Source of the DNA: Escherichia coli
GTDB taxonomy: Bacteria > Pseudomonadota > Gammaproteobacteria > Enterobacterales > Enterobacteriaceae
NCBI RefSeq assembly: GCF_044324875.1
Contig: NZ_CP172185.1
Strand: one strand, 5' to 3'
Length of the DNA: 64,000 nt
In this document: one piece after another, positions 1 to 64,000 of the stretch
Layout of the letters: each line of letters starts with the position of its first letter
How positions within the stretch are numbered: the stretch's first letter is position 1
Made by a program: the position numbers and the translations under genes
Notes under the pieces: generated by a model
Database searches by the model: none
Seen by the model: only the letters and a program-made list of their open reading frames with translations
Told to the model about the DNA's origin: nothing

Positions 1-482
1 GGAATCAATGTGCTTTCACCAATGTTGTCGCAGACGACGGGGATAACCTCTGACTCACTGATGCGGTGACAGAGGATATTCTGCGGCTTCAGCGACATCG
101 TCACGATACGGTTATCCTGCAAATAACGCTTCAGCTGTTTCAGTAACTGGCGCAGTTGTGCAATGTCTTCTTCGTAACGGCATTGTTCAGCAAATTCGGT
201 CAGCGTAATGGAGGGCTTGCCGTCAAAATCGGCAATCACATCGTAGACATAACCGGTTCCGCAATCCGTCTCAACGGTACCGTGATAGCGCGGTATTCCA
301 CTCCAGTCTTTTAACCGGCGACCAAGATGCGTGTAGTACTTTAACTCACGGCGGATCTCTTTATCGCCACCATCGCCACGATGGTAGACAATCTTAATAC
401 AACGTTGGGCATCTTCCGGATGCGCATAACATTTCCGATGTCTTCCGGTGCCCAGGGGACTTTGTTCAGATAAGCGAATCAT
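1..482 (-). CDS. yrbL: YrbL, PhoP-regulated protein (partial; 3' end lies beyond the window start)
   Basis: Minus-strand ATG at 480-482 with GGAG 6 nt upstream; my translation begins MIRLSEQSPLGTGRHRKCYAHPEDAQRC and stays open to position 1. Not in the ORF track because no stop falls inside the window. Position next to npr matches K-12 order. Confidence 0.8.
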   Translation of the reverse strand, partial: MIRLSEQSPLGTGRHRKCYAHPEDAQRCIKIVYHRGDGGDKEIRRELKYYTHLGRRLKDWSGIPRYHGTVETDCGTGYVYDVIADFDGKPSITLTEFAEQCRYEEDIAQLRQLLKQLKRYLQDNRIVTMSLKPQNILCHRISESEVIPVVCDNIGESTLI

Positions 483-532
483 GCCATCTCCTGGAAATAT
501 TTTCTGACGATCTCCAGTATGGTCGATTAACT

Positions 533-549
533 TAAACAAAACCTAAACA
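533..549 (-). promoter_or_regulatory. PhoP box (direct repeat TGTTTA-n5-TGTTTA) upstream of yrbL
   Basis: Minus strand reads TGTTTAggtttTGTTTA, about 50 nt upstream of the yrbL ATG; matches the PhoP consensus (T/G)GTTTA-n5-(T/G)GTTTA. Confidence 0.6.
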
Positions 550-694
550 ATGCCTCTTAAGGTTTTCTTAAGGTTCTTCTGAAAGTGAAAAGCGCACAAA
601 ATGTACAAATGACGTTGATTGAGAACGATTTCAGTACGCGCTTTTCTTATTGTCGGGGGAGCTTGAAGGGATTTGAATGTCAAAGTGATGAAGA

Positions 695-967
695 TTAATC
701 TTCATCAAAACCAGAATTAAAGAGGGCGATAACGGCGGCCAGTGCTTCCTCTTCCTGTGGACCGGTCGCTTCAACTTCAATCTGCCGTCCTTTGGCAGAA
801 TCCAGCATCAGCAGTGCAATAACGCTGTTGGCTTCAGCCTCGGTGCCTTCGTCATTACGTAACAGCACTTCAGCGTCGAAACCCTGCATTAATTCAAACA
901 GCTTCATTGCAGGCCGGGCATGCATGCCCAGCTTGTTTGTGATTTCAACAGTTTGCTTGACGGTCAT
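695..967 (-). CDS. ptsO: Phosphocarrier protein NPr of the nitrogen PTS
   Basis: 90-aa [28 protein letters not shown]..., HPr-like; position after rapZ. Confidence 0.93.
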
Positions 968-1818
968 GGTTTACGTTTTTCCAGCGTACGATGGCGTGAC
1001 TGGACGTTTTTACCGCGCGAGCGGAAGTAGTCTGCCAGTTGCTCTGCAATATACACCGAACGGTGCTTCCCGCCGGTACAACCAATGGCAACCGTCAGGT
1101 AGCTACGGTTGTTGGTTTCCAGCATAGGTAACCATAGCTCAAGATAGCTTCGCGTCTGGTAGATAAAATTGTGTACTTCTGTGTGGCGGTCGAGGAACGC
1201 GGCGACAGGTTTATCAAGACCTGTCATTGGACGCAGTTTCGGATCCCAGTGCGGGTTCGGCAAGAAGCGCACGTCAAAGACGTAATCTGCATCGATAGGG
1301 ATACCGTGTTTGAAGCCGAAAGACTCAAAGACCATGGTCAGTTCGCGTTCACGTTTACCCAGCAGACGGGTACGCAGCATTTCAGCCAGCTCGTGAACGG
1401 ACATTTCTGAGGTATCGACAATCAGATCCGCTCGCGAACGCAGAGGCTCCAGCAGATCGCTTTCTTTGTCGATAGCACTTTCCAGCGACAGGTTTTTGCT
1501 GGAAAGCGGATGCAGTCGGCGCGTGTCACTGTAACGACGAATTAAGGTATTACGGTCGGCATCCAGGAACAGGAGTTGCGGTGAGAAAGCGTCAGGCAGG
1601 TTACTCATCGCCTGTTCGAATATTTCTGGTGACTCCGGCATATTACGAACATCAATGCTGACGGCGGCAGAAATCTCGCGATCGGCCAGAGTTCGAGCCA
1701 GATCGGGTAACAACACTACGGGAAGGTTATCCACGCAGTAAAAACCCATATCTTCCAGCGCACGCAGGGCGACAGATTTACCTGAACCTGAACGTCCGCT
1801 GACGATCATCAGTACCAT
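964..1818 (-). CDS. rapZ: RNase adaptor protein RapZ (P-loop NTPase)
   Basis: 284-aa ORF with Walker A GRSGSGKS; 4-nt overlap with ptsO. Confidence 0.93.
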
Positions 1819-1863
1819 GTACTGTTTCTCCTCACAACGTCTAAAAGAGACATTACCGAATAA

Positions 1864-2355
1864 CTACGCTTCATCCGGAGTACCTTCGGTATCCGTAATG
1901 ATTTGATACAGCTCTTCATCGCTCTGGGCAGCGCGTAAACGGCGGCAGATGGTTTTGTCCGCCAGACGTTTCGCCACCAGCGACAGAGTATGCAGGTGCG
2001 TTTTAGTTTGGTCTGCCGGCACCAGCAGGGCAAAAAGTAAATCCACCGGTTGGTTGTCGATGGCATCGAAAGCTATAGGCGTTTCGAGCTGAACGAAAAC
2101 GCCAACGGCGCGCAGAGTATCTTCTTCCAGTTTGCCATGCGGAATGGCAATACCATTGCCGATACCGGTACTGCCCATTTTTTCCCGCGTCAGGATAGCT
2201 TCAAAAACCACCTGAGGCGGCAGGCTAAGTTGTTTCGCCGCCAGCTCGCTGATGATTTCCAGGGCGCGTTTTTTGCTCTGACAGTGGACGCGGCTTCGCG
2301 TACATTCCCTGTTAAGAACACTGCTAAGCTGTAGAGTTGTATCATTATTTGTCAT
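1864..2355 (-). CDS. ptsN: Nitrogen PTS EIIA-Ntr
   Basis: ORF 1864..2379; start placed at internal Met (MTNNDTTLQLSSVL...) to give the 163-aa product I recall. Confidence 0.88.
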   Translation of the reverse strand: MTNNDTTLQLSSVLNRECTRSRVHCQSKKRALEIISELAAKQLSLPPQVVFEAILTREKMGSTGIGNGIAIPHGKLEEDTLRAVGVFVQLETPIAFDAIDNQPVDLLFALLVPADQTKTHLHTLSLVAKRLADKTICRRLRAAQSDEELYQIITDTEGTPDEA

Positions 2356-2472
2356 AATTTCACCTAAGAACCTGCCCACTCAAACAGTGGAACAGGCTCG
2401 GAGCATTAACCGTACAAATGGCCCGTTGTGCCGCACAACAGGCCGCCATGCACATGCTAATTGCCCGGACAA

Positions 2473-2760
2473 TTAGTGTTGTTTCAGTTTATCTTTATGT
2501 TTGGTCAACTGGCGTGCCAGCTTATCAATTAAGCCATCAATGGCAGCGTACATGTCCTGACCTTCCGCGCTGGCATGAATTTCACCACCGTTTACATGCA
2601 GTGTTGCATCTGAGGTGTGGGTGACTTTCTCCACTTTCAGAACAACATAGACCTGGTTGATTCGGTCAAAATATTGCTCAAGTTTGGCAAATTTGGCTGT
2701 AACAAATTCGCGCAGTGCCTCGGTGATCTCGACGTTATTTCCGGTAATGTTGAGCTGCAT
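2473..2760 (-). CDS. hpf: Ribosome hibernation promoting factor
   Basis: ORF 2473..2844; start placed at Met of MQLNITGNNVEITEALREF... (95 aa). Confidence 0.88.
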   Translation of the reverse strand: MQLNITGNNVEITEALREFVTAKFAKLEQYFDRINQVYVVLKVEKVTHTSDATLHVNGGEIHASAEGQDMYAAIDGLIDKLARQLTKHKDKLKQH

Positions 2761-2782
2761 AGTGTCTTCCTTATCGGTTGGG

Positions 2783-4216
2783 TCAAACGAGCTGTTTACG
2801 CTGGTTTGACGGCGGAATGGATAAAGACTCTCGGTACTTCGCAACAGTGCGGCGTGCCACCATGATACCTTGTTCCGACAGCAAAGAGGTTAACTTGCTG
2901 TCGCTCAACGGTTTCGCTGGGTTTTCCGCCGCGATTAATTTCTTCACCAGCGCACGAATCGCCGTGGAGGAAGCTTCGCCGCCGCCCTCGGTATTGACGT
3001 GACTGGAAAAGAAATACTTCAGTTCAAAAATGCCTCGTGGACTATGCAGGTATTTTTGCGTGGTCACGCGAGATATCGTCGATTCATGCATTTCGACAGC
3101 CTGGGCGATATCGGCCAGTACCATCGGTTTCATATATTCTTCGCCTTGCTCAAAGAAGGCTTGCTGCTGTTCAACGATACAGCGACTCACGCGCAGTAGC
3201 GTATCGTTACGGCTTTCCAGACTCTTGATCAACCATTTGGCATCCTGCAGATTGCTGCGGATAAACTGGCTGTCACCATCGTTGCGCGCGTTATTGCACA
3301 TCGAGGCGTAGTGCTGGTTGATTTGCAGACGCGGAATGCTGTCACTGTTGAGTTCTACCGTCCAGTGACCGTTATGCTTACGCACCAGCACATCTGGAAT
3401 GACATACTCAGGTTCGCCCGTCTGGATCGACTGCCCGGGGCGCGGATCGAGCGACTGGATCAGATTGACGGCTTCTTTCAGCACATCTTCTTTCAGACGC
3501 GTGACGCGCATTAAAGTGCGGAAGTCGTGATTGGCTAACAGATCGAGATGATCGCTAATGATCAGTCTGGCCTCTTCCAGCCATGGCGTGGTTTTATCGA
3601 ATTGGGAGAGTTGGATCAGCAGACAGTCACGCAGATCTTTTGCTGCCACACCGACCGGATCAAACCGTTGGATCCGCTTAAGGACGGCTTCAACTTCGTC
3701 GATGTCAATCTCTTCATCGCCCATACTTTCGAGAATATCTTCCAGTGGGACAGTCAGATAACCGGTGTCATCAACGGCATCGACGATAGAGGTAGCAATA
3801 GCGCGGTCAGTGTCAGAAAACGGTGTCAACTCGACCTGCCACATCAGGTAATCCTGCAAGGTCTGCGTCGTTTCGCCCTGATAGACCGGCAGCTCGTCGT
3901 CAATGTAGTCACCGCTGGTGCCGGATGGTGTACCAGCGGTGTAAATGGTGTCCCAACTGGCATCGAGCGGCAGCTCTTCCGGCATCTCTTTTTGTTCGAA
4001 CGCGTCGGCGGTGTCCAGCGTTTCACTGTCTTGCGTTTCGCGGGTGTCGATTTCTTCATGAGTGTCGATTTGCTCAAGCAGCGGATTACTCTCCAGCGCC
4101 TGCTGTAGCTCCTGCTGAAGTTCCAGCGTCGACAACTGCAACAGACGAATTGCCTGTTGGAGCTGTGGCGTCATCGCCAGTTGTTGGCTAAGCCTGAGTT
4201 GCAAACCTTGCTTCAT
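2783..4216 (-). CDS. rpoN: RNA polymerase sigma-54 factor
   Basis: 477-aa [31 protein letters not shown]..., C-terminal RpoN box [10 protein letters not shown]. Confidence 0.95.
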
Positions 4217-4263
4217 GTTCAGAATCGTACTCTCCTGCTAAAACGTCGCAAACTTCTACCCTA

Positions 4264-4989
4264 TCAGAGTCTGAAGTCTTCCCCAAGGTATACACGCTTA
4301 ACGTGTTCGTCTTGTAAGATTTCCGTAGGCGTGCCGTGGGCGATCAAATGCCCCTGACTGACGATATAAGCGCGTTCACAAACCGCCAGTGTTTCACGCA
4401 CGTTGTGGTCAGTGATCAGTACGCCCAGGCCGCTGTCGCGCAGGTGCTCAATGATGCGTTTAATGTCGATAACCGAGATCGGGTCAACCCCGGCAAACGG
4501 TTCGTCGAGCAGAATAAATTTCGGATTCGCAGCCAGTGCGCGGGCAATTTCTACACGGCGACGTTCACCCCCGGAGAGTGACTGCCCCATGCTGTCACGC
4601 AAGTGTTCAATGTGAAACTCTTCCATCAGCTCGTTCGCGCGGTCTTCACGTTGTTCAGCAGACAAGTCGTCACGAATTTGCAGTACCGCCATCAGGTTAT
4701 CGTAAACGCTGAGGCGACGGAAAATGGAGGCTTCCTGTGGCAGATAGCCGATACCGCGGCGCGCGCGTGCATGCAGTGGCAGCAGACTGATATCGTCATC
4801 ATCAATAATGATGTTGCCCGCATCGCGCGGCACAATGCCTACAACCATGTAGAAAGTGGTGGTCTTACCGGCACCGTTTGGCCCCAGCAGACCGACAATT
4901 TCCCCGGAGTTGACGGTCAGGCTGACGTCTTCTACCACGCGACGGCCTTTATAGGCTTTTGCAAGGTTCTTTGCAGTTAATGTTGCCAT
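4264..4989 (-). CDS. lptB: LPS export ABC transporter ATP-binding protein
   Basis: 241-aa ORF with Walker [10 protein letters not shown] and ABC signature LSGGERRR. Confidence 0.95.
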
Positions 4990-4995
4990 AACGAA

Positions 4996-5553
4996 TTAAT
5001 TACCCTTCTTCTGTGCCGGGGTCTGGCCTTTGTTGTTTTTGTCCTGCAGCTGCGACGGCACCAGAACGGTGGTTACGCGCTTACCTTTGTCGCTGAAAGC
5101 CTGCATTTTCTGCTCTTTCACCAGGTAAGTGATCTTATCGCCCTTAATGTTGCTATCGACCTGCTGCAGATAAGCATTACCCGTCAGAACGACAAAATCT
5201 TTTGCCAGTTCGTAGTGCATCTGGGAAGCGTGACCTTCAACGGGTTTACCATTGTCCTGCATCTGGTAGAACGTTGCCGGTTTACCGTAGCCGTCAATCA
5301 CTTCTTTACCTTGTTCGCCGCCCGGACGGGTAACGACCACTTTGTCGGCATTAATTTTGATGGTACCCTGGGTGACGATGACATTACCGGTAAAGGTAAC
5401 CACGTTGCCTTGCATATCAAGAGATTGCTGGTCCGATTCAATGTGGATCGGCTGATCAGTGTCTCCGGTTACGGCAAATGCCGGAATGCTGGCGGCCAGA
5501 AGTGAGCTGGCAAGCACAAGATTAAGGCTGAGTTTGTTTGTTTTGAATTTCAT
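4996..5553 (-). CDS. lptA: LPS transport periplasmic protein LptA
   Basis: ORF 4996..5574; start at internal Met MKFKTNKLSLNLVLASSLLAASIPAFA (signal peptide), 185 aa. Confidence 0.88.
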   Translation of the reverse strand: MKFKTNKLSLNLVLASSLLAASIPAFAVTGDTDQPIHIESDQQSLDMQGNVVTFTGNVIVTQGTIKINADKVVVTRPGGEQGKEVIDGYGKPATFYQMQDNGKPVEGHASQMHYELAKDFVVLTGNAYLQQVDSNIKGDKITYLVKEQKMQAFSDKGKRVTTVLVPSQLQDKNNKGQTPAQKKGN

Positions 5554-6097
5554 AGGATGTTCTAACCTTTTCAATCAGCTCGGCGTTCTTGCTGCGTAAG
5601 TTGCCGCGCATTTTCAGACCGCTGGAGTTAAATGTTGTTCCGTATAACGTGACGAGGTCTTCAGAGGTAACATCCTGCGTCACCAGATTGATCTGCGCGT
5701 TATCCGTCGTGATTCTGCGAAGTTGAGAGTCCGGCACAAGTGCGTTGACTTCAACGTGTCCATATAAATAGAGCATCCGGTCATTGGTCAGCTTGGCTTT
5801 ATCTGCTTTTACGGACCATGTCGGGATTTTATCCTTATCAAACGTGGTAAGTACCGGCTGCGTAAACCACGAAACGGCCTGATCGGAATAATATTCAACG
5901 TGTTGAGCAATCAATCGATAGCTTAGTGCCCCTTCTGGGTTATAGACGAGCGTGTCCGTATGCTCGCTTTTATAGGTGGGATCATTGTTGTTGACGACCA
6001 CCTGGGCGGTATCGTCTTTTTCGGCCATATTAATGCCGATCATCACCAGAACCGCCAGTGATAGCACAATGATAACCCAACGTCTGGCTTTACTCAT
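5522..6097 (-). CDS. lptC: LPS export inner-membrane anchored protein LptC
   Basis: 191-aa ORF MSKARRWVIIVLSLAVLVMIGINMA...; overlaps lptA start. Confidence 0.92.
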   Translation of the reverse strand: MSKARRWVIIVLSLAVLVMIGINMAEKDDTAQVVVNNNDPTYKSEHTDTLVYNPEGALSYRLIAQHVEYYSDQAVSWFTQPVLTTFDKDKIPTWSVKADKAKLTNDRMLYLYGHVEVNALVPDSQLRRITTDNAQINLVTQDVTSEDLVTLYGTTFNSSGLKMRGNLRSKNAELIEKVRTSYEIQNKQTQP

Positions 6098-6660
6098 ATC
6101 GATTGCCCTTTGGCTTCATCCAGTTTGCCCTGCGCCAGGAGTAATAAGTCGCAAACTTCTCGCACTGCGCCACGACCGCCAGCAATGCGCGTCACGTAAT
6201 CGGCGCGCGGGATCAACAGTGGATGCGCATCGGCCACGGCGACGCTTAAACCCACTTTTTCCATTACCGGCCAGTCGATGAGATCATCGCCGACATAAGC
6301 CACATTTTCCGGGGCAATCGCCAGTTTTTCCAGCAGATCGCTAAAGGCGATCAGTTTGTTTGACTGCCCCTGATACAAGTGAGTGATCCCCAATGTGGCA
6401 CAACGATCTTCTACCAGTTTAGCCTTTCGCCCGGTAATGATAGCGACTTCAATATCAGAGGTGAGCGCACAACGAATGCCATAACCGTCACGAACATTGA
6501 ACGCTTTCAGCTCTTCGCCATTATTGCCCATATAAATCAGGCCATCTGACAGTACGCCATCGACATCGAGGATCAGCAGACGAATGTTCTCTGCTTTTGC
6601 TATAACGTCGGCGCTGACAGGGCCGTAACAGGTCGCAAGCGACGCACCTGCTTTGCTCAT
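6094..6660 (-). CDS. kdsC: KDO-8-phosphate phosphatase
   Basis: 188-aa HAD-family ORF with LLILDVDGVLSDG motif. Confidence 0.93.
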   Translation of the reverse strand: MSKAGASLATCYGPVSADVIAKAENIRLLILDVDGVLSDGLIYMGNNGEELKAFNVRDGYGIRCALTSDIEVAIITGRKAKLVEDRCATLGITHLYQGQSNKLIAFSDLLEKLAIAPENVAYVGDDLIDWPVMEKVGLSVAVADAHPLLIPRADYVTRIAGGRGAVREVCDLLLLAQGKLDEAKGQSI

Positions 6661-6680
6661 TGTTGTTTATCCTTGAATCT

Positions 6681-7667
6681 TTACACTACGCCTGCACGCA
6701 GTAAATCATGCATATGTAACACACCGAGTAAATGGTCGCCATCGGCAACCATCACGGAGGTGATATGGCGGGACTGCATTAAGTTCAGTGCCTCAACGGC
6801 CAGAATGCCAGGGCGCACGCGTATTCCCCCCGGCGTCATAACATCGGCAATACTTAACTGACGAACATCCACGCCCATATCGAAGACACGGCGTAAATCA
6901 CCGTCGGTAAAGATGCCTTCAATCATCATATTGTCATCGCAAATGACAGTCATACCAAGATTTTTGCGGGTAACTTCCAGCAATGCGTCACGCAGACTGG
7001 CCGTTTTTTTAACATGCGGGATCTCATCGCCCGTATGCATAATATCGTTTACGCGTAGCAGAAGTTTACGACCCAGTGCGCCGCCTGGGTGTGAGAGCGC
7101 AAAATCTTCAGCAGTAAAGCCGCGTGCTTTTAACAGAGCGACAGCGAGGGCATCGCCCATAACCAGCGTGGCGGTGGTGCTGCTGGTCGGTGCCAGCCCT
7201 AACGGACAGGCTTCTTTCGCTACTTTAACACACAGATGAACATCTGCGGCGCGCGCCATGCTGCTCTCCGGGCGACCGGTGATGCAGATTAACGGTACGT
7301 GAAGACGCTTAAGCACTGGAATTAAGGCCGTGATTTCGCTGGATTCACCTGAGTTAGAGATAGCAATCACCACATCCTGTGGGGTGACCATGCCTAAATC
7401 ACCATGCGCGGCTTCACCAGGATGGACGAAAAATGAAGGTGTACCGGTGCTGGCAAACGTTGCCGCCATTTTGCGCCCAATATGCCCCGATTTCCCCATC
7501 CCCATGACGACAACTTTCCCTTTACACCAGAACATCTTTTCACAGGCAAGCGTGAAATTCTGATTGATGTATTGATCAAGCTCCGCCAGGCATTCACGTT
7601 CAATCGCCAGGACTTCTTTACCTGCTTGCTGAAAGTCAAAACCCGGTTGTAACTCTACGTGCGACAT
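6681..7667 (-). CDS. kdsD: D-arabinose 5-phosphate isomerase (SIS plus tandem CBS domains)
   Basis: ORF 6681..7688; start at internal Met MSHVELQPGFDF... giving 328 aa. Confidence 0.9.
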   Translation of the reverse strand: MSHVELQPGFDFQQAGKEVLAIERECLAELDQYINQNFTLACEKMFWCKGKVVVMGMGKSGHIGRKMAATFASTGTPSFFVHPGEAAHGDLGMVTPQDVVIAISNSGESSEITALIPVLKRLHVPLICITGRPESSMARAADVHLCVKVAKEACPLGLAPTSSTTATLVMGDALAVALLKARGFTAEDFALSHPGGALGRKLLLRVNDIMHTGDEIPHVKKTASLRDALLEVTRKNLGMTVICDDNMMIEGIFTDGDLRRVFDMGVDVRQLSIADVMTPGGIRVRPGILAVEALNLMQSRHITSVMVADGDHLLGVLHMHDLLRAGVV

Positions 7668-7680
7668 AATGCGTTTCCAG

Positions 7681-8658
7681 TTATTCAACGAGTATTGGCG
7701 ATAACCAGTACAACATCGCCAGCCATACGATAAATCCGCCAGTTAATAATACCCCTACACCACGGCCCGGTTGCGGGGAGCGCCGCCAGCATAGCAACGC
7801 AAAAATAATGCTCACCAGCAACATCACGCTGTAGTCACGACTGTACGCCAGTGGATCAATCTCTCCTGGCGTTATCAGCGCGGGTAAACCCAACACGATG
7901 ACAATATTAAAAATGTTTGCGCCAATGATATTTCCGACAGCAATGTCGTTTTCACCTTTGCGAACCCCCGCTATTGCGGTTGCCAGTTCCGGCAGGCTGG
8001 TTCCGATAGCAATTGCCGTCAGACCCATCGTCAACTCGCTGATGGCAAAGTAATTCGCCAGCACCGTGGCGTTATCAACCACCATCCGCGTGGCCACTGG
8101 CATGATGATAAGCGCAATGCCGAGCCATAAAAACGCGACGGGCAATCCACCGTCACGCGGCAACTCTGCAAGCTGCTCTCTGGTCAGGCTGTCAGTCCCC
8201 TGACGTTCAGCCTGACGTGCAAGTTTAACAATGAACAGCAGCCATAGCACAGCCAGAAAGAGGAGAAAGATACCATCGCTGCGACTAAGTTGTCCGTCAT
8301 AGAGTACGGAACCGGCCACCACGCTGACCAACAACATTAAGGGTAATTCACGGCGTAGAACATCAGAATGGACGGTAAAAGGACGAACCAGCGCAGCCAG
8401 ACCGAGGATCAGCAATATATTGATAATGTTTGAGCCGAGGGCTGTACCAACGGCTAAATCGCGTTGTTCGTGCAAAGACGCGGCAAGCGAGACGATGATT
8501 TCTGGTAACGATGTACCAATACTGACCACCGTCATGCCGATGATCAGCGGCGGGATGCCAAAGGTTCGGCAAAGAATAGACGCGGCAAAAACCAGGCGGT
8601 CGGCACTGTAAACGACCAAAAGTAAACCAACAATTAACAGTGCCGTAGCTAAAAGCAT
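7681..8658 (-). CDS. yrbG: Na+/Ca2+ exchanger family inner-membrane protein
   Basis: 325-aa polytopic membrane ORF with duplicated GTSLPE motifs. Confidence 0.9.
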   Translation of the reverse strand: MLLATALLIVGLLLVVYSADRLVFAASILCRTFGIPPLIIGMTVVSIGTSLPEIIVSLAASLHEQRDLAVGTALGSNIINILLILGLAALVRPFTVHSDVLRRELPLMLLVSVVAGSVLYDGQLSRSDGIFLLFLAVLWLLFIVKLARQAERQGTDSLTREQLAELPRDGGLPVAFLWLGIALIIMPVATRMVVDNATVLANYFAISELTMGLTAIAIGTSLPELATAIAGVRKGENDIAVGNIIGANIFNIVIVLGLPALITPGEIDPLAYSRDYSVMLLVSIIFALLCWRRSPQPGRGVGVLLTGGFIVWLAMLYWLSPILVE

Positions 8659-8867
8659 CTAACGTCCTTTCTTCAGGTATACTCGCCGGTCCGCTGAAGA
8701 TTTTCAGAAAGCCGTAACGGATTCTTAATTTTGACTTTATGCGGCTAAAAAGTAAAACAAATGCCAGCTTTCGCTAACCACGGCGGGTAATATTCTGTAA
8801 ATATGTTGGGTTCAAGGTTAAATTGAGCGCCATGCTTAGAAAATCAACGCAAGACGAAGGGTGAATT

Positions 8868-10467
<1,600 letters not shown>

Positions 10468-10471
10468 GTTC

Positions 10472-11023
10472 ATGCAAACGAAAAAAAATGAAATTTGGGT
10501 GGGTATCTTTTTATTAGCAGCACTACTGGCGGCGCTGTTTGTTTGCCTGAAGGCGGCGAACGTGACGTCCATACGTACTGAACCGACCTACACGCTTTAT
10601 GCGACGTTCGATAACATTGGCGGCCTGAAAGCGCGCTCTCCGGTCAGCATTGGTGGTGTTGTTGTGGGCCGGGTGGCGGATATTACGCTGGACCCGAAAA
10701 CATATCTGCCGCGCGTAACGCTGGAAATTGAACAACGTTATAACCACATTCCTGATACCAGTTCGCTGAGCATTCGTACTTCCGGCCTGCTGGGGGAACA
10801 ATATCTGGCATTAAACGTCGGTTTTGAAGACCCGGAACTGGGGACTGCTATCCTGAAGGATGGCGATACAATTCAGGACACCAAGTCTGCGATGGTGCTG
10901 GAAGATCTTATTGGTCAGTTCCTTTACGGTAGTAAAGGCGATGACAATAAGAATAGTGGCGATGCGCCAGCTGCTGCGCCAGGTAATAATGAAACCACTG
11001 AACCTGTGGGTACAACGAAATAA
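10472..11023 (+). CDS. mlaD: MCE-domain phospholipid-binding protein MlaD
   Basis: ORF 10457..11023; start at internal Met MQTKKNEIWVGIFLLAALL... (183 aa). Confidence 0.9.
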   Translation: MQTKKNEIWVGIFLLAALLAALFVCLKAANVTSIRTEPTYTLYATFDNIGGLKARSPVSIGGVVVGRVADITLDPKTYLPRVTLEIEQRYNHIPDTSSLSIRTSGLLGEQYLALNVGFEDPELGTAILKDGDTIQDTKSAMVLEDLIGQFLYGSKGDDNKNSGDAPAAAPGNNETTEPVGTTK

Positions 11024-11676
<653 letters not shown>

Positions 11677-11677
<1 letters not shown>

Positions 11678-11970
11678 TGAGCGAGTCACTGAGCTGGATG
11701 CAGACGGGTGACACGCTGGCGCTATCCGGAGAGCTGGATCAGGACGTTCTGCTACCGCTTTGGGAAATGCGTGAGGAAGCGGTGAAGGGGATTACCTGCA
11801 TCGATCTTAGCCGTGTGTCCCGCGTGGATACGGGTGGACTGGCATTGCTGCTCCATCTTATCGATCTGGCGAAAAAGCAGGGCAACAACGTGACGCTTCA
11901 GGGGGTAAACGACAAAGTGTATACCCTGGCGAAATTGTATAATTTGCCTACTGATGTTCTGCCTCGTTAA
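11677..11970 (+). CDS. mlaB: STAS-domain protein MlaB
   Basis: ORF 11581..11970; start at Met of MSESLSWMQTGDTLALSGEL..., ATG overlapping the mlaC stop (TAATG), 97 aa. Confidence 0.88.
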
Positions 11971-12129
11971 ATTTTTTCAGGCCGGATATGGCGTTAACCG
12001 CCTGTCCGGCAAACCTGCCTGCAAGTCGAGCCTTGTCTGATTTATCAGCGAGGCTTTTTGCTTATTTATGCCAGCGCAACTTTGCTCTAAGATGTTTCGC
12101 TGGTTTATTAACTGATGATTGAAGATCCC

Positions 12130-12384
12130 ATGGAAAATAATGAAATTCAGAGCGTGTTGATGAACGCTCTCTCCCTCCAGGAAGTCCACGTTTCCGGCGA
12201 TGGCAGCCACTTTCAGGTTATTGCCGTGGGTGAGTTGTTTGACGGCATGAGTCGGGTTAAAAAACAGCAGACGGTCTATGGCCCGCTGATGGAATATATT
12301 GCGGATAACCGCATTCATGCTGTGTCGATCAAAGCGTATACCCCTGCGGAGTGGGCGCGCGATCGCAAACTGAACGGCTTTTGA
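12130..12384 (+). CDS. ibaG: BolA-family acid-stress protein IbaG
   Basis: ORF 12115..12384; start at internal Met [30 protein letters not shown]... (84 aa). Confidence 0.88.
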
Positions 12385-12438
12385 GCTATGGGCGATTCGC
12401 CGGTAGCGGATATGAATTGTTAACTGAGAACAAACTAA

Positions 12439-13698
<1,260 letters not shown>

Positions 13699-13745
13699 TT
13701 GTCTGAGAGCTGGCAGCCCCGTTCGCGGGGCTACCGCCAGACCAC

Positions 13746-14024
13746 TCATTTTTTCGGTTTAGTGTAGCTACGCATCAACTGCGTTCTGTCGATAAACTCA
13801 TGGGTCTGCGGATCATGGTAGCGAGATGGCCAGATAATCCAGGGGTCAGTTCCCAGGGCTTTCGCAATAATCATCTCTCCTTTCGGCCAGGGGCGCGATA
13901 ATGCGTTCGCCAGCGTTGAGGAACTCAAACCATTTCTGCGAGATTCCGCCGCCATTGACGTTCCCTTCTTGCGCAAACCCGCAATGATGTCAGCGGGATG
14001 CCAGTCAATGAAATTACTTTCCAT
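13746..14024 (-). CDS. sfsB: Ner-like DNA-binding regulator SfsB (Nlp)
   Basis: 92-aa ORF MESNFIDWHPADIIAGLRKKGTSMAAESRRNGLSSSTLANAL... Confidence 0.88.
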   Translation of the reverse strand: MESNFIDWHPADIIAGLRKKGTSMAAESRRNGLSSSTLANALSRPWPKGEMIIAKALGTDPWIIWPSRYHDPQTHEFIDRTQLMRSYTKPKK

Positions 14025-14252
14025 CTTTCCTCACTCCTTAAGTTAGTCGCTTTCATTCAGAACATTTCTTCTGTCGGGCATCACTATACTCCTGATGGCG
14101 TATTGTTCTAAAAAGTTCCTGTAAAGAGTGTGAATATTCAGAATATATAAAGATGTACAGCCCTATTATTCAGGTGTTATAGAGCTGAATAAGTGTTTTT
14201 ATGGAATTTACTAGAACCATCCCGCGCGCTGCGCGGGATGCGGGGGAGGGGA

Positions 14253-15224
14253 TTAACGATCGCGTTGAACAGCGATGTGCGCGAGGCCGATGAGTGCTTC
14301 TCGCCACGGGGTGTCCGGGAGCACCTGTAACGCTGCGATGGCTTTGTCTGCTTCTTCCTCGGCACGCTGACGCGTCCATTCAAGAGAGCCACAAGCGTTC
14401 ATTGCTTCCAGAACCGGTTCCAGAAGATGACGACCGTTACCCTGTTCGATGGCGGTACGAATCATCTGTGCCTGTTCTGGTGTGCCATGATGCATTGCAT
14501 GCAGCAGCGGCAGCGTCGGTTTACCTTCGTTCAGATCGTCGCCGACGTTTTTACCTAACTGTTCGCCATCGGCATTGTAATCGAGTAAATCGTCGATCAA
14601 CTGGAAAGCAGTGCCGAGATAGCGCCCATAATCCTGCAGGCCTTTCTCCTCCTCCGGCGTACAGCCAGCCAGAATCCCGGAACACTGCGCGGCAGCCTCA
14701 AACAGACGCGCGGTTTTGCTATAGATAACGCGCATGTAGTTTTCTTCAGTGATGTCCGGATCGTTAACGTTCATCAGTTGCAGAACTTCACCTTCTGCGA
14801 TGACGTTTACGGCTTCTGACATGACTTCCAGCACTTTGAGCGAACCGAGGCTGGTCATCATCTGGAACGCGCGGGTATAAATAAAATCGCCTACCAGCAC
14901 GCTGGCGGCATTGCCAAATGCGGCGTTGGCGGTAGCTTTACCCCTGCGCATATCTGATTCATCCACAACGTCGTCGTGCAGCAGAGTCGCCGTGTGGATA
15001 AACTCGATCAGGGCAGCAATGGTGACATGCGCATTTCCCTCATAGCCAACAGCTCGTGCAGCCAGTACAGCAATCATCGGACGAATACGTTTACCGCCGC
15101 CGCTGACGATGTAATAGCCTAACTGATTGATCAGTTGGACGTCGGAATTAAGCTGCTCAAGGATTGCCGCATTAACACCCGCCATATCTTGCGCGGTTAA
15201 CTCATTGATTTTTTCTAAATTCAT
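14253..15224 (-). CDS. ispB: Octaprenyl diphosphate synthase
   Basis: 323-aa ORF with polyprenyl synthase aspartate-rich motifs (LLHDDVVDESDMRRG; FQLIDDLLDY). Confidence 0.95.
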   Translation of the reverse strand: MNLEKINELTAQDMAGVNAAILEQLNSDVQLINQLGYYIVSGGGKRIRPMIAVLAARAVGYEGNAHVTIAALIEFIHTATLLHDDVVDESDMRRGKATANAAFGNAASVLVGDFIYTRAFQMMTSLGSLKVLEVMSEAVNVIAEGEVLQLMNVNDPDITEENYMRVIYSKTARLFEAAAQCSGILAGCTPEEEKGLQDYGRYLGTAFQLIDDLLDYNADGEQLGKNVGDDLNEGKPTLPLLHAMHHGTPEQAQMIRTAIEQGNGRHLLEPVLEAMNACGSLEWTRQRAEEEADKAIAALQVLPDTPWREALIGLAHIAVQRDR

Positions 15225-15446
15225 CGCAAAAGCCGGGCTTTTCGCCCCGATTACCTTACTGTGAACAAAGGCAACTTAGGGTTTATGGTTAGGAATATAG
15301 GGTGATTGTACTGAAAAAATGGCACAGATAAACGTTACCGTACAAGTTGTGTTTTTTTTCTTCGTGTATTGACTGTAGCACTTGTCAAAGGCGTGCGTTT
15401 TGCGTAATATTCGCGCCCTATTGTGAATATTTATAGCGCACTCTGA

Positions 15447-16072
<626 letters not shown>

Positions 16073-16097
16073 GTTTTTCGCGTCCCGGTAACGGATG

Positions 16098-16128
16098 AAA
16101 GCCCCGCAACACGTTGCGGGGCTTTTTA
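16098..16128 (+). terminator. Intrinsic terminator after rpmA
   Basis: GC-rich hairpin gccccgcaac/gttgcggggc followed by TTTTT. Confidence 0.7.
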
Positions 16129-16198
16129 CATTCGATAACCGGTAAAAATGCGCATGGTGCGACGTTAATCCGCAAATGCGCTTTGCAGGGAATACGGT

Positions 16199-17164
16199 AT
16201 GAAGCAGCAGGCAGGCATTGGCATTCTTTTGGCGCTCACCACAGCAATTTGCTGGGGGGCGTTGCCAATCGCAATGAAGCAGGTGCTGGAGGTGATGGAA
16301 CCTCCGACAATCGTGTTTTACCGTTTCTTGATGGCGAGTATTGGCCTGGGTGCCATTCTTGCGGTGAAGAAGAGGTTGCCGCCATTACGCGTGTTTCGTA
16401 AGCCACGCTGGTTGATTTTGTTGGCAGTGGCGACCGCCGGGCTGTTTGGGAACTTCATCCTGTTCAGCTCATCCTTGCAATACCTGAGTCCGACCGCTTC
16501 GCAGGTGATTGGGCAACTCTCGCCAGTTGGCATGATGGTTGCCAGCGTATTTATCCTGAAAGAGAAAATGCGCAGCACTCAGGTTGTAGGGGCATTGATG
16601 CTCCTGAGCGGCCTGGTGATGTTTTTTAACACCAGTCTGGTCGAGATATTTACAAAGCTCACCGATTACACCTGGGGAGTTATCTTTGGGGTCGGTGCGG
16701 CGACGGTTTGGGTGAGTTATGGCGTGGCGCAAAAGGTTTTATTGCGTCGGCTGGCCTCACCGCAGATCCTGTTTTTACTGTACACTTTATGTACAATTGC
16801 GCTCTTCCCTCTGGCAAAGCCTGGAGTGATAGCGCAGCTTAGCCACTGGCAGCTCGCATGTTTAATTTTTTGCGGACTGAATACATTGGTAGGATATGGC
16901 GCCCTGGCGGAAGCGATGGCTCGCTGGCAGGCAGCGCAGGTGAGCGCGATCATCACGCTCACCCCACTGTTTACGCTGTTTTTTTCAGATCTTTTATCAC
17001 TGGCCTGGCCCGATTTCTTCGCCAGACCGATGTTAAACCTTTTAGGTTATCTCGGTGCGTTTGTCGTGGTTGCGGGCGCGATGTATTCCGCCATTGGTCA
17101 TCGTATTTGGGGCGGATTACGTAAGCATACAACGGTGGTATCGCAACCCCGCGCAGGCGAATGA
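16199..17164 (+). CDS. yhbE: EamA/DMT-family inner-membrane transporter
   Basis: 321-aa polytopic ORF between rpmA and obgE. Confidence 0.9.
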   Translation: MKQQAGIGILLALTTAICWGALPIAMKQVLEVMEPPTIVFYRFLMASIGLGAILAVKKRLPPLRVFRKPRWLILLAVATAGLFGNFILFSSSLQYLSPTASQVIGQLSPVGMMVASVFILKEKMRSTQVVGALMLLSGLVMFFNTSLVEIFTKLTDYTWGVIFGVGAATVWVSYGVAQKVLLRRLASPQILFLLYTLCTIALFPLAKPGVIAQLSHWQLACLIFCGLNTLVGYGALAEAMARWQAAQVSAIITLTPLFTLFFSDLLSLAWPDFFARPMLNLLGYLGAFVVVAGAMYSAIGHRIWGGLRKHTTVVSQPRAGE

Positions 17165-18352
<1,188 letters not shown>

Positions 18353-18376
18353 TCACTGATGATAAACGCCAAATAA

Positions 18377-18476
18377 GCCTGATGCGCTACGCTTATCAGG
18401 CCTACAAGAGAATTGCAAAATGTTGAATTTGCACGACTTTGTAGGCCGGATAAGGCGTTCACGCCGCATCCGGCAT
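18377..18476. repeat. REP (repetitive extragenic palindromic) elements
   Basis: gcctgatgcgctacgcttatcaggcctaca and tgtaggccggataaggcgttcacgccgcatccggcat, typical E. coli REP sequences, between obgE and dacB. Confidence 0.8.
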
Positions 18477-18504
18477 AAACAAAGTGCACTTTGTCAATAA
18501 TCTG

Positions 18505-18535
18505 AAGCCCCGGCCATGTGCCGGGGTTTCTCTTT
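18505..18535 (+). terminator. Hairpin plus T-tract terminator downstream of obgE
   Basis: ccccggccatgtgccgggg followed by tttctcttt. Confidence 0.6.
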
Positions 18536-18538
18536 AGA

Positions 18539-19972
18539 CTAATTATTCTGATAAATATCTTTATACAAACGGCTTTCAAATCGCACTAACGGAATACGGC
18601 GATTACGCTGATCCGCCGGTTCTACTGCATAGCCGGAAAGATATTGTACAAACGCCATTCGTTGCCCGCTCGCCGTGGTAATGAATCCCGCCAGGTTATA
18701 TACCCCCTGCAACGAGCCGGTTTTCGCTGAGACTTTGCCATCCACGCCCGCCTGATGCAGACCTGCACGGTACTGCAAAGAGCCGTCATAGCCCGCCAGC
18801 GGTAGCATAGAGATAAAGTTAAGTTCATTGTCGTGTTGGGCAATGTATTGCAGCACCTGCATCATGGTGGCGGGGGCAATCAGGTTATGCCGCGAAAGCC
18901 CTGAACCATCGGCAATAATGGTGTTACCAATATCGACACCGGCTTGCTGGCGCAGGATCTGACGCACGGCGTCCGACCCGGCCCGCCATGTTCCAGGCAC
19001 ATTGAAGCGCGCATGGCCTATCATGCGGAAAACCGTATCGGCAATCATGTTGTCCGACTTTTTCAGCATAATCTTAAGCAGATCGTGCAGCGGGGCCGAC
19101 TGTTTACTGGCAACTACCGTTCCAGGTTCGTTAACCTGAGTCTGGCGTAGCAGTGTTCCGCTCCAGGTGATACCTGCCTGTTTTAACTCATCTTTCAGAA
19201 TTGCCCCAGCATAGCTGGCTCCATCCTGCACGGCAAAAGCCAACGGGAGCGGCTCAGAACGTTGTGGCAGGCATCCGGTCAGCGTAAAGCGGTTCAGGTC
19301 GCCTGGCACCACATCCAGCTCGCAATATTGCGCTTCGGCAGAACCACGGGGGAGGGTGCGTACCTGGCTGAACATCGTAACGGGGTAATAAGATGCCACG
19401 CGTATAAAAGCCATATCACCAGGTTTTGGGGCACTGTAGAGCGAGACGGAGAAACAGTTGCGGTCAACTATGGCGGCGGCAGGCGGAGCGCTAAAGCATT
19501 GTGTCATGTCATTCCATGGCCAGCCGGGGGCTTTATCGTGGCTGGCGAAAATGGAGGTATCTATCAACACATTGCCATCGATTTGGTTGACGCCAGATTT
19601 TTTCAAAGTCGCGACCATATTGCGAATATCCTGACGTTTTAACGTCGGATCGGCACCAAATCGCGCCACTAAGTCACCCTTAAGTACGCCGTTTTCCACA
19701 TTGCCTTTGGTTTCAAGCGTCGTGGTAAAACGAAAATCGGGGCCGAGTTGAATCAACGCCGCCAGCGCAGTAATCACTTTCTGGGTACTGGCGGGCAGCG
19801 CCATCTGCTGACTGTGGTAATCAATAGCGGGGGCCGACGCGCCGACTTTTTGCACCATCAGGGCAAGGTTGGCACCAGCGGGGAGTTGAGTAATGTACTC
19901 ATCAACATTTGCGGCCTGAACACTGAACGCTATACAGCTGGTCAATCCGATGATAAATCTGGAAAATCGCAT
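18539..19972 (-). CDS. dacB: D-alanyl-D-alanine carboxypeptidase/endopeptidase PBP4
   Basis: 477-aa ORF with signal peptide and active-site STQK motif (ASTQKVITALAAL). Confidence 0.95.
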   Translation of the reverse strand: MRFSRFIIGLTSCIAFSVQAANVDEYITQLPAGANLALMVQKVGASAPAIDYHSQQMALPASTQKVITALAALIQLGPDFRFTTTLETKGNVENGVLKGDLVARFGADPTLKRQDIRNMVATLKKSGVNQIDGNVLIDTSIFASHDKAPGWPWNDMTQCFSAPPAAAIVDRNCFSVSLYSAPKPGDMAFIRVASYYPVTMFSQVRTLPRGSAEAQYCELDVVPGDLNRFTLTGCLPQRSEPLPLAFAVQDGASYAGAILKDELKQAGITWSGTLLRQTQVNEPGTVVASKQSAPLHDLLKIMLKKSDNMIADTVFRMIGHARFNVPGTWRAGSDAVRQILRQQAGVDIGNTIIADGSGLSRHNLIAPATMMQVLQYIAQHDNELNFISMLPLAGYDGSLQYRAGLHQAGVDGKVSAKTGSLQGVYNLAGFITTASGQRMAFVQYLSGYAVEPADQRNRRIPLVRFESRLYKDIYQNN

Positions 19973-20219
19973 AATCTCGCGCTAACAACCTGGAATCGAG
20001 CCGTCATACTACGGCGCAACGCCCTATAAAGTAAACGATGACCCTTCGGGAACTTCAGGGTAAAATGACTATCAAAATGTGAATTGTAGCTGACCTGGGA
20101 CTTGTACCCGGGTCGGTATTTTTTTGCTTCTGGTCCCGGTGAGGAGTTATGCCGGGCAGGCCGAACAGCCGGGGTGGGTGAAGACTTGCCCCATCAGGAA
20201 TATTCAAGAGGTATAACAA

Positions 20220-20696
<477 letters not shown>

Positions 20697-20737
20697 GAAT
20701 TACCCAATACTCAAGATGTTGATGTATTGTAAAGAAA

Positions 20738-20766
20738 GGAAAAAGGCCGCTATGCGGCCTTTTATC
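20738..20766. terminator. Bidirectional intrinsic terminator between convergent greA and yhbY
   Basis: aaaa-aggccgc-tat-gcggcct-tttt: A-tract, perfect hairpin, T-tract. Confidence 0.75.
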
Positions 20767-20851
20767 AACGAACAGAGCGTGGCATTTTGCTCTCCTGCCT
20801 GCGGAAAACCCCTCGTTTTACACAGCAAATGTGTGTAACTTTAGGATAATC

Positions 20852-21145
20852 TTAGCGTGGCAGCGAGATTTTACGTTCTTTAGTTGGGCGATAAAGCACC
20901 AGCGTTTTACCGATGACCTGTACATTACAGGCGCCGGTTTCGCGCACGATAGCTTCCACGATCAAGGTTTTAGTTTCGCGATCTTCGGTGGCGATTTTCA
21001 CCTTGATGAGTTCATGGTGCTCTAACGCTTGTTCAATCTCGGCCAGCACCCCTTCGGTCAAACCATTACTGCCAAGCAGAACAACTGGCTTGAGCGGATG
21101 TGCCAGACCTTTCAGGTGCTGTTTTTGTTTAGTACTCAGATTCAT
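20852..21145 (-). CDS. yhbY: CRS1/YhbY-family ribosome-assembly RNA-binding protein
   Basis: 97-aa ORF MNLSTKQKQHLKGLAHPLKPVVLLGSNGLTEGVLAEIEQALEHHELIKVKI... Confidence 0.93.
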   Translation of the reverse strand: MNLSTKQKQHLKGLAHPLKPVVLLGSNGLTEGVLAEIEQALEHHELIKVKIATEDRETKTLIVEAIVRETGACNVQVIGKTLVLYRPTKERKISLPR

Positions 21146-21270
21146 CGTATTTTTTGCTTACGTTGGGATTGAAAACGGGTCATTCTACCGCCATCTCCCA
21201 TATATCACCAAATAGGCGCGTAAAAATTTACGCAATTGGTTACGATGAGTTATCCCCATGGGAAAGTTAA

Positions 21271-21900
21271 ATGACAGGTAAGAAGCGTTCTGCCAGCTCC
21301 AGCCGCTGGCTTCAGGAACACTTTAGCGATAAATATGTTCAACAGGCACAGAAAAAGGGGTTACGTTCCCGTGCCTGGTTTAAACTTGATGAAATACAGC
21401 AAAGTGACAAACTCTTTAAACCGGGAATGACGGTTGTCGACCTTGGTGCTGCTCCGGGTGGTTGGTCACAATATGTGGTCACCCAAATTGGCGGCAAAGG
21501 CCGCATCATCGCTTGCGATCTTTTACCTATGGATCCTATCGTTGGTGTGGACTTTCTTCAGGGCGATTTTCGTGATGAACTGGTGATGAAAGCACTGCTG
21601 GAGCGCGTTGGCGACAGCAAAGTCCAGGTTGTCATGTCCGATATGGCACCAAACATGAGCGGAACACCGGCGGTGGATATCCCCCGTGCCATGTATCTGG
21701 TGGAACTGGCGCTAGAAATGTGTCGTGATGTATTAGCGCCAGGTGGCAGTTTTGTAGTGAAGGTGTTCCAGGGCGAAGGTTTCGATGAGTATCTAAGGGA
21801 AATTCGCTCCCTGTTTACGAAGGTCAAAGTTCGTAAGCCGGACTCTTCTCGTGCACGTTCGCGGGAAGTGTATATTGTAGCGACCGGGCGTAAACCCTAA
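21271..21900 (+). CDS. rlmE: 23S rRNA U2552 2'-O-methyltransferase
   Basis: 209-aa ORF with SAM-binding motif [13 protein letters not shown]. Confidence 0.95.
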
Positions 21901-21990
21901 CCGGGAGATTTCAGACGAAAGTTTGAAAGATGCTGGATATAGAGTATCCTGACGCTGTTTTTAACACAGTTGTAATAAGAGGTTAATCCC

Positions 21991-23934
21991 TTGAGTGACA
22001 TGGCGAAAAACCTAATACTCTGGCTGGTCATTGCCGTTGTGCTGATGTCAGTATTCCAGAGCTTTGGGCCCAGCGAGTCTAATGGCCGTAAGGTGGATTA
22101 CTCTACCTTCCTACAAGAGGTCAATAACGACCAGGTTCGTGAAGCGCGTATCAACGGACGTGAAATCAACGTTACCAAGAAAGATAGTAACCGTTATACC
22201 ACTTACATTCCGGTTCAGGATCCGAAATTACTGGATAACCTGTTGACCAAGAACGTCAAGGTTGTCGGTGAACCGCCTGAAGAACCAAGCCTGCTGGCTT
22301 CTATCTTCATCTCCTGGTTCCCGATGCTGTTGCTGATTGGTGTCTGGATCTTCTTCATGCGTCAAATGCAAGGCGGCGGTGGCAAAGGTGCCATGTCGTT
22401 TGGTAAGAGCAAAGCGCGCATGCTGACTGAAGATCAGATCAAAACGACCTTTGCTGACGTTGCGGGCTGCGACGAAGCAAAAGAAGAAGTTGCTGAACTG
22501 GTTGAGTATCTGCGCGAGCCGAGCCGCTTCCAGAAACTCGGCGGTAAGATCCCGAAAGGCGTTCTGATGGTCGGTCCTCCGGGTACCGGTAAAACGCTGC
22601 TGGCGAAAGCGATTGCAGGCGAAGCGAAAGTTCCGTTCTTTACTATCTCCGGTTCTGACTTCGTCGAAATGTTCGTCGGTGTGGGTGCATCCCGTGTTCG
22701 TGACATGTTCGAACAGGCGAAGAAAGCGGCACCGTGTATCATCTTTATCGATGAAATCGACGCCGTAGGCCGCCAGCGTGGCGCAGGCCTGGGCGGTGGT
22801 CACGATGAACGTGAACAGACTCTGAACCAGATGCTGGTTGAGATGGATGGCTTCGAAGGTAACGAAGGTATCATCGTTATCGCCGCAACTAACCGTCCGG
22901 ACGTTCTCGACCCGGCGCTGCTGCGTCCTGGCCGTTTCGACCGTCAGGTTGTGGTTGGTTTGCCAGATGTTCGCGGTCGTGAGCAGATCCTGAAAGTTCA
23001 CATGCGTCGCGTACCATTGGCACCCGATATCGACGCGGCAATCATTGCCCGTGGTACTCCTGGTTTCTCCGGTGCTGACCTGGCGAACCTGGTGAACGAA
23101 GCGGCACTGTTCGCTGCTCGTGGCAACAAACGCGTTGTGTCGATGGTTGAGTTCGAGAAAGCGAAAGACAAAATCATGATGGGTGCGGAACGTCGCTCCA
23201 TGGTGATGACGGAAGCGCAGAAAGAATCAACGGCTTACCACGAAGCGGGTCATGCGATTATCGGTCGCCTGGTGCCGGAACACGATCCGGTGCACAAAGT
23301 GACGATTATCCCACGCGGTCGTGCTCTGGGTGTGACTTTCTTCTTGCCTGAGGGCGACGCAATCAGCGCCAGCCGTCAGAAACTGGAAAGCCAGATTTCT
23401 ACGCTGTACGGTGGTCGTCTGGCAGAAGAGATCATCTACGGGCCGGAACATGTTTCTACCGGTGCGTCCAACGATATTAAAGTTGCGACCAACCTGGCAC
23501 GTAACATGGTGACTCAGTGGGGCTTCTCTGAGAAATTGGGTCCACTGCTGTACGCGGAAGAAGAAGGTGAAGTGTTCCTCGGCCGTAGCGTAGCGAAAGC
23601 GAAACATATGTCCGATGAAACTGCACGTATCATCGACCAGGAAGTGAAAGCACTGATTGAGCGTAACTATAATCGTGCGCGTCAGCTTCTGACCGACAAT
23701 ATGGATATTCTGCATGCGATGAAAGATGCTCTCATGAAATATGAGACTATCGACGCACCGCAGATTGATGACCTGATGGCACGTCGCGATGTACGTCCGC
23801 CAGCGGGCTGGGAAGAACCAGGCGCTTCTAACAATTCTGGCGACAATGGTAGTCCAAAGGCTCCACGTCCGGTTGATGAACCGCGTACGCCGAACCCGGG
23901 TAACACCATGTCAGAGCAGTTAGGCGACAAGTAA
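21991..23934 (+). CDS. ftsH: ATP-dependent zinc metalloprotease FtsH
   Basis: AAA+ Walker A GPPGTGKT and zinc motif HEAGHA. ORF track start 21991; the ATG at 22000 (MAKNLILW...) gives the 644-aa form I recall, so the 5' end is ambiguous by 9 nt. Confidence 0.93.
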
Positions 23935-23965
23935 GTTCCCGCATCAGATGACTGTATTTGTACCG

Positions 23966-23996
23966 AAAACCCCGGGGCGTGCTCCGGGGTTTTTTC
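23966..23996 (+). terminator. Hairpin plus T-tract after ftsH (probably partial terminator)
   Basis: aaaaccccggggcgtgctccggggtttttt. Confidence 0.6.
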
Positions 23997-24023
23997 TTAT
24001 CAATTCATACCAGGGATAACACC

Positions 24024-24872
24024 ATGAAACTTTTTGCCCAGGGCACTTCACTGGACCTTAGCCATCCTCACGTAATGGGGATCCTCAACGTCACGCCTGA
24101 TTCCTTTTCGGATGGCGGCACGCATAACTCGCTGATAGATGCGGTGAAACATGCGAATCTGATGATCAACGCTGGCGCGACGATCATTGACGTTGGTGGC
24201 GAGTCCACGCGCCCAGGGGCGGCGGAAGTTAGCGTTGAAGAAGAGTTGCAACGTGTTATTCCTGTGGTTGAGGCAATTGCTCAACGCTTCGAAGTCTGGA
24301 TCTCGGTCGATACATCCAAACCAGAAGTCATCCGTGAGTCAGCGAAAGTTGGCGCTCACATTATTAATGATATTCGCTCCCTTTCCGAACCAGGGGCTCT
24401 GGAGGCAGCTGCAGAAACCGGTTTACCGGTTTGTCTGATGCATATGCAGGGAAATCCAAAGACCATGCAGGAAGCCCCGAAGTATGACGATGTCTTTGCG
24501 GAAGTGAATCGCTATTTTATTGAGCAAATAGCACGTTGCGAGCAGGCGGGTATCGCAAAAGAGAAATTGTTGCTCGACCCCGGATTCGGTTTCGGTAAAA
24601 ATCTCTCCCATAACTATTCATTACTGGCGCGCCTGGCTGAATTTCACCATTTCAACCTGCCGCTGTTGGTGGGTATGTCACGAAAATCGATGATTGGGCA
24701 GCTGCTGAACGTGGGGCCGTCCGAGCGTCTGAGCGGTAGTCTGGCTTGTGCGGTCATTGCCGCAATGCAAGGCGCGCACATCATTCGTGTTCATGACGTC
24801 AAAGAAACCGTAGAAGCGATGCGGGTGGTGGAAGCCACTCTGTCTGCAAAGGAAAACAAACGCTATGAGTAA
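24024..24872 (+). CDS. folP: Dihydropteroate synthase
   Basis: ORF 23958..24872; start at Met of [32 protein letters not shown]... (282 aa). Confidence 0.92.
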
Positions 24873-26202
24873 TCGTAAATATTTCGGTACCGATGGGATT
24901 CGTGGTCGTGTAGGGGATGCGCCGATCACCCCTGATTTTGTGCTTAAGCTGGGTTGGGCCGCGGGTAAAGTGCTGGCGCGCCACGGCTCCCGTAAGATCA
25001 TTATTGGTAAAGACACACGTATTTCTGGCTATATGCTGGAGTCAGCACTGGAAGCGGGTCTGGCGGCTGCCGGTCTTTCCGCGCTCTTCACTGGCCCGAT
25101 GCCAACACCGGCCGTGGCTTATCTGACGCGGACTTTCCGCGCAGAGGCTGGGATTGTGATATCTGCATCGCATAACCCGTTCTACGATAATGGCATTAAA
25201 TTTTTCTCTATCGACGGCACCAAACTACCGGATGCAGTAGAAGAGGCCATCGAAGCGGAAATGGAAAAAGAGATCAGCTGTGTTGATTCGGCAGAACTGG
25301 GTAAAGCCAGCCGTATCGTTGATGCTGCGGGTCGCTATATCGAGTTTTGCAAAGCCACGTTCCCGAACGAACTTAGCCTCAGTGAACTGAAGATTGTGGT
25401 GGATTGTGCAAACGGTGCGACTTATCACATCGCGCCGAACGTGCTGCGTGAACTGGGAGCGAACGTTATCGCTATCGGTTGTGAGCCGAACGGTGTAAAC
25501 ATCAATGCCGAAGTGGGGGCTACCGACGTTCGCGCGCTCCAGGCTCGTGTGCTGGCTGAAAAAGCGGATCTCGGTATTGCCTTCGACGGCGACGGCGATC
25601 GCGTGATTATGGTTGACCATGAAGGCAATAAAGTCGATGGCGATCAGATCATGTATATCATCGCGCGTGAAGGTCTTCGTCAGGGCCAGCTGCGTGGTGG
25701 CGCTGTGGGTACATTGATGAGCAACATGGGGATTGAACTGGCGCTGAAACAGTTAGGAATTCCATTTGCGCGCGCGAAAGTGGGTGACCGCTACGTACTG
25801 GAAAAAATGCAGGAGAAAGGCTGGCGTATCGGTGCAGAGAATTCCGGTCATGTGATCCTGCTGGATAAAACCACTACCGGTGACGGCATCGTTGCTGGCT
25901 TGCAGGTGCTGGCGGCGATGGCACGTAACCATATGAGCCTGCACGACCTTTGCAGCGGCATGAAAATGTTCCCGCAGATTCTGGTTAACGTGCGTTACAC
26001 CGCAGGTAGCGGCGATCCGCTTGAGCATGAGTCAGTTAAAGCCGTGACCGCAGAGGTTGAAGCTGCGCTGGGCAACCGTGGACGCGTTTTGCTGCGTAAA
26101 TCTGGCACCGAGCCGTTAATTCGCGTGATGGTAGAAGGTGAAGACGAAGCGCAGGTAACTGAATTTGCACACCGTATCGCCGATGCAGTAAAAGCCGTTT
26201 AA
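24865..26202 (+). CDS. glmM: Phosphoglucosamine mutase
   Basis: 445-aa ORF with active-site ISASHNP motif; 8-nt overlap with folP. Confidence 0.96.
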
Positions 26203-26218
26203 AGCGTTAGATAACTGG

Positions 26219-26250
26219 CTAAAAAGGCGGCGATTGTCGCCTTTTTTCTC
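26219..26250 (+). terminator. Intrinsic terminator after glmM
   Basis: aaaaaggcggcgattgtcgccttttttc. Confidence 0.7.
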
Positions 26251-26429
26251 GGCGAACACATCGGTTTTGCTGTTTTTTTCCGCAGTTGATACAATGCAAT
26301 AAAATTGCCCTTGCGAAGGTCATTCGCTTTGGTTAGTATTCACACCCGCTTCAGTGGGAAAGATTAAAAACTCCCGCTTTATTGGTTGAAGCATTGGTAC
26401 GCGGCAACTCCGCAAGGAACAGGTTGATT

Positions 26430-26762
26430 ATGTACGAAGCTCTTTTGGTAGTTTTCCTTATTGTGGCAATTGGCCTTGTTGGTCTGATCATGCTGCAGCA
26501 AGGTAAAGGCGCTGATATGGGAGCCTCCTTCGGAGCAGGCGCTTCCGCTACGCTGTTTGGTTCAAGTGGTTCTGGTAACTTCATGACCCGCATGACGGCG
26601 CTGCTGGCAACGTTATTCTTCATCATCAGTCTGGTGCTGGGTAACATCAATAGCAATAAAACCAATAAAGGTAGCGAATGGGAAAACCTGAGTGCGCCGG
26701 CGAAAACCGAACAAACTCAGTCAGCTGCTCCGGCTAAGCCGACCAGCGATATCCCGAACTAA
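26430..26762 (+). CDS. secG: Protein translocase subunit SecG
   Basis: ORF 26382..26762; start at Met of MYEALLVVFLIVAIGLVGLIMLQQGKGADMGASFGAGAS... (110 aa). Confidence 0.92.
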   Translation: MYEALLVVFLIVAIGLVGLIMLQQGKGADMGASFGAGASATLFGSSGSGNFMTRMTALLATLFFIISLVLGNINSNKTNKGSEWENLSAPAKTEQTQSAAPAKPTSDIPN

Positions 26763-26776
26763 AAAGTAGTATCCGT

Positions 26777-26863
26777 GCCGAGGTGGTGGAATTGGTAGAC
26801 ACGCTACCTTGAGGTGGTAGTGCCCAATAGGGCTTACGGGTTCAAGTCCCGTCCTCGGTACCA
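26777..26863 (+). tRNA. leuU: tRNA-Leu (anticodon GAG), co-transcribed with secG
   Basis: GCCGAGGTGGTGGAATTGGTAGACACGCTACCTTGAGGTGGTAG...GGTTCAAGTCCCGTCCTCGGTACCA: long variable arm, CTTGAGG anticodon loop, 3' CCA. Confidence 0.93.
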
Positions 26864-26873
26864 AATTCCAGAA

Positions 26874-26903
26874 AAGAGACGCTGAAAAGCGTCTTTTTTC
26901 GTT
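26874..26903 (+). terminator. Intrinsic terminator after leuU
   Basis: agacgc-tgaaaa-gcgtct followed by TTTTTT. Confidence 0.8.
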
Positions 26904-27319
26904 TTGGTCCTGGTCTGAGGAATGGTTGTCAGGTATCTGTATCTCGTCCAGTTGCTTTACTCGTAGCTGGTACTTTGAAACGATGGTGCCGGTACGCCTT
27001 AGTTATAAACTTTTCCCTTCTGCTGACATAATTGGCACTTTATTGTGTCAACTCCAGTTCCGGTACGAATACGGATATGTTTACTTCTCGATAAACCATC
27101 CTGCTCCTGTCAGTATAACTACTGATGGCTACGTTCTGCGTAATGTTTAGAGACGCATTGATAATGTTATTTAATTACTGAGAACAATGGCCGCATCATT
27201 TAAAAAGAAAAAACTAACAGTGTTTCGGTCTGATATGGATCAGAGTTGAAAAACATGTCTGATATAAAATTGAACATTGTTGATAATTGTTTATATTGGT
27301 TGTGAACTTGGATTTCTGG

Positions 27320-28945
27320 ATGACAGTATTCAACAAATTTGTTAGAAGTTTTAAATCTCATTGGTTGTTGTATCTTTGTGTTATTGTTTTTGGTATTACG
27401 AACTTAGTCGCCTCTTCCGGAGCGCATATGGTTCAGCGATTGCTGTTTTTCGTTCTGACCATCCTGGTTGTTAAACGTATATCATCCCTTCCGCTTCGCC
27501 TGCTTGTTGCCGCACCATTTGTGTTACTGACAGCGGCAGATATGAGTATTAGCCTCTATTCATGGTGTACCTTTGGTACAACTTTCAATGATGGATTTGC
27601 GATTAGTGTGCTGCAGAGTGATCCGGATGAAGTTGTCAAAATGCTGGGAATGTATATCCCTTATCTATGTGCTTTTGCCTTTTTATCCCTTCTTTTTTTT
27701 GCAGTAATAATAAAATATGATGTTTCCTTGCCGACAAAAAAAGTGACAGGAATATTATTGCTGATTGTCATTTCGGGAAGTTTATTTTCCGCTTGTCAAT
27801 TTGCTTATAAAGATGCAAAAAATAAAGAGGCGTTCAGTCCATATATACTAGCGTCGCGATTTGCTACCTATACGCCGTTTTTCAATCTCAATTATTTTGC
27901 TTTAGCAGCGAAAGAGCATCAAAGATTACTCTCAATTGCAAACACGGTGCCGTATTTTCAACTATCAGTCAGGGATACAGGTATTGATACCTACGTGTTG
28001 ATTGTGGGGGAGTCTGTACGTGTCGACAATATGTCTTTGTATGGATATACACGCTCTACGACACCGCAAGTCGAAGCACAAAGAAAACAGATCAAACTGT
28101 TTAATCAAGCAATAAGCGGTGCACCTTACACTGCGCTGTCGGTTCCCCTTTCTTTAACTGCTGATTCCGTTTTGAGTCATGACATTCATAATTACCCGGA
28201 CAACATTATTAATATGGCTAATCAAGCAGGATTTCAGACTTTCTGGCTAAGCTCGCAATCCGCTTTTCGGCAGAATGGTACAGCAGTTACCAGTATCGCC
28301 ATGCGCGCCATGGAAACAGTCTATGTCAGAGGATTTGATGAATTGTTGTTGCCGCATTTATCGCAAGCGTTACAGCAAAAGACGCAGCAAAAGAAACTGA
28401 TTGTTCTTCATTTAAATGGAAGCCATGAACCGGCTTGTAGCGCCTATCCGCAATCCAGCGCCGTGTTTCAACCGCAGGACGATCAGGATGCCTGCTATGA
28501 CAACTCCATTCATTACACAGATAGTTTGCTAGGTCAGGTTTTTGAATTATTAAAAGATCGCCGCGCCTCGGTCATGTATTTTGCCGACCACGGCCTGGAA
28601 CGCGACCCTACGAAGAAGAACGTCTATTTTCATGGAGGCAGGGAGGCCAGCCAGCAGGCATATCATGTCCCGATGTTTATCTGGTATAGCCCCGTTCTTG
28701 GGGATGGCGTGGATCGCACAACGGAAAACGATATCTTTTCCACTGCGTACAATAATTACCTTATTAATGCGTGGATGGGGGTAACAAAGCCGGAACAGCC
28801 GCAAACGCTGGAGGAAGTGATTGCACACTATAAAGGAGACTCACGGGTTGTAGATGCAAACCATGATGTTTTCGATTTTGTGATGCTAAGAAAGGAGTTT
28901 ACTGAGGATAAGCAAGGTAACCCCACCCCTGAAGGGCAGGGTTGA
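27320..28945 (+). CDS. yhbX: Putative phosphoethanolamine transferase (EptA/sulfatase family), polytopic N-terminus
   Basis: ORF 27287..28945; start at internal Met MTVFNKFVRSFKSHWLLYLCVIVFG... gives 541 aa as in K-12; preceded by a very AT-rich region. Confidence 0.85.
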   Translation: MTVFNKFVRSFKSHWLLYLCVIVFGITNLVASSGAHMVQRLLFFVLTILVVKRISSLPLRLLVAAPFVLLTAADMSISLYSWCTFGTTFNDGFAISVLQSDPDEVVKMLGMYIPYLCAFAFLSLLFFAVIIKYDVSLPTKKVTGILLLIVISGSLFSACQFAYKDAKNKEAFSPYILASRFATYTPFFNLNYFALAAKEHQRLLSIANTVPYFQLSVRDTGIDTYVLIVGESVRVDNMSLYGYTRSTTPQVEAQRKQIKLFNQAISGAPYTALSVPLSLTADSVLSHDIHNYPDNIINMANQAGFQTFWLSSQSAFRQNGTAVTSIAMRAMETVYVRGFDELLLPHLSQALQQKTQQKKLIVLHLNGSHEPACSAYPQSSAVFQPQDDQDACYDNSIHYTDSLLGQVFELLKDRRASVMYFADHGLERDPTKKNVYFHGGREASQQAYHVPMFIWYSPVLGDGVDRTTENDIFSTAYNNYLINAWMGVTKPEQPQTLEEVIAHYKGDSRVVDANHDVFDFVMLRKEFTEDKQGNPTPEGQG

Positions 28946-28952
28946 TGTCGAA

Positions 28953-30311
<1,359 letters not shown>

Positions 30312-30347
30312 TTAATTAACTGATGATGAGCCTGGATTTCCGCTCTC

Positions 30348-30384
30348 ACTGAATTTTTATGCAAAATAAATGAGTTTTCATTTA
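30348..30384 (-). promoter_or_regulatory. Probable tandem ARG boxes (ArgR operator) upstream of argG
   Basis: Minus strand reads ...AATGAAAACTCATTTATTTTGCATAAAAATTCAGT..., two adjacent TGAAT/ATTCA-like palindromes matching the ARG-box consensus, 50-90 nt upstream of the argG ATG. Confidence 0.5.
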
Positions 30385-30521
30385 ATCATCTTTTATCGGA
30401 GACAGGAAGAGTTTAGTGTGTTTTTTGTAAAATAATGCGCTTAAGGGAGAGCAGGAGAAGGCAAAAGTATTCAACAAATGAAAGTGAACCGGATATTCAT
30501 TCACGTGATTAGCAATAAACG

Positions 30522-30551
30522 TTGACAAAATGTGGCATGGATCACTATAAT
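30522..30551 (+). promoter_or_regulatory. Sigma-70 promoter of the metY-rimP-nusA-infB operon
   Basis: Consensus -35 TTGACA (30522-30527) and consensus -10 TATAAT (30546-30551) with 18-bp spacer, about 90 nt upstream of the tRNA. Confidence 0.7.
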
Positions 30552-30643
30552 GCCTGCAGATTTTACGTCCCGTCTCGGTACACCAAATCCCAGCAGTATT
30601 TGCATTTTTTACCCAAAACGAGTAGAATTTGCCACGTTTCAGG

Positions 30644-30720
<77 letters not shown>

Positions 30721-30926
30721 CTTTCCCTTAGAGTCCTTTTTCAAATATACTGTGAAGACTTCGGCCTTCGTAGTGGGATTTGAAAAAATCCTTCTGGAAA
30801 GTGCTCCAGACCGCAGTTGCGGTTATAGGGTTCAGTTATATAAAGCCCCGATTTATCGGGGTTTTTTGTTATCTGACTACAGAATAACTGGGCTTTAGGC
30901 CCTTTTTTTATGTCTTGGGGGTGGGC

Positions 30927-31379
30927 TTGTCCACATTAGAGCAAAAATTAACAGAGATGATTACTGCGCCAGTTGAGGCCCTGGGTTTTGAACTGGTTGG
31001 CATCGAATTTATTCGCGGTCGCACATCCACACTGCGCATCTATATTGATAGTGAAGATGGCATCAATGTTGATGATTGTGCTGATGTGAGCCACCAGGTA
31101 AGTGCTGTGCTGGATGTTGAAGATCCCATCACCGTTGCTTATAACCTGGAAGTCTCCTCACCGGGTCTCGATCGCCCACTGTTCACGGCTGAACACTACG
31201 CCCGTTTCGTCGGAGAAGAGGTGACTCTGGTTCTCCGCATGGCGGTACAAAACCGTCGTAAATGGCAGGGCGTTATCAAAGCGGTAGACGGTGAAATGAT
31301 CACAGTTACCGTCGAAGGTAAAGATGAAGTGTTCGCGCTGAGTAATATCCAGAAGGCGAACCTGGTTCCCCACTTTTAA
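30927..31379 (+). CDS. rimP: Ribosome maturation factor RimP
   Basis: Translation ...[27 protein letters not shown]...; start set at TTG 30927 for the 150-aa form; in-frame GTG 30921 and TTG 30915 are alternative starts. Confidence 0.85.
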
Positions 31380-31406
31380 TAGTCTGGATGAGGTGAAAAG
31401 CCCGCG

Positions 31407-32894
<1,488 letters not shown>

Positions 32895-32918
32895 TAAACT
32901 GTAGCAGGAAGGAACAGC

Positions 32919-35591
32919 ATGACAGATGTAACGATTAAAACGCTGGCCGCAGAGCGACAGACCTCCGTGGAACGCCTGGTACAGCAATTTGCTGATGCAG
33001 GTATCCGGAAGTCTGCTGACGACTCTGTGTCCGCACAAGAGAAACAGACTTTGATTGACCACCTGAATCAGAAAAATTCAGGCCCGGACAAATTGACGCT
33101 GCAACGTAAAACACGCAGCACCCTTAACATTCCTGGTACCGGTGGAAAAAGCAAATCGGTACAAATCGAAGTCCGCAAGAAACGCACCTTTGTGAAACGC
33201 GATCCGCAAGAGGCTGAACGCCTTGCTGCGGAAGAGCAAGCGCAGCGTGAAGCGGAAGAGCAAGCCCGTCGTGAGGCAGAAGAATCGGCTAAACGCGAGG
33301 CGCAACAAAAAGCTGAACGTGAGGCCGCAGAACAAGCTAAGCGTGAAGCTGCTGAACAAGCGAAACGTGAAGCTGCGGAAAAAGACAAAGTGAGCAATCA
33401 ACAAGACGATATGACTAAAAACGCCCAGGCTGAAAAAGCCCGCCGTGAGCAGGAAGCTGCAGAGCTCAAGCGTAAAGCCGAAGAAGAAGCGCGTCGTAAA
33501 CTCGAAGAAGAAGCACGTCGCGTTGCTGAAGAAGCACGTCGTATGGCGGAAGAAAACAAATGGACTGATAACGCGGAACCGACTGAAGATTCCAGCGATT
33601 ATCACGTCACTACTTCTCAACATGCTCGCCAGGCAGAAGACGAAAGCGATCGTGAAGTCGAAGGCGGCCGTGGCCGTGGTCGTAACGCGAAAGCTGCGCG
33701 TCCGAAGAAAGGCAACAAACACGCTGAATCAAAAGCTGATCGTGAAGAAGCACGCGCAGCAGTACGTGGCGGTAAAGGCGGAAAACGTAAAGGTTCTTCG
33801 CTGCAGCAAGGCTTCCAGAAGCCTGCTCAGGCCGTTAACCGTGACGTTGTGATCGGTGAAACCATCACCGTTGGCGAACTGGCGAACAAGATGGCTGTTA
33901 AAGGCTCTCAGGTCATCAAAGCGATGATGAAACTGGGCGCAATGGCAACCATCAACCAGGTTATCGATCAGGAAACCGCACAGCTGGTTGCTGAAGAGAT
34001 GGGCCACAAAGTTATCCTGCGTCGTGAAAACGAGCTGGAAGAAGCGGTAATGAGCGACCGTGACACGGGTGCAGCGGCTGAACCGCGCGCGCCGGTTGTG
34101 ACCATCATGGGTCACGTTGACCACGGTAAAACCTCTCTGCTGGACTACATTCGTTCAACGAAAGTGGCCTCTGGCGAAGCGGGCGGCATTACCCAGCACA
34201 TTGGTGCATACCACGTTGAAACTGAAAACGGCATGATCACCTTCCTGGACACCCCGGGGCACGCCGCGTTTACTTCAATGCGTGCTCGTGGTGCGCAGGC
34301 AACGGACATCGTAGTCCTGGTTGTTGCTGCCGACGACGGCGTAATGCCGCAGACCATCGAAGCAATCCAGCACGCGAAAGCGGCGCAGGTTCCGGTGGTG
34401 GTTGCAGTGAACAAGATCGATAAACCAGAAGCCGATCCGGATCGCGTTAAGAACGAACTCTCCCAGTACGGCATCCTGCCGGAAGAGTGGGGCGGTGAAA
34501 GCCAGTTCGTACATGTGTCTGCGAAAGCGGGTACTGGTATCGATGAGCTGCTGGACGCTATCCTGCTGCAGGCGGAAGTTCTGGAACTGAAAGCGGTACG
34601 TAAAGGTATGGCGAGCGGTGCGGTTATCGAATCCTTCCTCGATAAAGGTCGTGGTCCGGTTGCTACCGTTCTGGTACGTGAAGGTACTCTGCACAAGGGC
34701 GATATCGTTCTGTGTGGCTTCGAATACGGTCGTGTTCGTGCGATGCGTAACGAACTGGGTCAGGAAGTGCTGGAAGCGGGTCCGTCCATTCCGGTGGAAA
34801 TCCTCGGCCTGTCCGGCGTTCCGGCTGCGGGTGATGAAGTTACCGTTGTACGTGACGAGAAGAAAGCGCGTGAAGTTGCACTCTATCGTCAGGGTAAATT
34901 CCGCGAAGTTAAACTGGCGCGTCAGCAGAAATCTAAACTCGAGAACATGTTCGCCAACATGACCGAAGGCGAAGTTCACGAAGTGAATATCGTCCTGAAG
35001 GCAGACGTACAGGGTTCTGTGGAAGCTATCTCCGACTCCTTGCTGAAACTGTCTACTGACGAAGTTAAAGTGAAGATCATCGGTTCTGGCGTAGGTGGTA
35101 TCACCGAAACCGACGCTACCCTGGCTGCGGCGTCCAACGCCATCCTGGTTGGCTTCAACGTACGTGCTGATGCCTCTGCACGTAAAGTGATTGAAGCGGA
35201 AAGCCTGGATCTGCGTTACTACTCCGTCATCTATAACCTGATCGACGAAGTGAAAGCGGCAATGAGCGGTATGCTGTCTCCGGAACTGAAACAGCAGATT
35301 ATCGGTCTGGCGGAAGTTCGTGACGTGTTCAAATCGCCGAAATTTGGTGCCATCGCAGGCTGTATGGTTACCGAAGGTGTGGTTAAACGTCACAACCCGA
35401 TCCGCGTTCTGCGCGACAACGTGGTTATCTACGAAGGCGAGCTGGAGTCCCTGCGCCGCTTCAAAGATGACGTTAACGAAGTCCGTAACGGTATGGAATG
35501 TGGTATCGGCGTTAAGAACTACAACGACGTCCGCACTGGCGATGTGATCGAAGTATTCGAAATCATCGAAATCCAACGTACCATCGCTTAA
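32919..35591 (+). CDS. infB: Translation initiation factor IF-2 (alpha form)
   Basis: 890-aa ORF with G-domain motifs [18 protein letters not shown]. In-frame GTG at 33390 and ATG at 33411 fall where the known internal starts of the shorter IF2 forms lie. Confidence 0.97.
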
Positions 35592-35603
35592 GGTTGTCTG
35601 GGT

Positions 35604-35682
35604 TGTAGGCCGGATAAGGCTTTTACGCCGCATCCGGCAGCCGTTGCCTGATGCGACGCTCGCGCGTCTTATCAGGCCTACA
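35604..35682. repeat. REP elements in the infB-rbfA intergenic region
   Basis: tgtaggccggataaggcttttacgccgcatccggcag and gcctgatgcgacgctcgcgcgtcttatcaggcctaca. Confidence 0.8.
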
Positions 35683-35749
35683 CAGCCCTTTCCACCTGAG
35701 ATTAATTTTAAAAGGGGCTATGGCCCCTTTTTTGTCAGGAGAATTTATT

Positions 35750-36151
35750 ATGGCGAAAGAATTTGGTCGCCCGCAGCGCGTAGCGCAGGAAATGCAAAAA
35801 GAGATCGCTCTCATCCTGCAGCGTGAAATTAAAGATCCTCGTCTGGGCATGATGACCACCGTTTCCGGTGTCGAAATGTCTCGTGACCTGGCGTATGCCA
35901 AAGTATATGTAACGTTCCTCAACGACAAAGATGAAGACGCGGTTAAAGCGGGCATCAAAGCGTTGCAGGAAGCTTCTGGTTTCATCCGCAGCCTGCTGGG
36001 GAAAGCGATGCGCCTGCGTATCGTGCCGGAACTGACCTTCTTCTACGACAACTCGCTGGTTGAAGGGATGCGCATGTCAAACCTGGTGACCAGCGTGGTC
36101 AAACATGACGAAGAACGTCGTGTTAACCCGGACGACAGCAAGGAGGACTAA
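35750..36151 (+). CDS. rbfA: Ribosome-binding factor A
   Basis: ORF 35651..36151; start at Met of [33 protein letters not shown]... (133 aa). Confidence 0.92.
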
Positions 36152-37095
36152 TGAGTCGTCCTCGTCGTCGCGGTCGCGACATTAACGGCGTGTTGTTGCT
36201 GGATAAACCGCAGGGTATGTCCAGCAACGATGCGCTGCAAAAAGTGAAACGGATTTATAACGCCAACCGTGCCGGGCATACCGGTGCGCTGGACCCGCTG
36301 GCGACCGGCATGTTGCCGATTTGCCTCGGGGAAGCGACGAAGTTTTCCCAGTACCTGCTGGACTCCGACAAACGCTATCGGGTCATTGCGCGTCTTGGAC
36401 AGCGTACCGATACGTCTGACGCCGATGGACAAATCGTTGAAGAACGTCCGGTAACCTTTAGCGCAGAGCAACTGGCGGCGGCACTGGATACTTTCCGTGG
36501 CGATATCGAACAGATCCCATCGATGTATTCAGCACTGAAATACCAGGGCAAAAAACTGTACGAATATGCGCGTCAGGGCATTGAAGTACCGCGTGAAGCG
36601 CGCCCGATTACCGTTTATGAATTGCTGTTTATTCGCCACGAAGGCAATGAGCTGGAGCTGGAAATTCACTGCTCAAAAGGCACTTATATCCGCACCATTA
36701 TTGATGACCTGGGTGAAAAACTCGGTTGTGGCGCGCATGTTATTTACCTGCGTCGTCTGGCGGTAAGTAAATATCCGGTTGAACGGATGGTGACCCTGGA
36801 ACATCTGCGTGAACTGGTTGAACAAGCCGAACAGCAGAATATTCCAGCCGCGGAGTTACTTGATCCATTACTGATGCCAATGGACAGTCCAGCTTCGGAC
36901 TACCCGGTGGTGAATCTTCCGTTAACGTCTTCTGTTTACTTCAAAAATGGTAACCCGGTTCGTACATCCGGTGCGCCGCTGGAAGGACTGGTTCGCGTTA
37001 CAGAAGGTGAGAACGGCAAGTTTATCGGTATGGGCGAAATTGACGATGAAGGCCGCGTCGCGCCTCGTCGCCTGGTGGTTGAATACCCGGCGTAA
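36151..37095 (+). CDS. truB: tRNA pseudouridine-55 synthase
   Basis: 314-aa ORF with catalytic [11 protein letters not shown] motif; overlaps rbfA stop. Confidence 0.96.
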
Positions 37096-37147
37096 TGTTA
37101 ACCGTCTTGCGATAACAGGTCGCTACGAGTAGAATACTGCCGCTTAA

Positions 37148-37513
<366 letters not shown>

Positions 37514-37526
37514 TTCTTGCGAGTTT

Positions 37527-37559
37527 CAGAAAAGGGGGCCTGAGTGGCCCCTTTTTTCA
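37527..37559 (+). terminator. rpsO intrinsic terminator
   Basis: aaaagggggcc-tgagt-ggcccc-ttttttc immediately after the rpsO stop. Confidence 0.8.
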
Positions 37560-37604
37560 AGCTGACGGCAGCAATTCACTGGAAACTAATGTATTGTTGC
37601 TATG

Positions 37605-37708
37605 AATGATCTTCCGTTGCAGAGGTTCGCGCGGCTAATGAGAGGCTTTACCCACATTGGGCTGGGTTAGGGTTGTCATTAGTCGCGAGGATGCGCAGAA
37701 GATCGGGT
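37605..37708 (+). promoter_or_regulatory. pnp leader long imperfect stem-loop (known RNase III autoregulatory processing site)
   Basis: Arms around atgatcttccgttgcagaggttcgcgcg (about 37605-37634) and cgcgaggatgcgcagaagatcgggt (about 37684-37708) are largely complementary; lies between rpsO and the pnp start. Confidence 0.6.
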
Positions 37709-37759
37709 ATTAACACCAGTGCCGTAAGGTACTGTCTAAGAAAGAGAAAGGATATTACA

Positions 37760-39895
37760 TTGCTTAATCCGATCGTTCGTAAATTCCAGTACGGCCAACA
37801 CACCGTGACTCTGGAAACCGGCATGATGGCTCGTCAGGCTACTGCCGCTGTTATGGTTAGCATGGATGACACCGCGGTATTCGTTACCGTTGTTGGCCAG
37901 AAAAAAGCCAAACCAGGTCAGGACTTCTTCCCACTGACCGTTAACTATCAGGAGCGTACCTACGCTGCTGGTCGTATCCCGGGTAGCTTCTTCCGTCGTG
38001 AAGGCCGCCCAAGCGAAGGCGAAACGCTGATCGCGCGTCTGATTGACCGCCCGATTCGCCCGCTGTTCCCGGAAGGTTTCGTCAACGAAGTTCAGGTTAT
38101 CGCCACCGTGGTTTCTGTTAACCCGCAGGTTAACCCGGATATCGTCGCGATGATTGGTGCTTCCGCAGCACTGTCTCTGTCTGGTATTCCGTTCAATGGT
38201 CCGATTGGTGCTGCCCGCGTAGGTTACATCAATGACCAGTACGTACTGAACCCGACTCAGGACGAGCTGAAAGAGAGCAAACTGGATCTGGTTGTTGCGG
38301 GTACTGAAGCCGCTGTACTGATGGTTGAATCTGAAGCTGAACTGCTGAGCGAAGACCAGATGCTGGGCGCAGTAGTGTTCGGTCATGAACAACAGCAGGT
38401 TGTTATTCAGAACATCAATGAACTGGTGAAAGAAGCCGGTAAACCGCGTTGGGACTGGCAGCCGGAGCCGGTAAACGAAGCGCTGAACGCGCGCGTTGCT
38501 GCACTGGCTGAAGCTCGTCTGAGCGATGCTTACCGCATCACCGACAAACAAGAGCGTTATGCGCAGGTTGATGTCATCAAATCTGAAACCATCGCGACGC
38601 TGCTTGCTGAAGATGAAACCCTGGACGAAAACGAACTGGGTGAAATTCTGCACGCTATCGAGAAAAACGTTGTTCGTAGCCGCGTACTGGCAGGCGAACC
38701 GCGTATCGACGGTCGTGAAAAAGATATGATTCGTGGTCTGGATGTGCGTACTGGCGTGCTGCCGCGTACTCACGGTTCTGCGCTGTTCACCCGTGGTGAA
38801 ACGCAGGCACTGGTTACTGCAACGCTGGGTACCGCTCGTGACGCACAGGTTCTTGATGAACTGATGGGCGAACGTACCGACACCTTCCTGTTCCACTACA
38901 ACTTCCCTCCGTACTCCGTAGGCGAAACCGGCATGGTCGGTTCTCCGAAGCGTCGTGAAATTGGTCACGGTCGTCTGGCGAAGCGCGGCGTGCTGGCAGT
39001 CATGCCGGATATGGACAAATTCCCGTATACCGTACGTGTGGTGTCTGAAATCACTGAATCCAACGGTTCTTCTTCTATGGCTTCCGTGTGCGGCGCGTCT
39101 CTGGCGCTGATGGACGCAGGTGTGCCAATCAAAGCTGCCGTTGCGGGTATCGCAATGGGTCTGGTGAAAGAAGGCGACAACTACGTTGTACTGTCTGACA
39201 TTTTGGGCGACGAAGATCACCTGGGCGATATGGACTTCAAAGTTGCGGGTTCCCGCGACGGTATCTCTGCATTGCAGATGGATATCAAAATTGAAGGTAT
39301 CACCAAAGAGATCATGCAGGTTGCACTGAACCAGGCTAAAGGTGCGCGTCTGCATATCCTGGGCGTAATGGAACAGGCGATCAACGCGCCGCGCGGCGAT
39401 ATCTCTGAGTTCGCTCCGCGTATCCATACCATCAAGATCAACCCGGACAAGATCAAAGACGTTATCGGTAAAGGCGGTTCTGTTATCCGTGCTCTGACCG
39501 AAGAAACTGGCACCACCATCGAAATCGAAGATGACGGTACTGTGAAAATCGCAGCGACCGACGGCGAGAAAGCGAAACATGCTATTCGTCGTATCGAAGA
39601 GATCACTGCAGAAATCGAAGTGGGCCGCGTCTACAATGGTAAAGTGACCCGTATCGTTGACTTTGGCGCATTTGTTGCCATCGGTGGCGGTAAAGAAGGT
39701 TTGGTACACATCTCTCAGATCGCTGACAAACGCGTTGAGAAAGTGACCGATTACCTGCAGATGGGTCAGGAAGTACCGGTGAAAGTTCTGGAAGTTGATC
39801 GCCAGGGCCGTATCCGTCTGAGCATTAAAGAAGCGACTGAGCAGTCTCAACCTGCTGCAGCACCGGAAGCTCCGGCTGCTGAACAGGGCGAGTAA
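37760..39895 (+). CDS. pnp: Polynucleotide phosphorylase (PNPase)
   Basis: ORF 37673..39895; start set at TTG 37760 (…ttg ctt aat ccg = M-L-N-P) for the 711-aa product; RNase PH, KH and S1 domains. Confidence 0.93.
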
Positions 39896-40003
39896 GGTTG
39901 CCATTTGCCCTCCGCTGCGGCGGGGGGCTTTTAACCGGGCAGGACGCCTTGTTAGCAACCGGGAACAGGACGTTCATTCAACCGTGGTCTTCGGGAGTGG
40001 GAA

Positions 40004-40888
40004 ATGAAGCCTTTTTTGCGCTGGTGTTTCGTTGCGACAGCACTTACGCTTGCAGGATGCAGTAATACTTCCTGGCGTAAAAGTGAAGTCCTCGCGGTAC
40101 CATTGCAACCGACTTTACAGCAGGAAGTGATTCTGGCACGTATGGAACAAATCCTTGCCAGTCGGGCTTTAACCGATGACGAACGCGCACAGCTTTTATA
40201 TGAGCGCGGAGTGTTGTATGATAGTCTCGGTCTGAGGGCATTAGCGCGTAACGATTTTTCGCAAGCGCTGGCAATCCGACCGGATATGCCTGAAGTATTC
40301 AATTACTTAGGCATATATTTAACGCAGGCAGGCAATTTTGATGCTGCCTATGAAGCGTTTGATTCTGTACTTGAGCTTGATCCAACTTACAACTACGCGC
40401 ACTTGAATCGCGGGATCGCATTATATTACGGCGGTCGTGACAAGTTAGCGCAAGATGATCTGCTGGCGTTTTATCAAGACGATCCCAATGATCCTTTCCG
40501 TAGTCTGTGGCTTTATCTCGCCGAGCAGAAGCTCGATGAGAAGCAGGCTAAAGAAGTGTTGAAACAGCACTTCGAAAAATCGGATAAGGAACAGTGGGGA
40601 TGGAACATTGTCGAGTTCTACCTGGGCAACATTAGCGAACAAACGTTAATGGAAAGGCTCAAGGCGGACGCAACGGATAACACCTCGCTCGCTGAGCATC
40701 TCAGTGAAACCAACTTCTATTTAGGTAAGTACTACCTAAGTCTGGGGGATTTGGACAGCGCCACGGCACTGTTCAAACTGGCGGTTGCCAACAACGTTCA
40801 TAACTTTGTTGAGCACCGATACGCATTGTTGGAATTATCGCTCCTGGGCCAGGACCAAGATGACCTGGCAGAATCGGACCAGCAATAG
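40004..40888 (+). CDS. nlpI: TPR-repeat outer-membrane lipoprotein NlpI
   Basis: 294-aa ORF with lipobox LTLAGCS and TPR repeats. Confidence 0.95.
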
Positions 40889-41067
40889 CTGACGTACACA
40901 TCAGCCCGTAATCTTTTTTGATTGCCATCACCTTAACGGGTGAGGGCGTTGTTGTTCGTTAATACACCTACTTTGAGCCGGTTCACACTTTTCAATGAAA
41001 ATTGCTGATCAATTTCATGATGAGTTATGTAGACTGGCCGCCATTAATTTTGAGGCACACGTACTAC

Positions 41068-42957
41068 ATGGCTGAATTCGAAACCACTTTTGCAGATCTG
41101 GGCCTGAAGGCTCCTATCCTTGAAGCCCTTAACGATCTGGGTTACGAAAAACCATCTCCAATTCAGGCAGAGTGTATTCCACATCTGCTGAATGGCCGCG
41201 ACGTTCTGGGTATGGCCCAGACGGGGAGCGGAAAAACTGCAGCATTCTCTTTACCTCTGCTGCAGAATCTTGATCCTGAGCTGAAAGCACCACAGATTCT
41301 GGTGTTGGCACCGACCCGCGAACTGGCGGTACAGGTTGCTGAGGCAATGACGGATTTCTCTAAACACATGCGCGGCGTAAACGTGGTTGCCCTGTACGGC
41401 GGCCAGCGTTATGACGTGCAATTACGCGCCCTGCGTCAGGGGCCGCAGATCGTTGTCGGTACTCCGGGCCGTCTGCTGGACCACCTGAAACGTGGCACTC
41501 TGGACCTCTCTAAACTGAGCGGTCTGGTTCTGGATGAAGCTGACGAAATGCTGCGCATGGGCTTCATCGAAGACGTTGAAACTATTATGGCGCAGATCCC
41601 GGAAGGTCATCAGACCGCTCTGTTCTCTGCAACCATGCCGGAAGCGATTCGTCGTATTACCCGCCGCTTTATGAAAGAGCCGCAGGAAGTGCGCATTCAG
41701 TCCAGCGTGACTACCCGTCCTGACATCAGCCAGAGCTACTGGACTGTTTGGGGTATGCGTAAAAACGAAGCACTGGTACGTTTCCTGGAAGCGGAAGATT
41801 TTGATGCGGCGATTATCTTCGTTCGTACCAAAAACGCGACTCTGGAAGTGGCAGAAGCTCTTGAGCGTAACGGCTACAATAGCGCCGCGCTGAACGGTGA
41901 CATGAACCAGGCGCTGCGTGAGCAGACACTGGAACGACTGAAAGATGGTCGTCTGGACATCCTGATTGCGACCGACGTTGCGGCCCGTGGCCTGGACGTT
42001 GAGCGTATCAGCCTGGTAGTTAACTACGATATCCCGATGGATTCTGAGTCTTACGTTCACCGTATCGGTCGTACTGGTCGTGCGGGCCGTGCTGGCCGTG
42101 CGCTGCTGTTCGTTGAGAACCGTGAGCGTCGTCTGCTGCGTAACATTGAACGCACCATGAAGCTGACCATTCCGGAAGTTGAACTGCCGAACGCAGAACT
42201 GCTGGGCAAACGTCGTCTGGAAAAATTCGCCGCTAAAGTACAGCAGCAGCTGGAAAGCAGCGATCTGGATCAATACCGTGCACTGCTGAGCAAAATTCAG
42301 CCGACTGCAGAAGGTGAAGAGCTGGATCTCGAAACTCTGGCCGCCGCATTGCTGAAAATGGCACAGGGTGAACGTACTCTGATTGTTCCGCCAGATGCGC
42401 CGATGCGTCCGAAACGTGAATTCCGTGACCGTGATGACCGTGGTCCGCGCGATCGTAACGACCGTGGCCCGCGTGGTGACCGTGAAGATCGTCCGCGTCG
42501 TGAACGTCGTGATGTTGGCGATATGCAGCTGTACCGCATTGAAGTGGGCCGCGATGATGGTGTTGAAGTTCGTCATATCGTTGGCGCGATTGCTAACGAA
42601 GGCGACATCAGCAGCCGTTACATCGGTAACATCAAGCTGTTTGCTTCTCACTCCACCATCGAACTGCCGAAAGGTATGCCGGGTGAAGTACTGCAACACT
42701 TTACGCGCACTCGCATTCTCAACAAGCCGATGAACATGCAGTTACTGGGCGATGCACAGCCGCATACTGGCGGTGAGCGTCGTGGCGGTGGTCGTGGTTT
42801 CAGTGGCGAACGTCGTGAAGGCGGTCGTAACTTCAGCGGTGAACGCCGTGAAGGTGGTCGTGGTGATGGTCGTCGTTTTAGCGGCGAACGTCGTGAAGGC
42901 CGCGCTCCGCGTCGTGATGACTCTACCGGTCGTCGTCGTTTCGGTGGTGATGCGTAA
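41068..42957 (+). CDS. deaD: Cold-shock DEAD-box RNA helicase DeaD/CsdA
   Basis: ORF 41002..42957; start at Met of [21 protein letters not shown]... (629 aa); motifs AQTGSGKT and DEAD, RG-rich repeated C-terminus. Confidence 0.94.
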
Positions 42958-42999
42958 TCATCGCTGAACAGCGAACACAATCTGTAAAATAATATATAC

Positions 43000-43031
43000 A
43001 GCCCCGATTTTTACCATCGGGGCTTTTTTTC
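43000..43031 (+). terminator. Intrinsic terminator after deaD
   Basis: ccccgat-ttttacc-atcgggg hairpin followed by cttttttt. Confidence 0.8.
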
Positions 43032-43110
43032 TGTCTTTTGTACTCGTGTACTGGTACAGTGCAATGCATAACAACGCAGTCGCACTATTTTTCACTGGAG
43101 AGAAGCCCTC

Positions 43111-44355
43111 ATGGCAACACTAACCACCACCCAAACGTCACCGTCGCTGCTTGGCGGCGTGGTGATTATCGGCGGCACCATTATTGGCGCAGGGATGTTT
43201 TCTCTGCCTGTGGTCATGTCCGGGGCGTGGTTCTTCTGGTCAATGGCGGCGCTGATCTTTACCTGGTTCTGTATGCTGCATTCCGGCTTGATGATTCTGG
43301 AAGCTAACCTGAATTACCGAATCGGTTCGAGTTTTGACACCATCACCAAAGATTTGCTGGGCAAAGGTTGGAACGTAGTCAACGGCATTTCCATTGCCTT
43401 TGTGCTCTATATCCTGACTTACGCCTATATTTCTGCCAGCGGTTCGATTCTGCATCACACCTTCGCGGAGATGTCGCTGAACGTCCCTGCACGGGCAGCT
43501 GGATTTGGTTTTGCACTACTGGTGGCGTTTGTGGTGTGGTTGAGCACCAAAGCGGTCAGCCGGATGACGGCGATTGTGCTGGGGGCGAAAGTCATTACGT
43601 TTTTCCTCACCTTCGGTAGCCTGCTGGGACATGTGCAGCCTGCGACATTGTTCAACGTCGCCGAAAGCAATGCGTCTTATGCACCGTATCTGCTGATGAC
43701 GCTGCCATTCTGTCTGGCATCGTTTGGTTATCACGGTAACGTGCCGAGCCTGATGAAGTATTACGGCAAAGATCCGAAAACCATCGTGAAATGCCTGGTG
43801 TACGGTACGCTGATGGCGCTGGCGCTGTATACCATCTGGTTGCTGGCGACGATGGGCAACATCCCTCGTCCGGAGTTTATCGGCATCGCCGAGAAGGGCG
43901 GTAATATTGATGTGCTGGTACAGGCGTTAAGCGGCGTGCTGAACAGCCGTAGCCTGGATCTTCTGCTGGTTGTGTTCTCAAACTTTGCGGTAGCGAGTTC
44001 GTTCCTTGGCGTAACGCTGGGTTTGTTTGACTATCTGGCAGATCTGTTTGGTTTCGATGACTCGGCTATGGGCCGCTTGAAAACAGCATTGTTGACCTTT
44101 GCACCGCCTGTTGTGGGTGGTTTGCTGTTCCCGAACGGATTCCTGTACGCCATTGGTTATGCTGGCTTAGCGGCTACCATCTGGGCGGCAATCGTTCCGG
44201 CGCTGCTGGCCCGCGCATCGCGTAAACGCTTTGGTAGCCCGAAATTCCGCGTCTGGGGCGGCAAGCCGATGATTGCGCTGATTCTGGTGTTTGGCGTCGG
44301 TAACGCACTGGTGCATATTTTATCGAGCTTTAATTTGCTGCCGGTGTATCAGTAA
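43111..44355 (+). CDS. mtr: Tryptophan-specific permease
   Basis: 414-aa polytopic [55 protein letters not shown]... Confidence 0.95.
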
Positions 44356-44363
44356 TTGAACGA

Positions 44364-44388
44364 GCCGGATGAGCAGTTTTCATCCGGC
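44364..44388. terminator. Perfect 9-bp-stem hairpin between convergent mtr and the 176-aa ORF; candidate terminator
   Basis: gccggatga-gcagttt-tcatccggc; no strong T-tract on either side, so function is uncertain. Confidence 0.45.
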
Positions 44389-44415
44389 AATAATTCACAA
44401 GTACACGAGATGGTA

Positions 44416-44946
44416 TCAAATAAACCCCTGTTTATTATAAAGTTCTTCAGCGAGAGCTTCCCCGTGCTCATCGAAAAAAGCATCGGCGATAGTTAAATTT
44501 TCTGCCTTAGGATTTGCCGTTATTTTGCTACCATTGGCATCAAATTCGAGCGCGATAGCGGTCTCCGAACCCCACCAGTAATAATAAATTAGCGCAAAAT
44601 TATTTTCCCCTGGCGTAATAAACTTCTCGATTCCCCGCACACAGGCCATGAGTGGCATGAAGATTTCATAGCTCTCTGAGAGAAATATGTGATCCATCGT
44701 GACTATCTGTGTTTCTTTATTAAAGTTGATATGTTCGGCATAAATATTCTTTTCACTTTCACCAGAATTACAAGCTGCAAGATTGTTAAGCATTTTTGCA
44801 GGATCGCCGTACAACCGCTGCTTCTCGATAAACCATGGCAACCAGTCGTCATGGTCTTTGATATTTGTTGCTGGTGAATGGAAAAACTTCTCGAGGTTAC
44901 TCTCGGTAATATGTGCATGAAGAAAAAAGGAAGCCGGTTCACTCAT
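44416..44946 (-). CDS. Hypothetical 176-aa protein, no recognisable family; no N-terminal hydrophobic segment, so probably cytoplasmic; in the insertion relative to K-12
   Basis: Only long ORF across this AT-rich stretch (MSEPASFFLHAHITESNLEKFF...ALEFDANGSKITANPKAEN...KQGFI); weak GAGA-type SD upstream; coding status not independently supported. Confidence 0.55.
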   Translation of the reverse strand: MSEPASFFLHAHITESNLEKFFHSPATNIKDHDDWLPWFIEKQRLYGDPAKMLNNLAACNSGESEKNIYAEHINFNKETQIVTMDHIFLSESYEIFMPLMACVRGIEKFITPGENNFALIYYYWWGSETAIALEFDANGSKITANPKAENLTIADAFFDEHGEALAEELYNKQGFI

Positions 44947-45103
44947 AATGATTTTCTCTGGTAATAAGTCGATTTGTTCATTTCTCTGTTTGGCGATGAT
45001 AAAACGATGACTATTTTATAAAAGTACAGAACTGGACCTTTCATCTATTTCATATCATAAGAAAATATATACTTGAACTGGCTCAGAATAAGCGGAATAC
45101 GAA

Positions 45104-45823
45104 ATGGGGCGTAAAGGACTACTTGCTATTGTATTGTTGAGCCTGTTTATCGCCATGATTTTTCAATTTTTCTGGCCTGCCCCACACGATGAACACGTTT
45201 TCCTGCCAGTTGAAAAACCTGTCGCACCGTCTTTAAAAATCATTCATCCTGGTGACCAGTTATTTATCCGCATTCTGAAAGCGGAAGATAAGCTGGAACT
45301 GTGGGCAAGCACCAACAACAAGCCTTACGAACTCTATAAAACCTGGACTATATGCGCGTGGTCTGGTGGCTTAGGGCCAAAACACAAACAGGGGGATGGT
45401 AAAAGCCCGGAAGGTTTTTATGCCACCAACAAAGAGTTGCTTAACCCAAACAGCCGCTATCATCTGGCATTTAATATTGGTTACCCGAATGCTTACGATC
45501 GGGCAAACGGCTACACCGGTGATTTCATTATGGTTCACGGAAACTGCGTTTCGGCGGGCTGCTATGCCATGACCGATGCTGGTATTGAAGAGATTTATCA
45601 ACTGGTGGCGCAGGCGCTGAATAGCGGGCAGAAGAGCGTGCCGGTGCATATCTTCCCGTTTGCGATGGACGAAGAAAATATGCGCCAGGCGCAGGTATGG
45701 CCGGAATATAATTTCTGGCGTATGTTGAAGCCCGGCTATGATTACTTTGAAAAAAATCGCCGATTGCCAACCATCACCGTTGAAAACCGGCGTTATAAAA
45801 TCAGCCCAACAACTCTTCCTTAA
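45104..45823 (+). CDS. YkuD-fold L,D-transpeptidase-like protein, YafK/DpaA paralogue, with N-terminal signal peptide or membrane anchor
   Basis: 239-aa ORF with hydrophobic N-terminus ([19 protein letters not shown]); conserved blocks [55 protein letters not shown] and LKPGYDYFE match the E. coli YafK sequence as I recall it, including the catalytic-Cys HG..S.GC motif. Confidence 0.8.
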
Positions 45824-46808
45824 CATCCATCGCCAGTTCAAACGAATGCAGGCGCGCCTGGTGATCGAAAATCTGCCCGTTAACCATAATCTCATCGGCG
45901 TCGGTTTCGCGCAGGATCGACTGCAAGCCGTGACGCACTTTCGCTTTATCACCCACCAGCGACATACTCAGCGCCTGCTGCACGCCATACTGCTCGGACG
46001 GTGACCAGAACTGATCCATATTTTGAATCGGCGGCGGCAGTTGCCCGGTTTCGCCACGGCGCAGCTTCACAAAGGCTTGCTGCATTGAGGTAAACAGAAA
46101 TTCAGCGTCGCGGTTGCTGTCGGCGGCGATAATATTGATGCACACCATCGCATACGGTTTTTCCAGCCGTGCCGACGGTTTGAAGTTGCTGCGATAAAGA
46201 TGCAGCGCCTGGAACAACATATCCGGCGCGAAGTGTGAGGCAAACGCAAACGGCAGACCAAGCTGCGCCGCCAATTGCGCGCTGTAAAGGCTGGAGCCTA
46301 ACAACCACACGGGGATTTTCTCGCCATAGCCTGGTACCGGGCGCACATGCGGATTGGGATCGCGGGCGTCAAACCAGTCCACCAGCTCCGCGACATCGCG
46401 GGGAAAATTATCAATATCGCCGCTCATATGACGACGTAGAGCCATCATGGTTCGCTGGTCACTACCCGGAGCACGACCCAGCCCCAAATCGATTCGCCCC
46501 GGATAGAGCGTATTAAGCGTGCCGAACTGTTCGGCGATCACCAATGGTGAGTGATTAGGCAACATCACGCCGCCAGACCCCAGATGCAGCGTAGTGGTAT
46601 TCGCCGCCAGATAGCCAATCAAAACTGATGTTGCAGCACTGGCAATGCCGGTCATATTGTGGTGTTCCGCCAGCCAGTAGCGATGATAGCCGCGCTTTTC
46701 AGCCAGACGGGCGAGGTCGAGAGAGTGGGAGAACGCTTCTCGCGCTGAAGAACCTTCGGGAATGGGGGCCAGATCGAGTAGCGAAAACGCAATGGTTTTA
46801 TCAGTCAT
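45801..46808 (-). CDS. yhbW: Luciferase-like (LLM-class) flavin monooxygenase
   Basis: 335-aa [54 protein letters not shown]... Confidence 0.92.
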
Positions 46809-46811
46809 AAC

Positions 46812-46882
46812 AGCTCACTTTGTTACCGATTAATCTTTAATACTGCATTAAAGAGTAGTTAAAGTTGTTAACAAAGTGAGCT
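46812..46882. promoter_or_regulatory. 14-bp perfect inverted repeat with 43-bp spacer, adjacent to the yhbW start
   Basis: agctcactttgtta (46812-46825) and taacaaagtgagct (46869-46882); the first half overlaps the presumed yhbW SD (gtgagc), 4 nt from the ATG. Confidence 0.5.
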
Positions 46883-46888
46883 ATTTAC

Positions 46889-47767
46889 TTACGCTTGCAG
46901 CTCCAGCCCGGCCAGCCGACGCCAGTAGCCGTTACAATCGCTGTTTGCCGTCAACGGCAGTGGCGCAGCGCCATTTTCATTGGCGCGGAAGGCGTCGAGT
47001 ATCGCGAAAGTGTCAGTACCCTGCGGTGACAGGCGGACCACATCAACCAGCCCCTGCATGGATGCCAGCTCGTTACCGAGGTTGTAAACGTAGCCGCTCA
47101 TGGTCTGAATGCCGTTGAGTACAAACACTTGTTGGTTTTCCTGCGACAGCACGTTGCGCCCGTTCGGATACTTAATGCAGCAGGTTTCGCACTCATCTTT
47201 CGGGCGGTCTTCCGAACGCGCGGTAAAGCAGCGGGCGGAGTAGGCCAGCGGCAGATGACCGTAGCTCAGGACTTCCACTTCAAACTGGTTGCGAATGCCC
47301 AGCTCATCGCACTGATTAAGCAGATTCACCAGCCAGTCGCGGGAAAGCTCCACCGGCATACACCAGCGCATCATGCCCTGTTTGAGCAATATTTTCAGTG
47401 TCACCGCGTTGTAGCAGTTCAGCGCGTGCCCGGCGACGAACGGCAGTTTGCGTTCAGCGCACATATTCACCACGCCGAGATCGCTGGCTTCAATCAGAAA
47501 CTCACCGTTCTCAACATAGCGTTTCAGTTCGCCCAGTTCAGAGGATGCCTGCACCAGCGCCAGCGTGGAGAGCACAATCTGCTTACCACTTCCGGCGAGT
47601 GATTTTGCCATCTCCAGCCAGTCGCCAACTTTGGTTGCCCGGCGCTTGCTGCATACCGCTTCACCAAGATAAATCACGTCGGCGCTGCTGGCGGCGGCCT
47701 GCTGATAAAATTCTTCCAGCGTCTCTTTTGGCCAGTACCACAGCACTGGCCCTAAGGAATATTTCAT
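46889..47767 (-). CDS. ubiV: U32-family protein of O2-independent ubiquinone biosynthesis, UbiV
   Basis: ORF 46889..47785; start at internal Met MKYSLGPVLWYWPKE... (292 aa). Confidence 0.88.
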   Translation of the reverse strand: MKYSLGPVLWYWPKETLEEFYQQAAASSADVIYLGEAVCSKRRATKVGDWLEMAKSLAGSGKQIVLSTLALVQASSELGELKRYVENGEFLIEASDLGVVNMCAERKLPFVAGHALNCYNAVTLKILLKQGMMRWCMPVELSRDWLVNLLNQCDELGIRNQFEVEVLSYGHLPLAYSARCFTARSEDRPKDECETCCIKYPNGRNVLSQENQQVFVLNGIQTMSGYVYNLGNELASMQGLVDVVRLSPQGTDTFAILDAFRANENGAAPLPLTANSDCNGYWRRLAGLELQA

Positions 47768-47775
47768 TGCTTTTC

Positions 47776-48771
47776 TCACTGCCATTTACGGTGATACGCG
47801 CCAAGGGTGGTCTGCGTGCCTTCGGACATCGACCCGAGCGTCTCCATCCACGCGCTTTGCGGTACGAAGTTTTGCGGATCGGCCTTACAACGGTCGATAG
47901 CCTGACGCCAGACTTTCGCCACCTGGCTGACATACGCCGGGCTACGCTGGCGGCCTTCAATTTTCACCGAAGCAATATTCGCCGCCATTAACTCCGGCAG
48001 CAGTTCCAGGGTATTGAGACTGGTGGGTTCTTCCAGCGCGTGATAGCGCTCGCCGTCCACCAGATAACGCCCTTTACACAGCGTCGGATAACCTGCGTTT
48101 TCGCCATCCTGATAACGGTCGATCAGCACTTCGTTCAGGCGGGATTCCAGCCCCTGCGGCGTTTGTTGCCAGCGCACGAAACGGGCCGGAGAACACGCAC
48201 CCACAGTGTTGGGCGACTCACCCGTCAGATACGACGACAGATAGCAACGCCCTTCCGACATAATGCACAGGCTGCCGAAAGCAAACACTTCCAGCGGGAC
48301 AGGTGTGACCCGAGCCAGTTGTTTCACCTGATGAATCGACAACACGCGCGGCAGCACCACGCGTGCAACGTCAAAATGGCGATGATAAAAGTTAATCGCC
48401 TCTTCATTGGTCGCCGAAGCCTGCACCGATACGTGACGTTCAATATGCGGGTAACGTTCGGCGGCGTACTCCAGCATGGCGAGGTCGGCGAGGATCAGCG
48501 CGTCGGCACCCAGCTGCGCCGCCATATCCACGGCGCGCTGCCAACGGGCGTAACCGTCCGGATGCGCAAAAGTGTTAATCGCGATGTGAAGTTTGCGGCG
48601 ATGTTGATGGACAAAACTCACCGCTTCCTGCAATTTTTTCTCGGTAAAGTTAAGGCCGGCGAAGTGACGGGCATTAGTATCATCTTTTAGCCCGATATAA
48701 ACAGCATCTGCGCCGTTTTCGATGGTCGCCTTAAGCGCCGGGAGATTTCCGGCAGGGCAGAGCAGCTCCAT
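47776..48771 (-). CDS. ubiU: U32-family protein of O2-independent ubiquinone biosynthesis, UbiU
   Basis: ORF 47776..48798; start at internal Met MELLCPAGNLPALKATIENGADAVYIG... (331 aa). Confidence 0.88.
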   Translation of the reverse strand: MELLCPAGNLPALKATIENGADAVYIGLKDDTNARHFAGLNFTEKKLQEAVSFVHQHRRKLHIAINTFAHPDGYARWQRAVDMAAQLGADALILADLAMLEYAAERYPHIERHVSVQASATNEEAINFYHRHFDVARVVLPRVLSIHQVKQLARVTPVPLEVFAFGSLCIMSEGRCYLSSYLTGESPNTVGACSPARFVRWQQTPQGLESRLNEVLIDRYQDGENAGYPTLCKGRYLVDGERYHALEEPTSLNTLELLPELMAANIASVKIEGRQRSPAYVSQVAKVWRQAIDRCKADPQNFVPQSAWMETLGSMSEGTQTTLGAYHRKWQ

Positions 48772-48979
48772 AATTTTTCCTGAAGGTTGCGCTATCAAAG
48801 CGCAAAAATGTTAACGAACTGGGATTTTAGTTAACCTTGCTGCGACAATTTTTGATTTAAGGCAGTTAAAGTTGTATTGGTGGTAGCAGCAATTTCATAT
48901 GGAATTGTTGATTTATACCGCTATGTTATTTTTCTGATATGGCAAAATAGGATGATTGTTGAAACAGGGAGTAAAACTC

Positions 48980-49504
48980 GTGTTGGATAAACTGCGTTCC
49001 CGTATTGTGCATTTGGGGCCATCTCTGTTGAGTGTACCGGTAAAACTGACGCCATTTGCGCTAAAACGCCAGGTTCTTGAGCAGGTCCTAAGCTGGCAAT
49101 TCCGTCAGGCGCTGAATGATGGCGAGCTGGAGTTTCTTGAAGGCCGCTGGTTAAGTATTCATGTGCGTGATATTGACCTGCAATGGTTTACCTCGGTGGT
49201 GAATGGCAAACTGGTCGTTAGCCAGAACGCGCAAGCTGATGTGAGTTTTAGTGCCGACGCCAGCGATCTGCTGATGATTGCGGCGCGTAAACAAGATCCG
49301 GATACGCTCTTCTTCCAGCGTCGGCTGGTAATTGAAGGCGATACGGAGCTGGGGCTGTATGTGAAAAACCTGATGGACGCCATTGAACTGGAGCAAATGC
49401 CGAAAGCCTTACGCATGATGCTGCTGCAACTGGCGGATTTTGTTGAGGCGGGAATGAAAACCGCGCCTGAAACCAAACAGACATCGGTAGGTGAACCATG
49501 CTAA
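48980..49504 (+). CDS. ubiT: SCP2-domain lipid-binding protein UbiT
   Basis: ORF 48956..49504 (TTG); start set at GTG 48980 to give MLDKLRSRIVHLGPS... (174 aa). Confidence 0.85.
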   Translation: MLDKLRSRIVHLGPSLLSVPVKLTPFALKRQVLEQVLSWQFRQALNDGELEFLEGRWLSIHVRDIDLQWFTSVVNGKLVVSQNAQADVSFSADASDLLMIAARKQDPDTLFFQRRLVIEGDTELGLYVKNLMDAIELEQMPKALRMMLLQLADFVEAGMKTAPETKQTSVGEPC

Positions 49505-50001
49505 TTCGAGTAGAAATTCCCATTGATGCGCCGGGTATTGATGCCCTGCTGCGTCGTTCATTCGAAAGTGATGCGGAAGCGAAGCTGGTTCACGATCTGC
49601 GTGAAGATGGCTTTCTGACGTTGGGGCTGGTGGCGACAGATGACGAAGGTCAGGTCATTGGCTATGTGGCATTTAGTCCGGTTGATGTGCAGGGCGAAGA
49701 CCTGCAATGGGTCGGCATGGCACCGTTGGCGGTTGATGAAAAATACCGTGGACAGGGGCTGGCACGCCAACTGGTCTATGAAGGACTCGATTCGCTTAAT
49801 GAGTTCGGCTATGCCGCAGTGGTGACGCTGGGCGATCCGGCGCTGTACAGTCGTTTCGGCTTTGAGCTGGCGGCGCATCACGATCTGCGTTGCCGCTGGC
49901 CGGGCACTGAAAGCGCCTTCCAGGTACATCGTTTAGCGGATGACGCGCTGAACGGCGTAACCGGTCTGGTTGAGTATCACGAGCATTTCAATCGCTTTTA
50001 A
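49498..50001 (+). CDS. yhbS: GNAT-family N-acetyltransferase
   Basis: 167-aa ORF; ATG overlaps the ubiT stop (ATGCTAA). Confidence 0.9.
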
Positions 50002-50290
50002 TCTCCGGGGTTTGCAGGCTGCTCAACAGCTCTGCAAACCCTGCGCCTTCCGCTACCAGACGCTCTTTTTGCCGTTTGGTCAGTTGCTTAACGCGATATT
50101 CCGCCCGTAGTGCCAGCGAACGATCGCCCACTGGCGCGGAAAACGCCAGCGTTAGTTCTCCTTTCCCGCGCAGTGCTTTCGCCCCTTTGCCGCTTTGGTG
50201 CTGCTGATAGCGGCGTTCGACATCTGTGGTGATCCCGGTATAAAGCTTATTGTCGGCGGTACGGATCAAGTAAAGAAACCAGGGTGTCAT
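49988..50290 (-). CDS. yhbQ: GIY-YIG domain protein
   Basis: 100-aa [37 protein letters not shown]...; 3' end overlaps the yhbS 3' end by 14 nt. Confidence 0.9.
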
Positions 50291-50340
50291 CGTCTGCGTC
50301 GCATGTTAAGGTCAGGCCCACAGTATAAAAGAGAACAGCA

Positions 50341-50763
50341 ATGGAAACACTCACCGCCATCAGCCGTTGGCTGGCAAAACAACATGTTGTCACCTGGTGT
50401 GTGCAGCAGGAAGGGGAACTCTGGTGCGCTAATGCCTTTTATCTTTTTGATGCGCAGAAAGTCGCCTTCTACATTTTGACGGAAGAAAAAACGCGCCACG
50501 CGCAGATGAGTGGGCCGCAGGCGGCAGTTGCCGGAACGGTAAACGGTCAGCCGAAAACGGTAGCGTTAATTCGCGGCGTGCAATTTAAAGGCGAGATCCG
50601 CAGGCTTGAAGGTGAGGAAAGCGACCTCGCACGCCACGCGTACAATCGTCGCTTTCCGGTTGCCAGAATGCTGTCGGCCCCGGTGTGGGAAATCCGGCTT
50701 GATGAAATCAAATTCACCGACAACACGCTGGGCTTTGGTAAAAAAATGATCTGGCTACGTAAC

Positions 50764-50784
<21 letters not shown>
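50341..50784 (+). CDS. yhbP: UPF0306-family protein (pyridoxamine-phosphate-oxidase-like fold)
   Basis: 147-aa [37 protein letters not shown]... Confidence 0.9.
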
Positions 50785-51294
<510 letters not shown>

Positions 51295-51295
51295 A

Positions 51296-52045
<750 letters not shown>

Positions 52046-52117
52046 TTATTCCCAAGAATTGATAGTGAGCGTAATATTCACGCGCTCAATTATCATAACT
52101 TATTCCTGGGGAATGCT

Positions 52118-53158
52118 ATGACTGGTCAGTCTTCATCTCAGGCGGCAACGCCCATTCAGTGGTGGAAACCCGCGCTTTTCTTTCTCGTTGTCATTGCTGG
52201 TCTCTGGTATGTGAAATGGCAACCTTACTACGGCAAAGCGTTTACTGCTGCCGAAACCCACAGTATCGGTAAATCTATCCTTGCGCAGGCGGATGCTAAT
52301 CCGTGGCAGGCGGCGTTGGATTACGCGATGATCTATTTCCTCGCGGTATGGAAAGCGGCGGTGCTGGGGGTGATCCTCGGTTCGTTGATTCAGGTGCTGA
52401 TCCCGCGTGACTGGTTGCTGCGTACGCTTGGGCAATCGCGCTTTCGCGGCACGCTGCTGGGAACGCTGTTTTCGCTGCCGGGTATGATGTGTACCTGCTG
52501 TGCGGCTCCGGTCGCGGCGGGAATGCGTCGCCAACAGGTATCGATGGGCGGGGCGCTGGCATTCTGGATGGGGAATCCGTTGTTAAACCCGGCGACGCTG
52601 GTGTTTATGGGGTTTGTCCTCGGCTGGGGCTTTGCCGCGATTCGTCTGGTGGCGGGGTTGGTGATGGTATTGCTGATTGCGACGCTGGTGCAAAAATGGG
52701 TGCGTGAAACACCGCAAACGCAGGCACCGGTCGAAATTGACATACCGGAAGCGCAGGGCGGGTTTTTTAGCCGCTGGGGCAGGGCACTATGGACGCTTTT
52801 CTGGAGTACGATCCCGGTTTACATCCTTGCGGTACTGGTGTTGGGTGCCGCTCGCGTCTGGTTATTCCCCCATGCCGATGGTGCTGTCGATAACAGCCTG
52901 ATGTGGGTGATTGCGATGGCGGTAGCGGGATGCTTGTTTGTCATTCCCACGGCGGCAGAAATTCCAATTGTACAAACGATGATGCTGGCAGGCATGGGAA
53001 CCGCTCCGGCGCTGGCATTGTTGATGACGCTCCCGGCGGTGAGTTTGCCGTCACTGATTATGCTGCGCAAAGCGTTCCCGGCGAAAGCCTTATGGCTGAC
53101 AGGGGCGATGGTGGCAGTGTCTGGTGTGATTGTCGGCGGGTTGGCGCTGTTGGCCTAA
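52118..53158 (+). CDS. yraQ: Putative permease, inner membrane
   Basis: 346-aa polytopic ORF. Confidence 0.9.
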   Translation: MTGQSSSQAATPIQWWKPALFFLVVIAGLWYVKWQPYYGKAFTAAETHSIGKSILAQADANPWQAALDYAMIYFLAVWKAAVLGVILGSLIQVLIPRDWLLRTLGQSRFRGTLLGTLFSLPGMMCTCCAAPVAAGMRRQQVSMGGALAFWMGNPLLNPATLVFMGFVLGWGFAAIRLVAGLVMVLLIATLVQKWVRETPQTQAPVEIDIPEAQGGFFSRWGRALWTLFWSTIPVYILAVLVLGAARVWLFPHADGAVDNSLMWVIAMAVAGCLFVIPTAAEIPIVQTMMLAGMGTAPALALLMTLPAVSLPSLIMLRKAFPAKALWLTGAMVAVSGVIVGGLALLA

Positions 53159-53193
53159 GATGTTGGATGCTCCTGAATACAGCACTGGACGGT

Positions 53194-53217
53194 CCCCTCT
53201 CCCCTTTGGGGAGAGGG
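53194..53217. terminator. Strong GC hairpin between convergent yraQ and dolP
   Basis: cccctctcccc-ttt-ggggagaggg, a 10-bp perfect stem with 3-nt loop. Confidence 0.6.
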
Positions 53218-53279
53218 TTAGGGTGAGGGGAACAGGTCGGCTAAGGTGTGAATATTTACTTCAACGACCGATCAATGGC

Positions 53280-53855
53280 TTATTTAATAAACGTAAACGC
53301 CGTGGTTACCCGCTTCACGCCGCTTACCCGGCTGGCAATATCTGCCGCCGCTTTCGCTTCACGTTCAGTCACTAGTCCCATCAGGAACACTTCACCGTTT
53401 TCGGTGGTCACTTTCACGTTGGACGATTTCACCAGGTCGCTGGTTAAGAGCTGCGAACGCACTTTGGTGGTGATCCACGTATCGTTAGACGCTTCGCCCA
53501 GACCAATCGGCTGGCCCTGACGAATCTCGTTATACACTTCGTTGGCACCGTCTACGCCCATAGCAATCTGTTTGGCGCGAGCCGAAAGTTCAGCGTTTGG
53601 TGACTGCCCAACCAGCAGCACTTTGCCCTGATACGCCGTGACATTAATACGGGTTTCTTTCTTAATCTGTTCGTCTTTCGACAATGCGCTGTTTACGCGC
53701 ACTTCCAGGGTACCATCGTCCACCTGGGTGCCGACACTGCGTGGGTCAGTTGCGGCTTTGGTACCTACAGCAGCGGTACCCACTACGGCAGCGGCAACAC
53801 AACCTTGCAACAGCAGCGCGGAAAGAAGGACTGCGATTGGCGATAATGCCTTCAT
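53280..53855 (-). CDS. dolP: Dual-BON-domain outer-membrane lipoprotein DolP
   Basis: 191-aa ORF with lipobox LLLQGC. Confidence 0.94.
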   Translation of the reverse strand: MKALSPIAVLLSALLLQGCVAAAVVGTAAVGTKAATDPRSVGTQVDDGTLEVRVNSALSKDEQIKKETRINVTAYQGKVLLVGQSPNAELSARAKQIAMGVDGANEVYNEIRQGQPIGLGEASNDTWITTKVRSQLLTSDLVKSSNVKVTTENGEVFLMGLVTEREAKAAADIASRVSGVKRVTTAFTFIK

Positions 53856-53864
53856 GTATTCTCC

Positions 53865-54455
53865 TTAAACATCCTGGTGAGGGAAAAGCGTGTTATCGAT
53901 CAGATCGCACAGGCAATTTACCGTCAGCATATGCATTTCCTGAATGCGAGCACTACGATGCGAAGGAATGCGGATCTCCACATCCTGTGGCCCTAACAAA
54001 CCTGCAAGTTCACCGCCGTCATAGCCGGTTAATGCCACAATGGTCATATCACGCGTAACGGCAGCTTCTACCGCTTTTACAATATCGCGGCTGTTGCCAC
54101 GGGTGGAAATGGCTAACAATACATCTCCCGCATGACCCAGCGCCCGCACCTGTTTTGCATACACTTCATCATGTAAGCGATCGTTGGCAATCGCCGTTAA
54201 GACAACATTATCAGTATTTAGTGCAATGGCAGGTAAGCTGGGCCGCTCCGTTTCGAAACGGTTGATCATGCTGGCAGCAAAATGCTGTGCATTGGCAGCG
54301 GAAGTTCCATTACCACAACAGAGGATTTTGTTGCCATTGAGCAGAGACTGAACCAGCGTCATAGCTGCACGCGAGATGGCATCCGGAAGCGCCTCTGCCG
54401 CCGCAATTTGAGTTTGAATGCTTTCAGTGAAGCAAGCTTTAATTCTTTCTTGCAC
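53865..54455 (-). CDS. diaA: DnaA initiator-associating protein DiaA (SIS domain)
   Basis: 196-aa [64 protein letters not shown]... Confidence 0.94.
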
Positions 54456-54474
54456 GCTAATCCTTAAACCTTAA

Positions 54475-54870
54475 TTATGAGTGGTCATTAAAGGCATCCT
54501 TAATCCACTCAACCTCATTCCCGGTGAAGGCTACCACATCGAACCGGCAATCCACAGTATCAAAACTCCCATTATGACGCGCGAGCCACAAGCGGGCAGT
54601 CTGTAATAATTTGTGTTGTTTGCTGCGGGTCACACTGGCTGCCGCGCCGCCATAAAGCGCAGAGCGGCGGTAACGCACCTCGACAAAAACGGTGGTCCGG
54701 CCTTCACGCATTATCAGATCGATCTCGCCGCCACGCTCGTTCACGTTAGCGGCGATAAACCGCAGTCCTTTGCCTTCCAGCCAGCGACGCGCTTGTGCTT
54801 CCCACGCATCGCCGGTCTGTTTGGTGGTTAACTGGCGGGGACTACCTGACCTTGTTGGTACTGTAGCCAT
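54475..54870 (-). CDS. yraN: UPF0102 protein YraN
   Basis: 131-aa ORF; start overlaps the lpoA 3' end. Confidence 0.9.
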
Positions 54871-56864
54871 GATAACTTCCTGTTAATCACGCAATCCGGG
54901 TTAGCCGTCAGACTTCCGGTATTACCGTTGATTTCAAAACCCTGAACCTGGCGCATTTGTGAGAAATGATTTGCCAACGACCAGGCATCGACGCCCATCG
55001 CATACATGCGAGCCAGCGAATAATCGTTGTTCACCGCGCTGAGCGCCTGCTGCATTAACGGCAGATTACCGCCTGCCAGCATCGGGATTTCGCTGTACTG
55101 CAAGCCTTCCATCTCCAGACGGAAATCCGGGCCTGCGGTGCCTTGTGCGCTGCGGGAACTGGCGTACAGCGTTGCACCGCTCTGGCTACCGTTACGCATG
55201 GCGATCATCGGTTTGATAAAAGCGATTTCACCCGGCGTTGCCACAATGTAGACCGCATCGACACGACCGCCATTATTGGTGAACTGGTCATCGGTTGGCG
55301 TGGTTTGCAGCGTTGGATTGTTGGTCGTCATGCCGGAGTCGGTTGTCGCTCTGGGAGTAATCGGGCTACCCGTTAAAGCAATACCAGAACCGCCGTTAAC
55401 ACCCGCGCGTAATTCGCTGGTGGAACCAAATTTTTGTTGCAGAACGGTGCCGCCACCCAGTTTCTGCCACTCTTGCGCAAACGCATTGGCTACGCGATCG
55501 CCCAATGAACTGCGCGGGATCAGCACCAGCGGCGCTTGTTTACCCTGGTCACGAATATGACGCGCTGCATCGCGCGCTTCGTCTTCCGGCGAAAGCGCGA
55601 AGTAACAAATATTGACGCGGTTTTCGATATTCTCCGGCTGGTTCAGTGCCAGCACGTTCAGCGGAGTGTTGCTCTTCAGCAACTCTTCAACGTTATTTTT
55701 CAGCAACGGACCGACCACAATACTCGCGCCATCCTGCTGAACCTGGCTTAAGATCTGGCTAAGTGGTTGTGATGAGGTATCGTAGATTTTCAGCTCTGCG
55801 GATGGATTTGCGGGTGCGCTTACCGCTGCGGTGCTTGTCGCCGGGGCGCTTACAGGCACCGGCTGGGCCGCAGGCTGTTCACCGGTCAGATCGCTAACCG
55901 AGGCTTGTGCCGGGCTGGCAACGCCATCCACGGTTTGCGGCTGAGGTTGTTCTGCTACGTCTGCGGCAGGTGCGGCAGCTACCTGGGCCGCCACTGGCTG
56001 AGTGCCGATATTTTTCGCCGCTTCAAAGCCTTGCTGAATAGTGCGACCAAATACCGCTGCCTGGCCATTCAGTGGCAACAGCAGGGCGATTTTGTTGGTC
56101 GATGCGGGTTTAAACGCTTTTACGTTGACCAACTGCGTTGGCAGCATTTTCGCGCCCGGGTTGTTCGGATAACGTTTCTGCCAGTCGGCGATCCCGGCTT
56201 TCATCATGTCGGGATCGTTACGGTTATCAAACCAGATGCGCTGCAGATCCAGCCAGCCTTGCAGAATATTTTCGTCGGCATTGATCACCAGCGTATTCGC
56301 CTGTTCCTGAGTCATGGAGGAGAGCGCCTGCCAGGTGGCGTCAATATTCTGCTGCTTTTCTTTCGCACCGAGCAGCGGTTCCTGAGCAATTAACGCGCGC
56401 AGTAAATCAATGGAAGGACGCCCCTGGCTGGCATCGATTTTTGCCTGCCAGTAACGCGCTTGCTGGTTTTGTTCTAAATCTGCAGGTGTGATTTTCGCCA
56501 GCAAGTTTTGCGCGCCAGCAAAATCTTTCTGCGCCAGTTTAATCTCTGCCGCCAGCAGTGTTTTCTCGCGACGCTGAGAATCGTTCAGTTCTTGCGGTAG
56601 TTGGTTAAACAACTCCACCGCCTGTCCGGTTTTACCTTCTTTCACCAGTGCACGAATGGCGAGTAATTGCCAGTTGATCCTGGTATCATCAGAACTTTGC
56701 TGCATCTGTTGCAGGTAAAAGGCAGAATCAGCCTGCGCCGTGCCCTGCATATAAGCAGTGGACTGATCGGGAGTATGGGTGCCACAACCGGCGAAAATCA
56801 GGGCTGCCAGAACAACAGGCAGACAACGCGCGGCTTTCAAACGAGAAAATGTTGAGGGTACCAT
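54828..56864 (-). CDS. lpoA: Outer-membrane lipoprotein activator of PBP1A, LpoA
   Basis: ORF 54828..56894; start at internal Met [27 protein letters not shown] (lipobox), 678 aa; Ala/Pro/Gln-rich linker mid-protein. Confidence 0.9.
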
Positions 56865-56928
56865 AATGTATCCAGTGATATTTTTTTTACGCAATGCTCA
56901 ATATTAAATCGGCAATACGGACGACACA

Positions 56929-57792
56929 ATGAAACAACACCAATCGGCGGATAATTCTCAGGGCCAGCTTTACATTGTACCGACGCCAATCGGCAATCTG
57001 GCGGATATCACCCAGCGTGCGTTGGAGGTATTACAGGCCGTTGATCTGATTGCCGCCGAGGATACGCGTCACACCGGTTTATTGCTGCAACATTTTGGGA
57101 TTAATGCTCGGTTGTTTGCGCTGCACGACCATAACGAACAACAAAAAGCCGAAACGCTGCTGGCGAAGCTGCAAGAGGGGCAAAACATTGCGCTGGTTTC
57201 CGATGCCGGAACGCCGCTAATTAACGATCCTGGCTACCATCTGGTGCGTACCTGCCGTGAAGCGGGGATTCGCGTGGTGCCGCTACCCGGGCCGTGTGCT
57301 GCTATCACTGCGTTAAGCGCCGCGGGTTTACCATCCGATCGTTTTTGTTATGAAGGCTTTTTACCTGCCAAATCAAAAGGCCGCCGTGATGCGCTAAAAG
57401 CCATTGAAGCGGAGCCGCGCACGCTGATTTTTTATGAATCTACCCACCGTCTGTTAGATAGCCTGGAAGATATCGTTGCGGTATTAGGCGAATCCCGCTA
57501 CGTGGTTCTGGCGCGTGAGCTGACCAAAACCTGGGAAACCATTCACGGCGCGCCCGTTGGCGAGCTGCTGGCGTGGGTCAAAGAAGATGAAAACCGTCGC
57601 AAAGGCGAAATGGTACTGATTGTCGAAGGCCATAAAGCACAGGAAGAAGACTTACCCGCCGATGCCCTGCGCACGCTGGCGCTGTTGCAGGCAGAACTGC
57701 CACTGAAAAAAGCGGCGGCGCTGGCAGCAGAAATTCACGGCGTGAAGAAAAATGCGCTGTATAAGTATGCACTGGAGCAGCAGGGAGAGTGA
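56929..57792 (+). CDS. rsmI: 16S rRNA C1402 2'-O-methyltransferase
   Basis: 287-aa [38 protein letters not shown]...; divergent from lpoA. Confidence 0.93.
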
Positions 57793-57841
57793 TTACAGGC
57801 GTCGCAGCAGGAATAGCGTTGCAACGCCTGTAGCAGGCGAG

Positions 57842-58609
57842 TTAACGACGACACATCTCATCAATCATGCATGTGAAATAGTTATGCAGCCATAAAAATG
57901 AAGCCGGGATAGCGGTAGAGACTTTAGCCGTGAGAAAACGTTCTGTCGCATCCTGCTTTCCTTCGCCAGTCACCAGTAACAAAACTTCGCGGGCATTGAG
58001 AATATCCTTCAGGCCTAAGGTGATCCCACGAGTCACGGGACGGCCCGCAGTTTTTAACATCTCATGTTGCTGTGTTCTGGCATCAAGTTGACTGATATGG
58101 CAGGCCGGTTGCAGGTTTTCTCCCGGTTCGTTCAGCCCAAGATGACCGTTTTTCCCCAATCCGAGAACGCATAAATCCAGACCGCCTTTGCGCGCAATCA
58201 GGTTCGTTACCCGTTCGCACTCTGTCTCATTTATCTCTTCGGAGCGAAAGCTGATGAGTTGGTCTTCACGCAGCCCCAGCGGCTGCACGATATGCTGTTG
58301 TAGGAAAGTTTCGCAGGTGCCAGGCATCGTTAATGGCAGATCCACCCATTCGTCGAGCTTCACGAAGGTGAGCTGGCTGACATCAACCTGCTGCTGGTGG
58401 ATTTTTTCTACCAGATAATGATACGTCAGTAATGGCGTGGCTCCGGTCGCCAGGCAAATCACGGCATCCGGTTTGCTACGGATCACGGCCAATAAATATT
58501 CGCTGGCACGTTCACTTAACGCCATATAGTTTTCAACTTGCTGAAGGGTTTGCACAGGATGAAATTCCTTAAGTAAAGAGGCACCACCAGACGCAGTGCC
58601 TCGTTCCAT
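57842..58609 (-). CDS. agaI: Galactosamine-6-phosphate deaminase/isomerase (NagB-like)
   Basis: 255-aa ORF MERGTASGGASLLKEFHPVQTLQQVENYMALSERASEYLL...; about 50 bp from rsmI. Confidence 0.88.
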   Translation of the reverse strand: MERGTASGGASLLKEFHPVQTLQQVENYMALSERASEYLLAVIRSKPDAVICLATGATPLLTYHYLVEKIHQQQVDVSQLTFVKLDEWVDLPLTMPGTCETFLQQHIVQPLGLREDQLISFRSEEINETECERVTNLIARKGGLDLCVLGLGKNGHLGLNEPGENLQPACHISQLDARTQQHEMLKTAGRPVTRGITLGLKDILNAREVLLLVTGEGKQDATERFLTAKVSTAIPASFLWLHNYFTCMIDEMCRR

Positions 58610-59401
58610 TTACAAAATTCCGAATGCGGAACAAACAATAGAGAGCACAAAAGTCACGCCGATTAACAGCACCGGATGCGCTTTTTTCACCCGCAGGAAG
58701 TAATACATCAGCAGGGTGTAGGCCATCGGTAAAATATTCGGGAAGACTTTATCGAAGAAATCCTGCTGCAGCGCGACGCTGTGGGTACTGTCGATGTCAA
58801 ACGATGTCACCACGTTAATATGAACATACGAAGCGATCAGCCCGCCGATTACCGTGATCCCGAGGATGGTTGCCGAACGGGCAATCATCTGCGAGTTCTC
58901 TCGCACTTTATCGATCGCCTTCACGCCGACTGAATAACCGACGTGGGTCCAGCCGACGCGCAGGAAAAAGATAAGCAGGTAAACGGCGAAAAATAGAATC
59001 GGCCCCAGCAAGTTTCCCTGGCTGGCAAATGATGAGCAAATTCCCGCCATAATCGGCAATAAGGTAAACCAGAAAATCGCATCGCCAATCCCGGCGATTG
59101 GGCCAAACAGTGCTACTTTGAGGCCTTTAATGGTGTCGCGGTTTTCTCCTTTTTCTTCCATCGAAATTAATAACCCCATCAGGAATCCGACCAGATTCGG
59201 GTGGGTATTAATAAATTCGAGGTTATCTTTCATCGCCGCGCTTAGGCCCGGTTTGTCGTCCTTATAAATCTTTTTCAGGATCGGCAACATCGCCCAGGTA
59301 AAACCGCCCGCCTGCATCCTTTCGTAATTAAAGCTCGCTTGCAGCAGTGACGAACGAAAGCCCAGACGGGTGATATCTTTTTTACTGATTTCAGATCCCA
59401 T
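58610..59401 (-). CDS. agaD: PTS N-acetylgalactosamine/galactosamine EIID component
   Basis: ORF 58610..59548; start at internal Met MGSEISKKDITRLGFRSSLLQASFNYERMQAGGF... (263 aa). Confidence 0.88.
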   Translation of the reverse strand: MGSEISKKDITRLGFRSSLLQASFNYERMQAGGFTWAMLPILKKIYKDDKPGLSAAMKDNLEFINTHPNLVGFLMGLLISMEEKGENRDTIKGLKVALFGPIAGIGDAIFWFTLLPIMAGICSSFASQGNLLGPILFFAVYLLIFFLRVGWTHVGYSVGVKAIDKVRENSQMIARSATILGITVIGGLIASYVHINVVTSFDIDSTHSVALQQDFFDKVFPNILPMAYTLLMYYFLRVKKAHPVLLIGVTFVLSIVCSAFGIL

Positions 59402-60194
59402 TGCTGTAGTCCTCTTCTTCATTTTTACTGGCAACGGGCTGCGGTTGCGCTTGCTGCCGGGATTTCGCATTGAAAAACTCATACACCGCAAAGCCTGCGC
59501 CCAGTACGGCAACCGGCAACAGGTTGCTGACCTGGATGTAGCAAACAAACAGGAAACCGGCGATCAGGTAAGGGATATATTGCGCTTTGAACATCACGCG
59601 CAGCAGCAAGCCAAAACCAACGGCAGGCAGAATACCGCCAGCCACTTCAAAGCCGTGGGTCAGCCAGGCGGGCATCGCTTTCACCAGCGCCTGCATCGCC
59701 CCCTGTGCCAGGTAAGTACAGAGGAAAGCAATCACCGCATACGCTGAAGCGACGATGAGCATCGTTGTCCAGTTAAGTCGGGAAAACGCTGCCGTATCCG
59801 CCTCTTTTGCGCATTTATCGGCTTTGGTCATAAATAATGAGAAAGCGGAATAGAAGAACAGAATGACGTACTGCATTAACAAACTAAACGGCAGGCCAAG
59901 ACCAATTGCCGTTTTGGCATCAACGCCCGTAGACCATGCAATGACAGTGGTCATCAGACCCGCCATAATCGGGTTGGGCGGCTGAACACCACCTGCAGGG
60001 GTTAATCCGGCGAAAGCCAACTCTGTCAGACCACCGGTAATTAAGCCAGTCTGAATATCACCGAGAATAGCGCCAGTTAGGGTACAAACGATTATCGGGC
60101 GGAATAAAAATAAGGCTTCCAGCCAAAAATCAATCCCCAGAACGAAAACTAACGCCGCCAGGGATAATCCCTGAAGTAGGGTTATTTCATGCAT
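59391..60194 (-). CDS. agaC: PTS galactosamine EIIC component
   Basis: 267-aa polytopic ORF MHEITLLQGLSLAALVFVLGIDFWLEALFLFRPIIVCTLTGA... Confidence 0.92.
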   Translation of the reverse strand: MHEITLLQGLSLAALVFVLGIDFWLEALFLFRPIIVCTLTGAILGDIQTGLITGGLTELAFAGLTPAGGVQPPNPIMAGLMTTVIAWSTGVDAKTAIGLGLPFSLLMQYVILFFYSAFSLFMTKADKCAKEADTAAFSRLNWTTMLIVASAYAVIAFLCTYLAQGAMQALVKAMPAWLTHGFEVAGGILPAVGFGLLLRVMFKAQYIPYLIAGFLFVCYIQVSNLLPVAVLGAGFAVYEFFNAKSRQQAQPQPVASKNEEEDYSNGI

Positions 60195-60232
60195 TTTTAT
60201 TACCTCAAACCAATATTAAGGCGATTTTAGAT

Positions 60233-60709
60233 TTAGTCAGGGATTTGTTCTTTTTGATCGCCAGGGACGTCCTGAATGAAAACATTCACGCCACGTTGTT
60301 TAATAAAACGTAAGTCCGTGAGATCCTGGTCATCGACATAAACTTTACTGCTGATTTGCTTTTTCCCTTCCGAGAAATGCATATTGCCGACGTTGACATC
60401 TTTCAGGTCAATACCACCTTCTACCAATTTACGTACCGTTTGTGGCGTACGGCAAATCAGGAAGATCTTTTGATGCGGTGCAGCTTTGCCGATGACGTTA
60501 ATGGTTTTTTCGATAGTAAAGAAACGAATGCCAAAGCCGTAGGTTTCTGCGGTAATACTCATTAATTTCTGTTGAATATCATCGTTAGCGACAACATCAT
60601 CCACAACTACCAGCAGATTTGCACCGATGGTAGATGTCCAGGTCACGCCAACCTGACCGTGAACCAGACGGTTATCAATACGGGTTAAGAGAATATTTGG
60701 ACTGCTCAT
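60233..60709 (-). CDS. agaB: PTS galactosamine EIIB component
   Basis: 158-aa ORF MSSPNILLTRIDNRLVHGQVGVTWTSTIGANLLVVVDD... Confidence 0.93.
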   Translation of the reverse strand: MSSPNILLTRIDNRLVHGQVGVTWTSTIGANLLVVVDDVVANDDIQQKLMSITAETYGFGIRFFTIEKTINVIGKAAPHQKIFLICRTPQTVRKLVEGGIDLKDVNVGNMHFSEGKKQISSKVYVDDQDLTDLRFIKQRGVNVFIQDVPGDQKEQIPD

Positions 60710-60875
60710 TGTGTAATCCTCACCATAAAGTTGAATAATATAATTTTTTTAAATATATTATTGTTGCGATATTTTACTGATGTATTTATTAAGGTTTAGT
60801 TATCTCCTTTACCATTAAGGCACTCCCCGATATTAATCGGGAAGTACATTGGGATAAATCATAAAAAACTAATGA

Positions 60876-61748
<873 letters not shown>

Positions 61749-62903
61749 TTATGCCTGCCACGGATGAATGATTACGCCTTGCACCACGCGGTTAACGGTG
61801 CCACTGGCTGATGGGGTATCCGGCGTATTGCCCATGTGCAGCGACTGCATCAGTGCAAACGTCTGGGCGTACATCAGGAAGCAAAATGCCTGCTCAACGT
61901 CGATAAAGTGACGTGACGGTGGCAGGATGATATGTGGACCGGCAGCGACGATGTCGCTGCTTTCCGCGGCGATGGCGATTACACGCATTGCCTGGTTGTC
62001 ACGGCGAAGTTCAGCCAGCAGATCAAGATCATACTGACGGGTGTAAGGGTGGCTGGAGACAAATACCACCACCAGCGTTTCGTTATCGACCAGCGATTTC
62101 GGGCCATGACGGAATCCGGTCGGGGAATCATAAAAGGCCGCCAGTTTACCCGCCGTCAGTTCCAGTACTTTCAGCGCCGACTCGCGTGCTGCGCCCTGTA
62201 AGCCACCGCTGCCGAGATAAACGATCCGTTTCCACGGTGCGTAACCAAACACACCTTCGCTGAAATCGCCCAGTGAGGTCAGGATCGCCTGGCAACGATC
62301 CGCCACGTCGCGGAAGCTCTGGCTGTTGATCGTCTCAGGTGCGAAAACCGCGAGGCAGCTGGCCATCATGGTGGTAATGCTGCTGGTCATCGCAAAGCCG
62401 CGATCGTGCGTTTCTGCGGGCATCAGCAGGGCAAACGCGTTGTCGCTGTTGATCGCGTTTTGGTAAAGAGCGCCCGCTTCGTTGCAGGTGATCGGCAGGT
62501 GATAGCACTCGGGTACAAATTGATTTGCCAGTTCCACGGCGGCGACGCTTTCCGGGCTGTTGCCGGATCGACCGAAGGAGATCAACAGCAGTGGATGAGC
62601 TGGATTCAGGTAGTCCATCGGATTGGTGACCAGATCGGTGGTCGGTACGGCGCTGAAGTTTTTACCGGTATGGCTGGCGAGCCACGGCGCGATGATGTCA
62701 CCGATAAATGCCGAGGTTCCGGCTCCGGTCAGGATTACCCGCAGATTCTCTTTGCGCAGTAACGGTTCAAGGAAGTTATTGAGCGCGGAACGTAGCGCGT
62801 CGATGTTGGTGAGTGAACGGATCCATGCGCGAGGCTGATGGCGGATCTCTTCTTCAGTCCATGTACCGGTTGCGGCAGCAGCAGGGGTGTAATTTTCTGG
62901 CAT
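61749..62903 (-). CDS. agaS: SIS-domain galactosamine-6-phosphate deaminase/isomerase AgaS
   Basis: 384-aa ORF MPENYTPAAAATGTWTEEEIRHQPRAWIRSLTNIDALRSALNNFLEP... Confidence 0.93.
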   Translation of the reverse strand: MPENYTPAAAATGTWTEEEIRHQPRAWIRSLTNIDALRSALNNFLEPLLRKENLRVILTGAGTSAFIGDIIAPWLASHTGKNFSAVPTTDLVTNPMDYLNPAHPLLLISFGRSGNSPESVAAVELANQFVPECYHLPITCNEAGALYQNAINSDNAFALLMPAETHDRGFAMTSSITTMMASCLAVFAPETINSQSFRDVADRCQAILTSLGDFSEGVFGYAPWKRIVYLGSGGLQGAARESALKVLELTAGKLAAFYDSPTGFRHGPKSLVDNETLVVVFVSSHPYTRQYDLDLLAELRRDNQAMRVIAIAAESSDIVAAGPHIILPPSRHFIDVEQAFCFLMYAQTFALMQSLHMGNTPDTPSASGTVNRVVQGVIIHPWQA

Positions 62904-63123
62904 AACTCAATCCTTAGTCTGATGAACTTGACGTCGGGCGTTGTCGCTTTCGCTTACCTTTCGTTTCATTTCATTTGGTGATGTCTTTCGTTGATTAAAA
63001 TCTATAGAAAAGAAACTGAAAGTTCAATGGAGAAAAAAGAAATAAAACGAAATTTGTGATCGTTGAAAGAAAAGACAAGGGAAGATTAAAGAATTGCATG
63101 ATGACGTTGCTATGTGCACCGAT

Positions 63124-63182
63124 TGCCGGATGCGGCGTACCGTAGGTCGCATAAGACGCGTCAGCGTCGCATCCGACACCGC
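63124..63182. repeat. REP-like imperfect palindrome in the agaS-agaA intergenic region
   Basis: gccggatgcggcgtaccgtaggtcgcataagacgcgtcagcgtcgcatccgac, preceded by an A-rich stretch (63000-63110). Confidence 0.55.
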
Positions 63183-63253
63183 TGCACAGATCAAAAAGAA
63201 AGAAAAAGAAAGGCCTTACGGGGGAAGTGAAGGCCCAATAAAGGAGCAAACCA

Positions 63254-64000
63254 TCAAAACGAAGCTAATTGACCCTGAATCCAGATTTGTTGCACATGCA
63301 GCCCGCTATCCAGCGCAACGACGCTGGCGCGTTTGCCCGGTTTAAGCGATCCCAGAACATCATCAACACCCAGCATACGCGCCGGATGCAGCGACGCCAT
63401 ATGGATGGCTTCCGCAGGCGTTACGTCCGTCAACTCGACCATATTGCGCACTGCCGCATCAACAGACAGCGTACTGCCCGCCAGTCCACCGGACGCGGTA
63501 CGGACAACGCCACCGTGCATCTGCACTTCTTCGCCACATAACGTATAGCGACCATCCGGCATCCCGGCTGCCTGCATCGCGTCGGTGATCAGCACGATTC
63601 TCTCTTTTGCACAGCAACAACACAGCGACATCGCCGCCGGATGCACATGATGACCATCGGCTATCAGTTCCAGCCAGGCGCGCTTGTCCGTTAATCCCGC
63701 GCCAACCATTCCCGGTTCGCGGTGATGTAAACCTGTCATCCCGTTATAGCAATGCACCAGGCCGTCGGCACCAGCGTCAAACGCGGCACGGGTTTGTTGC
63801 CAGGTCGCCGCGCTATGCCCCAGCATCACCCGTACGTTTTGCTGTTTAAGATGGCGGATGGCCTGCAATGCCCCTTCTTTTTCCGGTGCCAGCGCTACCA
63901 CGCGCAAGGTGTGCTGAGAAACGGCAATCAATTGATCCAGCTCGGCAATTTCCAGCTCGCGAAACAGCTCCGGCGGATGCGCGCCTTTATTCTGCGGCGT
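63254..64000 (-). CDS. agaA: N-acetylgalactosamine-6-phosphate deacetylase (NagA-like), partial: 3' part of the gene, 5' end beyond the window
   Basis: ORF track gives 225 aa from an internal Met at 63931; the frame appears to stay open to the window edge in the short stretch checked. Amidohydrolase-like blocks VMLGHSAATWQQTRAAFDAGADGLVHCYNGM resemble NagA. Confidence 0.85.
   Translation of the reverse strand, partial: TPQNKGAHPPELFRELEIAELDQLIAVSQHTLRVVALAPEKEGALQAIRHLKQQNVRVMLGHSAATWQQTRAAFDAGADGLVHCYNGMTGLHHREPGMVGAGLTDKRAWLELIADGHHVHPAAMSLCCCCAKERIVLITDAMQAAGMPDGRYTLCGEEVQMHGGVVRTASGGLAGSTLSVDAAVRNMVELTDVTPAEAIHMASLHPARMLGVDDVLGSLKPGKRASVVALDSGLHVQQIWIQGQLASF

What the first reader, a model, noticed from the sequence alone, without database searches (positions are those of the whole stretch)
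533..549. Textbook PhoP box upstream of yrbL
The minus-strand direct repeat TGTTTAggtttTGTTTA lies about 50 nt upstream of the yrbL ATG, fitting the known PhoPQ regulation of yrbL. It shows that regulatory sites can be read directly from this sequence.
Basis: partly seen in the sequence, partly recalled or inferred. Interest (0 to 1): 0.25.

Follow-up and report, generated by a model that had tools for sequence, protein, structure and literature searches.

The report
Known PhoP box of yrbL promoter

Summary
TGTTTAGGTTTTGTTTA lies on the minus strand at 549..533, with 50 nt between it and the yrbL ATG (482..480). It is the only exact match in the 64 kb window (0.01 expected).

The window is E. 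coli and matches K-12 exactly from 608 to the ATG.

- The identical box was gel-shifted by PhoP-P in Shigella, where yrbL falls to 0.02x in a phoPQ deletion.
- The Salmonella orthologue has a PhoP-P DNase I footprint and a single PhoP- and low-Mg2+-dependent start site. Its box sits 11 nt upstream of a CATACT -10 hexamer (class II type, no usable -35).
- The window has the same layout, and it parallels K-12 phoP and mgtA (box, 12 nt, -10).

My phylogenetic footprint across Escherichia, Citrobacter and Salmonella shows the box and -10 conserved, with a variable spacer of fixed length.

Three nuances:
- The exact consensus box is only the majority E. coli allele (3339 of 5425 genomes).
- A perfect PmrA/BasR box (556-572), known to repress yrbL, lies 6 bp upstream and is intact in the four more distant syntenic genera sampled, where the PhoP box has degenerated.
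- A third block (589-608) is more invariant still and remains unexplained.

Novelty: already known. Interest: low.

The parts
533..549 (-). PhoP box, direct repeat TGTTTA-GGTTT-TGTTTA
   Evidence: It is an exact 12/12 match to the (T/G)GTTTA-N5-(T/G)GTTTA consensus and unique in the window, with 0.01 expected. It is identical to the Shigella yrbL site that PhoP-P gel-shifts and differs at one position from the footprinted Salmonella site TCGTTTAGGTTTTGTTTAA. Nine of 17 columns are invariant across 12 Escherichia, Citrobacter and Salmonella sequences.
516..521 (-). -10 hexamer CATACT, 11 nt downstream of the PhoP box
   Evidence: All 6 columns are invariant in 12 sequences, while the 11-nt spacer (522-532) is variable in sequence but fixed in length. 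The same hexamer and the same 11-nt distance are reported for Salmonella yrbL (Tables 1-2). No sigma-70 consensus promoter with a -35 was found in 380-800, as expected for an activator-dependent promoter.
505..514 (-). Probable transcription start region (inferred, not mapped here)
   Evidence: Salmonella S1 mapping places +1 two nt after the -10, with a 32-nt leader. By alignment this corresponds to about 513 here, whereas the usual 6-8 nt spacing from CATACT would give 508-510. No E. coli TSS data could be retrieved.
556..572 (+). PmrA/BasR box, direct repeat CTTAAG-GTTTT-CTTAAG (extended period-11 repeat TCTTAAGGTTT/TCTTAAGGTTC at 555-576)
   Evidence: It is an exact fit to YTTAAK-N5-YTTAAK (half-sites CTTAAG and xTTAAT) and unique in the window, with 0.04 expected. 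Its centre is 23 bp from the PhoP-box centre, which matches the published figure of about 24 bp for yrbL. PmrA is reported to bind and repress the E. coli yrbL promoter. Fourteen of 17 columns are invariant in A1, and the box is intact in Siccibacter, Pluralibacter, Erwinia sp. and Cedecea.
589..608 (-). Conserved block 3, TTGTACATTTTGTGCGCTTT (core TGTAC-N5-GTGC), function unknown
   Evidence: Eighteen of 20 columns are invariant in 12 sequences, more than for the PhoP box. The core is kept at -125 from the ATG in a non-syntenic Enterobacter yrbL copy. It is single-copy in the window and in each E. coli genome. It is not a conserved hairpin, not a sigma-70 consensus promoter, and has no Rfam hit.
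488..492 (-). Shine-Dalgarno AGGAG of yrbL
   Evidence: It lies 5 nt before the ATG and is conserved in the alignments.
1..482 (-). yrbL coding sequence (first 160 codons; the gene runs off the window start)
   Evidence: The translation matches YrbL. RefSeq annotates it as 'PhoP regulatory network protein YrbL', Pfam PF10707.
695..967 (-). npr (ptsO), last gene of the rpoN-hpf-ptsN-rapZ-npr cluster, upstream on the same strand
   Evidence: ORF list and RefSeq annotation. No terminator-like site was found between npr and yrbL.

Best explanation
The repeat at 549..533 is the PhoP-binding site of the yrbL promoter.

When PhoQ senses low Mg2+, or the other cues it responds to, it phosphorylates PhoP. 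A PhoP-P dimer then binds the two TGTTTA half-sites head to tail. The site occupies the place of a -35 element, one helical turn (11 nt) upstream of the weak -10 hexamer CATACT (521..516). Bound PhoP recruits sigma-70 RNA polymerase as a class II activator. Transcription starts a few nucleotides downstream of the -10 and yields a leader of about 30 nt with a strong AGGAG ribosome-binding site.

A PmrA/BasR dimer bound to the CTTAAG-N5-CTTAAG repeat 6 bp further upstream (556-572) represses the promoter, so yrbL takes input from both regulators.

What is shown here: sequence, uniqueness, geometry and conservation. What comes from the literature on identical or orthologous promoters: PhoP binding, PhoP dependence of the start site, and PmrA repression. 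What is inferred: the class II contact (demonstrated only for mgtA), the exact E. coli start site, and how PmrA represses.
For: - The box is an exact consensus match and the only one in 64 kb, with 0.01 expected.
- It lies in the direct orientation, 50 nt from the ATG and 11 nt from CATACT.
- No -35-containing sigma-70 consensus promoter was found in 380-800.
- K-12 MG1655 is identical from block 3 to the ATG.
- K-12 phoP (GGTTTATTTAATGTTTA-12 nt-CATAAT) and mgtA (GGTTTATCGTTGGTTTA-12 nt-TATTAT) share the layout.
- In the phylogenetic footprint of 12 Escherichia, Citrobacter and Salmonella sequences, mean column conservation (share of the majority base) is 0.89 for the box, 1.00 for the -10, and 0.69 for the spacer between them, which has no indels. 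The rest of the npr-yrbL spacer scores 0.47.
- In Salmonella, yrbL has a single start site seen only in wild type at low Mg2+ (S1 mapping, Fig. S1A) and a PhoP-P DNase I footprint (Fig. S3A). It is classed as architecture I, predicted class II.
- In Shigella, the identical 19-mer is gel-shifted by PhoP-P, and yrbL is at 0.02x in a phoPQ deletion.
- In E. coli, a yrbL reporter responds to induced PhoP.
- PmrA binds and represses the promoter, forming a PhoP/PmrA 'bi-fan' motif.
- RefSeq names the product 'PhoP regulatory network protein YrbL'.
Against: - No binding or expression experiment on this exact strain can be run here.
- The two primary E. coli papers (Minagawa 2003, Zwir 2005) were not held, and no E. 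coli TSS coordinate could be retrieved.
- The Salmonella start site lies only 2 nt after CATACT, which is unusually close. Either the start-site call or the -10 assignment may therefore be off by a few nucleotides.
- The yrbL reporter showed the weakest and noisiest PhoP response of the promoters tested in E. coli.
- The box is not invariant. 38% of complete E. coli genomes carry 1-3 changes in it, and it is degenerate in Siccibacter, Pluralibacter, Erwinia sp. and Cedecea.
- No terminator-like site separates npr from yrbL, so some PhoP-independent read-through cannot be excluded.
Confidence: 0.93

Rival explanations
1. yrbL is transcribed mainly by read-through from the upstream rpoN-hpf-ptsN-rapZ-npr cluster, and the PhoP box only modulates that transcription or is vestigial.
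For: All six genes are on the same strand. No terminator-like hairpin with a T-run was found between npr and yrbL in the window, and the spacer RNA folds only weakly, z = -1.8. Siccibacter, Pluralibacter and C. amalonaticus, by contrast, have an obvious GC hairpin followed by a T-run after npr.
Against: Salmonella S1 mapping found a single yrbL start, absent in the phoP mutant. Shigella yrbL drops 50-fold in a phoPQ deletion, which leaves little room for a PhoP-independent transcript. The box and -10 are conserved as a unit, and they accompany yrbL in a non-syntenic Enterobacter copy that has no npr upstream.
Confidence: 0.04
2. The repeat is used mainly by a different OmpR/PhoB-family response regulator with a similar period-11 direct-repeat site, and PhoP dependence is indirect.
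For: Regulators of this family all read tandem repeats of about 11-bp period. PhoP controls other regulators such as RstA, and PmrA via PmrD. A genuine second response-regulator site (PmrA) lies 6 bp away.
Against: Purified PhoP-P gel-shifts the identical sequence and footprints the orthologous box. The half-sites match the PhoP consensus 12/12. They do not match the PmrA (YTTAAK) or RstA (TACA) half-sites.
Confidence: 0.02
3. The match is a chance occurrence in AT-rich intergenic DNA and has no function.
For: PhoP half-sites are short and T-rich. One-mismatch matches occur at chance frequency in the window.
Against: The exact match has an expectation of 0.01 per window. It has the correct orientation and an 11-nt distance to an invariant -10. 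It is conserved across three genera while the flanking spacers diverge. There is direct biochemical evidence on identical and orthologous sites.
Confidence: 0.01

Closest known systems
Salmonella enterica yrbL promoter (architecture I PhoP-activated promoter; Zwir et al. 2012, PMC3335776)
   Same: It is the orthologous gene in the same position. [quoted passage not shown]
   Different: The first half-site is CGTTTA in Salmonella and TGTTTA here, so the window allele is closer to the consensus. The leader is 1 nt shorter in Escherichia.
Shigella flexneri 2a yrbL PhoP site (PMC5775216)
   Same: It has the identical 19-nt sequence tTGTTTAggtttTGTTTAa. It was gel-shifted by PhoP-P, a lacZ fusion was PhoP-dependent, and expression fell to 0.02x in a phoPQ deletion.
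   Different: Nothing differs at the sequence level. The yrbL site was not among the three promoters footprinted in that study.
E. coli K-12 phoP and mgtA promoters
   Same: Both have a direct repeat of xGTTTA-N5-xGTTTA placed where a -35 would be, followed by a fixed short spacer and a -10: phoP GGTTTATTTAATGTTTA-12 nt-CATAAT and mgtA GGTTTATCGTTGGTTTA-12 nt-TATTAT.
   Different: yrbL has an 11-nt rather than a 12-nt spacer and a weaker -10 (CATACT). It also has an adjacent PmrA box and the upstream block 3, neither of which was found in the phoP, mgtA or mgrB regions fetched.
PmrA/BasR box (YTTAAK-N5-YTTAAK; pbgP, pmrC and pmrD promoters)
   Same: The window repeat at 556-572, CTTAAG-GTTTT-CTTAAG, fits the consensus exactly. 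In Citrobacter and Salmonella the antisense reading is CTTAAG-N5-CTTAAT, the canonical half1/half2 pair.
   Different: At PmrA-activated promoters the box replaces the -35 element. Here it lies upstream of the PhoP box and, in the genera where the two half-sites differ (Citrobacter, Salmonella), it reads antisense to yrbL. It is reported to repress, as at pmrD.

Membership tests
PhoP box / PhoP-activated class II (architecture I) promoter | Direct repeat (T/G)GTTTA - 5 nt - (T/G)GTTTA | tested here: met
   TGTTTAGGTTTTGTTTA at 549..533 matches 12/12 specified positions and is unique in the window, with 0.01 expected. The consensus is quoted.
PhoP box / PhoP-activated class II (architecture I) promoter | Single box in the direct orientation, about 12 nt (one helical turn) upstream of the -10 hexamer, overlapping the -35 position | tested here: met
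   The distance to CATACT (521..516) is 11 nt, the same exception the literature notes for yrbL. The spacer length is constant in 16 of the 17 species sequences aligned (all except Pluralibacter, where CATACT is lost), and the same layout is seen in K-12 phoP and mgtA.
PhoP box / PhoP-activated class II (architecture I) promoter | Poor or absent -35 hexamer (activator dependence) | tested here: met
   The consensus scan finds no sigma-70 promoter in 380-800 on either strand. The Salmonella -35 candidate TAGGTT has 4 mismatches.
PhoP box / PhoP-activated class II (architecture I) promoter | Phosphorylated PhoP binds the site in vitro or in vivo | not testable with these tools
   Literature only: EMSA on the identical Shigella sequence and a DNase I footprint on the Salmonella orthologue, Fig. 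S3A.
PhoP box / PhoP-activated class II (architecture I) promoter | Transcription start is PhoP- and low-Mg2+-dependent | not testable with these tools
   Literature only: S1 mapping in Salmonella wild type against a phoP mutant, 0.02x in a Shigella phoPQ deletion, and an E. coli reporter that responds to induced PhoP. The primary E. coli mapping papers were not held.
PhoP box / PhoP-activated class II (architecture I) promoter | Conservation of the site in orthologous promoters | tested here: met
   The site is conserved in Escherichia, Citrobacter and Salmonella, with 9/17 columns invariant and variation mostly at known degenerate positions. It is degenerate in Siccibacter, Pluralibacter, Erwinia sp. 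and Cedecea. Four alleles occur within E. coli.
PmrA/BasR box (for the neighbouring repeat at 556-572) | Direct repeat YTTAAK - 5 nt - YTTAAK | tested here: met
   CTTAAGGTTTTCTTAAG is an exact fit and unique in the window, with 0.04 expected at up to 1 mismatch. The consensus is quoted.
PmrA/BasR box (for the neighbouring repeat at 556-572) | PmrA binds and regulates the promoter | not testable with these tools
   Literature only: PmrA binds and represses the E. coli yrbL promoter, as cited. The primary paper (Zwir 2005) was not held.
RstA box (considered for block 3, 589-608) | TACATNTNGTTACA with tandem TACA half-sites | tested here: not met
   Block 3 reads TACATTTTGTGCGC, which matches 8 of 12 specified positions. 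The second TACA is replaced by a conserved GCGC or GCTC. It is not filed as an RstA box.

The most novel reading that the evidence does not exclude
The yrbL promoter may be a three-input module whose best-known input is its least conserved.

- Block 3 (589-608, core TGTAC-N5-GTGC) is more invariant than the PhoP box and travels with yrbL even to a non-syntenic island. It would be the binding site of a third, so far unidentified regulator at about -80 to -100.
- The PmrA box is intact in the four more distant syntenic genera sampled, where the PhoP box has decayed. PmrA/BasR control would then be the ancestral input, and the consensus PhoP box a later refinement in the Escherichia lineage.
- That refinement is still polymorphic within E. 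coli, where four box alleles occur.
Probability: 0.3. Interest if true: 0.3.

Novelty: already known. Interest (0 to 1): 0.1.

Why it matters
The finding shows that a well-defined response-regulator site can be read correctly from raw sequence, which validates the first-stage reading. It adds nothing to what is known about PhoP.

The side observations carry the modest value:
- yrbL encodes a protein-kinase-like protein of unknown function, and its transcript is a standard model for RNA polymerase pausing.
- Its promoter appears to hold a third, deeply conserved element that no held paper describes.
- The natural allelic series in its PhoP box could be used to study how box quality tunes output.

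Tried and rejected
Literature that could not be reached:
- The primary E. coli papers (Minagawa 2003, PMC161583; Zwir 2005, PMC548500) and the original pause paper (PMC4277259) were not held.
- An E. coli yrbL TSS coordinate was sought in the supplements of PMC12709180, PMC5389652 and PMC13215669, but none were held as text.
- A loose literature query for SELEX or ChIP hits at yrbL returned only irrelevant papers.

Readings of block 3 that were tested and rejected:
- RstA box: only the first half matches.
- Conserved RNA hairpin or npr terminator: K-12 breaks the partner arm and the fold z-score is -1.8.
- Sigma-70 consensus promoter on either strand: none found.
- Known RNA family: only a spurious snoRNA hit at E = 0.5.
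- Repeated regulatory motif: it is single-copy per genome, absent from the phoP, mgtA and mgrB regions, and the other core matches in the window are inside ORFs.
- By inspection only (not tool-tested), I also compared it with sigma-54, CRP, MlrA, marbox, OmpR, PhoB and CpxR consensus sequences recalled from memory. None fitted the conserved positions.

Other:
- The second PhoP-like hit at 8623-8639 was rejected as a chance match inside a coding sequence.
- The single-protein genome scan reached only close relatives. I had to go through protein homologues and their contigs to reach other genera.

Full report
**Observation**

It is the only exact match to TGTTTA-N5-TGTTTA on either strand of the 64 kb window, where dinucleotide-preserving shuffles give 0.01. 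Loosening the pattern to KGTTTA-N5-KGTTTA with one mismatch adds a single hit at 8623-8639. That count is at chance level (2 found, 0.83 expected), and the hit lies inside a 325-aa ORF.

The minus-strand ORF beginning ATG at 482..480 translates to MIRLSEQSPLGTGRHRKCYAHPEDAQRC..., which is YrbL. It is preceded by AGGAG at 492..488. Exactly 50 nt separate the box from the ATG.

**Identity of the locus**

The first 1000 nt match 5425 of 5426 complete E. coli genomes, 100% to strain MEI003. The annotation there is rapZ, npr and 'PhoP regulatory network protein YrbL'. All of rpoN-hpf-ptsN-rapZ-npr-yrbL lie on the minus strand of the window. K-12 MG1655 is identical to the window from position 608 through the ATG, so the K-12 literature applies directly.

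**Promoter anatomy**

Reading the minus strand, the elements are, in order:
- ...TTGTACATTTTGTGCGCTTT (608..589, 'block 3')
- 16 nt
- CTTAAGAAAACCTTAAG (572..556)
- AGGCAT
- TGTTTAGGTTTTGTTTA (549..533)
- AGTTAATCGAC (11 nt)
- CATACT (521..516)
- a leader of about 30 nt containing AGGAG
- ATG

A consensus scan finds no sigma-70 promoter with a -35 element anywhere in 380-800, and no terminator-like site. This is what is expected of an activator-dependent promoter in which the activator site replaces the -35.

**Comparison with mapped PhoP sites**

I fetched the K-12 phoP, mgtA and mgrB regions and extracted the boxes:
- phoP: GGTTTATTTAATGTTTA-12 nt-CATAAT
- mgtA: GGTTTATCGTTGGTTTA-12 nt-TATTAT
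- yrbL: TGTTTAGGTTTTGTTTA-11 nt-CATACT

The layout is the same in all three. My regular expression did not pick up a box in the mgrB region.

**Published evidence**

Zwir et al. 2012 (PMC3335776) list Salmonella yrbL among 'architecture I' promoters. Their entry gives box TCGTTTAGGTTTTGTTTAA, direct orientation, 11 nt to the -10 (noted as the one exception to 12 nt), -10 CATACT, a -35 candidate with 4 mismatches, and a 32-nt leader. S1 mapping showed a single start site, present in wild type at low Mg2+ and absent in a phoP mutant. These promoters are predicted to work by class II activation, which was demonstrated for mgtA. The supplement confirms that both the S1 mapping (Fig. S1A) and a PhoP-P DNase I footprint (Fig. 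S3A) were done on yrbL itself.

Lin et al. 2018 (PMC5775216) list tTGTTTAggtttTGTTTAa for Shigella yrbL, which is identical to the window. They show a PhoP-P gel shift and a PhoP-dependent lacZ fusion, and report yrbL at 0.02x in a phoPQ deletion. Their footprints were on other promoters.

A 2026 E. coli study uses a yrbL reporter that responds to induced PhoP, though with the lowest sensitivity of the set.

The orthologue data contradict it. The primary E. coli papers were not held, and I could not retrieve an E. coli TSS coordinate.

**Phylogenetic footprint**

This is independent evidence produced here. A genome scan with YrbL returned Escherichia species, Citrobacter species and S. enterica arizonae. 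Alignment of the 220 nt upstream of the ATG from 12 sequences was then quantified:

| Element | Mean column conservation (majority-base share) | Invariant columns |
|---|---|---|
| -10 CATACT | 1.00 | 6/6 |
| Block 3 | 0.96 | 18/20 |
| PmrA-type repeat | 0.95 | 14/17 |
| PhoP box | 0.89 | 9/17 |
| 11-nt spacer between box and -10 | 0.69 | 2/11 (no indels) |
| Other inter-element gaps | about 0.6 | |
| Rest of the npr-yrbL spacer | 0.47 | |

Conserved islands at fixed spacing in a diverging background are the signature of functional sites.

The + strand at 556-572 is CTTAAGGTTTTCTTAAG. The extended period-11 repeat is TCTTAAGGTTT/TCTTAAGGTTC at 555-576. It is unique in the window, with 0.04 expected even when one mismatch is allowed. 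It fits the PmrA consensus YTTAAK-N5-YTTAAK, with half-sites CTTAAG and xTTAAT, exactly.

Its centre is 23 bp from the PhoP-box centre, which agrees with the published 'about 24 bp' for yrbL. PmrA is reported to bind and repress the E. coli yrbL promoter, forming a PhoP/PmrA 'bi-fan'.

How PmrA represses from a site 6 bp upstream of the PhoP box is my inference. It could be steric exclusion of PhoP or of the polymerase alpha subunit.

**Wider taxa**

Through YrbL homologues and their contigs I obtained syntenic rapZ-npr-yrbL-mtgA loci from Siccibacter, Pluralibacter, Erwinia sp. and Cedecea. In all four the PmrA-type repeat is intact, while the PhoP box is degenerate:
- CGTTGAaagttCATTTA
- AATTTGagttaAATTTA
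- CATTGAgccttTATTTA
- CGTTTTaccgtCATTGA

The 11-nt spacing to a CATACT- or TAGACT-like hexamer is kept except in Pluralibacter.

A non-syntenic Enterobacter hormaechei copy lies next to a tRNA gene. It carries TGTTTAatgtcCATTTA-11 nt-CATAAT and a block-3-like sequence at the same -125 position, but only a degenerate PmrA-like repeat.

**Variation within E. coli**

- A 65-nt core (PmrA box to -10) is 100% identical in 3123 of 5425 genomes.
- A 32-nt query covering only the box and its downstream spacer is identical in 3339 genomes, has one mismatch in 881, and has two or three mismatches in 1205.
- In the four variant genomes I sequenced through, every difference in those 32 nt falls inside the PhoP box: TGTTTAGGTTTCGTTTA (O145), TGTTTAGATTTCGTTTA (strain 536) and TATTTAGATTTCGTTTA (CEA212U).
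- In strain 2009C-3133 an IS1 element sits immediately after ...TTAATCGAC, separating the box from the -10 and the gene.

The 'textbook' box is therefore the majority allele, not a fixed feature.

**Block 3**

TTGTACATTTTGTGCGCTTT (608..589) is the most invariant non-coding stretch here, and I could not explain it.
- It is single-copy in the window and in each genome.
- It is absent from the phoP, mgtA and mgrB regions.
- It is not a consensus promoter and has no Rfam match.
- It is not a conserved hairpin. K-12 breaks the partner arm that exists in the window, and the fold z-score is -1.8.
- It matches the RstA box TACATNTNGTTACA only in its first half.
- It accompanies yrbL in the non-syntenic copy, so it belongs to yrbL rather than to the end of npr.

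My best guess is a site for a third regulator at about -80 to -100.

**Rival explanations**

- Read-through from npr is conceivable, because no terminator is visible. It is contradicted by the single PhoP-dependent start and the 50-fold phoPQ dependence.
- Use of the site by another response regulator is contradicted by direct PhoP-P binding and by the half-site sequences.
- Chance is excluded by the statistics, the geometry and the conservation.

**Verdict**

The site is already known, including its footprint in the orthologue and its gel shift on the identical sequence. Interest is low.

The caveats are the unverified E. coli start site, the unusually short 2-nt distance from -10 to +1 reported in Salmonella, and the fact that binding and regulation rest on the literature rather than on anything testable here.

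Noticed in passing
It is unique in the window and known from the literature to repress yrbL. It is intact in the four more distant syntenic genera sampled, where the PhoP box has degenerated.
   Followed up: yes
window 589-608 (minus strand): Block 3, TTGTACATTTTGTGCGCTTT, has 18/20 columns invariant across Escherichia, Citrobacter and Salmonella, which is more than the PhoP box. Its core, TGTAC-N5-GTGC, is kept at -125 from the ATG even in a non-syntenic Enterobacter copy. No known consensus, RNA family, promoter or hairpin explains it.
   Followed up: partly
window 533-549; L024, L025, L027, L028: The PhoP box is polymorphic within E. coli. The exact consensus allele is in 3339 of 5425 complete genomes. 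The others carry CGTTTA in half-site 2, a spacer G>A, or TATTTA in half-site 1. In the four variant genomes examined, the 11-nt spacer and the -10 are unchanged.
   Followed up: partly
L026 (E. coli 2009C-3133, NZ_CP013025.1 2839495-2839671): An IS1A element is inserted immediately after the 11-nt spacer, between the PhoP box and the CATACT -10. This natural disruption disconnects yrbL from its PhoP-dependent promoter.
   Followed up: partly
window 483-694; L011, L018, L019: No terminator-like hairpin with a T-run follows npr in the window or in K-12. Siccibacter, Pluralibacter and C. amalonaticus, by contrast, have an obvious GC hairpin plus T-run there. E. coli also has at least two quite different alleles of the upstream half of the npr-yrbL spacer: a 36-nt query hit only 3679 of 5426 genomes.
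   Followed up: partly
window 475-490 (minus strand): yrbL is the source of the 'yrbL consensus elemental pause element' (G-10 Y-1 G+1) used in RNA polymerase pausing studies. Two candidate motifs overlap the start codon: GAGATGGCATG (U-1 at 481) and GGCATGATTCG (C-1 at 476). The second fits the reported CTP-then-GTP order. The held texts do not give the exact position.
   Followed up: partly
L013 (NZ_JUET01000135.1, 420 bp): A 420-bp contig in a Tannerella forsythia ATCC 43037 assembly encodes a peptide 98% identical to E. coli YrbL. This is almost certainly E. coli contamination of that assembly.
   Followed up: no
L021 848-924 and 1201-1779: Enterobacter hormaechei carries a divergent yrbL copy (60% identity) outside the rapZ-npr-mtgA context. 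It lies about 280 bp downstream of a tRNA gene that ARAGORN calls 'tRNA-Stop' (anticodon tta), which suggests an island-borne paralogue that kept its own promoter module.
   Followed up: no
L023 (human gut metagenome contig): Two convergent PF10707 (YrbL-PhoP_reg) paralogues sit next to a PF06293 (Kdo/lipopolysaccharide kinase) gene and downstream of dnaE, and no PhoP-like box lies upstream. K-12 RefSeq now calls YrbL a 'protein kinase-like domain-containing protein', and some homologues show weak Pkinase hits.
   Followed up: no
window 8623-8639 (minus strand): A one-mismatch PhoP-like repeat, TGTTAATTGTTGGTTTA, lies just inside the 5' end of a 325-aa ORF (7681-8658). The count is at chance level, so it is not considered a site.
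   Followed up: yes

Follow-up and report, generated by a model that had tools for sequence, protein, structure and literature searches.

The AT-rich stretch upstream of yhbX is of an ordinary kind, the AT-rich promoter and 5' region belonging to an accessory gene that was acquired. It lies in a 64,000-nucleotide stretch of Escherichia coli DNA (contig NZ_CP172185.1 of assembly GCF_044324875.1), which is the whole sequence that we analysed and which we refer to as the window. In the explanation that we regard as probable, the locus is an acquired low-GC cassette whose AT-rich core lies under a nucleoid-protein filament, most likely of H-NS, that keeps yhbX expression low. An earlier note, made from the sequence alone, had picked out the interval 26905-27319 as a very AT-rich region with A/T tracts, typical of H-NS-silenced promoters, upstream of an EptA-family gene.

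The genes folP, glmM, secG, leuU and yhbX follow one another on the plus strand of the window, with argG on the minus strand. secG (26430-26762, plus strand) precedes leuU, a tRNA-Leu(GAG) gene at 26777-26863 on the plus strand that is found by ARAGORN, matched by the Rfam tRNA model with 52.8 bits and annotated in RefSeq, and leuU is the last conserved gene ahead of a variable cassette. An inverted repeat at 26871-26900, with a 13-bp stem and then a T-run, has the form of the intrinsic terminator of secG-leuU on the plus strand. It can also be read on the minus strand (26894-26877), and it is kept in Salmonella and Citrobacter. yhbX (27320-28945, plus strand, 541 aa; RefSeq annotation, Pfam Sulfatase) and argG (28953-30296, minus strand) are convergent, their stop codons lie 7 bp apart, and we found no terminator between them. 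The leuU-yhbX spacer is 456 bp long and the flagged interval makes up 415 bp of it. The placement of the interval between the leuU terminator and yhbX, as RefSeq sets the start, was correct. The 801 bp around the flagged interval are 100% identical to AR_0077 and 98% identical to K-12 MG1655.

The flagged 415 bp have a GC content of 38.6%, against 51.6% for the window as a whole, and only 1.75% of all 415-bp windows have a GC content as low as this. The window has 29 intergenic regions that measure 80 bp or more, with a mean GC content of 48%; among them the spacer is the longest and ranks second in AT-richness, and the argG/metY spacer, at 37.5% GC, is lower. The region is therefore AT-rich overall, as claimed, but unevenly so. 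The leuU-proximal half of the spacer (26906-27100), in which we identified no element, is moderately AT-rich at 43.9% GC, whereas the yhbX-proximal part (27101-27319, plus strand), the presumed yhbX promoter region, has 33.8% GC overall and 29% in 27200-27319. The lowest GC content of any 200-bp window is 27.5%, in the one starting at 27198, which spans the yhbX start codon. A continuous trough of 200-bp windows below 36% GC extends over 27067-27938. No other such trough in the window is as long. This one straddles the yhbX start, and about 600 bp of it is yhbX coding sequence. The coding strand is T-rich in the trough (AT skew -0.32 to -0.36), as is expected from the membrane-helix codons at the 5' end of yhbX. 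The A/T tracts, however, are not a distinctive feature. The flagged interval has five runs of at least four A or T and five W-tracts of at least 7, and shuffles of the same composition have 5.4 and 5.1, so that the tracts occur at the frequency expected from composition and there is no enrichment. TpA steps in the AT-rich region have twice the mean density of the window, and -10-like hexamers in the yhbX-proximal spacer reach 14.5 per kb against 4.4 per kb in the window (3.3-fold).

The spacer and yhbX together form a variable low-GC cassette at 26906-28951, with breakpoints taken from an alignment with an alternative allele. The cassette is 2,046 bp long and has 42.3% GC; its flanks, over 2 kb on each side, have 52% and 49% GC. 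Its left junction (26905/26906) directly follows the leuU terminator, and its right junction is 1-2 nt short of the stop codon of argG. Among 5426 complete E. coli genomes, 5169 carry this cassette and 237 carry an alternative one of 1.2 kb and 33-43% GC, which encodes a 317-aa XRE-type helix-turn-helix protein from a gene on the opposite strand. The cassette is absent from this slot in the three sampled genomes outside E. coli, those of Salmonella enterica subsp. diarizonae, Citrobacter sp. MGH106 and C. amalonaticus. The leuU-argG gap is about 180-210 bp in all three, and in the sampled Salmonella and Citrobacter it is gene-free, with REP-like sequence and the argG terminator. A homologue of this terminator is retained by the alternative E. 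coli allele and lost from the yhbX allele. A scan of genome contigs by a leuU pattern returned 22 loci, none of them from Escherichia, and a scan of genome contigs with YhbX peptides gave no match. Between the cassette ends we found no direct or inverted repeats of at least 8 bp, and neither att-like nor terminal inverted repeats. yhbX is the only gene within the cassette, which holds no integrase gene, and no phage carrying the cassette was found.

Matches to the cassette on plasmids proved to be mislabelled chromosomes, except for one true paralogue on an E. coli plasmid that is 64% identical to YhbX and has 43.7% GC. In a search of 1.84 billion cluster representatives, the best relatives of YhbX outside E. 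coli have 42-48% identity and come from Buttiauxella, Pectobacterium, Mixta and Microvirgula; a Proteus relative has 34% identity. The Buttiauxella homologue is found elsewhere in its genome, flanked by elaA and kdp. It has 42.6% GC in a locus of 49% GC, and its upstream spacer, at 33.8% GC, has no sequence homology to the E. coli spacer. Among eight E. coli strains, 51 of the 72 segregating sites in yhbX are at third codon positions, which indicates purifying selection; its third positions are about half as diverse as those of the adjoining glmM, and in one strain the gene is frameshifted. A divergent copy of the locus (82% identity) was discarded, as it comes from a bisulfite-converted E. 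coli assembly in which 187 of 212 glmM differences are C to T. The distribution of cassettes in this slot, the distant low-GC relatives, the purifying selection and the frameshifted strain together point to yhbX being an acquired, nearly fixed and dispensable gene. The locus has two traits expected of xenogeneic DNA that H-NS silences, namely high AT content over several hundred base pairs (42.3% GC in the cassette and an 870-bp trough below 36% GC) and restriction to a lineage (a slot empty in Salmonella and Citrobacter and replaced in 237 E. coli genomes).

Data on protein occupancy come from calls of extended protein occupancy domains (EPODs) made by IPOD-HR in K-12 under six conditions (Freddolino et al. 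2021, PMC8282354, S7 Data), and we confirmed that their coordinates refer to NC_000913.3. In that genome yhbX is annotated at 3319988-3321613 and leuU at 3322072-3322158. An EPOD was called over this locus in four of the six conditions: at 3320485-3322255 in the wild type in exponential phase in rich defined medium, at 3320460-3322070 in stationary phase, at 3320460-3322755 in a purR mutant and at 3320335-3322195 in a lexA mutant (PMC8282354). No EPOD was called at yhbX in the wild type in minimal glucose or in an argR mutant (PMC8282354). The absence from two of the six conditions suggests that occupancy is conditional or near the calling threshold. By way of the K-12 annotation and our alignment, the stationary-phase EPOD corresponds to 26865-28473 in the window, accurate to a few bp, and the exponential-phase EPOD in rich medium to about 26680-28448. 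The K-12 domains measure 1.6-2.3 kb and take in the entire spacer together with about 1.15 kb at the 5' end of yhbX. The boundary of the stationary-phase domain coincides exactly with the leuU gene. In K-12, the strain from which all these occupancy data come, the homologous region thus shows the continuous occupancy over about 1 kb or more by which an EPOD is recognized.

The extent of the EPOD tracks the GC profile of the locus. In the rich-medium list it is the sole EPOD between 3.289 and 3.360 Mb (about 71 kb), and of the eight low-GC troughs in our window only that of yhbX matches a K-12 EPOD. Neither the argG/metY spacer nor a patch of 27% GC in agaS does so, and since both are as AT-rich as the yhbX region or more so, composition alone is not diagnostic. 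We also considered the agaS patch as an internal control with a second EPOD and rejected it, as the K-12 EPOD in question is that of the yraHIJK operon, which is missing from the window strain.

As a class, EPODs have a high AT content and low transcription, with enrichment for H-NS, HU and Lrp; the class with high H-NS holds 72.4% of them, and 28% are not H-NS-rich (PMC8282354). The claim that the region is silenced by H-NS therefore receives indirect support, from the EPOD over the K-12 homologue in four of six conditions and from the large share of EPODs that are H-NS-rich. Our analysis supports the view that the locus is a protein-coated and probably silent domain, and it makes H-NS a plausible coating protein. 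We infer that H-NS occupies the region and that this occupancy represses yhbX. In the papers that mention yhbX we found no report of H-NS binding or of hns-dependent yhbX expression, and the supplements of Sastry 2019 do not mention the gene. Silencing of yhbX would not be absolute, because the gene takes part in an excludon defined from RNA-seq coverage (PMC12288877), a screen recorded a phenotype of the envelope or permeability type for its knockout (PMC4551910), and the EPOD is absent in two conditions. The proposed sequence of events is as follows. The cassette would have entered the Escherichia lineage by insertion into the gap that separates the leuU terminator from the stop codon of argG, and the flagged interval would be the upstream non-coding part of this 2-kb low-GC unit. 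Its most AT-rich core, at about 27100-27940, comprises the putative promoter and the initial 600 bp of yhbX, and would serve as the platform on which a nucleoid-protein filament, most probably of H-NS (with StpA or Hha), nucleates and spreads. Such a filament, extending from the promoter across the 5' half of yhbX, would hold the gene and the many promoter-like sequences at low expression in standard growth. The raised densities of TpA steps and of -10-like hexamers agree with this reading.

The high-affinity nucleation motif of H-NS is the 10-mer TCGATAAATT. A scan with this motif gave best matches of 8/10, at 27088 and 27330, and no local enrichment. A motif like TCGATAAATT is not required for H-NS to bind AT-rich tracts.

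The spacer contains two overlapping candidate sigma-70-like promoters on the plus strand, CTGATA-17-GATAAT at 27259-27287 and TTGAAC-16-TATATT at 27270-27297, each with 9 of 12 matches. Shuffles lead us to expect 2.3 such matches where two were found. A candidate extended -10-like sequence, TGaTATAAA, can be read at 27260-27268 on the same strand. The candidate promoters sit 20-60 bp upstream of the ATG at 27320, with candidate transcription starts near 27275, 27294 and 27304, and we infer that the true promoter is at about 27259-27297. A palindrome, TCTGAT-ATGG-ATCAGA, occupies 27229-27244. A 9-mer from it, GTCTGATAT, recurs as a direct repeat at 27257-27265, and repeats as short as this can be due to chance. 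From its sequence, the palindrome could be a candidate regulator binding site. A possible Fur box at 27160 was rejected, as its 13/19 match is no better than chance (the window has 12 of this quality), and visual checks of the spacer for PhoP, PmrA and CpxR boxes gave no convincing site.

The earlier note pointed to an upstream ATG at 27287, in the list of open reading frames, that extends yhbX by 11 residues beyond the K-12-length start. The extension has that length (552 against 541 aa), but the codon at 27287-27289 (plus strand) is TTG. This in-frame TTG opens the 552-aa frame in the list of open reading frames, and it is an unlikely start codon, with no Shine-Dalgarno-like sequence upstream. 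None of the homologue N-termini reaches into the extra 11 residues, and the 552-aa form appears only in a few automatic database annotations. The ATG at 27320 is taken as the start because it is the RefSeq choice, agrees with the homologue N-termini and has GGA 7 nt upstream, and because two of the three candidate promoters would initiate transcription downstream of 27287. The extension is an artefact of listing an open reading frame that starts at TTG. As for other contents of the spacer, an Rfam search of the region up to E = 1 found only the tRNA, RNA fold z-scores are unremarkable (-1.6 on the plus and -0.35 on the minus strand for the spacer, +1.2 for the leader), a 74-aa ORF at 26926-27150 has no Pfam match, and the curated K-12 annotation has no feature in the spacer. 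Other laboratories have placed a cat marker in the leuU-proximal stretch, treating it as a neutral site (bioRxiv 10.1101/2023.02.03.527047).

YhbX matches the Pfam family PF00884 (Sulfatase) over residues 224-466 (E = 2.3e-56). With phmmer, residues 41-460 align with full-length Neisseria EptA (5fgn 56-489, E = 2.2e-23), an alignment that takes in the N-terminal membrane domain, and the closest PDB alignment is with E. coli EptC. The Pfam model EptA_B_N has no match in YhbX at E up to 0.01. Six residues (E242, T282, H380, D434, H435 and H449 in the 552-aa numbering) are invariant in 12 homologues, and they align with the GE, T, GSH, DH and H of EptA. We take T282 to be the catalytic nucleophile and the remaining residues (Glu, Asp and His) to bind metal, roles known from structures of EptA and MCR-1. 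The NCBIfam scores nevertheless lie far below every cut-off, with 154.9 of 500 bits for the generic domain model, 142.8 of 404 for CptA, 121.3 of 561 for EptA and 107.5 of 493 for EptB, and YhbX is also far below all cut-offs for MCR families. The label 'EptA-family' thus holds in the broad sense, in that YhbX is predicted to be a membrane protein of the phosphoethanolamine-transferase family with its catalytic residues kept, and fails in the narrow sense of the EptA, EptB and CptA subfamilies. YhbX has no established function in the literature (PMC4013655).

The same observations can be read in other ways. The AT-richness may have been inherited from the donor and combined with the AT bias of intergenic DNA and membrane helices, in which case the occupancy would be passive, perhaps by Lrp, HU, Hfq or Fis-independent binders, and would have little regulatory meaning. 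This has an appreciable, though minority, chance of being correct. Low GC is shared by the gene family, at 42.6% in the Buttiauxella homologue and 43.7% in the plasmid paralogue, the argG/metY spacer is as AT-rich as that of yhbX, the A/T tracts are at the level predicted by composition, the 5' coding strand is strongly T-rich, and more than a quarter of the published EPODs (the 28% given above) are not H-NS-rich. Against a purely compositional account, the yhbX trough is alone among the eight troughs of the window in coinciding with a K-12 EPOD, and low transcription is typical of the EPOD class. The spacer also has 3.2-4.6 segregating sites per 100 bp among the eight strains, against 9.4 per 100 at the third positions of yhbX, which suggests some constraint.

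A conditional promoter, with sites for a regulator or an alternative sigma factor (sigma-32, envelope stress) that induces yhbX, would make the AT-richness incidental, and this we consider improbable. K-12 has CTTGAAA at the equivalent of 26974-26980 in the window, which we take to be the sigma-32 -35 consensus, but the window strain reads TTTGAAA at this site. A genomic SELEX peak of RpoH holoenzyme in the yhbX/leuU spacer would fit such a promoter, although it is weak (intensity 3.2) and barely over the threshold of the study (PMC5493296). The palindrome at 27229-27244 with its repeated 9-mer would also fit such a promoter. Two blocks, 27121-27216 and 27274-27319, show no polymorphism among the eight strains, and together with the palindrome they may be regulator sites; the checks against Fur, PhoP, PmrA and CpxR consensus sequences gave nothing above chance. 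It is very improbable that the spacer contains an unannotated gene, such as one for a small protein or for an sRNA, or that a longer form of YhbX starts at the TTG. The length of the spacer, the 74-aa ORF, the in-frame TTG and the few 552-aa database entries would be accounted for in this way, but Rfam, the fold z-scores, Pfam and the curated K-12 annotation are all empty for the spacer, the homologue N-termini end at or inside the start defined by the ATG, the TTG lacks a Shine-Dalgarno-like sequence, and the cat cassette inserted in the spacer serves as a neutral marker.

The silencing of AT-rich acquired DNA by H-NS is described for enterobacteria (Navarre 2006, Lucchini 2006 and Oshima 2006, as cited in PMC3064808 and PMC8282354). 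The yhbX locus resembles such cases in being a low-GC, lineage-restricted segment with a trough over the promoter and the 5' coding sequence, dense promoter-like hexamers and an occupancy domain on the kilobase scale. It differs from them in the small size of the domain (about 1.6-2.3 kb), in the absence of the domain from two of six conditions, and in its cargo, which is one nearly fixed gene and not a pathogenicity island or a prophage. With regard to published EPODs, the K-12 homologue is itself among the calls, although the paper did not single out the locus and its calls are from K-12 and not from the window strain (PMC8282354). The cassette also resembles tRNA-adjacent genomic islets, as it lies just 3' of a tRNA gene, has atypical GC content and has alternative occupants among strains. 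Unlike these, it lacks an integrase, a duplicated tRNA 3' end and flanking repeats, and its junction falls after the terminator and not inside the tRNA gene. YhbX shares with the products of eptA/pmrC, eptB, cptA/eptC and opgE/ybiP an N-terminal membrane domain and a sulfatase-type domain with conserved Thr and metal ligands. It differs from these named paralogues in scoring below the subfamily cut-offs and in being encoded in a dispensable cassette, and we found no control of the PmrA, PhoP or sigma-E type.

A possible role of argG read-through is suggested by the other end of the cassette. argG-yhbX is listed as a convergent excludon on the basis of RNA-seq coverage (PMC12288877). No terminator-like site was found on the minus strand across yhbX and the ancestral argG terminator has been lost, so argG transcripts should run antisense through yhbX. 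The pair resembles other convergent excludons, with stop codons 7 bp apart and no intervening terminator; it concerns the 3' end of yhbX, however, and not the flagged upstream region, and a link to silencing is speculative. The four conditions in which the EPOD was called (rich-medium exponential phase, stationary phase, and the purR and lexA mutants) are those in which repression of argG by ArgR is expected, and the two in which it is missing (minimal glucose and the argR mutant) are those in which derepression of argG is expected. As a background rate, 16% of rich-medium EPODs are lost on going to minimal medium and 46% on going to the argR mutant; for small EPODs the figures are 19% and 63%. 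From these rates the probability that the coincidence with argG is due to chance is roughly 0.1 or more. We therefore put forward as a hypothesis, and not as a finding, that the silencing domain could be gated by argG, with arginine-controlled read-through stripping the filament and so coupling an envelope-modification gene to arginine limitation. We think that this is unlikely to be the case.

The locus is already implicit in published genome-wide occupancy maps of K-12, and as a textbook-type case in the best-studied bacterium it carries little weight as a discovery. The practical yield is that the start codon of yhbX is settled as the ATG at 27320 and the codon at 27287 is corrected to TTG, and that the spacer and yhbX can be treated as one dispensable cassette in a slot that is dimorphic in E. 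coli. Since YhbX falls outside all characterised subfamilies, the label 'EptA-family' should not be taken to imply lipid A modification or polymyxin resistance. The one point of some reach is the argG read-through lead, which, if true, would make the yhbX locus a compact case from nature in which transcription reshapes a silencing domain.

The slot between leuU and argG is dimorphic across E. coli. The AT-rich spacer and yhbX (26906-28951 in the window) occupy it in 5169 of 5426 genomes, while 237 genomes have instead an unrelated AT-rich segment of 1.2 kb. In a locus with this alternative allele (L003, 6204-7370) the segment encodes a 317-aa protein, which has an XRE-type HTH at its N-terminus and is otherwise uncharacterised. 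An NCBIfam search with this protein gave no match, and comparison with PADLOC and PHROGs returned weak HTH matches only.

In the yhbX allele, the stop codons of yhbX and the convergent argG are separated by 7 bp (28946-28952), with no terminator between them. Salmonella, Citrobacter and E. coli with the alternative allele have an argG terminator, which the yhbX allele lacks. Nor were any terminator-like sites found on the minus strand across yhbX, in a scan of 27300-29600. A convergent argG-yhbX excludon has already been published (PMC12288877).

An extended protein occupancy domain (EPOD) is called over yhbX in four of the K-12 IPOD-HR conditions (PMC8282354), at NC_000913.3 3320335-3322755 (about 26180-28600 in the window). 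There is no such call for the argR mutant or for minimal glucose, the two conditions in which argG should be derepressed. Based on background rates of EPOD loss, the probability of such a pattern arising by chance is roughly 0.1.

The lowest-GC genes of the window are yhbW (43900-45500) and yhbQ (48700-49100), at 41.3% each, with yhbX higher at 43.2%; no EPOD listed for K-12 in rich medium coincides with yhbW or yhbQ. A very AT-rich patch within agaS (60593-60983, minimum 27% GC) includes a palindromic Fur-consensus match (14/19, at 60962-60980), and its K-12 equivalent has no EPOD in rich medium. The yraHIJK fimbrial operon, which in K-12 lies between agaI and rsmI (3287426-3291330) and is an EPOD, is absent from this strain (about 51900-52000). 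Within the yhbX spacer, positions 26974-26980 read TTTGAAA, where K-12 has CTTGAAA, the sigma-32 -35 consensus. A published SELEX study with the RpoH holoenzyme gives a weak peak in the yhbX/leuU spacer (PMC5493296), and the site is close to it.

One seeming relative of the whole region, a Logan assembly with 82% identity (L027, SRR3359616_619), was rejected as bisulfite-converted E. coli, because C-to-T changes account for 187 of the 212 differences in its glmM. Assemblies of this kind give false divergent clusters in the protein collections; P0159 is one of these, and there are probably others.

A 553-aa paralogue, 64% identical to YhbX, is encoded on the E. coli plasmid pRHB40-C01_2 (CP057032.1; L029, 438-2099) by a gene that is also low in GC and adjoins an MFS transporter gene. 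Of the eight strains sampled, one, 2014C-4423 (L033, 2221-3847), has a frameshift in yhbX, and 88 contigs carry truncated YhbX fragments of 147 aa (cluster of P0317). Together, the frameshift and the fragments are consistent with occasional loss of yhbX.

Follow-up and report, generated by a model that had tools for sequence, protein, structure and literature searches.

A probable tandem ArgR operator upstream of argG in Escherichia coli, recognised by weight matrix, shuffling and phylogenetic footprint

The argG promoter of Escherichia coli K-12 is an established target of ArgR, and the arginine regulon to which it belongs was described decades ago. The question raised by the locus considered here is whether a pair of imperfect palindromes ahead of argG in another E. 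coli genome can be recognised from the DNA itself as the corresponding operator, and which other readings of the same conserved block deserve consideration. The analysis covered a stretch of 64,000 nucleotides (hereafter, the window), within which argG, encoding argininosuccinate synthase (447 aa), occupies positions 28953-30296 of the minus strand according to the open reading frame listing and the argG annotation in identical E. coli records, the listing placing its ATG at 30296-30294. The divergent neighbour of argG is metY, the gene for initiator tRNA-Met (CAU), located at 30644-30720 on the plus strand by ARAGORN, an Rfam tRNA match and the K-12 annotation, and followed by rimP, nusA, and infB. 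The two genes are separated by an AT-rich spacer of 347 bp (37% GC). A 521-bp query around the candidate operator found matches in 5425 of 5426 E. coli genomes, with 100% identity to many complete ones.

The preliminary description of this DNA had placed two TGAAT/ATTCA-type motifs 50-90 nt upstream of the argG start codon, and such a pair is indeed present. The promoter-proximal ARG box (box A; ACTGAATTTTTATGCAAA, or TTTGCATAAAAATTCAGT on the argG strand) lies at 30348-30365, corresponding to -52 to -69 from the argG ATG, and the promoter-distal ARG box (box B; AATGAGTTTTCATTTAAT, or ATTAAATGAAAACTCATT on the argG strand) at 30369-30386, corresponding to -73 to -90. As read from the sequence, the boxes are separated by a 3-bp spacer, ATA (30366-30368), so that their centres are 21 bp apart, or about two helical turns. 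The interval originally proposed, 30348-30384, is thus correct at its start and too short at its end, where it leaves out the final 2 bp of box B. When the 64-kb window was scanned with the classical 18-bp ARG-box consensus WNTGAATWWWWATTCANW, box A differed from it at one position and box B at three. Palindromic symmetry extends to 4 of 5 positions in box A and is weak in box B (3 of 5; TGAGT / TAAAT). Within box A, the 14-bp core TGCATAAAAATTCA is identical to the RegulonDB-derived ArgR consensus that served as a decoy in PMC7826281.

Single matches to the consensus carry little information in this window, in which those with three or fewer mismatches number 6 against 6.8 expected. Since lone boxes occur at the chance level, it is the pair that provides a meaningful test. 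A symmetrised position weight matrix (PWM) was built from 18 boxes of nine MG1655 operators (carAB, argF, artJ, artP, argA, argR, argD, argECBH, and argI), with argG excluded. Because the best box pairs in the training upstream regions were located by consensus seeding, the matrix owes nothing to argG but does depend on the published consensus. In eight of the nine training operators the boxes are 3 bp apart, the spacing in argR being 2 bp. Scored with this leave-argG-out matrix, box A (20.2 bits) and box B (13.7 bits) ranked first and second, respectively, among 63,983 window positions, which is the outcome anticipated when PWM scoring was put forward as a check on the original call. At 3-bp spacing the tandem scored 33.9 bits, against 16.3 bits for the next-best tandem in the 64-kb window, and falls inside the range of 22-38 bits displayed by the training operators when each was left out by turn. 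When the intergenic region was shuffled 20,000 times with dinucleotides preserved, no shuffle attained 33.9 bits (maximum, 28.3), and the highest tandem in 200 shuffles of the whole window reached 21.4 bits. It should be noted that box B alone would be unremarkable in this AT-rich spacer, given that a single box of at least 13.7 bits appeared in 843 of the 20,000 intergenic shuffles.

K-12 MG1655, in which the tandem corresponds to 3318547-3318585, has the identical arrangement, base for base, across these 39 bp, the interval to the ATG, and the entire leader, and the K-12 gene order, yhbX-argG / metY-rimP-nusA-infB, is the same in the window. Across the argG-metY spacer, the two sequences differ at only three SNPs (30490, 30505, and 30537), none of them in box A or box B. 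We take the 39-bp tandem to be the ArgR site of the K-12 argG promoter treated by Charlier et al. 1992 and Krin et al. 2003, in whose studies ArgR reportedly binds the K-12 argG operator. Within the species, 4144 of 5423 E. coli genomes share an identical 75-bp sequence around the operator. Among five sampled genomes, K-12 being one of them, no SNP lies in either box except for a C>A change at 30379, which shifts box B closer to the consensus.

To follow the tandem beyond E. coli, we scanned for the ArgG protein in one genome per species, which returned 80 loci. An argG-upstream tandem scoring 27-37 bits was found in 17 Enterobacterales/Aeromonadales loci, comprising Citrobacter, Pluralibacter, Phytobacter, Superficieibacter, Kluyvera, Enterobacter, Shimwellia, Pectobacterium, Brenneria, Dickeya, and a metagenome-assembled genome (MAG) of Tolumonas. 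The arrangement is the same in all tandem-bearing genera, with a weaker distal box, a TAT or AAT spacer, and the proximal box TTTGCATAAAnATGCAnT, and the distance to the ATG ranges from -52 to -271 across the loci. In the alignment, the tandem block is nearly invariant and both flanks are divergent; box B is nearly invariant in 17 other taxa. By contrast, the tandem is absent from the Burkholderiales controls, and the argG loci of Burkholderiales, Acinetobacter, and most other distant groups scored below 15, mostly below 0.

Several variant arrangements were observed in the same set of loci. ARG-like pairs are present at approximately -130 to -89 upstream of argG in Yersinia and Rahnella, with 4-bp spacing in the Yersiniaceae: the pairs in Rahnella score 28-30 bits at this spacing and are accompanied by overlapping boxes offset by 10-12 bp, and the pair in Yersinia is weaker (16.9 bits). 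Spirabiliibacterium, of the Pasteurellaceae, carries an ARG-like pair with 2-bp spacing at -117 to -80 upstream of argG. Beyond the Enterobacteriaceae and Pectobacteriaceae, the architecture of the operator has drifted. In addition, the conserved island upstream of argG continues past the distal box: a CTCTTCCkGTC motif, represented here by CTCTTCCTGTC (30401-30411, argG strand), is located about 20 bp further up than the sequence that abuts box B and is kept from Escherichia to Dickeya.

Conservation of a short AT-rich block might also stem from features other than a repressor site. A transcribed RNA element was considered as its source and set aside, the only Rfam matches nearby being the metY tRNA and the rimP leader RF01770 (30809-30909; 102 bits), whose place between metY and rimP is the one expected in the metY-rimP-nusA-infB operon. 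Inverted repeats were not found in the argG-metY spacer. A more specific proposal is that the block is just the argG core promoter with UP-like sequence, its likeness to ARG boxes being coincidental, and the position of the promoter bears directly on it. The standard promoter scan, which demands 9 of 12 consensus positions, was empty on the argG strand, where the argG pair attains 8 of 12; a relaxed hexamer scan was therefore needed. The top sigma-70-like pair on the argG strand (best within 30297-30470) consists of a predicted -35 hexamer ATGAAA (30376-30381, minus strand) inside box B and a predicted -10 hexamer AAAAAT (30353-30358, minus strand) inside box A, at 17-bp spacing, each matching the consensus at 4 of 6 positions. 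The only other pair with 8 of 12 matches on the argG strand within 30297-30470 has a 15-bp spacer and is downstream of the boxes. Table 1 of PMC3946193, in which the metY/argG spacer is entered as bound by the RpoD holoenzyme, gives identical hexamers for argG, as consensus-matching predictions and not as mapped elements. From these hexamers, argG transcription would start near 30346 (close to 3318587 in K-12), leaving a leader of about 50 nt.

With the predicted -35 and -10 elements inside the boxes, selection for the promoter would by itself keep part of the block conserved. Moreover, the conserved island upstream of argG reaches past box B by 8 bp, the abutting sequence AAAAGATG (30387-30394, argG strand) being located at about -41 to -48 from the inferred argG start, the position expected for a proximal UP subsite. 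However, the positions that are conserved are those of an ARG box (TGCAT, ATGCA, and the A/T core) and not those of a sigma-70 promoter, of which the predicted hexamers are poor examples. Nor would a bare promoter explain why a matrix derived from unrelated operators places the two boxes first and second in the 64-kb window, at the canonical 3-bp spacing and with a score that no intergenic shuffle equalled, and in vivo the argG promoter behaves like one repressed by ArgR (PMC3658269). We consider a coincidental likeness to ARG boxes to be highly improbable.

Much the same estimate applies to the proposal that another AT-preferring protein, such as IHF, Fis, Lrp, or H-NS, is the main binder at this site instead of ArgR. 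Such proteins bind many intergenic regions, and the low GC content of the spacer would suit them. Nevertheless, none of the tests points to any of the four, the metY-argG spacer is without an H-NS mark in Table 1 of PMC3946193, and the match is one to the ArgR matrix specifically, with the geometry of an ArgR tandem, and in many genera stands ahead of a gene for arginine biosynthesis. It is thus very hard to credit a different protein with the principal role.

Assignment of the tandem to ArgR as an operator upstream of argG, as the preliminary description had it, is supported by the PWM rank, the conservation of the tandem, the identity with K-12, and the predicted overlap with the promoter; this last point, on which the original proposal partly hinged, was borne out in that the predicted -35 is inside box B and the predicted -10 inside box A. 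On sequence grounds, we estimate the probability that 30348-30386 constitutes the ArgR operator of the E. coli argG promoter at roughly 95%. The operator is already known; it is real, conserved, and ordinary. The PWM rank, the shuffle test, and the phylogenetic footprint are all concordant, showing that a true operator is recognisable from sequence alone, and the site can serve as a positive control for operator calling. It accounts for the arginine shut-off of argininosuccinate synthase in E. coli and carries little weight beyond correct annotation.

Placement of the predicted -35 in box B and the predicted -10 in box A fits repression through promoter occlusion. In the proposed mechanism, a single L-arginine-loaded ArgR hexamer would bind both boxes cooperatively on one face of the helix; with the distal box over the -35 and the proximal box over the -10, bound ArgR would keep RNA polymerase off, and synthesis of argininosuccinate synthase would be shut off when arginine is plentiful. 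When arginine drops, ArgR would leave and transcription of argG would begin some 50 nt ahead of its ATG. The hexamer stoichiometry, the dependence on arginine, and the exclusion of RNA polymerase are general background on ArgR, as set out for carAB P2, where one arginine-loaded hexamer binds and excludes RNA polymerase (PMC6245113). Like argG, carAB P2 has tandem ARG boxes 3 bp apart over the promoter (33.1 vs 33.9 bits), but carAB possesses a second, ArgR-independent promoter upstream, whereas none is evident for argG in the relaxed hexamer scan. The argF and argI operators, the strongest ARG-box pairs of E. coli, also resemble that of argG in having two 18-bp boxes, a 3-bp spacer, overlap with the promoter, and a similar tandem score (37 vs 33.9 bits). 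They differ in the quality of the boxes: the stronger, proximal box of argF/argI is perfect (0 mismatches), whereas argG combines a proximal box with 1 mismatch and a weak distal box with 3. Consistently, the in vivo ArgR dissociation constants Kr, expressed relative to argA (argA = 1), are 2.85 for argG, 0.6 for argI, and 1.43 for argF, the value for the argG promoter having been fitted from GFP reporter data; the weaker argG boxes fit the intermediate ArgR affinity of argG (PMC3658269). A study of Klebsiella ArgR (PMC12219000) contains nothing on the argG operator.

Control of argG might extend across the spacer to its divergent neighbour. The metY upstream promoter, a perfect TTGACA-18-TATAAT at 30522-30551 on the plus strand, was detected by the promoter scan, and PMC3946193 gives metY these same hexamers. 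A second promoter-like site, TTTGCA-18-TAGAAT (30599-30628), is located just 5' of the metY tRNA. Inside the spacer of the metY upstream promoter, we found a CRP-like site, TGTGGCATGGATCACT (30531-30546), with 2 mismatches to TGTGA-N6-TCACA; the SNP at 30537 relative to K-12 falls in its N6 segment. Matches of this quality occur at chance frequency in the window overall, and a scan of the window for TGTGA-N6-TCACA with three or fewer mismatches, which found 183 against 227 expected, is uninformative at that scale. In passages of PMC3017606 and PMC3105977, the metY/argG pair is cited as being under the control of ArgR and cAMP-CRP, and papers citing Krin 2003 mention a single CRP site common to metY and argG. 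A CRP-like site within the metY promoter spacer would let cAMP-CRP block that promoter, in agreement with the cited repression of metY.

A distal third ARG box, CGTGAATGAATATCCGGT, is present at 30488-30505 (-192 to -209 from the argG ATG) and is degraded in this strain, in which it scores 8.3 bits. The K-12 version, TGTGAATGAATATCCAGT, scores 16.2 bits, the decrease being due to the two SNPs at 30490 and 30505. The allele in all four non-K-12 E. coli genomes sampled scores 12.7 bits, a T occupies position 30490 in all five sampled genomes (K-12 and the four others), and the exact 86-bp sequence of the window around the third box is shared by only 350 of 5404 E. coli genomes. These features raise the possibility that the tandem, the third box, and the CRP site also act on metY, through looping or another form of coupled control, so that the term argG operator would be incomplete. 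The K-12 third box is about 120 bp upstream of the tandem and adjoins the metY upstream promoter, and in passages of PMC3105977 and PMC3017606 Krin 2003 is cited for ArgR and cAMP-CRP lowering metY, with one CRP site serving both promoters. On the other hand, the third box shows no conservation at a fixed offset in other genera and is weak in this strain, and over 135 bp separate the tandem from the -35 hexamer of metY. We regard joint control of this kind as possible but doubtful; in any case, it adds to the explanation of the tandem as the argG operator and does not replace it. There is a slim chance that the minority allele of the third box could loosen the reported ArgR/CRP coupling of argG with metY-nusA-infB transcription in that lineage.

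Further ARG-like sequences in the window were inspected individually. Matches at 18534, 44735, 52037, and 53247 were rejected as additional ArgR sites: they are lone boxes at chance frequency, and their tandem scores are at most 16.3 bits, below the shuffle maximum of 21.4. The second-best ARG tandem of the window, at 52016-52054 (16.3 bits), is probably due to chance because its score is inside the range of shuffled sequences; a single box in this tandem, GCTGAATAATTATTCCCA (12.3 bits), is situated where yraR ends, 64 nt ahead of yraQ. Closer to argG, a weak extra ARG-like box, TTTGTAAAATAATGCGCT (30424-30441; 10.0 bits, window rank 11), is positioned 55 bp centre-to-centre from box B. Its conservation is not consistent; in Kluyvera, a strong box (17.6 bits) is present at a comparable offset (-46).

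Follow-up and report, generated by a model that had tools for sequence, protein, structure and literature searches.

Start-like codons inside infB

A GTG and an ATG that lie in frame inside infB raise the question of whether shorter forms of IF2 are translated from them and, if so, which properties of the mRNA mark them as starts. We examined this in a 64,000-nucleotide stretch of DNA, referred to here as the window, from an E. coli chromosome. Based on direct reading, the ORF listing and translation, infB occupies 32919-35591 on the plus strand (890 aa, stop included), and the gene order is argG / tRNA-Met / rimP / nusA / infB / rbfA / truB / rpsO / pnp. A 1.2-kb query covering the nusA-infB junction and the internal starts was 100% identical to an E. 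coli chromosome and was found in 5425 of 5426 complete E. coli genomes, where the matched features were in every case annotated as nusA and infB. In the infB product, Pfam assigned two IF2_N domains, IF2_assoc (residues 56-94), GTP_EFTU (G domain, from residue 393), EF-G_D2, IF-2 (665-779) and GTP_EFTU_D2, which is the enterobacterial architecture of two IF2_N sub-domains parted by a charged linker and followed by the G domain. PDB chains of E. coli IF2 match the product as well. Compared with infB of K-12 MG1655, the gene differs at 29 nucleotides; every change is synonymous, and the two proteins are the same. None of these differences falls in nt 310-560 of infB, and identity to K-12 is complete over the stretch that starts 45 nt before the GTG and ends 36 nt after the ATG. 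The gene and the two codons are as follows.

32919..35591, plus strand: infB coding sequence (IF2-1 or IF2-alpha, 890 aa), identified by the ORF list, translation, Pfam, E. coli annotation and K-12 identity
33390..33392, plus strand: GTG, codon 158, almost certainly the start of IF2-2 (IF2-beta); K-12 CDS YP_010283915.1, peptide 158-175, mutation g474c, GTG in 81/81 sequences
33411..33413, plus strand: ATG, codon 165, almost certainly the start of IF2-3 (IF2-beta' or gamma); K-12 CDS YP_010283916.1, peptide 165-175, mutation t494c, ATG in 72/81 sequences

An earlier note on this DNA had placed an in-frame GTG at 33390 as codon 158 and an in-frame ATG at 33411 as codon 165, and direct reading agrees with its coordinates, codon numbers and frame (32919 + 157 × 3 and 32919 + 164 × 3, respectively). 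The mere presence of start-like in-frame codons in infB is unremarkable. Because the gene contains 46 in-frame ATG/GTG/TTG codons (22 GTG, 21 ATG and 3 TTG), such codons are not special in themselves.

Evidence for initiation at GTG158 and ATG165

In the K-12 RefSeq genome (NC_000913.3), three infB CDSs with a common stop are annotated, with starts at 3316014, 3315543 and 3315522. The two extra starts lie +471 and +492 nt from the first and are equal to positions 33390 and 33411 of the window. GUG158 and AUG165 are named in PMC13245402, whose supplement contains K-12 N-terminal peptides covering residues 158-175/176 (MSNQQDD..., with Met at the GTG) and 165-175 (MTKNAQAEK...). When these K-12 peptides were compared with the translation of the window, the sequences were equal, with Val replaced by Met at 158, so the comparison with published isoform N-termini that the earlier note had put forward came out positive. 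A Met at the GTG-encoded residue 158 can only come from initiation.

Mutational data from K-12 point to the same codons. The substitutions g474c (gug to guc) and t494c (aug to acg) eliminate IF2-2 and IF2-3 while functional full-length IF2-1 is retained (PMC3334882), and nt 472-474 and 493-495 of the infB studied here are the GTG and ATG that these substitutions target. The del1 allele carries a deletion that begins 14 nt before the IF2-1 start and leaves 32 nt ahead of the IF2-2 start; although its IF2-1 start is gone, IF2-2/3 are still made (PMC3334882). Codons 1, 158 and 165, or the three isoforms, are also stated explicitly in 10.1101/2021.06.16.448654 and PMC12297416. According to Pfam, both internal starts fall between the two IF2_N domains, a position also given in PMC1780047.

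As such, the GTG at 33390 and the ATG at 33411 are almost certainly internal translation starts that give IF2-2 (beta, residues 158-890) and IF2-3 (beta' or gamma, residues 165-890) beside full-length IF2-1 (alpha), which is what the earlier note had proposed for the two codons. The basis for both codons being used for initiation is literature combined with sequence identity. The feature is already known, as the reference genome annotation includes these textbook starts of IF2-2 and IF2-3.

Shine-Dalgarno pairing at the internal starts

To compare the internal starts with the primary one, the 3' end of 16S rRNA was slid over the region from -22 to -3 of each in-frame start-like codon. Two sequences are relevant here.

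32905..32913, plus strand: Shine-Dalgarno (SD) region of the primary start, CAGGAAGGA, spacing 5 nt before the ATG at 32919; -6.5 kcal/mol
33375..33381, plus strand: GCGGAAA, a possible weak SD-like (GGA) or other ribosome-contact element; invariant in 81/81 sequences, -15 to -9 from the GTG

At AUG1 (32919), CAGGAAGGA forms an anti-SD duplex of -6.5 kcal/mol, and an equal or stronger upstream match was found at only 2% of in-frame positions. The best duplex at GUG158 (33390) was -3.5 kcal/mol, formed by GCGGAA at a spacing of about 9-10 nt, with 28% of in-frame positions equal or stronger. For AUG165 (33411), the best duplex was -2.3 kcal/mol with no convincing motif, and 58% of in-frame positions were equal or stronger. 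In this anti-SD pairing scan, a canonical SD 5-9 nt upstream and clearly above background was found at neither GUG158 nor AUG165. An SD-like sequence upstream of 33390, for which the earlier note had suggested looking, was therefore essentially absent, and we rejected SD-driven initiation as the main determinant of the internal starts, the pairing being weak and at background level. Codons 153 (GCG) and 154 (GAA) are codon-invariant among the 81 sequences compared, and a weak SD function of the invariant GCGGAAA is conceivable.

Repeat blocks and antisense reading frames around the starts

The earlier note had also described a repetitive Glu/Ala/Arg-rich coding stretch just upstream of the starts and had made it responsible for long spurious antisense ORFs. 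The stretch is real, as residues 98-217 of IF2 consist of 84% E+A+R+K+Q compared with 43.5% in the whole protein, but it is found both before and after the starts, not only upstream of them.

33228..33384, plus strand: upstream block of imperfect 24-nt (8-codon) repeats, E/A/R/K/Q-rich linker (Tandem Repeats Finder, composition)
33471..33554, plus strand: downstream block of imperfect 24/21-nt repeats, E/A/R-rich linker (Tandem Repeats Finder)
33078..33722, minus strand: antisense ORF of 214 aa, in register with the infB codons, not a gene; no Pfam match, 1-6 stops in 65/81 species
33068..33397, minus strand: 109-aa antisense ORF, not a gene; no Pfam match, interrupted in 77/81 species

The two internal starts occupy a short non-repetitive island between the repeat blocks. 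Long antisense ORFs do exist and are spurious. Neither of the two listed above matched a Pfam family, and their frames are open in only 16/81 (33078..33722) and 4/81 (33068..33397) species, so both were rejected as genes. Their attribution to the repeats did not hold. Because the longest antisense stop-free stretch in infB (34275-35592) lies outside the repeats and the codon-register antisense frame contains only 4 stops in all of infB, the antisense openness is due to gene-wide codon usage (avoidance of TTA/CTA/TCA) and low T content, not to the repeats specifically. Still longer antisense ORFs are present over nusA and pnp.

Conservation of the internal initiation region

Species-representative genomes were scanned with IF2 residues 1-377, which yielded 80 Enterobacteriaceae loci with 80-94% aa identity and, together with E. 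coli, a codon-aware alignment of 81 sequences. Codon 158 is GTG in 81/81 sequences, E. coli counted, although these sequences are closely related and the conservation counts are not independent events. Among 70 conserved Val columns, only two (V85 and V158) use a single codon throughout, whereas all four Val codons occur in 47. Codon 165 is ATG in 72/81 sequences, a count with a slight bias toward ATG165 and none toward GTG158, since Met165 is part of NQQDDMTK, one of six peptides used for retrieval. The nine sequences in which ATG165 is absent belong to Mangrovibacter (3), Trabulsiella (2), Entomohabitans, Shimwellia, strain LSJC7 and one record labelled Citrobacter freundii, and codon 165 is replaced in them by CAA, AAA, TCG, GTA, GAA or GCA. 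Near codon 165, none of the nine has a substitute start except for a GTG at 170 in LSJC7, and they probably make only two isoforms.

Synonymous codon diversity, calculated in 11-codon windows, reaches the minimum of the gene at codons 151-161 (0.041 compared with a gene mean of 0.30), and the nine lowest-diversity windows all lie within codons 147-165 (33357-33413). Considering columns with an invariant degenerate amino acid, 3/6 are codon-invariant in codons 147-165 compared with 54/603 gene-wide (hypergeometric P about 0.01). No sequence among the 81 deviates from GCGGAAA at positions -15 to -9 relative to the GTG. Within E. coli, the 60-nt core at 33361-33420 is 100% identical in 5300/5425 genomes and 95-99% identical in the other 125. 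Based on these sequence comparisons, the internal starts are conserved among Enterobacteriaceae beyond what the coding requirement alone would impose. What the comparison adds is that GUG158 is universal in the Enterobacteriaceae sequences compared, that AUG165 is lost in several genera, and that the strongest synonymous constraint of infB falls on the internal initiation region.

Predicted openness of the mRNA around the starts

We performed a local-folding calculation over the infB mRNA with a window of 150 and a span of 100. The 41-nt surroundings of GUG158 and AUG165 ranked at the 98th and 96th percentile, respectively, of single-nucleotide unpairedness within infB, and the probability of a 30-nt open stretch near the two codons was at the 99th percentile in the gene. 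The most open bin of infB was predicted to be centred at 33399, and the region 33360-33440 consists of 44% A and 10% T. Across 71 near-full-length infB genes, GUG158 accessibility had a median at the 98.5th percentile within its own gene, and in 66/71 species no window of the gene was predicted to be more open than one at codons ~160-169. These accessibility values are thermodynamic predictions for naked mRNA and take no account of ribosomes that elongate IF2-1 across the site.

A structured RNA element at 33340-33460 was rejected, as this 121-nt segment folded no better than shuffled controls (z = +0.66). Likewise, an Rfam scan of 29000-40000 at E <= 1 found no family inside infB. Our analysis confirms that the internal site has no SD of consequence and that no other part of the infB mRNA is predicted to be more open.

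Alternative origins of the short forms

GTG158 and ATG165 might be ordinary Val and Met codons that are start-capable by chance and have no initiation function, a reading that the 46 in-frame ATG/GTG/TTG codons and the lack of a convincing SD before either codon would favour. However, the protein and the local nucleotides are identical to those of K-12, where peptides and mutations prove initiation at both codons, and the GTG is invariant in 81/81 sequences with the synonymous-diversity minimum of the gene at the same spot. With N-terminal peptides published that carry Met at the GTG-encoded position, chance occurrence is refuted, and we give it next to no probability. Proteolytic cleavage of full-length IF2 in a flexible linker would also yield shorter proteins. 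The starts do lie in a low-complexity, probably flexible inter-domain linker, and flexible low-complexity linkers are typically protease-sensitive. Nevertheless, the peptide MSNQQDD... begins with Met at a Val codon of the gene, which only initiation can explain; start-codon mutations remove the short forms and leave functional full-length IF2-1, and a deletion without the IF2-1 start still makes IF2-2/3 (PMC3334882). Refuted by the Met-initiated peptides together with the mutational data, cleavage has virtually no credibility as the source of the short forms.

The two codons could alternatively be 5'-proximal starts of a separate shorter mRNA that arises from an internal promoter or by processing. 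Additional promoters have been described in the nusA-infB region under cold stress (PMC6511841), and the A-rich unstructured region could be an RNase E target. Against such a transcript, a promoter scan of 32700-33700 with the sigma70 consensus gave no sigma70-like site, with 0.5 expected by chance. Translation of the short IF2 forms from intact mRNA was reportedly observed by Laursen in 2002. In the literature, including references cited in PMC1780047, the process is called tandem or intracistronic translation. We consider a separate transcript very improbable. A terminator scan of the same 32700-33700 region gave three minus-strand terminator-like hairpins, which is the chance level (3 versus 2.0 expected). 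Finally, 30S subunits might not load independently, and internal initiation could instead require ribosomes already translating the IF2-1 frame, which would re-initiate or scan as 70S. No in-frame stop codon precedes the sites, and del1, in which the IF2-1 start is missing and only 32 nt remain ahead of the GTG, nevertheless expresses IF2-2/3 (PMC3334882). The conserved open, A-rich region also fits direct loading of 30S and S1. Although the SD is weak or absent and the internal starts lie inside an actively translated region, dependence on upstream translation is contradicted by del1 and seems very improbable.

Proposed mechanism of internal initiation

We favour direct initiation at the internal starts by an SD-independent mechanism in which an open stretch of mRNA serves as a landing pad, and we consider this mechanism likely for infB. 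The region proposed is given below.

33357..33413, plus strand: putative internal translation initiation region, codons 147-165 (synonymous constraint, A-rich, predicted unstructured, del1)

According to this model, 30S subunits would bind directly at an internal initiation region that functions autonomously, at about 33357-33413, and its activity would come mainly from its A-richness and lack of secondary structure. It would not rely on a canonical Shine-Dalgarno site, and any anti-SD pairing would be limited to a weak contact by the SD-like GGA within the invariant GCGGAAA. Selection on RNA openness may then suppress synonymous change around the GTG, in codons 147-165, across Enterobacteriaceae. 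Laursen et al. in 2002 (Genes Cells 7:901) are said to have shown experimentally, by silent mutations, that open mRNA structure is required. The del1 data (PMC3334882) and sequence identity show that no more than 32 nt ahead of the GTG are needed when the IF2-1 start is absent, and the left edge of the constrained region 33357-33413 is no more than 1 nt from that of the sequence kept in del1 (33358). The extreme synonymous conservation of codons 147-165, including GCGGAAA, might reflect, beyond the need for an open, A-rich landing site, a specific cis-regulatory RNA element that sets the IF2-1 : IF2-2/3 ratio through a trans-acting factor or temperature sensing, with AUG165 as a dispensable back-up start that was lost in several enterobacterial lineages; we consider this rather unlikely.

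Comparison with known systems

The short forms lack Domain I, which consists of the first IF2_N sub-domain and the linker. Domain I, present on IF2-1 only, has been implicated in NusA binding, DNA repair and replication restart, and both long and short IF2 forms are needed for optimal growth (PMC3334882, 10.1101/2021.06.16.448654, PMC12297416). IF2 isoform biology is thus established, and the sites found in another E. coli strain add nothing new to it.

The closest system is the tandem translation of K-12 infB from codon 1, GUG158 and AUG165, which involves the same gene, the same codon positions and a protein identical to the one encoded here; this strain differs by only 29 synonymous substitutions, none of substance. 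Tandem translation of K-12 infB was reportedly described by Plumbridge et al. in 1985, Nyengaard et al. in 1991 and Sacerdot et al. in 1992. Intracistronic infB initiation in other Enterobacteriaceae, which Laursen et al. in 2002 (Genes Cells 7:901, cited in PMC1780047) are said to have reported, is in line with the GTG158 and upstream context found in all 80 species and with a region predicted to be open in nearly all of them. Unlike E. coli, nine enterobacterial sequences lack ATG165. In Bacillus subtilis, infB gives alpha and beta forms, reportedly according to Hubert et al. in 1992, and an internal in-frame start produces an N-terminally shortened IF2 as in E. coli, whereas its position and context are said to differ.

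Beyond infB, ClpB-80 and CheA-S of E. coli are internal-start proteoforms that lack an N-terminal domain of distinct function. In the unrelated Salmonella gene for SsaQ, tandem translation from a second in-frame start likewise gives a shorter protein without the N-terminal domain (PMC3195561). Many other internal-start pairs use a recognisable internal SD, whereas the infB sites are essentially without one.

Secondary low-diversity segments and RNA elements in and around infB

Across the 81 Enterobacteriaceae, low synonymous diversity or codon-invariant columns were also clustered in three secondary segments of infB, apart from the main low-diversity region at codons 147-165:

33156-33191, codons 80-91, with columns S80, E84, V85 (GTC) and F91
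33240-33272, codons 108-118
35415-35465, codons 833-849, with columns E839, L842, L845, R847 and K849

These clusters may reflect codon bias within strongly conserved segments or an RNA-level signal close to the 3' end of infB. When 35300-35800 was scanned for promoter- or terminator-like sites, none was found. In the infB-rbfA intergenic region, naRNA4, a REP-type nucleoid-associated RNA, was matched by Rfam at 35608-35678 on both strands, and the same scan recovered four other RNA elements already known from in and around this operon:

30644-30717, tRNA (metY)
30809-30909, rimP leader
37186-37300, S15 leader
37530-37701 (-), SraG, an sRNA antisense to the spacer between rpsO and pnp

Long antisense reading frames

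Three antisense ORFs, all longer than those opposite the Glu/Ala/Arg-rich repeat region of infB, were observed in the window:

31593..33062 (-), 489 aa, opposite nusA
34275..35633 (-), 452 aa, opposite the 3' half of infB
37736..39958 (-), 740 aa, opposite pnp

Their lengths are consistent with the scarcity of TTA, CTA and TCA codons in highly expressed genes.

Comparison genomes and annotation

Using 32700-33900 as the query against 5426 complete E. coli genomes, we found that only one genome lacked any match, that the query matched at up to 5 places in one genome, and that the nusA-infB segment was plasmid-borne in one record. Among the retrieved loci, CACSKA010000008.1 is titled 'Chryseobacterium sp. 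18061' and carries an enterobacterial infB (83% amino acid identity), so its assembly is probably mislabelled or contaminated. NZ_JAALBX010000005.1, titled 'Citrobacter freundii M-21', is possibly misidentified; its infB is just 84% identical and lacks the internal start ATG165, unlike other Citrobacter infB genes, which show ~90% identity and retain ATG165. In the K-12 reference (NC_000913.3, 3313342-3316014), the product name 'translation initiation factor IF-2beta'' is given to all three infB CDS features, the full-length CDS included, and this shared name in K-12 RefSeq looks like a slip of annotation labelling.

Follow-up and report, generated by a model that had tools for sequence, protein, structure and literature searches.

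The rpsO–pnp intergenic region of Escherichia coli: a bidirectional terminator, the RNase III leader hairpin, antisense SraG and the UUG start of pnp

The closest described system is the rpsO–pnp region of E. coli K-12, where cleavage of both arms of a leader stem by RNase III, and the PNPase autoregulation that depends on it, have been published for a sequence nearly identical to the one considered here (PMC5029454). Counted from the start of the P2 transcript, RNase III cleaves this stem at 39 and 77 nt (PMC5029454). PNPase then removes the 5' fragment, RNase E attacks the message and PNPase synthesis is lowered; the processed leader is also bound by CsrA, with one site overlapping the Shine–Dalgarno sequence (PMC5029454). 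At the upstream end of the region RNase E cleaves ahead of the terminator T1, which is bidirectional (PMC5029454). On the opposite strand the small RNA SraG has a primary transcript of 216 nt, the expression of which has been demonstrated (Fontaine et al., 2016; PMC5029454).

We have analysed the corresponding region in a window of 64,000 nucleotides, the whole stretch of E. coli DNA available to us (contig NZ_CP172185.1). The segment 37100–37900 is found unchanged (100% identity) in many complete E. coli chromosomes; a search of E. coli genomes matched it in 5,425 of 5,426, and the identity was 99% or more in 5,412 records. There are 5,428 matching places in all, one of them on a record typed as a plasmid, and this match and the single genome that lacks one are probably assembly oddities. 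RefSeq annotation mapped from an identical strain gives the gene order infB–rbfA–truB–rpsO–pnp–nlpI. An earlier note, made from the sequence alone, had assigned the region to the rpsO–pnp spacer, and the genome match together with the annotation confirms this context, with the truB–rpsO–pnp–nlpI order of E. coli. Between 37500 and 37800 just two bases differ from K-12 MG1655, at 37658 and 37660, both of them in the apical loop of the leader hairpin described below. We consider that this is the rpsO–pnp intergenic control region of E. coli, working as published, with a probability of about 0.96. The coding sequences that bound it, and the leader that precedes the first of them, are as follows.

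37244..37513, plus strand: rpsO coding sequence, ribosomal protein S15, 89 amino acids (ORF list; RefSeq), stop codon TAA at 37511–37513
37760..39895, plus strand: pnp coding sequence, 711 amino acids, TTG (UUG) start at 37760–37762 (RefSeq; comparison of 80 species; toeprint and mutant; structures)
37186–37300: S15 leader (Rfam RF00114), 118 bits

Other Rfam matches above the gathering score in the window are a greA leader, a rimP leader, naRNA4 (within the rbfA–truB region) and two tRNAs; their coordinates are 20003–20124, 30809–30909, 35608–35678, 26777–26860 and 30644–30717.

For comparison we used the homologous locus from 80 other Enterobacterales species, ranging from E. albertii to Yersinia, Serratia, Xenorhabdus and Pectobacterium. 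The gene rpsO adjoins pnp in every one of them, with spacers of 201–398 nt. Two features lie at the rpsO end of the spacer.

37521..37529, plus strand: conserved single-stranded block GAGUUUCAG just 5' of the terminator (conservation)
37529..37557, both strands: bidirectional Rho-independent terminator, T1 for rpsO on the plus strand and the SraG terminator on the minus strand (folds, scan, conservation)

The rpsO terminator hairpin claimed in the earlier note is present at 37529–37557. It reads GAAAAGGGGGCC-UGAGU-GGCCCCUUUUUU and forms 12 pairs, with a predicted energy of -19.9 kcal/mol and z = -3.0 (one of 200 shuffles folds as well). The stem comprises six G–C pairs with an A–U/G–U extension and is followed by six U on the plus strand and by CUUUUCU on the minus strand, which are the attributes of an intrinsic terminator. 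The hairpin stands between an A-run and a U-run and therefore folds on the reverse strand as well, at -15.7 kcal/mol. A consensus terminator scan calls the 37529–37557 hairpin on the minus strand, and there GGGGCCACUCAGGCCCC with its U-rich tail serves SraG. A fuzzy motif search allowing up to two mismatches recovered the motif GGGGCC...GGCCCCTTT in 78 of the 80 species. In the two exceptions the same search found a weaker GGAGCC...GGCTCC variant (L030) or no such motif (L056).

Just upstream of the stem, GTTT at 37523–37526 is invariant in 46 species, and the 37521–37529 block is likely to be where RNase E cuts to remove the 3' hairpin of rpsO. We take it to be the 'M2' site, which would place the cut exactly within these nine bases.

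The upstream half of the spacer varies in length in some genera. About 65 extra bases separate the rpsO stop codon from the terminator in Erwinia, Pantoea, Tatumella and Rosenbergiella (for example L023, L051 and L061), in which the terminator begins at spacer position 81–88 rather than about 20. Insertions of about 105–135 bases separate the rpsO terminator from the pnp promoter region in Yersinia pekkanenii (L080, approximately 854–1060) and in an Enterobacter species (L026, approximately 889–1064). The Yersinia insertion contains GAGCTTACATAAGTAAGTGA, presumably the core of an ERIC repeat, and the same locus carries a second, weak Rfam match to SraG at 829–919.

Downstream of T1, on the pnp strand and ahead of the pnp TTG at 37760, two further RNA structures are predicted.

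37608..37704, plus strand: pnp leader hairpin 'R', RNase III substrate, 97 nt, imperfect (fold, covariation, conservation, published function)
37717..37734, plus strand: second small hairpin CAGUGCC-GUAA-GGUACUG, 3' of the RNase III hairpin and ahead of the ribosome-binding site (folds; covariation)

The leader hairpin folds at -47.6 kcal/mol with z = -5.0, an energy that no shuffle out of 200 reached. A core of 12 bp pairs 37630–37641 with 37676–37687, and the apical loop occupies 37655–37662. A long imperfect stem-loop in the pnp leader, identified with the known RNase III autoregulatory site, had been proposed from the sequence, with the suggestion that 37600–37710 be folded and compared with the published leader. 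The fold places the hairpin inside that interval, and the comparison identifies it with the published RNase III target (PMC5029454).

All 80 species have both arms of the hairpin, TTCGCGCGGCTAATGAGAG and TGTCATTAGTCGCGAGGATG, most of them in exact form. When the 46 spacers of similar length were aligned, the RNAalifold consensus recovered the terminator, the long hairpin and the second small hairpin at 37717–37734. Across these 46 species 96.5% of the pair cells hold standard pairs, against 43–49% when the partners are slid by 1–3 columns, and the covariation score is 0.227, against 0.03–0.09 in the slid controls. Changes on both sides of a pair were seen at 18 pairs over all of the helices tested, namely the hairpin, the terminator and the second hairpin. 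Variation is confined to the basal and apical parts of the long hairpin and to the small hairpin, where all five consensus pairs show compensatory changes across species. The 12 bp core never varies, so covariation is uninformative about the core itself.

We also observed that the core and its flanks, although non-coding, are almost invariant in sequence, beyond what concerns pairing, over the 80 Enterobacterales species. Overlapping constraints, from RNase III recognition, the antisense SraG and a GGA motif, are the probable cause. In Dickeya oryzae (L060, 1010–1126) and Xenorhabdus budapestensis (L079, 1009–1132) some 50–60 extra apical bases lengthen the stem; the extended hairpin has a predicted energy of -63 kcal/mol and keeps the core arms.

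The promoter of the pnp-only message and the RNase III cuts can be placed on this structure approximately.

37592..37605, plus strand: candidate pnp promoter P2, with -10 box TATTGT at 37592–37597 and transcription start at about 37602–37605 (conservation; published RNA length)
37640..37682, plus strand: approximate span between the cuts RIII1 (about 37640–37644) and RIII2 (about 37678–37682), the upper stem-loop being excised (inferred)

A consensus promoter scan called a site upstream of rpsO only and detected neither P2 nor the SraG promoter. The P2 promoter and the SraG -10 box were placed by conservation and by arithmetic from PMC5029454, which fixes the P2 start to about 3 nt. Within the candidate -10 box, T37592 and A37593 are invariant in the 46-species alignment and the adjacent bases nearly so. 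The pnp RNA transcribed in vitro was 234 or 237 nt in length, with its 3' end at nucleotide 79 of the ORF (PMC5029454), from which we infer a leader of 155–158 nt and a P2 start at 37602–37605. A start at 37602 would put the cuts after 37640 and 37678 and leave a 3' overhang of 2 nt, whereas a start at 37605 does not give the 2 nt stagger of RNase III. Because the two published RNA lengths are mutually inconsistent, the cuts are given here as approximate positions; they would fall inside the invariant core or on its border.

We were led to consider three other readings of parts of this region. The first concerns the fate of the processed leader. Immediately downstream of the RNase III hairpin stands GAUCGGGU (37701–37708), with its complement AUCCGAUC in pnp codons 3–5 (37767–37774). 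Once RNase III and PNPase had freed the 3' arm, GAUCGG (37701–37706) might pair with CCGAUC in pnp codons 4–5 (37769–37774) and so help to block initiation. If true, PNPase autoregulation would include a cis-acting RNA switch as well, one that occludes the initiation region of processed transcripts. The helix does appear in the minimum-energy folds of both the full intergenic RNA and the processed leader, and among 76 distinct sequences 80% of its cells are paired, compared with 18–56% when the partners are slid. However, compensatory changes are absent from those 76 sequences, as the protein dictates the coding side, and in Erwinia, Serratia and Tatumella the two segments no longer pair. Moreover, the upstream GAUC has an explanation already, since it closes the RNase III hairpin at its base, and the segment 37705–37775 folds no better than its shuffles (z = -1.3). 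We therefore regard a switch of this kind, which would be a further and undescribed layer above the published mechanism, as unlikely.

The second alternative requires a description of the opposite strand.

37530..37745, minus strand: sraG, antisense small RNA of 216 nt, 5' end at 37745 and 3' end at the common terminator (Rfam; MG1655 feature; PMC5029454)
37752..37757, minus strand: candidate SraG -10 box TAATAT, between the pnp Shine–Dalgarno sequence and TTG (read from the sequence)

The earlier note stated that SraG has been reported in this intergenic region. This holds, with a match to Rfam RF00082 at 37701..37530 that covers the whole model (1–177 of 177; 162.2 bits against a gathering score of 50, E = 1.5e-29), and it can be sharpened: the RNA lies on the minus strand. 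The MG1655 sraG feature (b4449, 3311183–3311398) maps to 37745..37530, and SraG is thus antisense to the whole pnp leader and ends at the rpsO terminator. The Rfam model represents an older form of 174 nt (37701..37530), while the revised transcript begins 44 nt further upstream at 37745; the extension is given as 42 nt in PMC5029454 and is 44 nt by the Rfam and MG1655 coordinates. The model matched in all 20 of the diverse Enterobacterales loci tested. The hexamer TAATAT stops 6 nt short of the annotated 5' end (37745) and fits a -10 box for that start; the published mutation of the SraG -10 element is close to the pnp Shine–Dalgarno sequence and does not overlap it (PMC5029454). A minus-strand ORF of 58 amino acids at 37648–37824 is antisense to pnp and without support, and was given no weight.

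It might be argued that the hairpin is kept mainly as a structure of SraG, the pnp leader being simply its mirror image. Rfam models its family on the minus strand, where the match is strong, the minus strand folds well in its own right (-34.9 kcal/mol, z = -5.0) and RNase III cuts SraG at the mirror sites (PMC5029454). Against this, the pnp strand gives the more stable hairpin, by 12.7 kcal/mol (-47.6 compared with -34.9 kcal/mol), because conserved G·U pairs, which form on the pnp strand only (alignment columns 158–216 and 151–223), become C·A on the SraG strand. In addition, the likely SraG -10 box (ATATTA as read on the plus strand) is replaced in several of the aligned genera, for example by GACAGAATT in Enterobacter, and the hairpin is invariant there. 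Removal of SraG alters PNPase only 1.3-fold (PMC5029454). Conservation of the hairpin chiefly for the sake of SraG is thus very improbable, and the G·U asymmetry between the strands argues for the pnp leader as the main object of selection.

The third alternative concerns the point at which PNPase translation begins, for which one more feature is required.

37748..37752, plus strand: Shine–Dalgarno sequence AAGGA; AAGG(A/G/T) is conserved, and GGA is also a candidate CsrA site

In the window AAGGA lies 8–12 nt 5' of the TTG at 37760, and AAGG(A/G/T) is present 11–13 nt 5' of TTG in 81 of 81 sequences. The initiation codon proposed from the sequence, TTG 37760, is the start annotated in the MG1655 RefSeq record and in a PGAP-annotated strain, and the aligned codon is TTG in all 80 species. 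A toeprint of 30S and tRNAfMet was obtained 15 nt from the UUG, and a TTG-to-TGA mutation abolishes pnp translation (Fontaine et al., 2016; PMC5029454). In the solved structures 3GCM, 3H1C and 7OGK the chain opens with MLNPIV.

The mechanically called ORF opens instead at 37673 and encodes 740 amino acids, 29 more than the annotated 711. The earlier note was right to describe this ORF and to regard its 29 additional residues as unsupported, and was mistaken in having it begin with ATG: the codon at 37673 is TTG, and no in-frame ATG occurs before 37691, which lies 23 codons ahead of the true start. E. coli and E. albertii have an open frame from 37673 onwards. An in-frame stop lies at most 29 codons upstream of the TTG in 66 of the 80 species, and in 48 of the 80 there is no ATG, GTG or TTG between that stop and the pnp start. 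The counterpart of ATG 37691 belongs to the hairpin arm GAGGAUG and is conserved as sequence for that reason; only five of the 80 species have it open and in frame. The indels between the hairpin and the ribosome-binding site are not multiples of three.

Translation of PNPase from TTG 37673 or ATG 37691, to give a protein of 740 or 734 residues with an N-terminal extension, can draw on the open frame and on the entries 3CDI and 3CDJ, which carry part of the extension (KRKDITL...) and indicate that an older, longer annotation was once trusted; but both codons are buried in the 3' arm of the -47.6 kcal/mol hairpin, neither has a properly spaced Shine–Dalgarno sequence, and TTG 37673 lies upstream of the putative RNase III cut and so would be absent from the processed mRNA, and we therefore reject an upstream start, on the species comparison, the toeprint and TGA mutant, and the structures that begin at MLNPIV, as scarcely credible. 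Translation from 37673, the finding against which the earlier note had staked its choice of start, is contradicted by the same published toeprint and mutant, which settle the matter.

The residues encoded upstream of the UUG (37742–37759) that are included in the E. coli PNPase crystal structures 3CDI_A and 3CDJ_A are a legacy of that older annotation, and are absent from the later structures 3GCM, 3H1C and 7OGK. The region is of use mainly as a quality check: the pnp ORF called mechanically runs 29 codons too far, into a regulatory hairpin, and comparison alone suffices to recover the correct UUG; such over-extension is not harmless, as the non-native residues in 3CDI and 3CDJ attest.

Our account of the working of the region, which follows the published one, combines sequence features, folds, conservation, covariation and the start-codon comparison from this analysis with cleavages, autoregulation and effects of CsrA and SraG that are taken from the literature. 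Transcripts from the rpsO promoter stop at T1 (37529–37557) or read through into pnp, and the second promoter, P2 (probably at about 37592–37605), supplies a pnp-only mRNA. Both mRNAs bear the 97 nt leader hairpin at 37608–37704. The invariant core of that hairpin is cut by RNase III on both arms, and PNPase then strips the small 5' fragment still paired to the leader. The stripped message is exposed to translational repression, by CsrA at GGA motifs and by PNPase itself, and to decay by RNase E, so PNPase limits its own synthesis. Translation begins at UUG 37760, served by AAGGA, and the ORF that opens at 37673 is an accident of reading through the 3' arm of the hairpin. SraG is transcribed from a promoter that probably lies between the pnp Shine–Dalgarno sequence and the start codon and ends at the common terminator, and its pairing with the leader lowers pnp translation and mRNA stability.

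The region is a compact textbook case of control in several layers: about 250 bases accommodate a bidirectional terminator, the hairpin cut by RNase III, a weak UUG start, and an antisense RNA with its promoter between a Shine–Dalgarno sequence and a start codon. Every element (T1, P2, hairpin R, the UUG start and SraG) matches one that has been described, and the region is therefore already known. It is ordinary, and there is no departure from the published picture.

In comparison with the K-12 rpsO–pnp region, the gene order, the annotated pnp start, the hairpin and the terminator are the same. MG1655 differs only in the apical-loop bases 37658 and 37660 (TTGGG here, TAGAG in MG1655), which are unpaired in the predicted fold. 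SraG (RF00082; b4449 in MG1655) matches the full-length model at the same position relative to pnp and rpsO, with no substantive difference. The S15 leader (RF00114) belongs to the same operon but is a separate element, which controls rpsO translation and lies outside 37521–37760. RNase III autoregulatory leaders of the rnc–era type likewise have a long imperfect stem in the 5' leader, double cleavage of which destabilizes the downstream message (PMC8708148). Unlike rnc–era, in pnp the regulated enzyme, PNPase, is not the one that cuts; PNPase degrades the small paired 5' fragment after RNase III has acted.

Follow-up and report, generated by a model that had tools for sequence, protein, structure and literature searches.

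The repeat array and in-frame length alleles of the predicted disordered C-terminal tail of the DEAD-box helicase DeaD in Escherichia coli

Introduction

The DEAD-box helicase DeaD (also called CsdA) from Escherichia coli shares with the dimeric DEAD-box helicases Hera, from T. thermophilus, and CshA the same order of elements, namely a helicase core, a dimerisation domain, an RNA-binding domain and a C-terminal tail. In Hera and CshA, RNA is anchored mainly by the RNA-binding domain, and constructs devoid of the tail are active (PMC11850223). A passage of the same article, summarising Xu 2017, describes a CsdA construct without its C-terminal tail as an active ATPase and helicase. As to the role of this extremity, the C-terminal extension has been proposed to form a secondary non-specific RNA site (PMC1616957), and the basic C-terminal domain has been put forward as the site of an ATP-independent annealing activity (PMC3590231). 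DeaD has also been reported to form liquid-like condensates, with phase separation both in vitro and in cells (PMC12758526).

A similar organization is found in the helicases RhlE1 and RhlE2 from P. aeruginosa, for which PMC11260450 reports C-terminal disordered regions that shape the function of the helicase and make phase separation possible; as in DeaD, a fast-evolving disordered extension is appended to a conserved DEAD-box core. However, these proteins belong to another helicase subfamily and their tails display no sequence homology with that of DeaD. A parallel can also be drawn with the eukaryotic proteins Ded1/DDX3, DDX4 and Dbp2, in which a condensate-forming DEAD-box ATPase bears an Arg/Gly-rich disordered segment punctuated by aromatic residues.

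Both deaD and its disordered tail thus belong to textbook knowledge, and a Pfam model of the tail exists. The present work adds a population census of the length alleles of this tail and an analysis of their junctions. We found no report of deaD tail length alleles in the literature searched, our searches being hampered by the fact that "dead" is an ordinary word. The analysis started from a window of 64,000 nucleotides of E. coli DNA, in which an earlier note had pointed to tandem repeats at the 3' end of the gene.

Materials and Methods

The sample consisted of 5,426 complete E. coli genomes, among which the tail is present in 5,425. Length variants were searched for with strict E-value megablast, which reports only co-linear alignments; the preliminary extension fails at gaps of at least 12 bp, as we confirmed locally. 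In-frame deletions and duplications between short direct repeats had been enumerated beforehand, and 50 junction-centred synthetic alleles served as a panel. Wild-type alleles gave no match to this panel, and a reduced panel of 37 segments gave the remaining matches; both were validated by local simulation. One representative sequence was read per variant class, which in the +15 class was that of genome H212 among 48, the others having the same match pattern. Orthologues were retrieved by a protein search with the RNA-binding domain and the tail; the sequences obtained, mostly fragments and for many of them frameshifted, were used for unit counts.

Results

The gene and its product. The open reading frame found at 41068-42957 on the + strand (629 codons plus a stop) encodes the E. 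coli cold-shock DEAD-box helicase DeaD/CsdA. Pfam domains, RefSeq annotation and a translation check all concur on this point, and the full domain architecture bears out the gene name given in the earlier note. The RecA-like core is composed of the domains DEAD (aa 30-196, PF00270, E=3e-52) and Helicase_C (aa 232-340, PF00271, E=2.5e-32), and is followed by DeaD_dimer (aa 374-443, PF25399), DbpA (aa 489-558, PF03880) and DeaD_C (aa 568-629, PF12343), each of these three scoring over its cut-off. The structures 5GI4, 5GJU and 5B88 of the PDB are those of DeaD fragments identical to our query. The gene order nlpI-yrbN-deaD-mtr was recovered both from the open reading frames and from the RefSeq annotation of the matching E. 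coli loci, all matching records naming the gene deaD and giving nlpI/yrbN and mtr as its neighbours. A strong hairpin terminator, scoring on both strands, lies 3' of deaD at 43000-43031 (AGCCCCGAT...ATCGGGGCT followed by a T-run). Directly upstream of the tail, the DbpA-type RNA-binding domain is encoded at 42532-42741 (+); besides Pfam, it is documented by the structure 5B88 and by an AlphaFold model with a beta-alpha-beta-beta-alpha-beta fold (pLDDT 65-77).

Composition and disorder of the tail. Pfam entry PF12343, entitled "DeaD helicase C-terminal disordered region", matches aa 568-629 from end to end (model positions 1-62 of 62) with 45.7 bits for a cut-off of 23.3, and the tail encoded in the window is a member of this family that shows no difference in kind. 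Arg and Gly, with 19 residues each, make up 60% of aa 565-629, which also contain 7 Glu, 4 Asp and 4 Phe and bear a net charge of +8. No chain of the PDB covers this region: the solved fragments of 5GJU, 5GI4 and 5B88 together comprise residues 6-210, residues 218-445 and the RNA-binding domain and end by residue 564, and the RNA-binding domain seen in 5B88 finishes with ...LLGDAQ, one residue ahead of the tail. In the AlphaFold model, built on an alignment of 32 sequences, the tail (residues 79-144 of the modelled piece) is entirely in coil with a pLDDT of 44-50. The tail is predicted to be intrinsically disordered, that is, devoid of stable secondary or tertiary structure.

The tail had previously been described as RG-rich, which is loosely right as a description but does not hold in the formal sense. 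RGG/RG motifs are defined by two or more RGG, or three or more RG, separated by spacers of 0-4 residues. A regular-expression search of aa 565-629 revealed no tri-RGG, di-RGG or tri-RG pattern; the only matches were RGGGRG at aa 572, a di-RG, and one isolated RGG. In contrast to the eukaryotic RGG/RG domains, the DeaD tail is a polyampholyte rich in Glu and Asp, and arginine methylation is, to our knowledge, not to be expected in E. coli.

Anatomy of the repeat array. The array spans 42766-42915 on the + strand, within the last 65 codons of deaD, and consists of four units, all in frame, whose starts are 33, 33 and 45 nt apart. Unit 0 (42766-42798, aa 567-577) is a degenerate first copy; it holds a 15-nt micro-unit, GGCGGTGAGCGTCGT (42769-42783), that encodes GGERR and has TGGCGGTG on either side, at 42768 and 42783. 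Unit 1 (42799-42831, aa 578-588) and Unit 2 (42832-42876, aa 589-603) have cores, ttcagtggcgaacgtcgtgaaggcggtcgt at 42799-42828 and ttcagcggtgaacgccgtgaaggtggtcgt at 42832-42861, that encode the same peptide, and the 11-aa peptide of Unit 1 differs in K-12-like alleles. Unit 3 (42877-42915, aa 604-616) opens with tttagcggcgaacgtcgtgaaggccgc from 42877, which encodes FSGERREGR. Then comes the C-terminal end of the tail (42916-42954, +, aa 617-629), which is kept in every length variant whose sequence was read.

The head-to-tail arrangement of the units is also detected by Tandem Repeats Finder, which reports a period of 33, 2.9 copies and a score of 113 at 42770-42864, its array starting at 42770 inside Unit 0. 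An exact 10-residue peptide repeat was reached in only 1 of 20,000 shuffles that kept the composition of the tail, and the in-frame DNA self-match in 1 of 3,000 codon shuffles. The array exceeds what the composition of the tail would lead one to expect, and we reject chance low complexity. The earlier note had located repeats coding for the DeaD tail at 42799-42903, where the sequence is indeed as it described. It had counted three near-identical units with a period of about 30 nt, which leaves out the degenerate fourth unit upstream; the period amounts to 33 nt from Unit 1 to Unit 2 and to 45 nt from Unit 2 to Unit 3, and Unit 3 departs from the consensus then given at its 3' end.

Three direct repeats of the region are of special concern for what follows, all on the + strand. 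An exact repeat of 18 bp, GGCGAACGTCGTGAAGGC, occurs at 42805-42822 in Unit 1 and at 42883-42900 in Unit 3; one of 12 bp, GGTGGTCGTGGT, at 42787-42798 and 42853-42864; and a direct repeat of 8 bp, GCGTCGTG, at 42777-42784 and 42909-42916. They form the junctions of deletions of 78, 66 and 132 bp, respectively, the last of which removes the entire array.

At the DNA level, the pairs of units are 73-87% identical with longest exact runs of 8-18 bp. Between the cores of Units 1 and 2, 4 of 30 nucleotides have changed, all four changes being synonymous (P ~0.004 under random substitution), and the longest exact identity is 8 bp. This purely synonymous divergence, together with so short an identity, indicates that the duplication is old, that it has not been homogenised and that the peptide read in the deaD frame is under selection.

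Census of the length alleles. The tail is co-linear with that of the window in 5,184 of the 5,425 genomes (95.6%). In the other 241 (4.4%), the tail has gained or lost at least 12 bp without a change of frame, in 11 size classes ranging from +30 to -132 bp; the co-linearity test is blind to indels below ~9-12 bp, so that small indels and frameshifts stand outside these counts, which are moreover counts of genomes and not of independent events. The panel matched exactly 83 genomes, i.e. 241 minus 158, and the class counts sum to 241. The comparison of copy number across deaD alleles, which the earlier note had called for, therefore refutes an identical copy number in all strains.

The commonest class, with 158 genomes that look clonal, is a +12 bp allele in which REGG is duplicated in Unit 1 (633 aa). 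The next one, +15 bp, contains GGERR twice (634 aa); its 48 genomes also look clonal and apparently represent an ST361 clone, several of them being labelled ST361 or "361". The same micro-unit is present three times in the +30 bp allele (639 aa, 2 genomes) and absent from the -15 bp allele (624 aa, 2 genomes), so that GGERR exists in 0, 1, 2 or 3 copies. Most of the variation is thus of sub-unit size, +12 for REGG and +/-15 for GGERR. Small losses were also found at -12 bp (625 aa, 3 genomes, two different junctions) and at -21 bp, where GRAPRRD is lost (622 aa, 1 genome), and one whole unit is lost in the -33 bp allele (618 aa, 1 genome); the alleles seen in a single genome, namely -33 in K56-43-un, -21 in p10A and one of the -12 in WP2-S18-ESBL-07, could be assembly errors. 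Two units are lost in the -66 bp allele via the 12-bp repeat (607 aa, 3 genomes) and in the -78 bp allele via the 18-bp repeat (603 aa, 21 genomes), and the -132 bp allele has lost the entire array via the 8-bp repeat (585 aa, 2 genomes). Each class is a multiple of 3 nt and retains the C-terminal 13 aa.

Apart from that of genome H211, which has a complex -12 allele, every junction read coincides with a direct repeat of 5-18 bp, either perfect or bearing a single mismatch, that belonged to the set enumerated beforehand. The two longest exact repeats, of 18 and 12 bp, yield the deletions that were found in two SNP backgrounds each.

Expressed as F-x-GERREG units, 5,398 genomes (99.5%) possess three, 1 possesses two, 24 possess one and 2 possess none; a whole-unit gain, i.e. 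more than three such units, was seen in none of the 5,425 genomes. The copy number differs among strains, as in a VNTR, at a low frequency that makes it a poor typing marker. The idea that these repeats are prone to copy-number change is thus supported by the 27 genomes that have lost one, two or all three units, and tempered by the dominance of the three-unit state and by the lack of any whole-unit gain.

Controls within the gene. When an identical 261-bp test was applied to the helicase core, 0 of 5,425 genomes showed a length variant. The Arg/Asp-rich linker located between the dimerisation and RNA-binding domains (42418-42513, +, aa 451-482), which had been noticed earlier as a second repeat block at about 42420-42510, is real. 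It comprises the direct-repeat families D2 and D4 and a two-copy DRGPR repeat with a spacing of 24 nt (42430-42453 and 42454-42477, with GACCGTGG at 42436 and 42460). The same test detected 11 length variants of this block among 5,425 genomes, 6 of the 11 falling in a lower identity band (80-90%), and the one that was read, H321, has lost exactly one 24-nt DRGPR unit. The comparison of 241 variants in the tail with 0 in the core and 11 in the Arg/Asp-rich block identifies the tail as the indel hotspot of deaD.

The tail in orthologues. C-terminal fragments of orthologues contain about 25-30% Arg and 20-30% Gly, often end with ...RRRFG(G)DA, and hold 0-4 strict GERREG units. Klebsiella-type tails display four units and a doubled APRRDD, those of Serratia, Yersinia and Proteus are degenerate, and the Plesiomonas tail is made of a different repeat, GDRPRGDRPPRRE. 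One orthologue fragment shows the REGGREGG doubling that is also observed in E. coli. Since the number of units varies across orthologues, gain and loss of repeats are the normal mode of evolution of this tail. The E. coli tail differs from those of Hera and CshA: it is a mixed-charge Arg/Gly/Glu array whose units are limited to Enterobacterales relatives and vary in number.

Discussion

We propose that a 33-nt unit of 11 codons gave rise to the tail through ancient tandem duplications; four units remain today. The peptide of the unit would have been held by selection, with drift at the synonymous sites. The repeated use of CGT, GGT and GAA codons has generated many short direct repeats, with 5-18 bp of exact identity and spacings of 12-132 bp, and replication slippage between close copies probably creates occasional variants, as the anatomy of the junctions suggests. 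Because all the repeat spacings are multiples of three, as expected for a repeat at the codon level, the products are in-frame; the indels would then be tolerated because the tail is disordered. The outcome would be an allelic series of low frequency in natural populations and not a programmed switch. Junctions at close direct repeats of 5-18 bp, with the longest repeats giving rise to recurrent alleles, are equally those of RecA-independent slippage and of bacterial in-gene VNTRs; in deaD, unlike in those systems, the mechanism is deduced from junction anatomy.

As for function, the tail could serve as a non-specific auxiliary module for RNA contact, annealing and self-association, placed outside the catalytic machinery. 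Turner et al. in 2007 reportedly observed that CsdA shortened at its C-terminus sustains growth at moderately low temperatures but not at the lowest ones. We consider it highly probable that a slippage-tolerant, disordered and basic auxiliary RNA-binding tail accounts for our observations as a whole. On this basis, the tail would tether RNA or contribute to condensates, the length variants would be nearly neutral and the exact length of the tail would be of little consequence. The retention of three units in 99.5% of the genomes, together with the conservation of the peptide between units, could equally mean that the loss of a unit is mildly harmful.

One would also wonder whether the repeat number is a selectable dial, by which the allele series (0-3 F-x-GERREG, +/- REGG, 0-3 GGERR) sets the valence of Phe/Arg "stickers" and hence RNA tethering, RNA affinity or condensates according to the lifestyle of each lineage, the variants being locally adaptive. 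The concentration of frame-keeping variants in the tail and their absence from the core would agree with such tuning, as would the two SNP backgrounds found for -78 and again for -66, the +15 allele that marks a successful clinical clone, the fixation of different unit numbers in other genera, and the dose-dependent influence of DeaD condensates on dormancy (PMC12758526). If this were true, the recurrent -78 and -66 losses, the +15 fixed in the ST361 lineage and the +12 of the 158-genome clade would be adaptive for cold growth, ribosome assembly or dormancy. However, nearly all genomes keep three units and none has gained one, the common variants look clonal in a manner consistent with hitch-hiking, and mutation bias would by itself lead to recurrence at the longest direct repeats; we thus regard adaptive tuning as unlikely. 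Less plausible by far is a phase-variable contingency locus, in which frequent slippage would turn DeaD off and on again or exchange one form of it for another. Such a locus would account for tandem repeats in a coding region and for length polymorphism among strains, but it supposes that a change in length shifts the frame or the promoter spacing. Here every spacing between units is divisible by 3, and the 11 classes are without exception in-frame with the C-terminal 13 aa kept, so that nothing is switched off. Moreover, the units share limited DNA identity and short exact runs, 95.6% of the genomes are co-linear, and four laboratory derivatives of one parent as well as several outbreak sets share a single allele. 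We did not retain this reading, to which we give hardly any credence.

The length variants could also be errors made in sequencing or assembling a stretch that is repetitive and rich in GC. Many database fragments do have frameshifted VVKVV... tails or chimeric joins, and three of our classes are represented by one genome each. Nevertheless, the major classes are each supported by many independent complete assemblies (158, 48 and 21) that different laboratories produced, variants share the RefSeq protein accessions WP_001306022.1 and WP_005001325.1, every class is in-frame, and the core yielded 0 variants by the identical test. An artefact is thus rejected for the major classes and is very improbable as a general account. 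It could be argued, finally, that the functional element is at the level of DNA or RNA, for instance an antisense gene, an sRNA derived from the 3' end or a structured 3' region of the mRNA, and that the peptide repeat is incidental. An antisense open reading frame of 110 aa does span 42648-42980, and the strong terminator follows deaD at 43000-43024. Yet a search of the region against Rfam gave no family near threshold, the best match (24 bits for a gathering score of 54) being located in the terminator; the antisense frame mirrors the CGT/GGT codon periodicity and is unannotated in the RefSeq records read; and the differences between units are synonymous in the deaD frame, which shows selection on the DeaD peptide. 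Both the antisense gene and the RNA element were rejected on these grounds, and the chance that they matter here seems negligible to us.

The slippage-tolerant auxiliary tail that we favour is of modest overall significance. For annotators, it is relevant that this repeat is a hotspot at which short-read and metagenome assemblies suffer frameshifts and mis-joins. For the biology of DeaD, no other part of deaD approaches the tail in length variability, the core having 0 variants against 241. The natural in-frame allelic series, which includes a tail-less DeaD in clinical isolates, could be used to relate valence to RNA binding, annealing and condensates.

Sequence and length variation in the RG-rich tail

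Residue 579 of DeaD, in unit 1 of the repeated tail (window 42802-42804), is a serine (AGT) in the window, whereas K-12-like alleles have a glycine (GGT), so that their unit 1 and unit 2 peptides are not identical and differ at this position. Strain ETEC1738 displays 100% identity to the 261-bp tail query taken from the window.

In the +12 allele (H58, record L001), the inserted copy of REGG, a stretch duplicated within unit 1, differs from the other copy at a single synonymous site, GGT versus GGC. On the basis of this difference, the duplication is either old or the product of template switching, from a stretch resembling unit 2 to one resembling unit 1 or the reverse, instead of simple slippage. 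The one 12-bp deletion allele that lacks GFGG, that of strain WP2-S18-ESBL-07 (H211, record L007), also carries substitutions close by (GGTCGCGAGCGT). It is a complex event, with no clean repeat-to-repeat junction.

Genomic context of deaD

At its 5' end, the deaD ATG (41068) is overlapped by the 26-codon ORF of yrbN (40995-41075), which is annotated by RefSeq (record L002). A 651-aa ORF in the mechanical ORF list begins at a TTG (41002), upstream of the annotated deaD start, and so is too long. Opposite deaD, the minus strand contains an ORF of 425 aa (41422-42699) and another of 110 aa with RRSPLK repeats (42648-42980). Both are mirror images of the periodic CGT and GGT codons; in the RefSeq records, deaD is the only gene annotated at that stretch. 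Between deaD and mtr there is a GC-rich hairpin with a 9-bp stem and T-runs (43000-43031), which has a terminator score on each strand; a weak sigma-70-like site is found at 42965-42993.

deaD in genomes and databases

In the E. coli genome searches, one deaD match came from a sequence record with a plasmid label, two deaD places were found in one genome, and a single genome among the 5,426 complete ones gave no match. Among the protein-database fragments of the DeaD RNA-binding domain and tail, signs of frameshift or mis-joining were observed in P0006, P0007, P0033, P0040, P0042, P0046, P0047, P0053, P0057 and P0112. The VVKVV... endings of many fragments are frameshift translations of the RG tail. 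In two fragments, the GGERR of the tail runs straight into DVGDMQLY, with which the RNA-binding domain starts; the common GAACGTCGTGA probably caused this mis-join. The deaD repeat looks like a hotspot of assembly errors in short-read and metagenome data.

Follow-up and report, generated by a model that had tools for sequence, protein, structure and literature searches.

Several described systems come close to the arrangement considered here. Overlapping 3′ regions are a known regulatory layout, under the names of excludons and overlapping 3′-UTRs (PMC7154746, PMC12288877). Polymerase collisions at convergent gene pairs have been documented in E. coli (10.1101/2022.10.23.513370), and that work summarises the bidirectional terminators that Ju et al. 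(2019) described between convergent E. coli pairs. Intrinsic (Rho-independent) terminators are recognised by a stem with a G+C-rich base and an adjacent U-rich tract. With respect to the proteins encoded at the locus, DpaA/YafK/LdtF is the E. coli Lpp-peptidoglycan amidase, characterised by the YkuD fold and a conserved HGxCVSxGC catalytic region (PMC8263019, PMC10653827). Enzymes of the DpaA family detach Lpp from peptidoglycan (PMC8263019), and yhbW, when present in multicopy, suppresses the essentiality of sigma-E (PMC2215328). No literature on the mtr-yhbW locus or its overlap specifically was found in our paper searches.

The locus lies in a stretch of 64,000 nucleotides of E. coli DNA, referred to as the window, in which yhbW and a transpeptidase-like gene converge and share their 3′ ends:

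45104-45823, plus strand: gene with an L,D-transpeptidase fold, a DpaA/YafK/LdtF paralog, 239 aa, EC042_RS18360 in E. coli 042 (ORF, Pfam, NCBIfam, PDB 8ikr, RefSeq)
45801-46808, minus strand: yhbW, luciferase-like monooxygenase, 335 aa (ORF, NF007802, named yhbW in every E. coli record opened)
45801-45823, both strands: tail-to-tail overlap of the two coding sequences (ORF list and RefSeq annotation of carriers)
45806-45823, plus strand: five-codon read-through extension (PTTLP) and stop (protein alignment, DNA colinearity)

The plus-strand ORF of 239 aa terminates with TAA at 45821-45823 and the minus-strand ORF of 335 aa with TGA, which reads TCA on the plus strand at 45801-45803; the two ORFs have 23 nt in common. 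This convergent overlap, already pointed out in an earlier note on this DNA, was recovered in independent genomes. PGAP/RefSeq annotates an identical 23-nt overlap in E. coli 042 (EC042_RS18360 for the transpeptidase-like gene and EC042_RS18355), in Ecol_316 and in two diverged carriers, that is, in all four E. coli carrier records opened out of 183 carriers, and the same overlap is present in Salmonella and E. fergusonii carriers. The accessory segment that contains the transpeptidase-like gene is 100% identical in the window and in E. coli 042. Profile matches and RefSeq annotation support both frames to the C-terminus, and none of the alternative stops or frames that, according to the note, might have removed the overlap does so for either gene. 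An annotation or frame error was ruled out, since homology backs both frames and the overlap recurs in several genomes, and its recurrence in the four E. coli records, Salmonella and E. fergusonii likewise leaves no place for a sequencing error.

YhbW matched NCBIfam NF007802 with 733 bits over residues 1-334 of 335, and also matched Pfam Bac_luciferase. For the transpeptidase-like protein, the score against Pfam YkuD (PF03734) was 29.7 bits, above the gathering score of 23.4, and the conserved catalytic Cys/His region of the YkuD superfamily was present. The protein also matched the solved DpaA-type structure PDB 8ikr (E 1.6e-64, residues 39-235), with its HGxCVSxGCYAMT motif aligned to HGDCVSIGCYAMT of 8ikr. 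The NCBIfam LdtF_DpaA_YafK model gave 253.7 bits over residues 14-235 of 239, and because this value falls below the equivalog cut-off of 365 bits, the protein is a paralog of DpaA/YafK/LdtF and not the equivalog. The two have the YkuD fold and the HGxCVSxGC catalytic region in common; in contrast to DpaA/YafK/LdtF, the gene studied here is a second, accessory copy at another locus.

The overlap is not unusual and corresponds to a common, already annotated tail-to-tail layout. Two further pairs of convergent core genes overlap in the window, yhbS/yhbQ by 14 nt (49988-50001) and yhbP/yhbO by 21 nt (50764-50784). All three pairs consist of supported coding sequences that face each other and have their last 14-23 nt, with both stop codons, in common; the yhbW pair differs from the other two in that one partner belongs to a variable accessory segment, whose boundary is located within the last codon of the other gene. 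The overlap is no greater than expected by chance, since an ORF that enters the antisense strand of its neighbour ends at the first in-frame stop, which is here reached five codons on. Inside yhbP, a minus-strand hairpin with a T tract was also noticed at 50529-50490, ~235 nt downstream of the yhbO stop.

The origin of the last five codons was examined in other carriers, in which the 3′ ends of the transpeptidase-like gene and yhbW are arranged as follows:

Salmonella enterica isolates (L004/L005): 23-nt overlap
E. fergusonii (L095/L096): 23-nt overlap
Superficieibacter (L006-L009, L101): 8-nt overlap
E. albertii (L093/L094): 131-nt spacer
K. oxytoca-type (L089-L092): 42-nt spacer with a G+C-rich hairpin

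Protein alignment showed that the relatives of 234 and 237 aa end with ..RYK[FI]N followed by the stop, and that the window protein runs five residues beyond. At the DNA level, the Superficieibacter sequence ATT AAC TAA GTA GTT CTT CCT TCA and the window sequence ATC AGC CCA ACA ACT CTT CCT TAA are colinear, and the extension region is also colinear with E. albertii DNA. The ancestral stop position corresponds to 45806-45808, which is a sense codon in the form carried by E. coli, Salmonella and E. fergusonii. The missing stop at 45806-45808 lengthens an 8-nt overlap to 23 nt: deprived of it, the transpeptidase-like gene continues for five more codons through antisense yhbW to the next TAA. The same observations could be taken as the mark of a damaged gene, that is, a decaying pseudogene that lost its stop at a recombination junction and became fused to antisense yhbW, as the five codons are not common to the 234- and 237-aa relatives and the boundary of the segment is found two bases before the first of them. 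We consider this highly improbable, given that the 239-aa ORF is intact in four E. coli (93.8-100% segment identity), in Salmonella and in many 239-aa cluster members, that its catalytic motif can be aligned with that of the solved DpaA structure, and that the extension adds just five residues to a C-terminus that varies in the family.

The earlier note had also maintained that the overlap leaves no room for independent terminators. As to yhbW, this statement did not hold, because a hairpin followed by seven U residues begins 8 nt past the yhbW stop, inside the codons of the neighbour:

45792-45758, minus strand: predicted yhbW terminator hairpin, CGCCGGUUUUCAACGGUGAUGGUUGGCAAUCGGCG, within the transpeptidase-like codons (folding)
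45757-45750, minus strand: U tract AUUUUUUU (U7) directly after the hairpin, predicted 3′ end of the yhbW transcript (sequence)

Folded alone, the hairpin has a free energy of -16.5 kcal/mol; in a 59-nt context the MFE was -17.7 (z -3.3), and 0/200 shuffles were as stable. The element has the traits of an intrinsic terminator, a stem with a G+C-rich base and an immediate tract of seven U, a few nucleotides past the stop. It is unlike the usual ones in that it lies wholly in an opposing coding sequence, where the same bases encode protein, and it is predicted from the sequence. A consensus terminator scan returned only a weak 5-bp hairpin at 45693-45681, no better than shuffles, and missed 45792-45758 because the stem contains a bulge. 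An RNAfold-based scan of the whole window on both strands (128 kb), which required a hairpin of -12 kcal/mol or lower followed by at least 6 T in 8, identified 22 sites at that threshold, and the chance that such a site lies within 60 nt after a given stop is roughly 0.01.

The hairpin and U7 were kept in all overlapping carriers. Hairpin MFE values were -18.2 kcal/mol in the Salmonella carrier, -15.1 kcal/mol in E. fergusonii, -17.0 kcal/mol in E. albertii, -19.5 kcal/mol in Superficieibacter L006 and -23.0 kcal/mol in S. electus L009, with z across carriers from -3.3 to -5.1. In Superficieibacter, a change in a Pro codon (CCA>CCG) pairs within the stem with a change in a Val codon (GTT>GTC). 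A covariation test on only 10 distinct sequences found 86.9% of cells paired, with double changes in two pairs, and it was not significant, with 99/500 shuffles reaching the percentage paired and 50/500 the covariation score; structural conservation of the hairpin is suggestive only. Among 23 more distant homologs, in whose loci tblastn gave no match to yhbW, the combination of hairpin and T tract at the same position was absent in 23/23.

These data bear on whether the element functions as a terminator or owes its shape to the protein. Conserved amino acids favour portions of the stem, through the Arg-Arg codons CGC CGA / CGG CG, as well as the U tract, whose codons GAA AAA AAT specify Glu-Lys-Asn, and the terminator shape could be a by-product of coding. 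If hairpin and U tract were nothing but a consequence of the protein sequence (EKN, NRR...ENRR), yhbW transcription would end elsewhere, for instance through Rho inside the transpeptidase-like gene. The lack of significant covariation agrees with this alternative, as do the retention of the hairpin in E. albertii, where yhbW is >130 nt away, and the T tract that EKN yields in some distant homologs too, such as L030 and L033. However, the stability of the hairpin is well beyond that of shuffles, and there is an asymmetry that favours the yhbW strand: the plus-strand version, with tail UUAUAAAAUC, reaches only -11.4 kcal/mol, against -17.7, because an A.C mismatch stands where the minus strand has a G.U pair. 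The paired Pro and Val changes in Superficieibacter and the absence of the combination from the 23 more distant homologs also argue against it. So do the K. oxytoca-type genes: they are accompanied by a separate hairpin in the spacer and encode the corresponding residues as GAG AAA TAC (E-K-Y), without a T tract. On balance, we regard a mere by-product as rather unlikely. The hairpin at 45792-45758 with its U7 most likely ends yhbW transcription, which would give the yhbW mRNA a 3′-UTR of ~50 nt.

The hairpin resembles the bidirectional terminators of convergent E. coli pairs in being located at the meeting point of the two genes, with overlapping transcript ends expected. In contrast to them, it is at most unidirectional, being weaker and without a U tract on the plus strand. 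The hairpin lies 29 nt upstream of the stop of the transpeptidase-like gene, and a bidirectional terminator was ruled out, since termination on the plus strand at the hairpin would remove that stop.

Beyond the transpeptidase-like gene, the RNAfold-based window scan detected no plus-strand intrinsic terminator until 50396. The 100 nt that follow its stop are unstructured (z +1.07), and over 45800-46020 C outnumbers G by a factor of 1.5-1.9 in the majority of 80-nt windows. Untranslated antisense RNA in E. coli is terminated by Rho. From base composition and this property of Rho, the transpeptidase-like transcript is expected to undergo Rho-dependent termination or to read through; past 45823 it would consist of unstructured, C-rich antisense RNA, the synthesis of which Rho, or else polymerases that arrive from yhbW and collide, would probably bring to an end. 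Since this mRNA has to include 45823 and that of yhbW is predicted to extend to ~45750, the coding sequences and the predicted terminator together imply that the two mRNAs would be complementary over at least ~74 nt (45750-45823).

Complementarity of this kind invites comparison with excludons and overlapping 3′-UTRs (PMC7154746, PMC12288877), which likewise involve opposite-strand neighbours with mRNAs complementary over tens of nucleotides. The antisense interference envisaged in the note would correspond to an excludon-like unit, which would imply that neither gene has a terminator, that the transcripts run deep into each other, and that expression becomes mutually exclusive because polymerases collide and RNase III cleaves the duplex. 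Overlapping coding sequences guarantee complementary mRNAs, the transpeptidase-like gene is not followed by an intrinsic terminator, the layout is a known regulatory one, and collisions at convergent E. coli pairs are documented (10.1101/2022.10.23.513370). Yet a canonical-looking yhbW terminator 8 nt past the stop means that run-through is expected in one direction only, and similar overlaps are found between unrelated core genes nearby. In addition, both genes persist in E. albertii and K. oxytoca with 131 and 42 nt between them, which argues against the overlap being essential. The yhbW pair also differs from excludons in that its predicted overlap is short (~74 nt or more). For these reasons we find a mutually exclusive unit unlikely, and prefer to see in the locus a conventional overlap with a predicted terminator for yhbW.

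The transpeptidase-like gene occupies, together with a second gene, a segment that varies among E. coli genomes:

44356-45804, no strand assigned: variable two-gene accessory segment, delimited by the loss of homology immediately past the mtr stop and at 45804/45805
44416-44946, minus strand: 176-aa hypothetical gene, divergent partner of the transpeptidase-like gene (ORF)
44364-44388, no strand assigned: hairpin between the convergent mtr and 176-aa genes, GCCGGAUGA...UCAUCCGGC (folding, within the segment)

Among the 5426 complete E. coli genomes searched, 183 (3.4%) carried the segment in the mtr-yhbW gap, all 183 matches being chromosomal and one per genome; DNA matching a query that contained yhbW was present in 5424 of the 5426. 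In module-free E. coli, a 116-bp spacer with a REP-like palindrome takes the place of the segment. Over 44300-45300, GC content drops to 36-43%. The 176-aa protein had no Pfam or NCBIfam match, and 157 bp of low GC content separate its gene from the divergent transpeptidase-like gene. Both genes co-occur in E. coli, Salmonella, E. albertii, S. electus (68% aa) and K. oxytoca; the 176-aa gene is missing from E. fergusonii and from some Superficieibacter loci (L006, L008). The hairpin at 44364-44388 showed -17.0 kcal/mol on the plus strand and -19.6 on the minus strand (z about -3.2 and -3.5), and it is conserved in E. albertii and Salmonella carriers. No clear U tract accompanies it on either strand, and we regard it as a candidate terminator element for mtr and the 176-aa gene. 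A search of genome contigs yielded mostly distant YafK-like genes, S. electus providing the sole syntenic ortholog among them, and the other carriers were located through protein clusters and contig look-ups. In E. fergusonii (L095/L096, 1-2680), the region upstream of the transpeptidase-like ORF, which is 244 aa long there, carries Mal_decarbox_Al, OAD_beta and CitG genes (malonate decarboxylase-type) and not mtr with the 176-aa gene.

The earlier note had referred to the transpeptidase-like gene as inserted. This description was not borne out, as the same gene is convergent to yhbW at the same locus in several other genera and signatures of insertion are missing. The ends of the segment showed no direct or inverted repeats of note, and its only two ORFs match no Pfam or NCBIfam mobility family; neither repeats, target duplication, integrase or transposase, nor a tRNA target marked it as a mobile element or genomic island. 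A transposon-like insertion was ruled out, the segment having neither flanking repeats nor mobility genes. More generally, recent arrival of foreign DNA through a mobile element targeted at the yhbW 3′ end would fit the low GC of part of the segment and its restriction to 3.4% of complete E. coli genomes; it is nonetheless very unlikely in view of the missing end repeats and mobility genes, of the same locus and orientation in five other taxa, and of flank alleles that fit homologous recombination. Comparative data point instead to the transpeptidase-like gene as an old, patchily distributed resident that has been exchanged by homologous recombination.

The limits of the segment were defined by comparison of the window with module-free E. 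coli L002 (NZ_OX030728.1) over 43111-47785. Between the stop of yhbW and the start of ubiV, only three positions (45801, 45802 and 45804) distinguish L002 from the window, which places the right presence/absence boundary at 45804/45805, inside the last Gly codon of yhbW. The suggestion of the note that a junction might sit at or inside the yhbW 3′ end is thus supported. The left boundary is directly after the mtr stop. The last yhbW codon is GGC in the window and GGA in module-free strains, and the stop, supplied by the variable segment, is TGA in the window and TAG in module-free strains. The protein remains the same with or without the segment, 335 aa ending in ..EELLG, and is identical in L002 and L003. 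In mtr, 38 sites differ between L002 and the window; near-identity from yhbW to ubiV next to a diverged mtr is what one sees in a recombinant whose crossover took place at the extreme end of yhbW.

We then compared the window with the Salmonella carrier. The segment is 93-95.5% identical between them, compared with 84-86% for the flanking genes, and there are zero mismatches over 45788-45833, after which divergence returns to the species level. As the segment is more alike than its flanks and 45788-45833 contains no mismatch, the overlap travels with the segment. These identities indicate that the segment passed between Escherichia and Salmonella once the species had separated; the simplest route would be homologous recombination within the terminal parts of mtr and yhbW. 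In the comparison with BL21, mtr and yhbW near the segment (43500-44300, 45800-47000) are 93-96.5% identical and ~98-100% identical farther off, a raised divergence that is linked to the segment. Elsewhere in the window, 53001-53400 is 86% identical to BL21 with 58 gapped columns, between neighbours at 96-99%, and represents a local indel or variable spot.

E. albertii provides an indication of the order in which the layouts arose. In L093 (3706-3836), the stop of the transpeptidase-like gene is followed by a relic of ~20 nt that resembles the 3′ end of yhbW (AACAACTCTTTCTT), and between this relic and the real yhbW end lies a REP spacer homologous to the mtr-yhbW spacer of module-free E. coli; the yhbW tail sequence is present twice in this locus. 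The relic and the REP spacer suggest that the overlapping layout is older than the spaced one.

All in all, we consider it probable that the locus is an ordinary tail-to-tail overlap within an old accessory segment, with the yhbW terminator embedded in the transpeptidase-like gene. A DpaA/YafK-like, periplasmic transpeptidase-like protein is encoded in an old two-gene segment that fills the gap between mtr and yhbW in a minority of Enterobacteriaceae. The version found in E. coli, Salmonella and E. fergusonii has no spacer, with the yhbW stop and the last wobble base of that gene placed inside transpeptidase-like codons. It is doubtful, in contrast, that the last ~45 nt of the transpeptidase-like gene are dual-coded under selection, for the protein and for the yhbW terminator, and that the overlap of the mRNAs couples two envelope-related functions. 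An envelope link between yhbW and the transpeptidase-like gene is speculative.

The consequences for biology at large are small, since the overlap, flagged as one without terminators, is a routine and already annotated layout. The yhbW pair adds a further case to the known tail-to-tail gene overlaps and, to the extent that the predicted hairpin acts as such, to the known intrinsic terminators that lie inside a neighbouring gene. It illustrates that a terminator can hide in the coding sequence of a convergent neighbour, so that the lack of intergenic space does not amount to the lack of a terminator, and that the presence/absence boundary of an accessory segment can fall within the last codon of a core gene and leave the protein unchanged. 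With spacers of 131 and 42 nt and overlaps of 8 and 23 nt, the carriers form a natural series for the sharing of 3′ ends by convergent genes.
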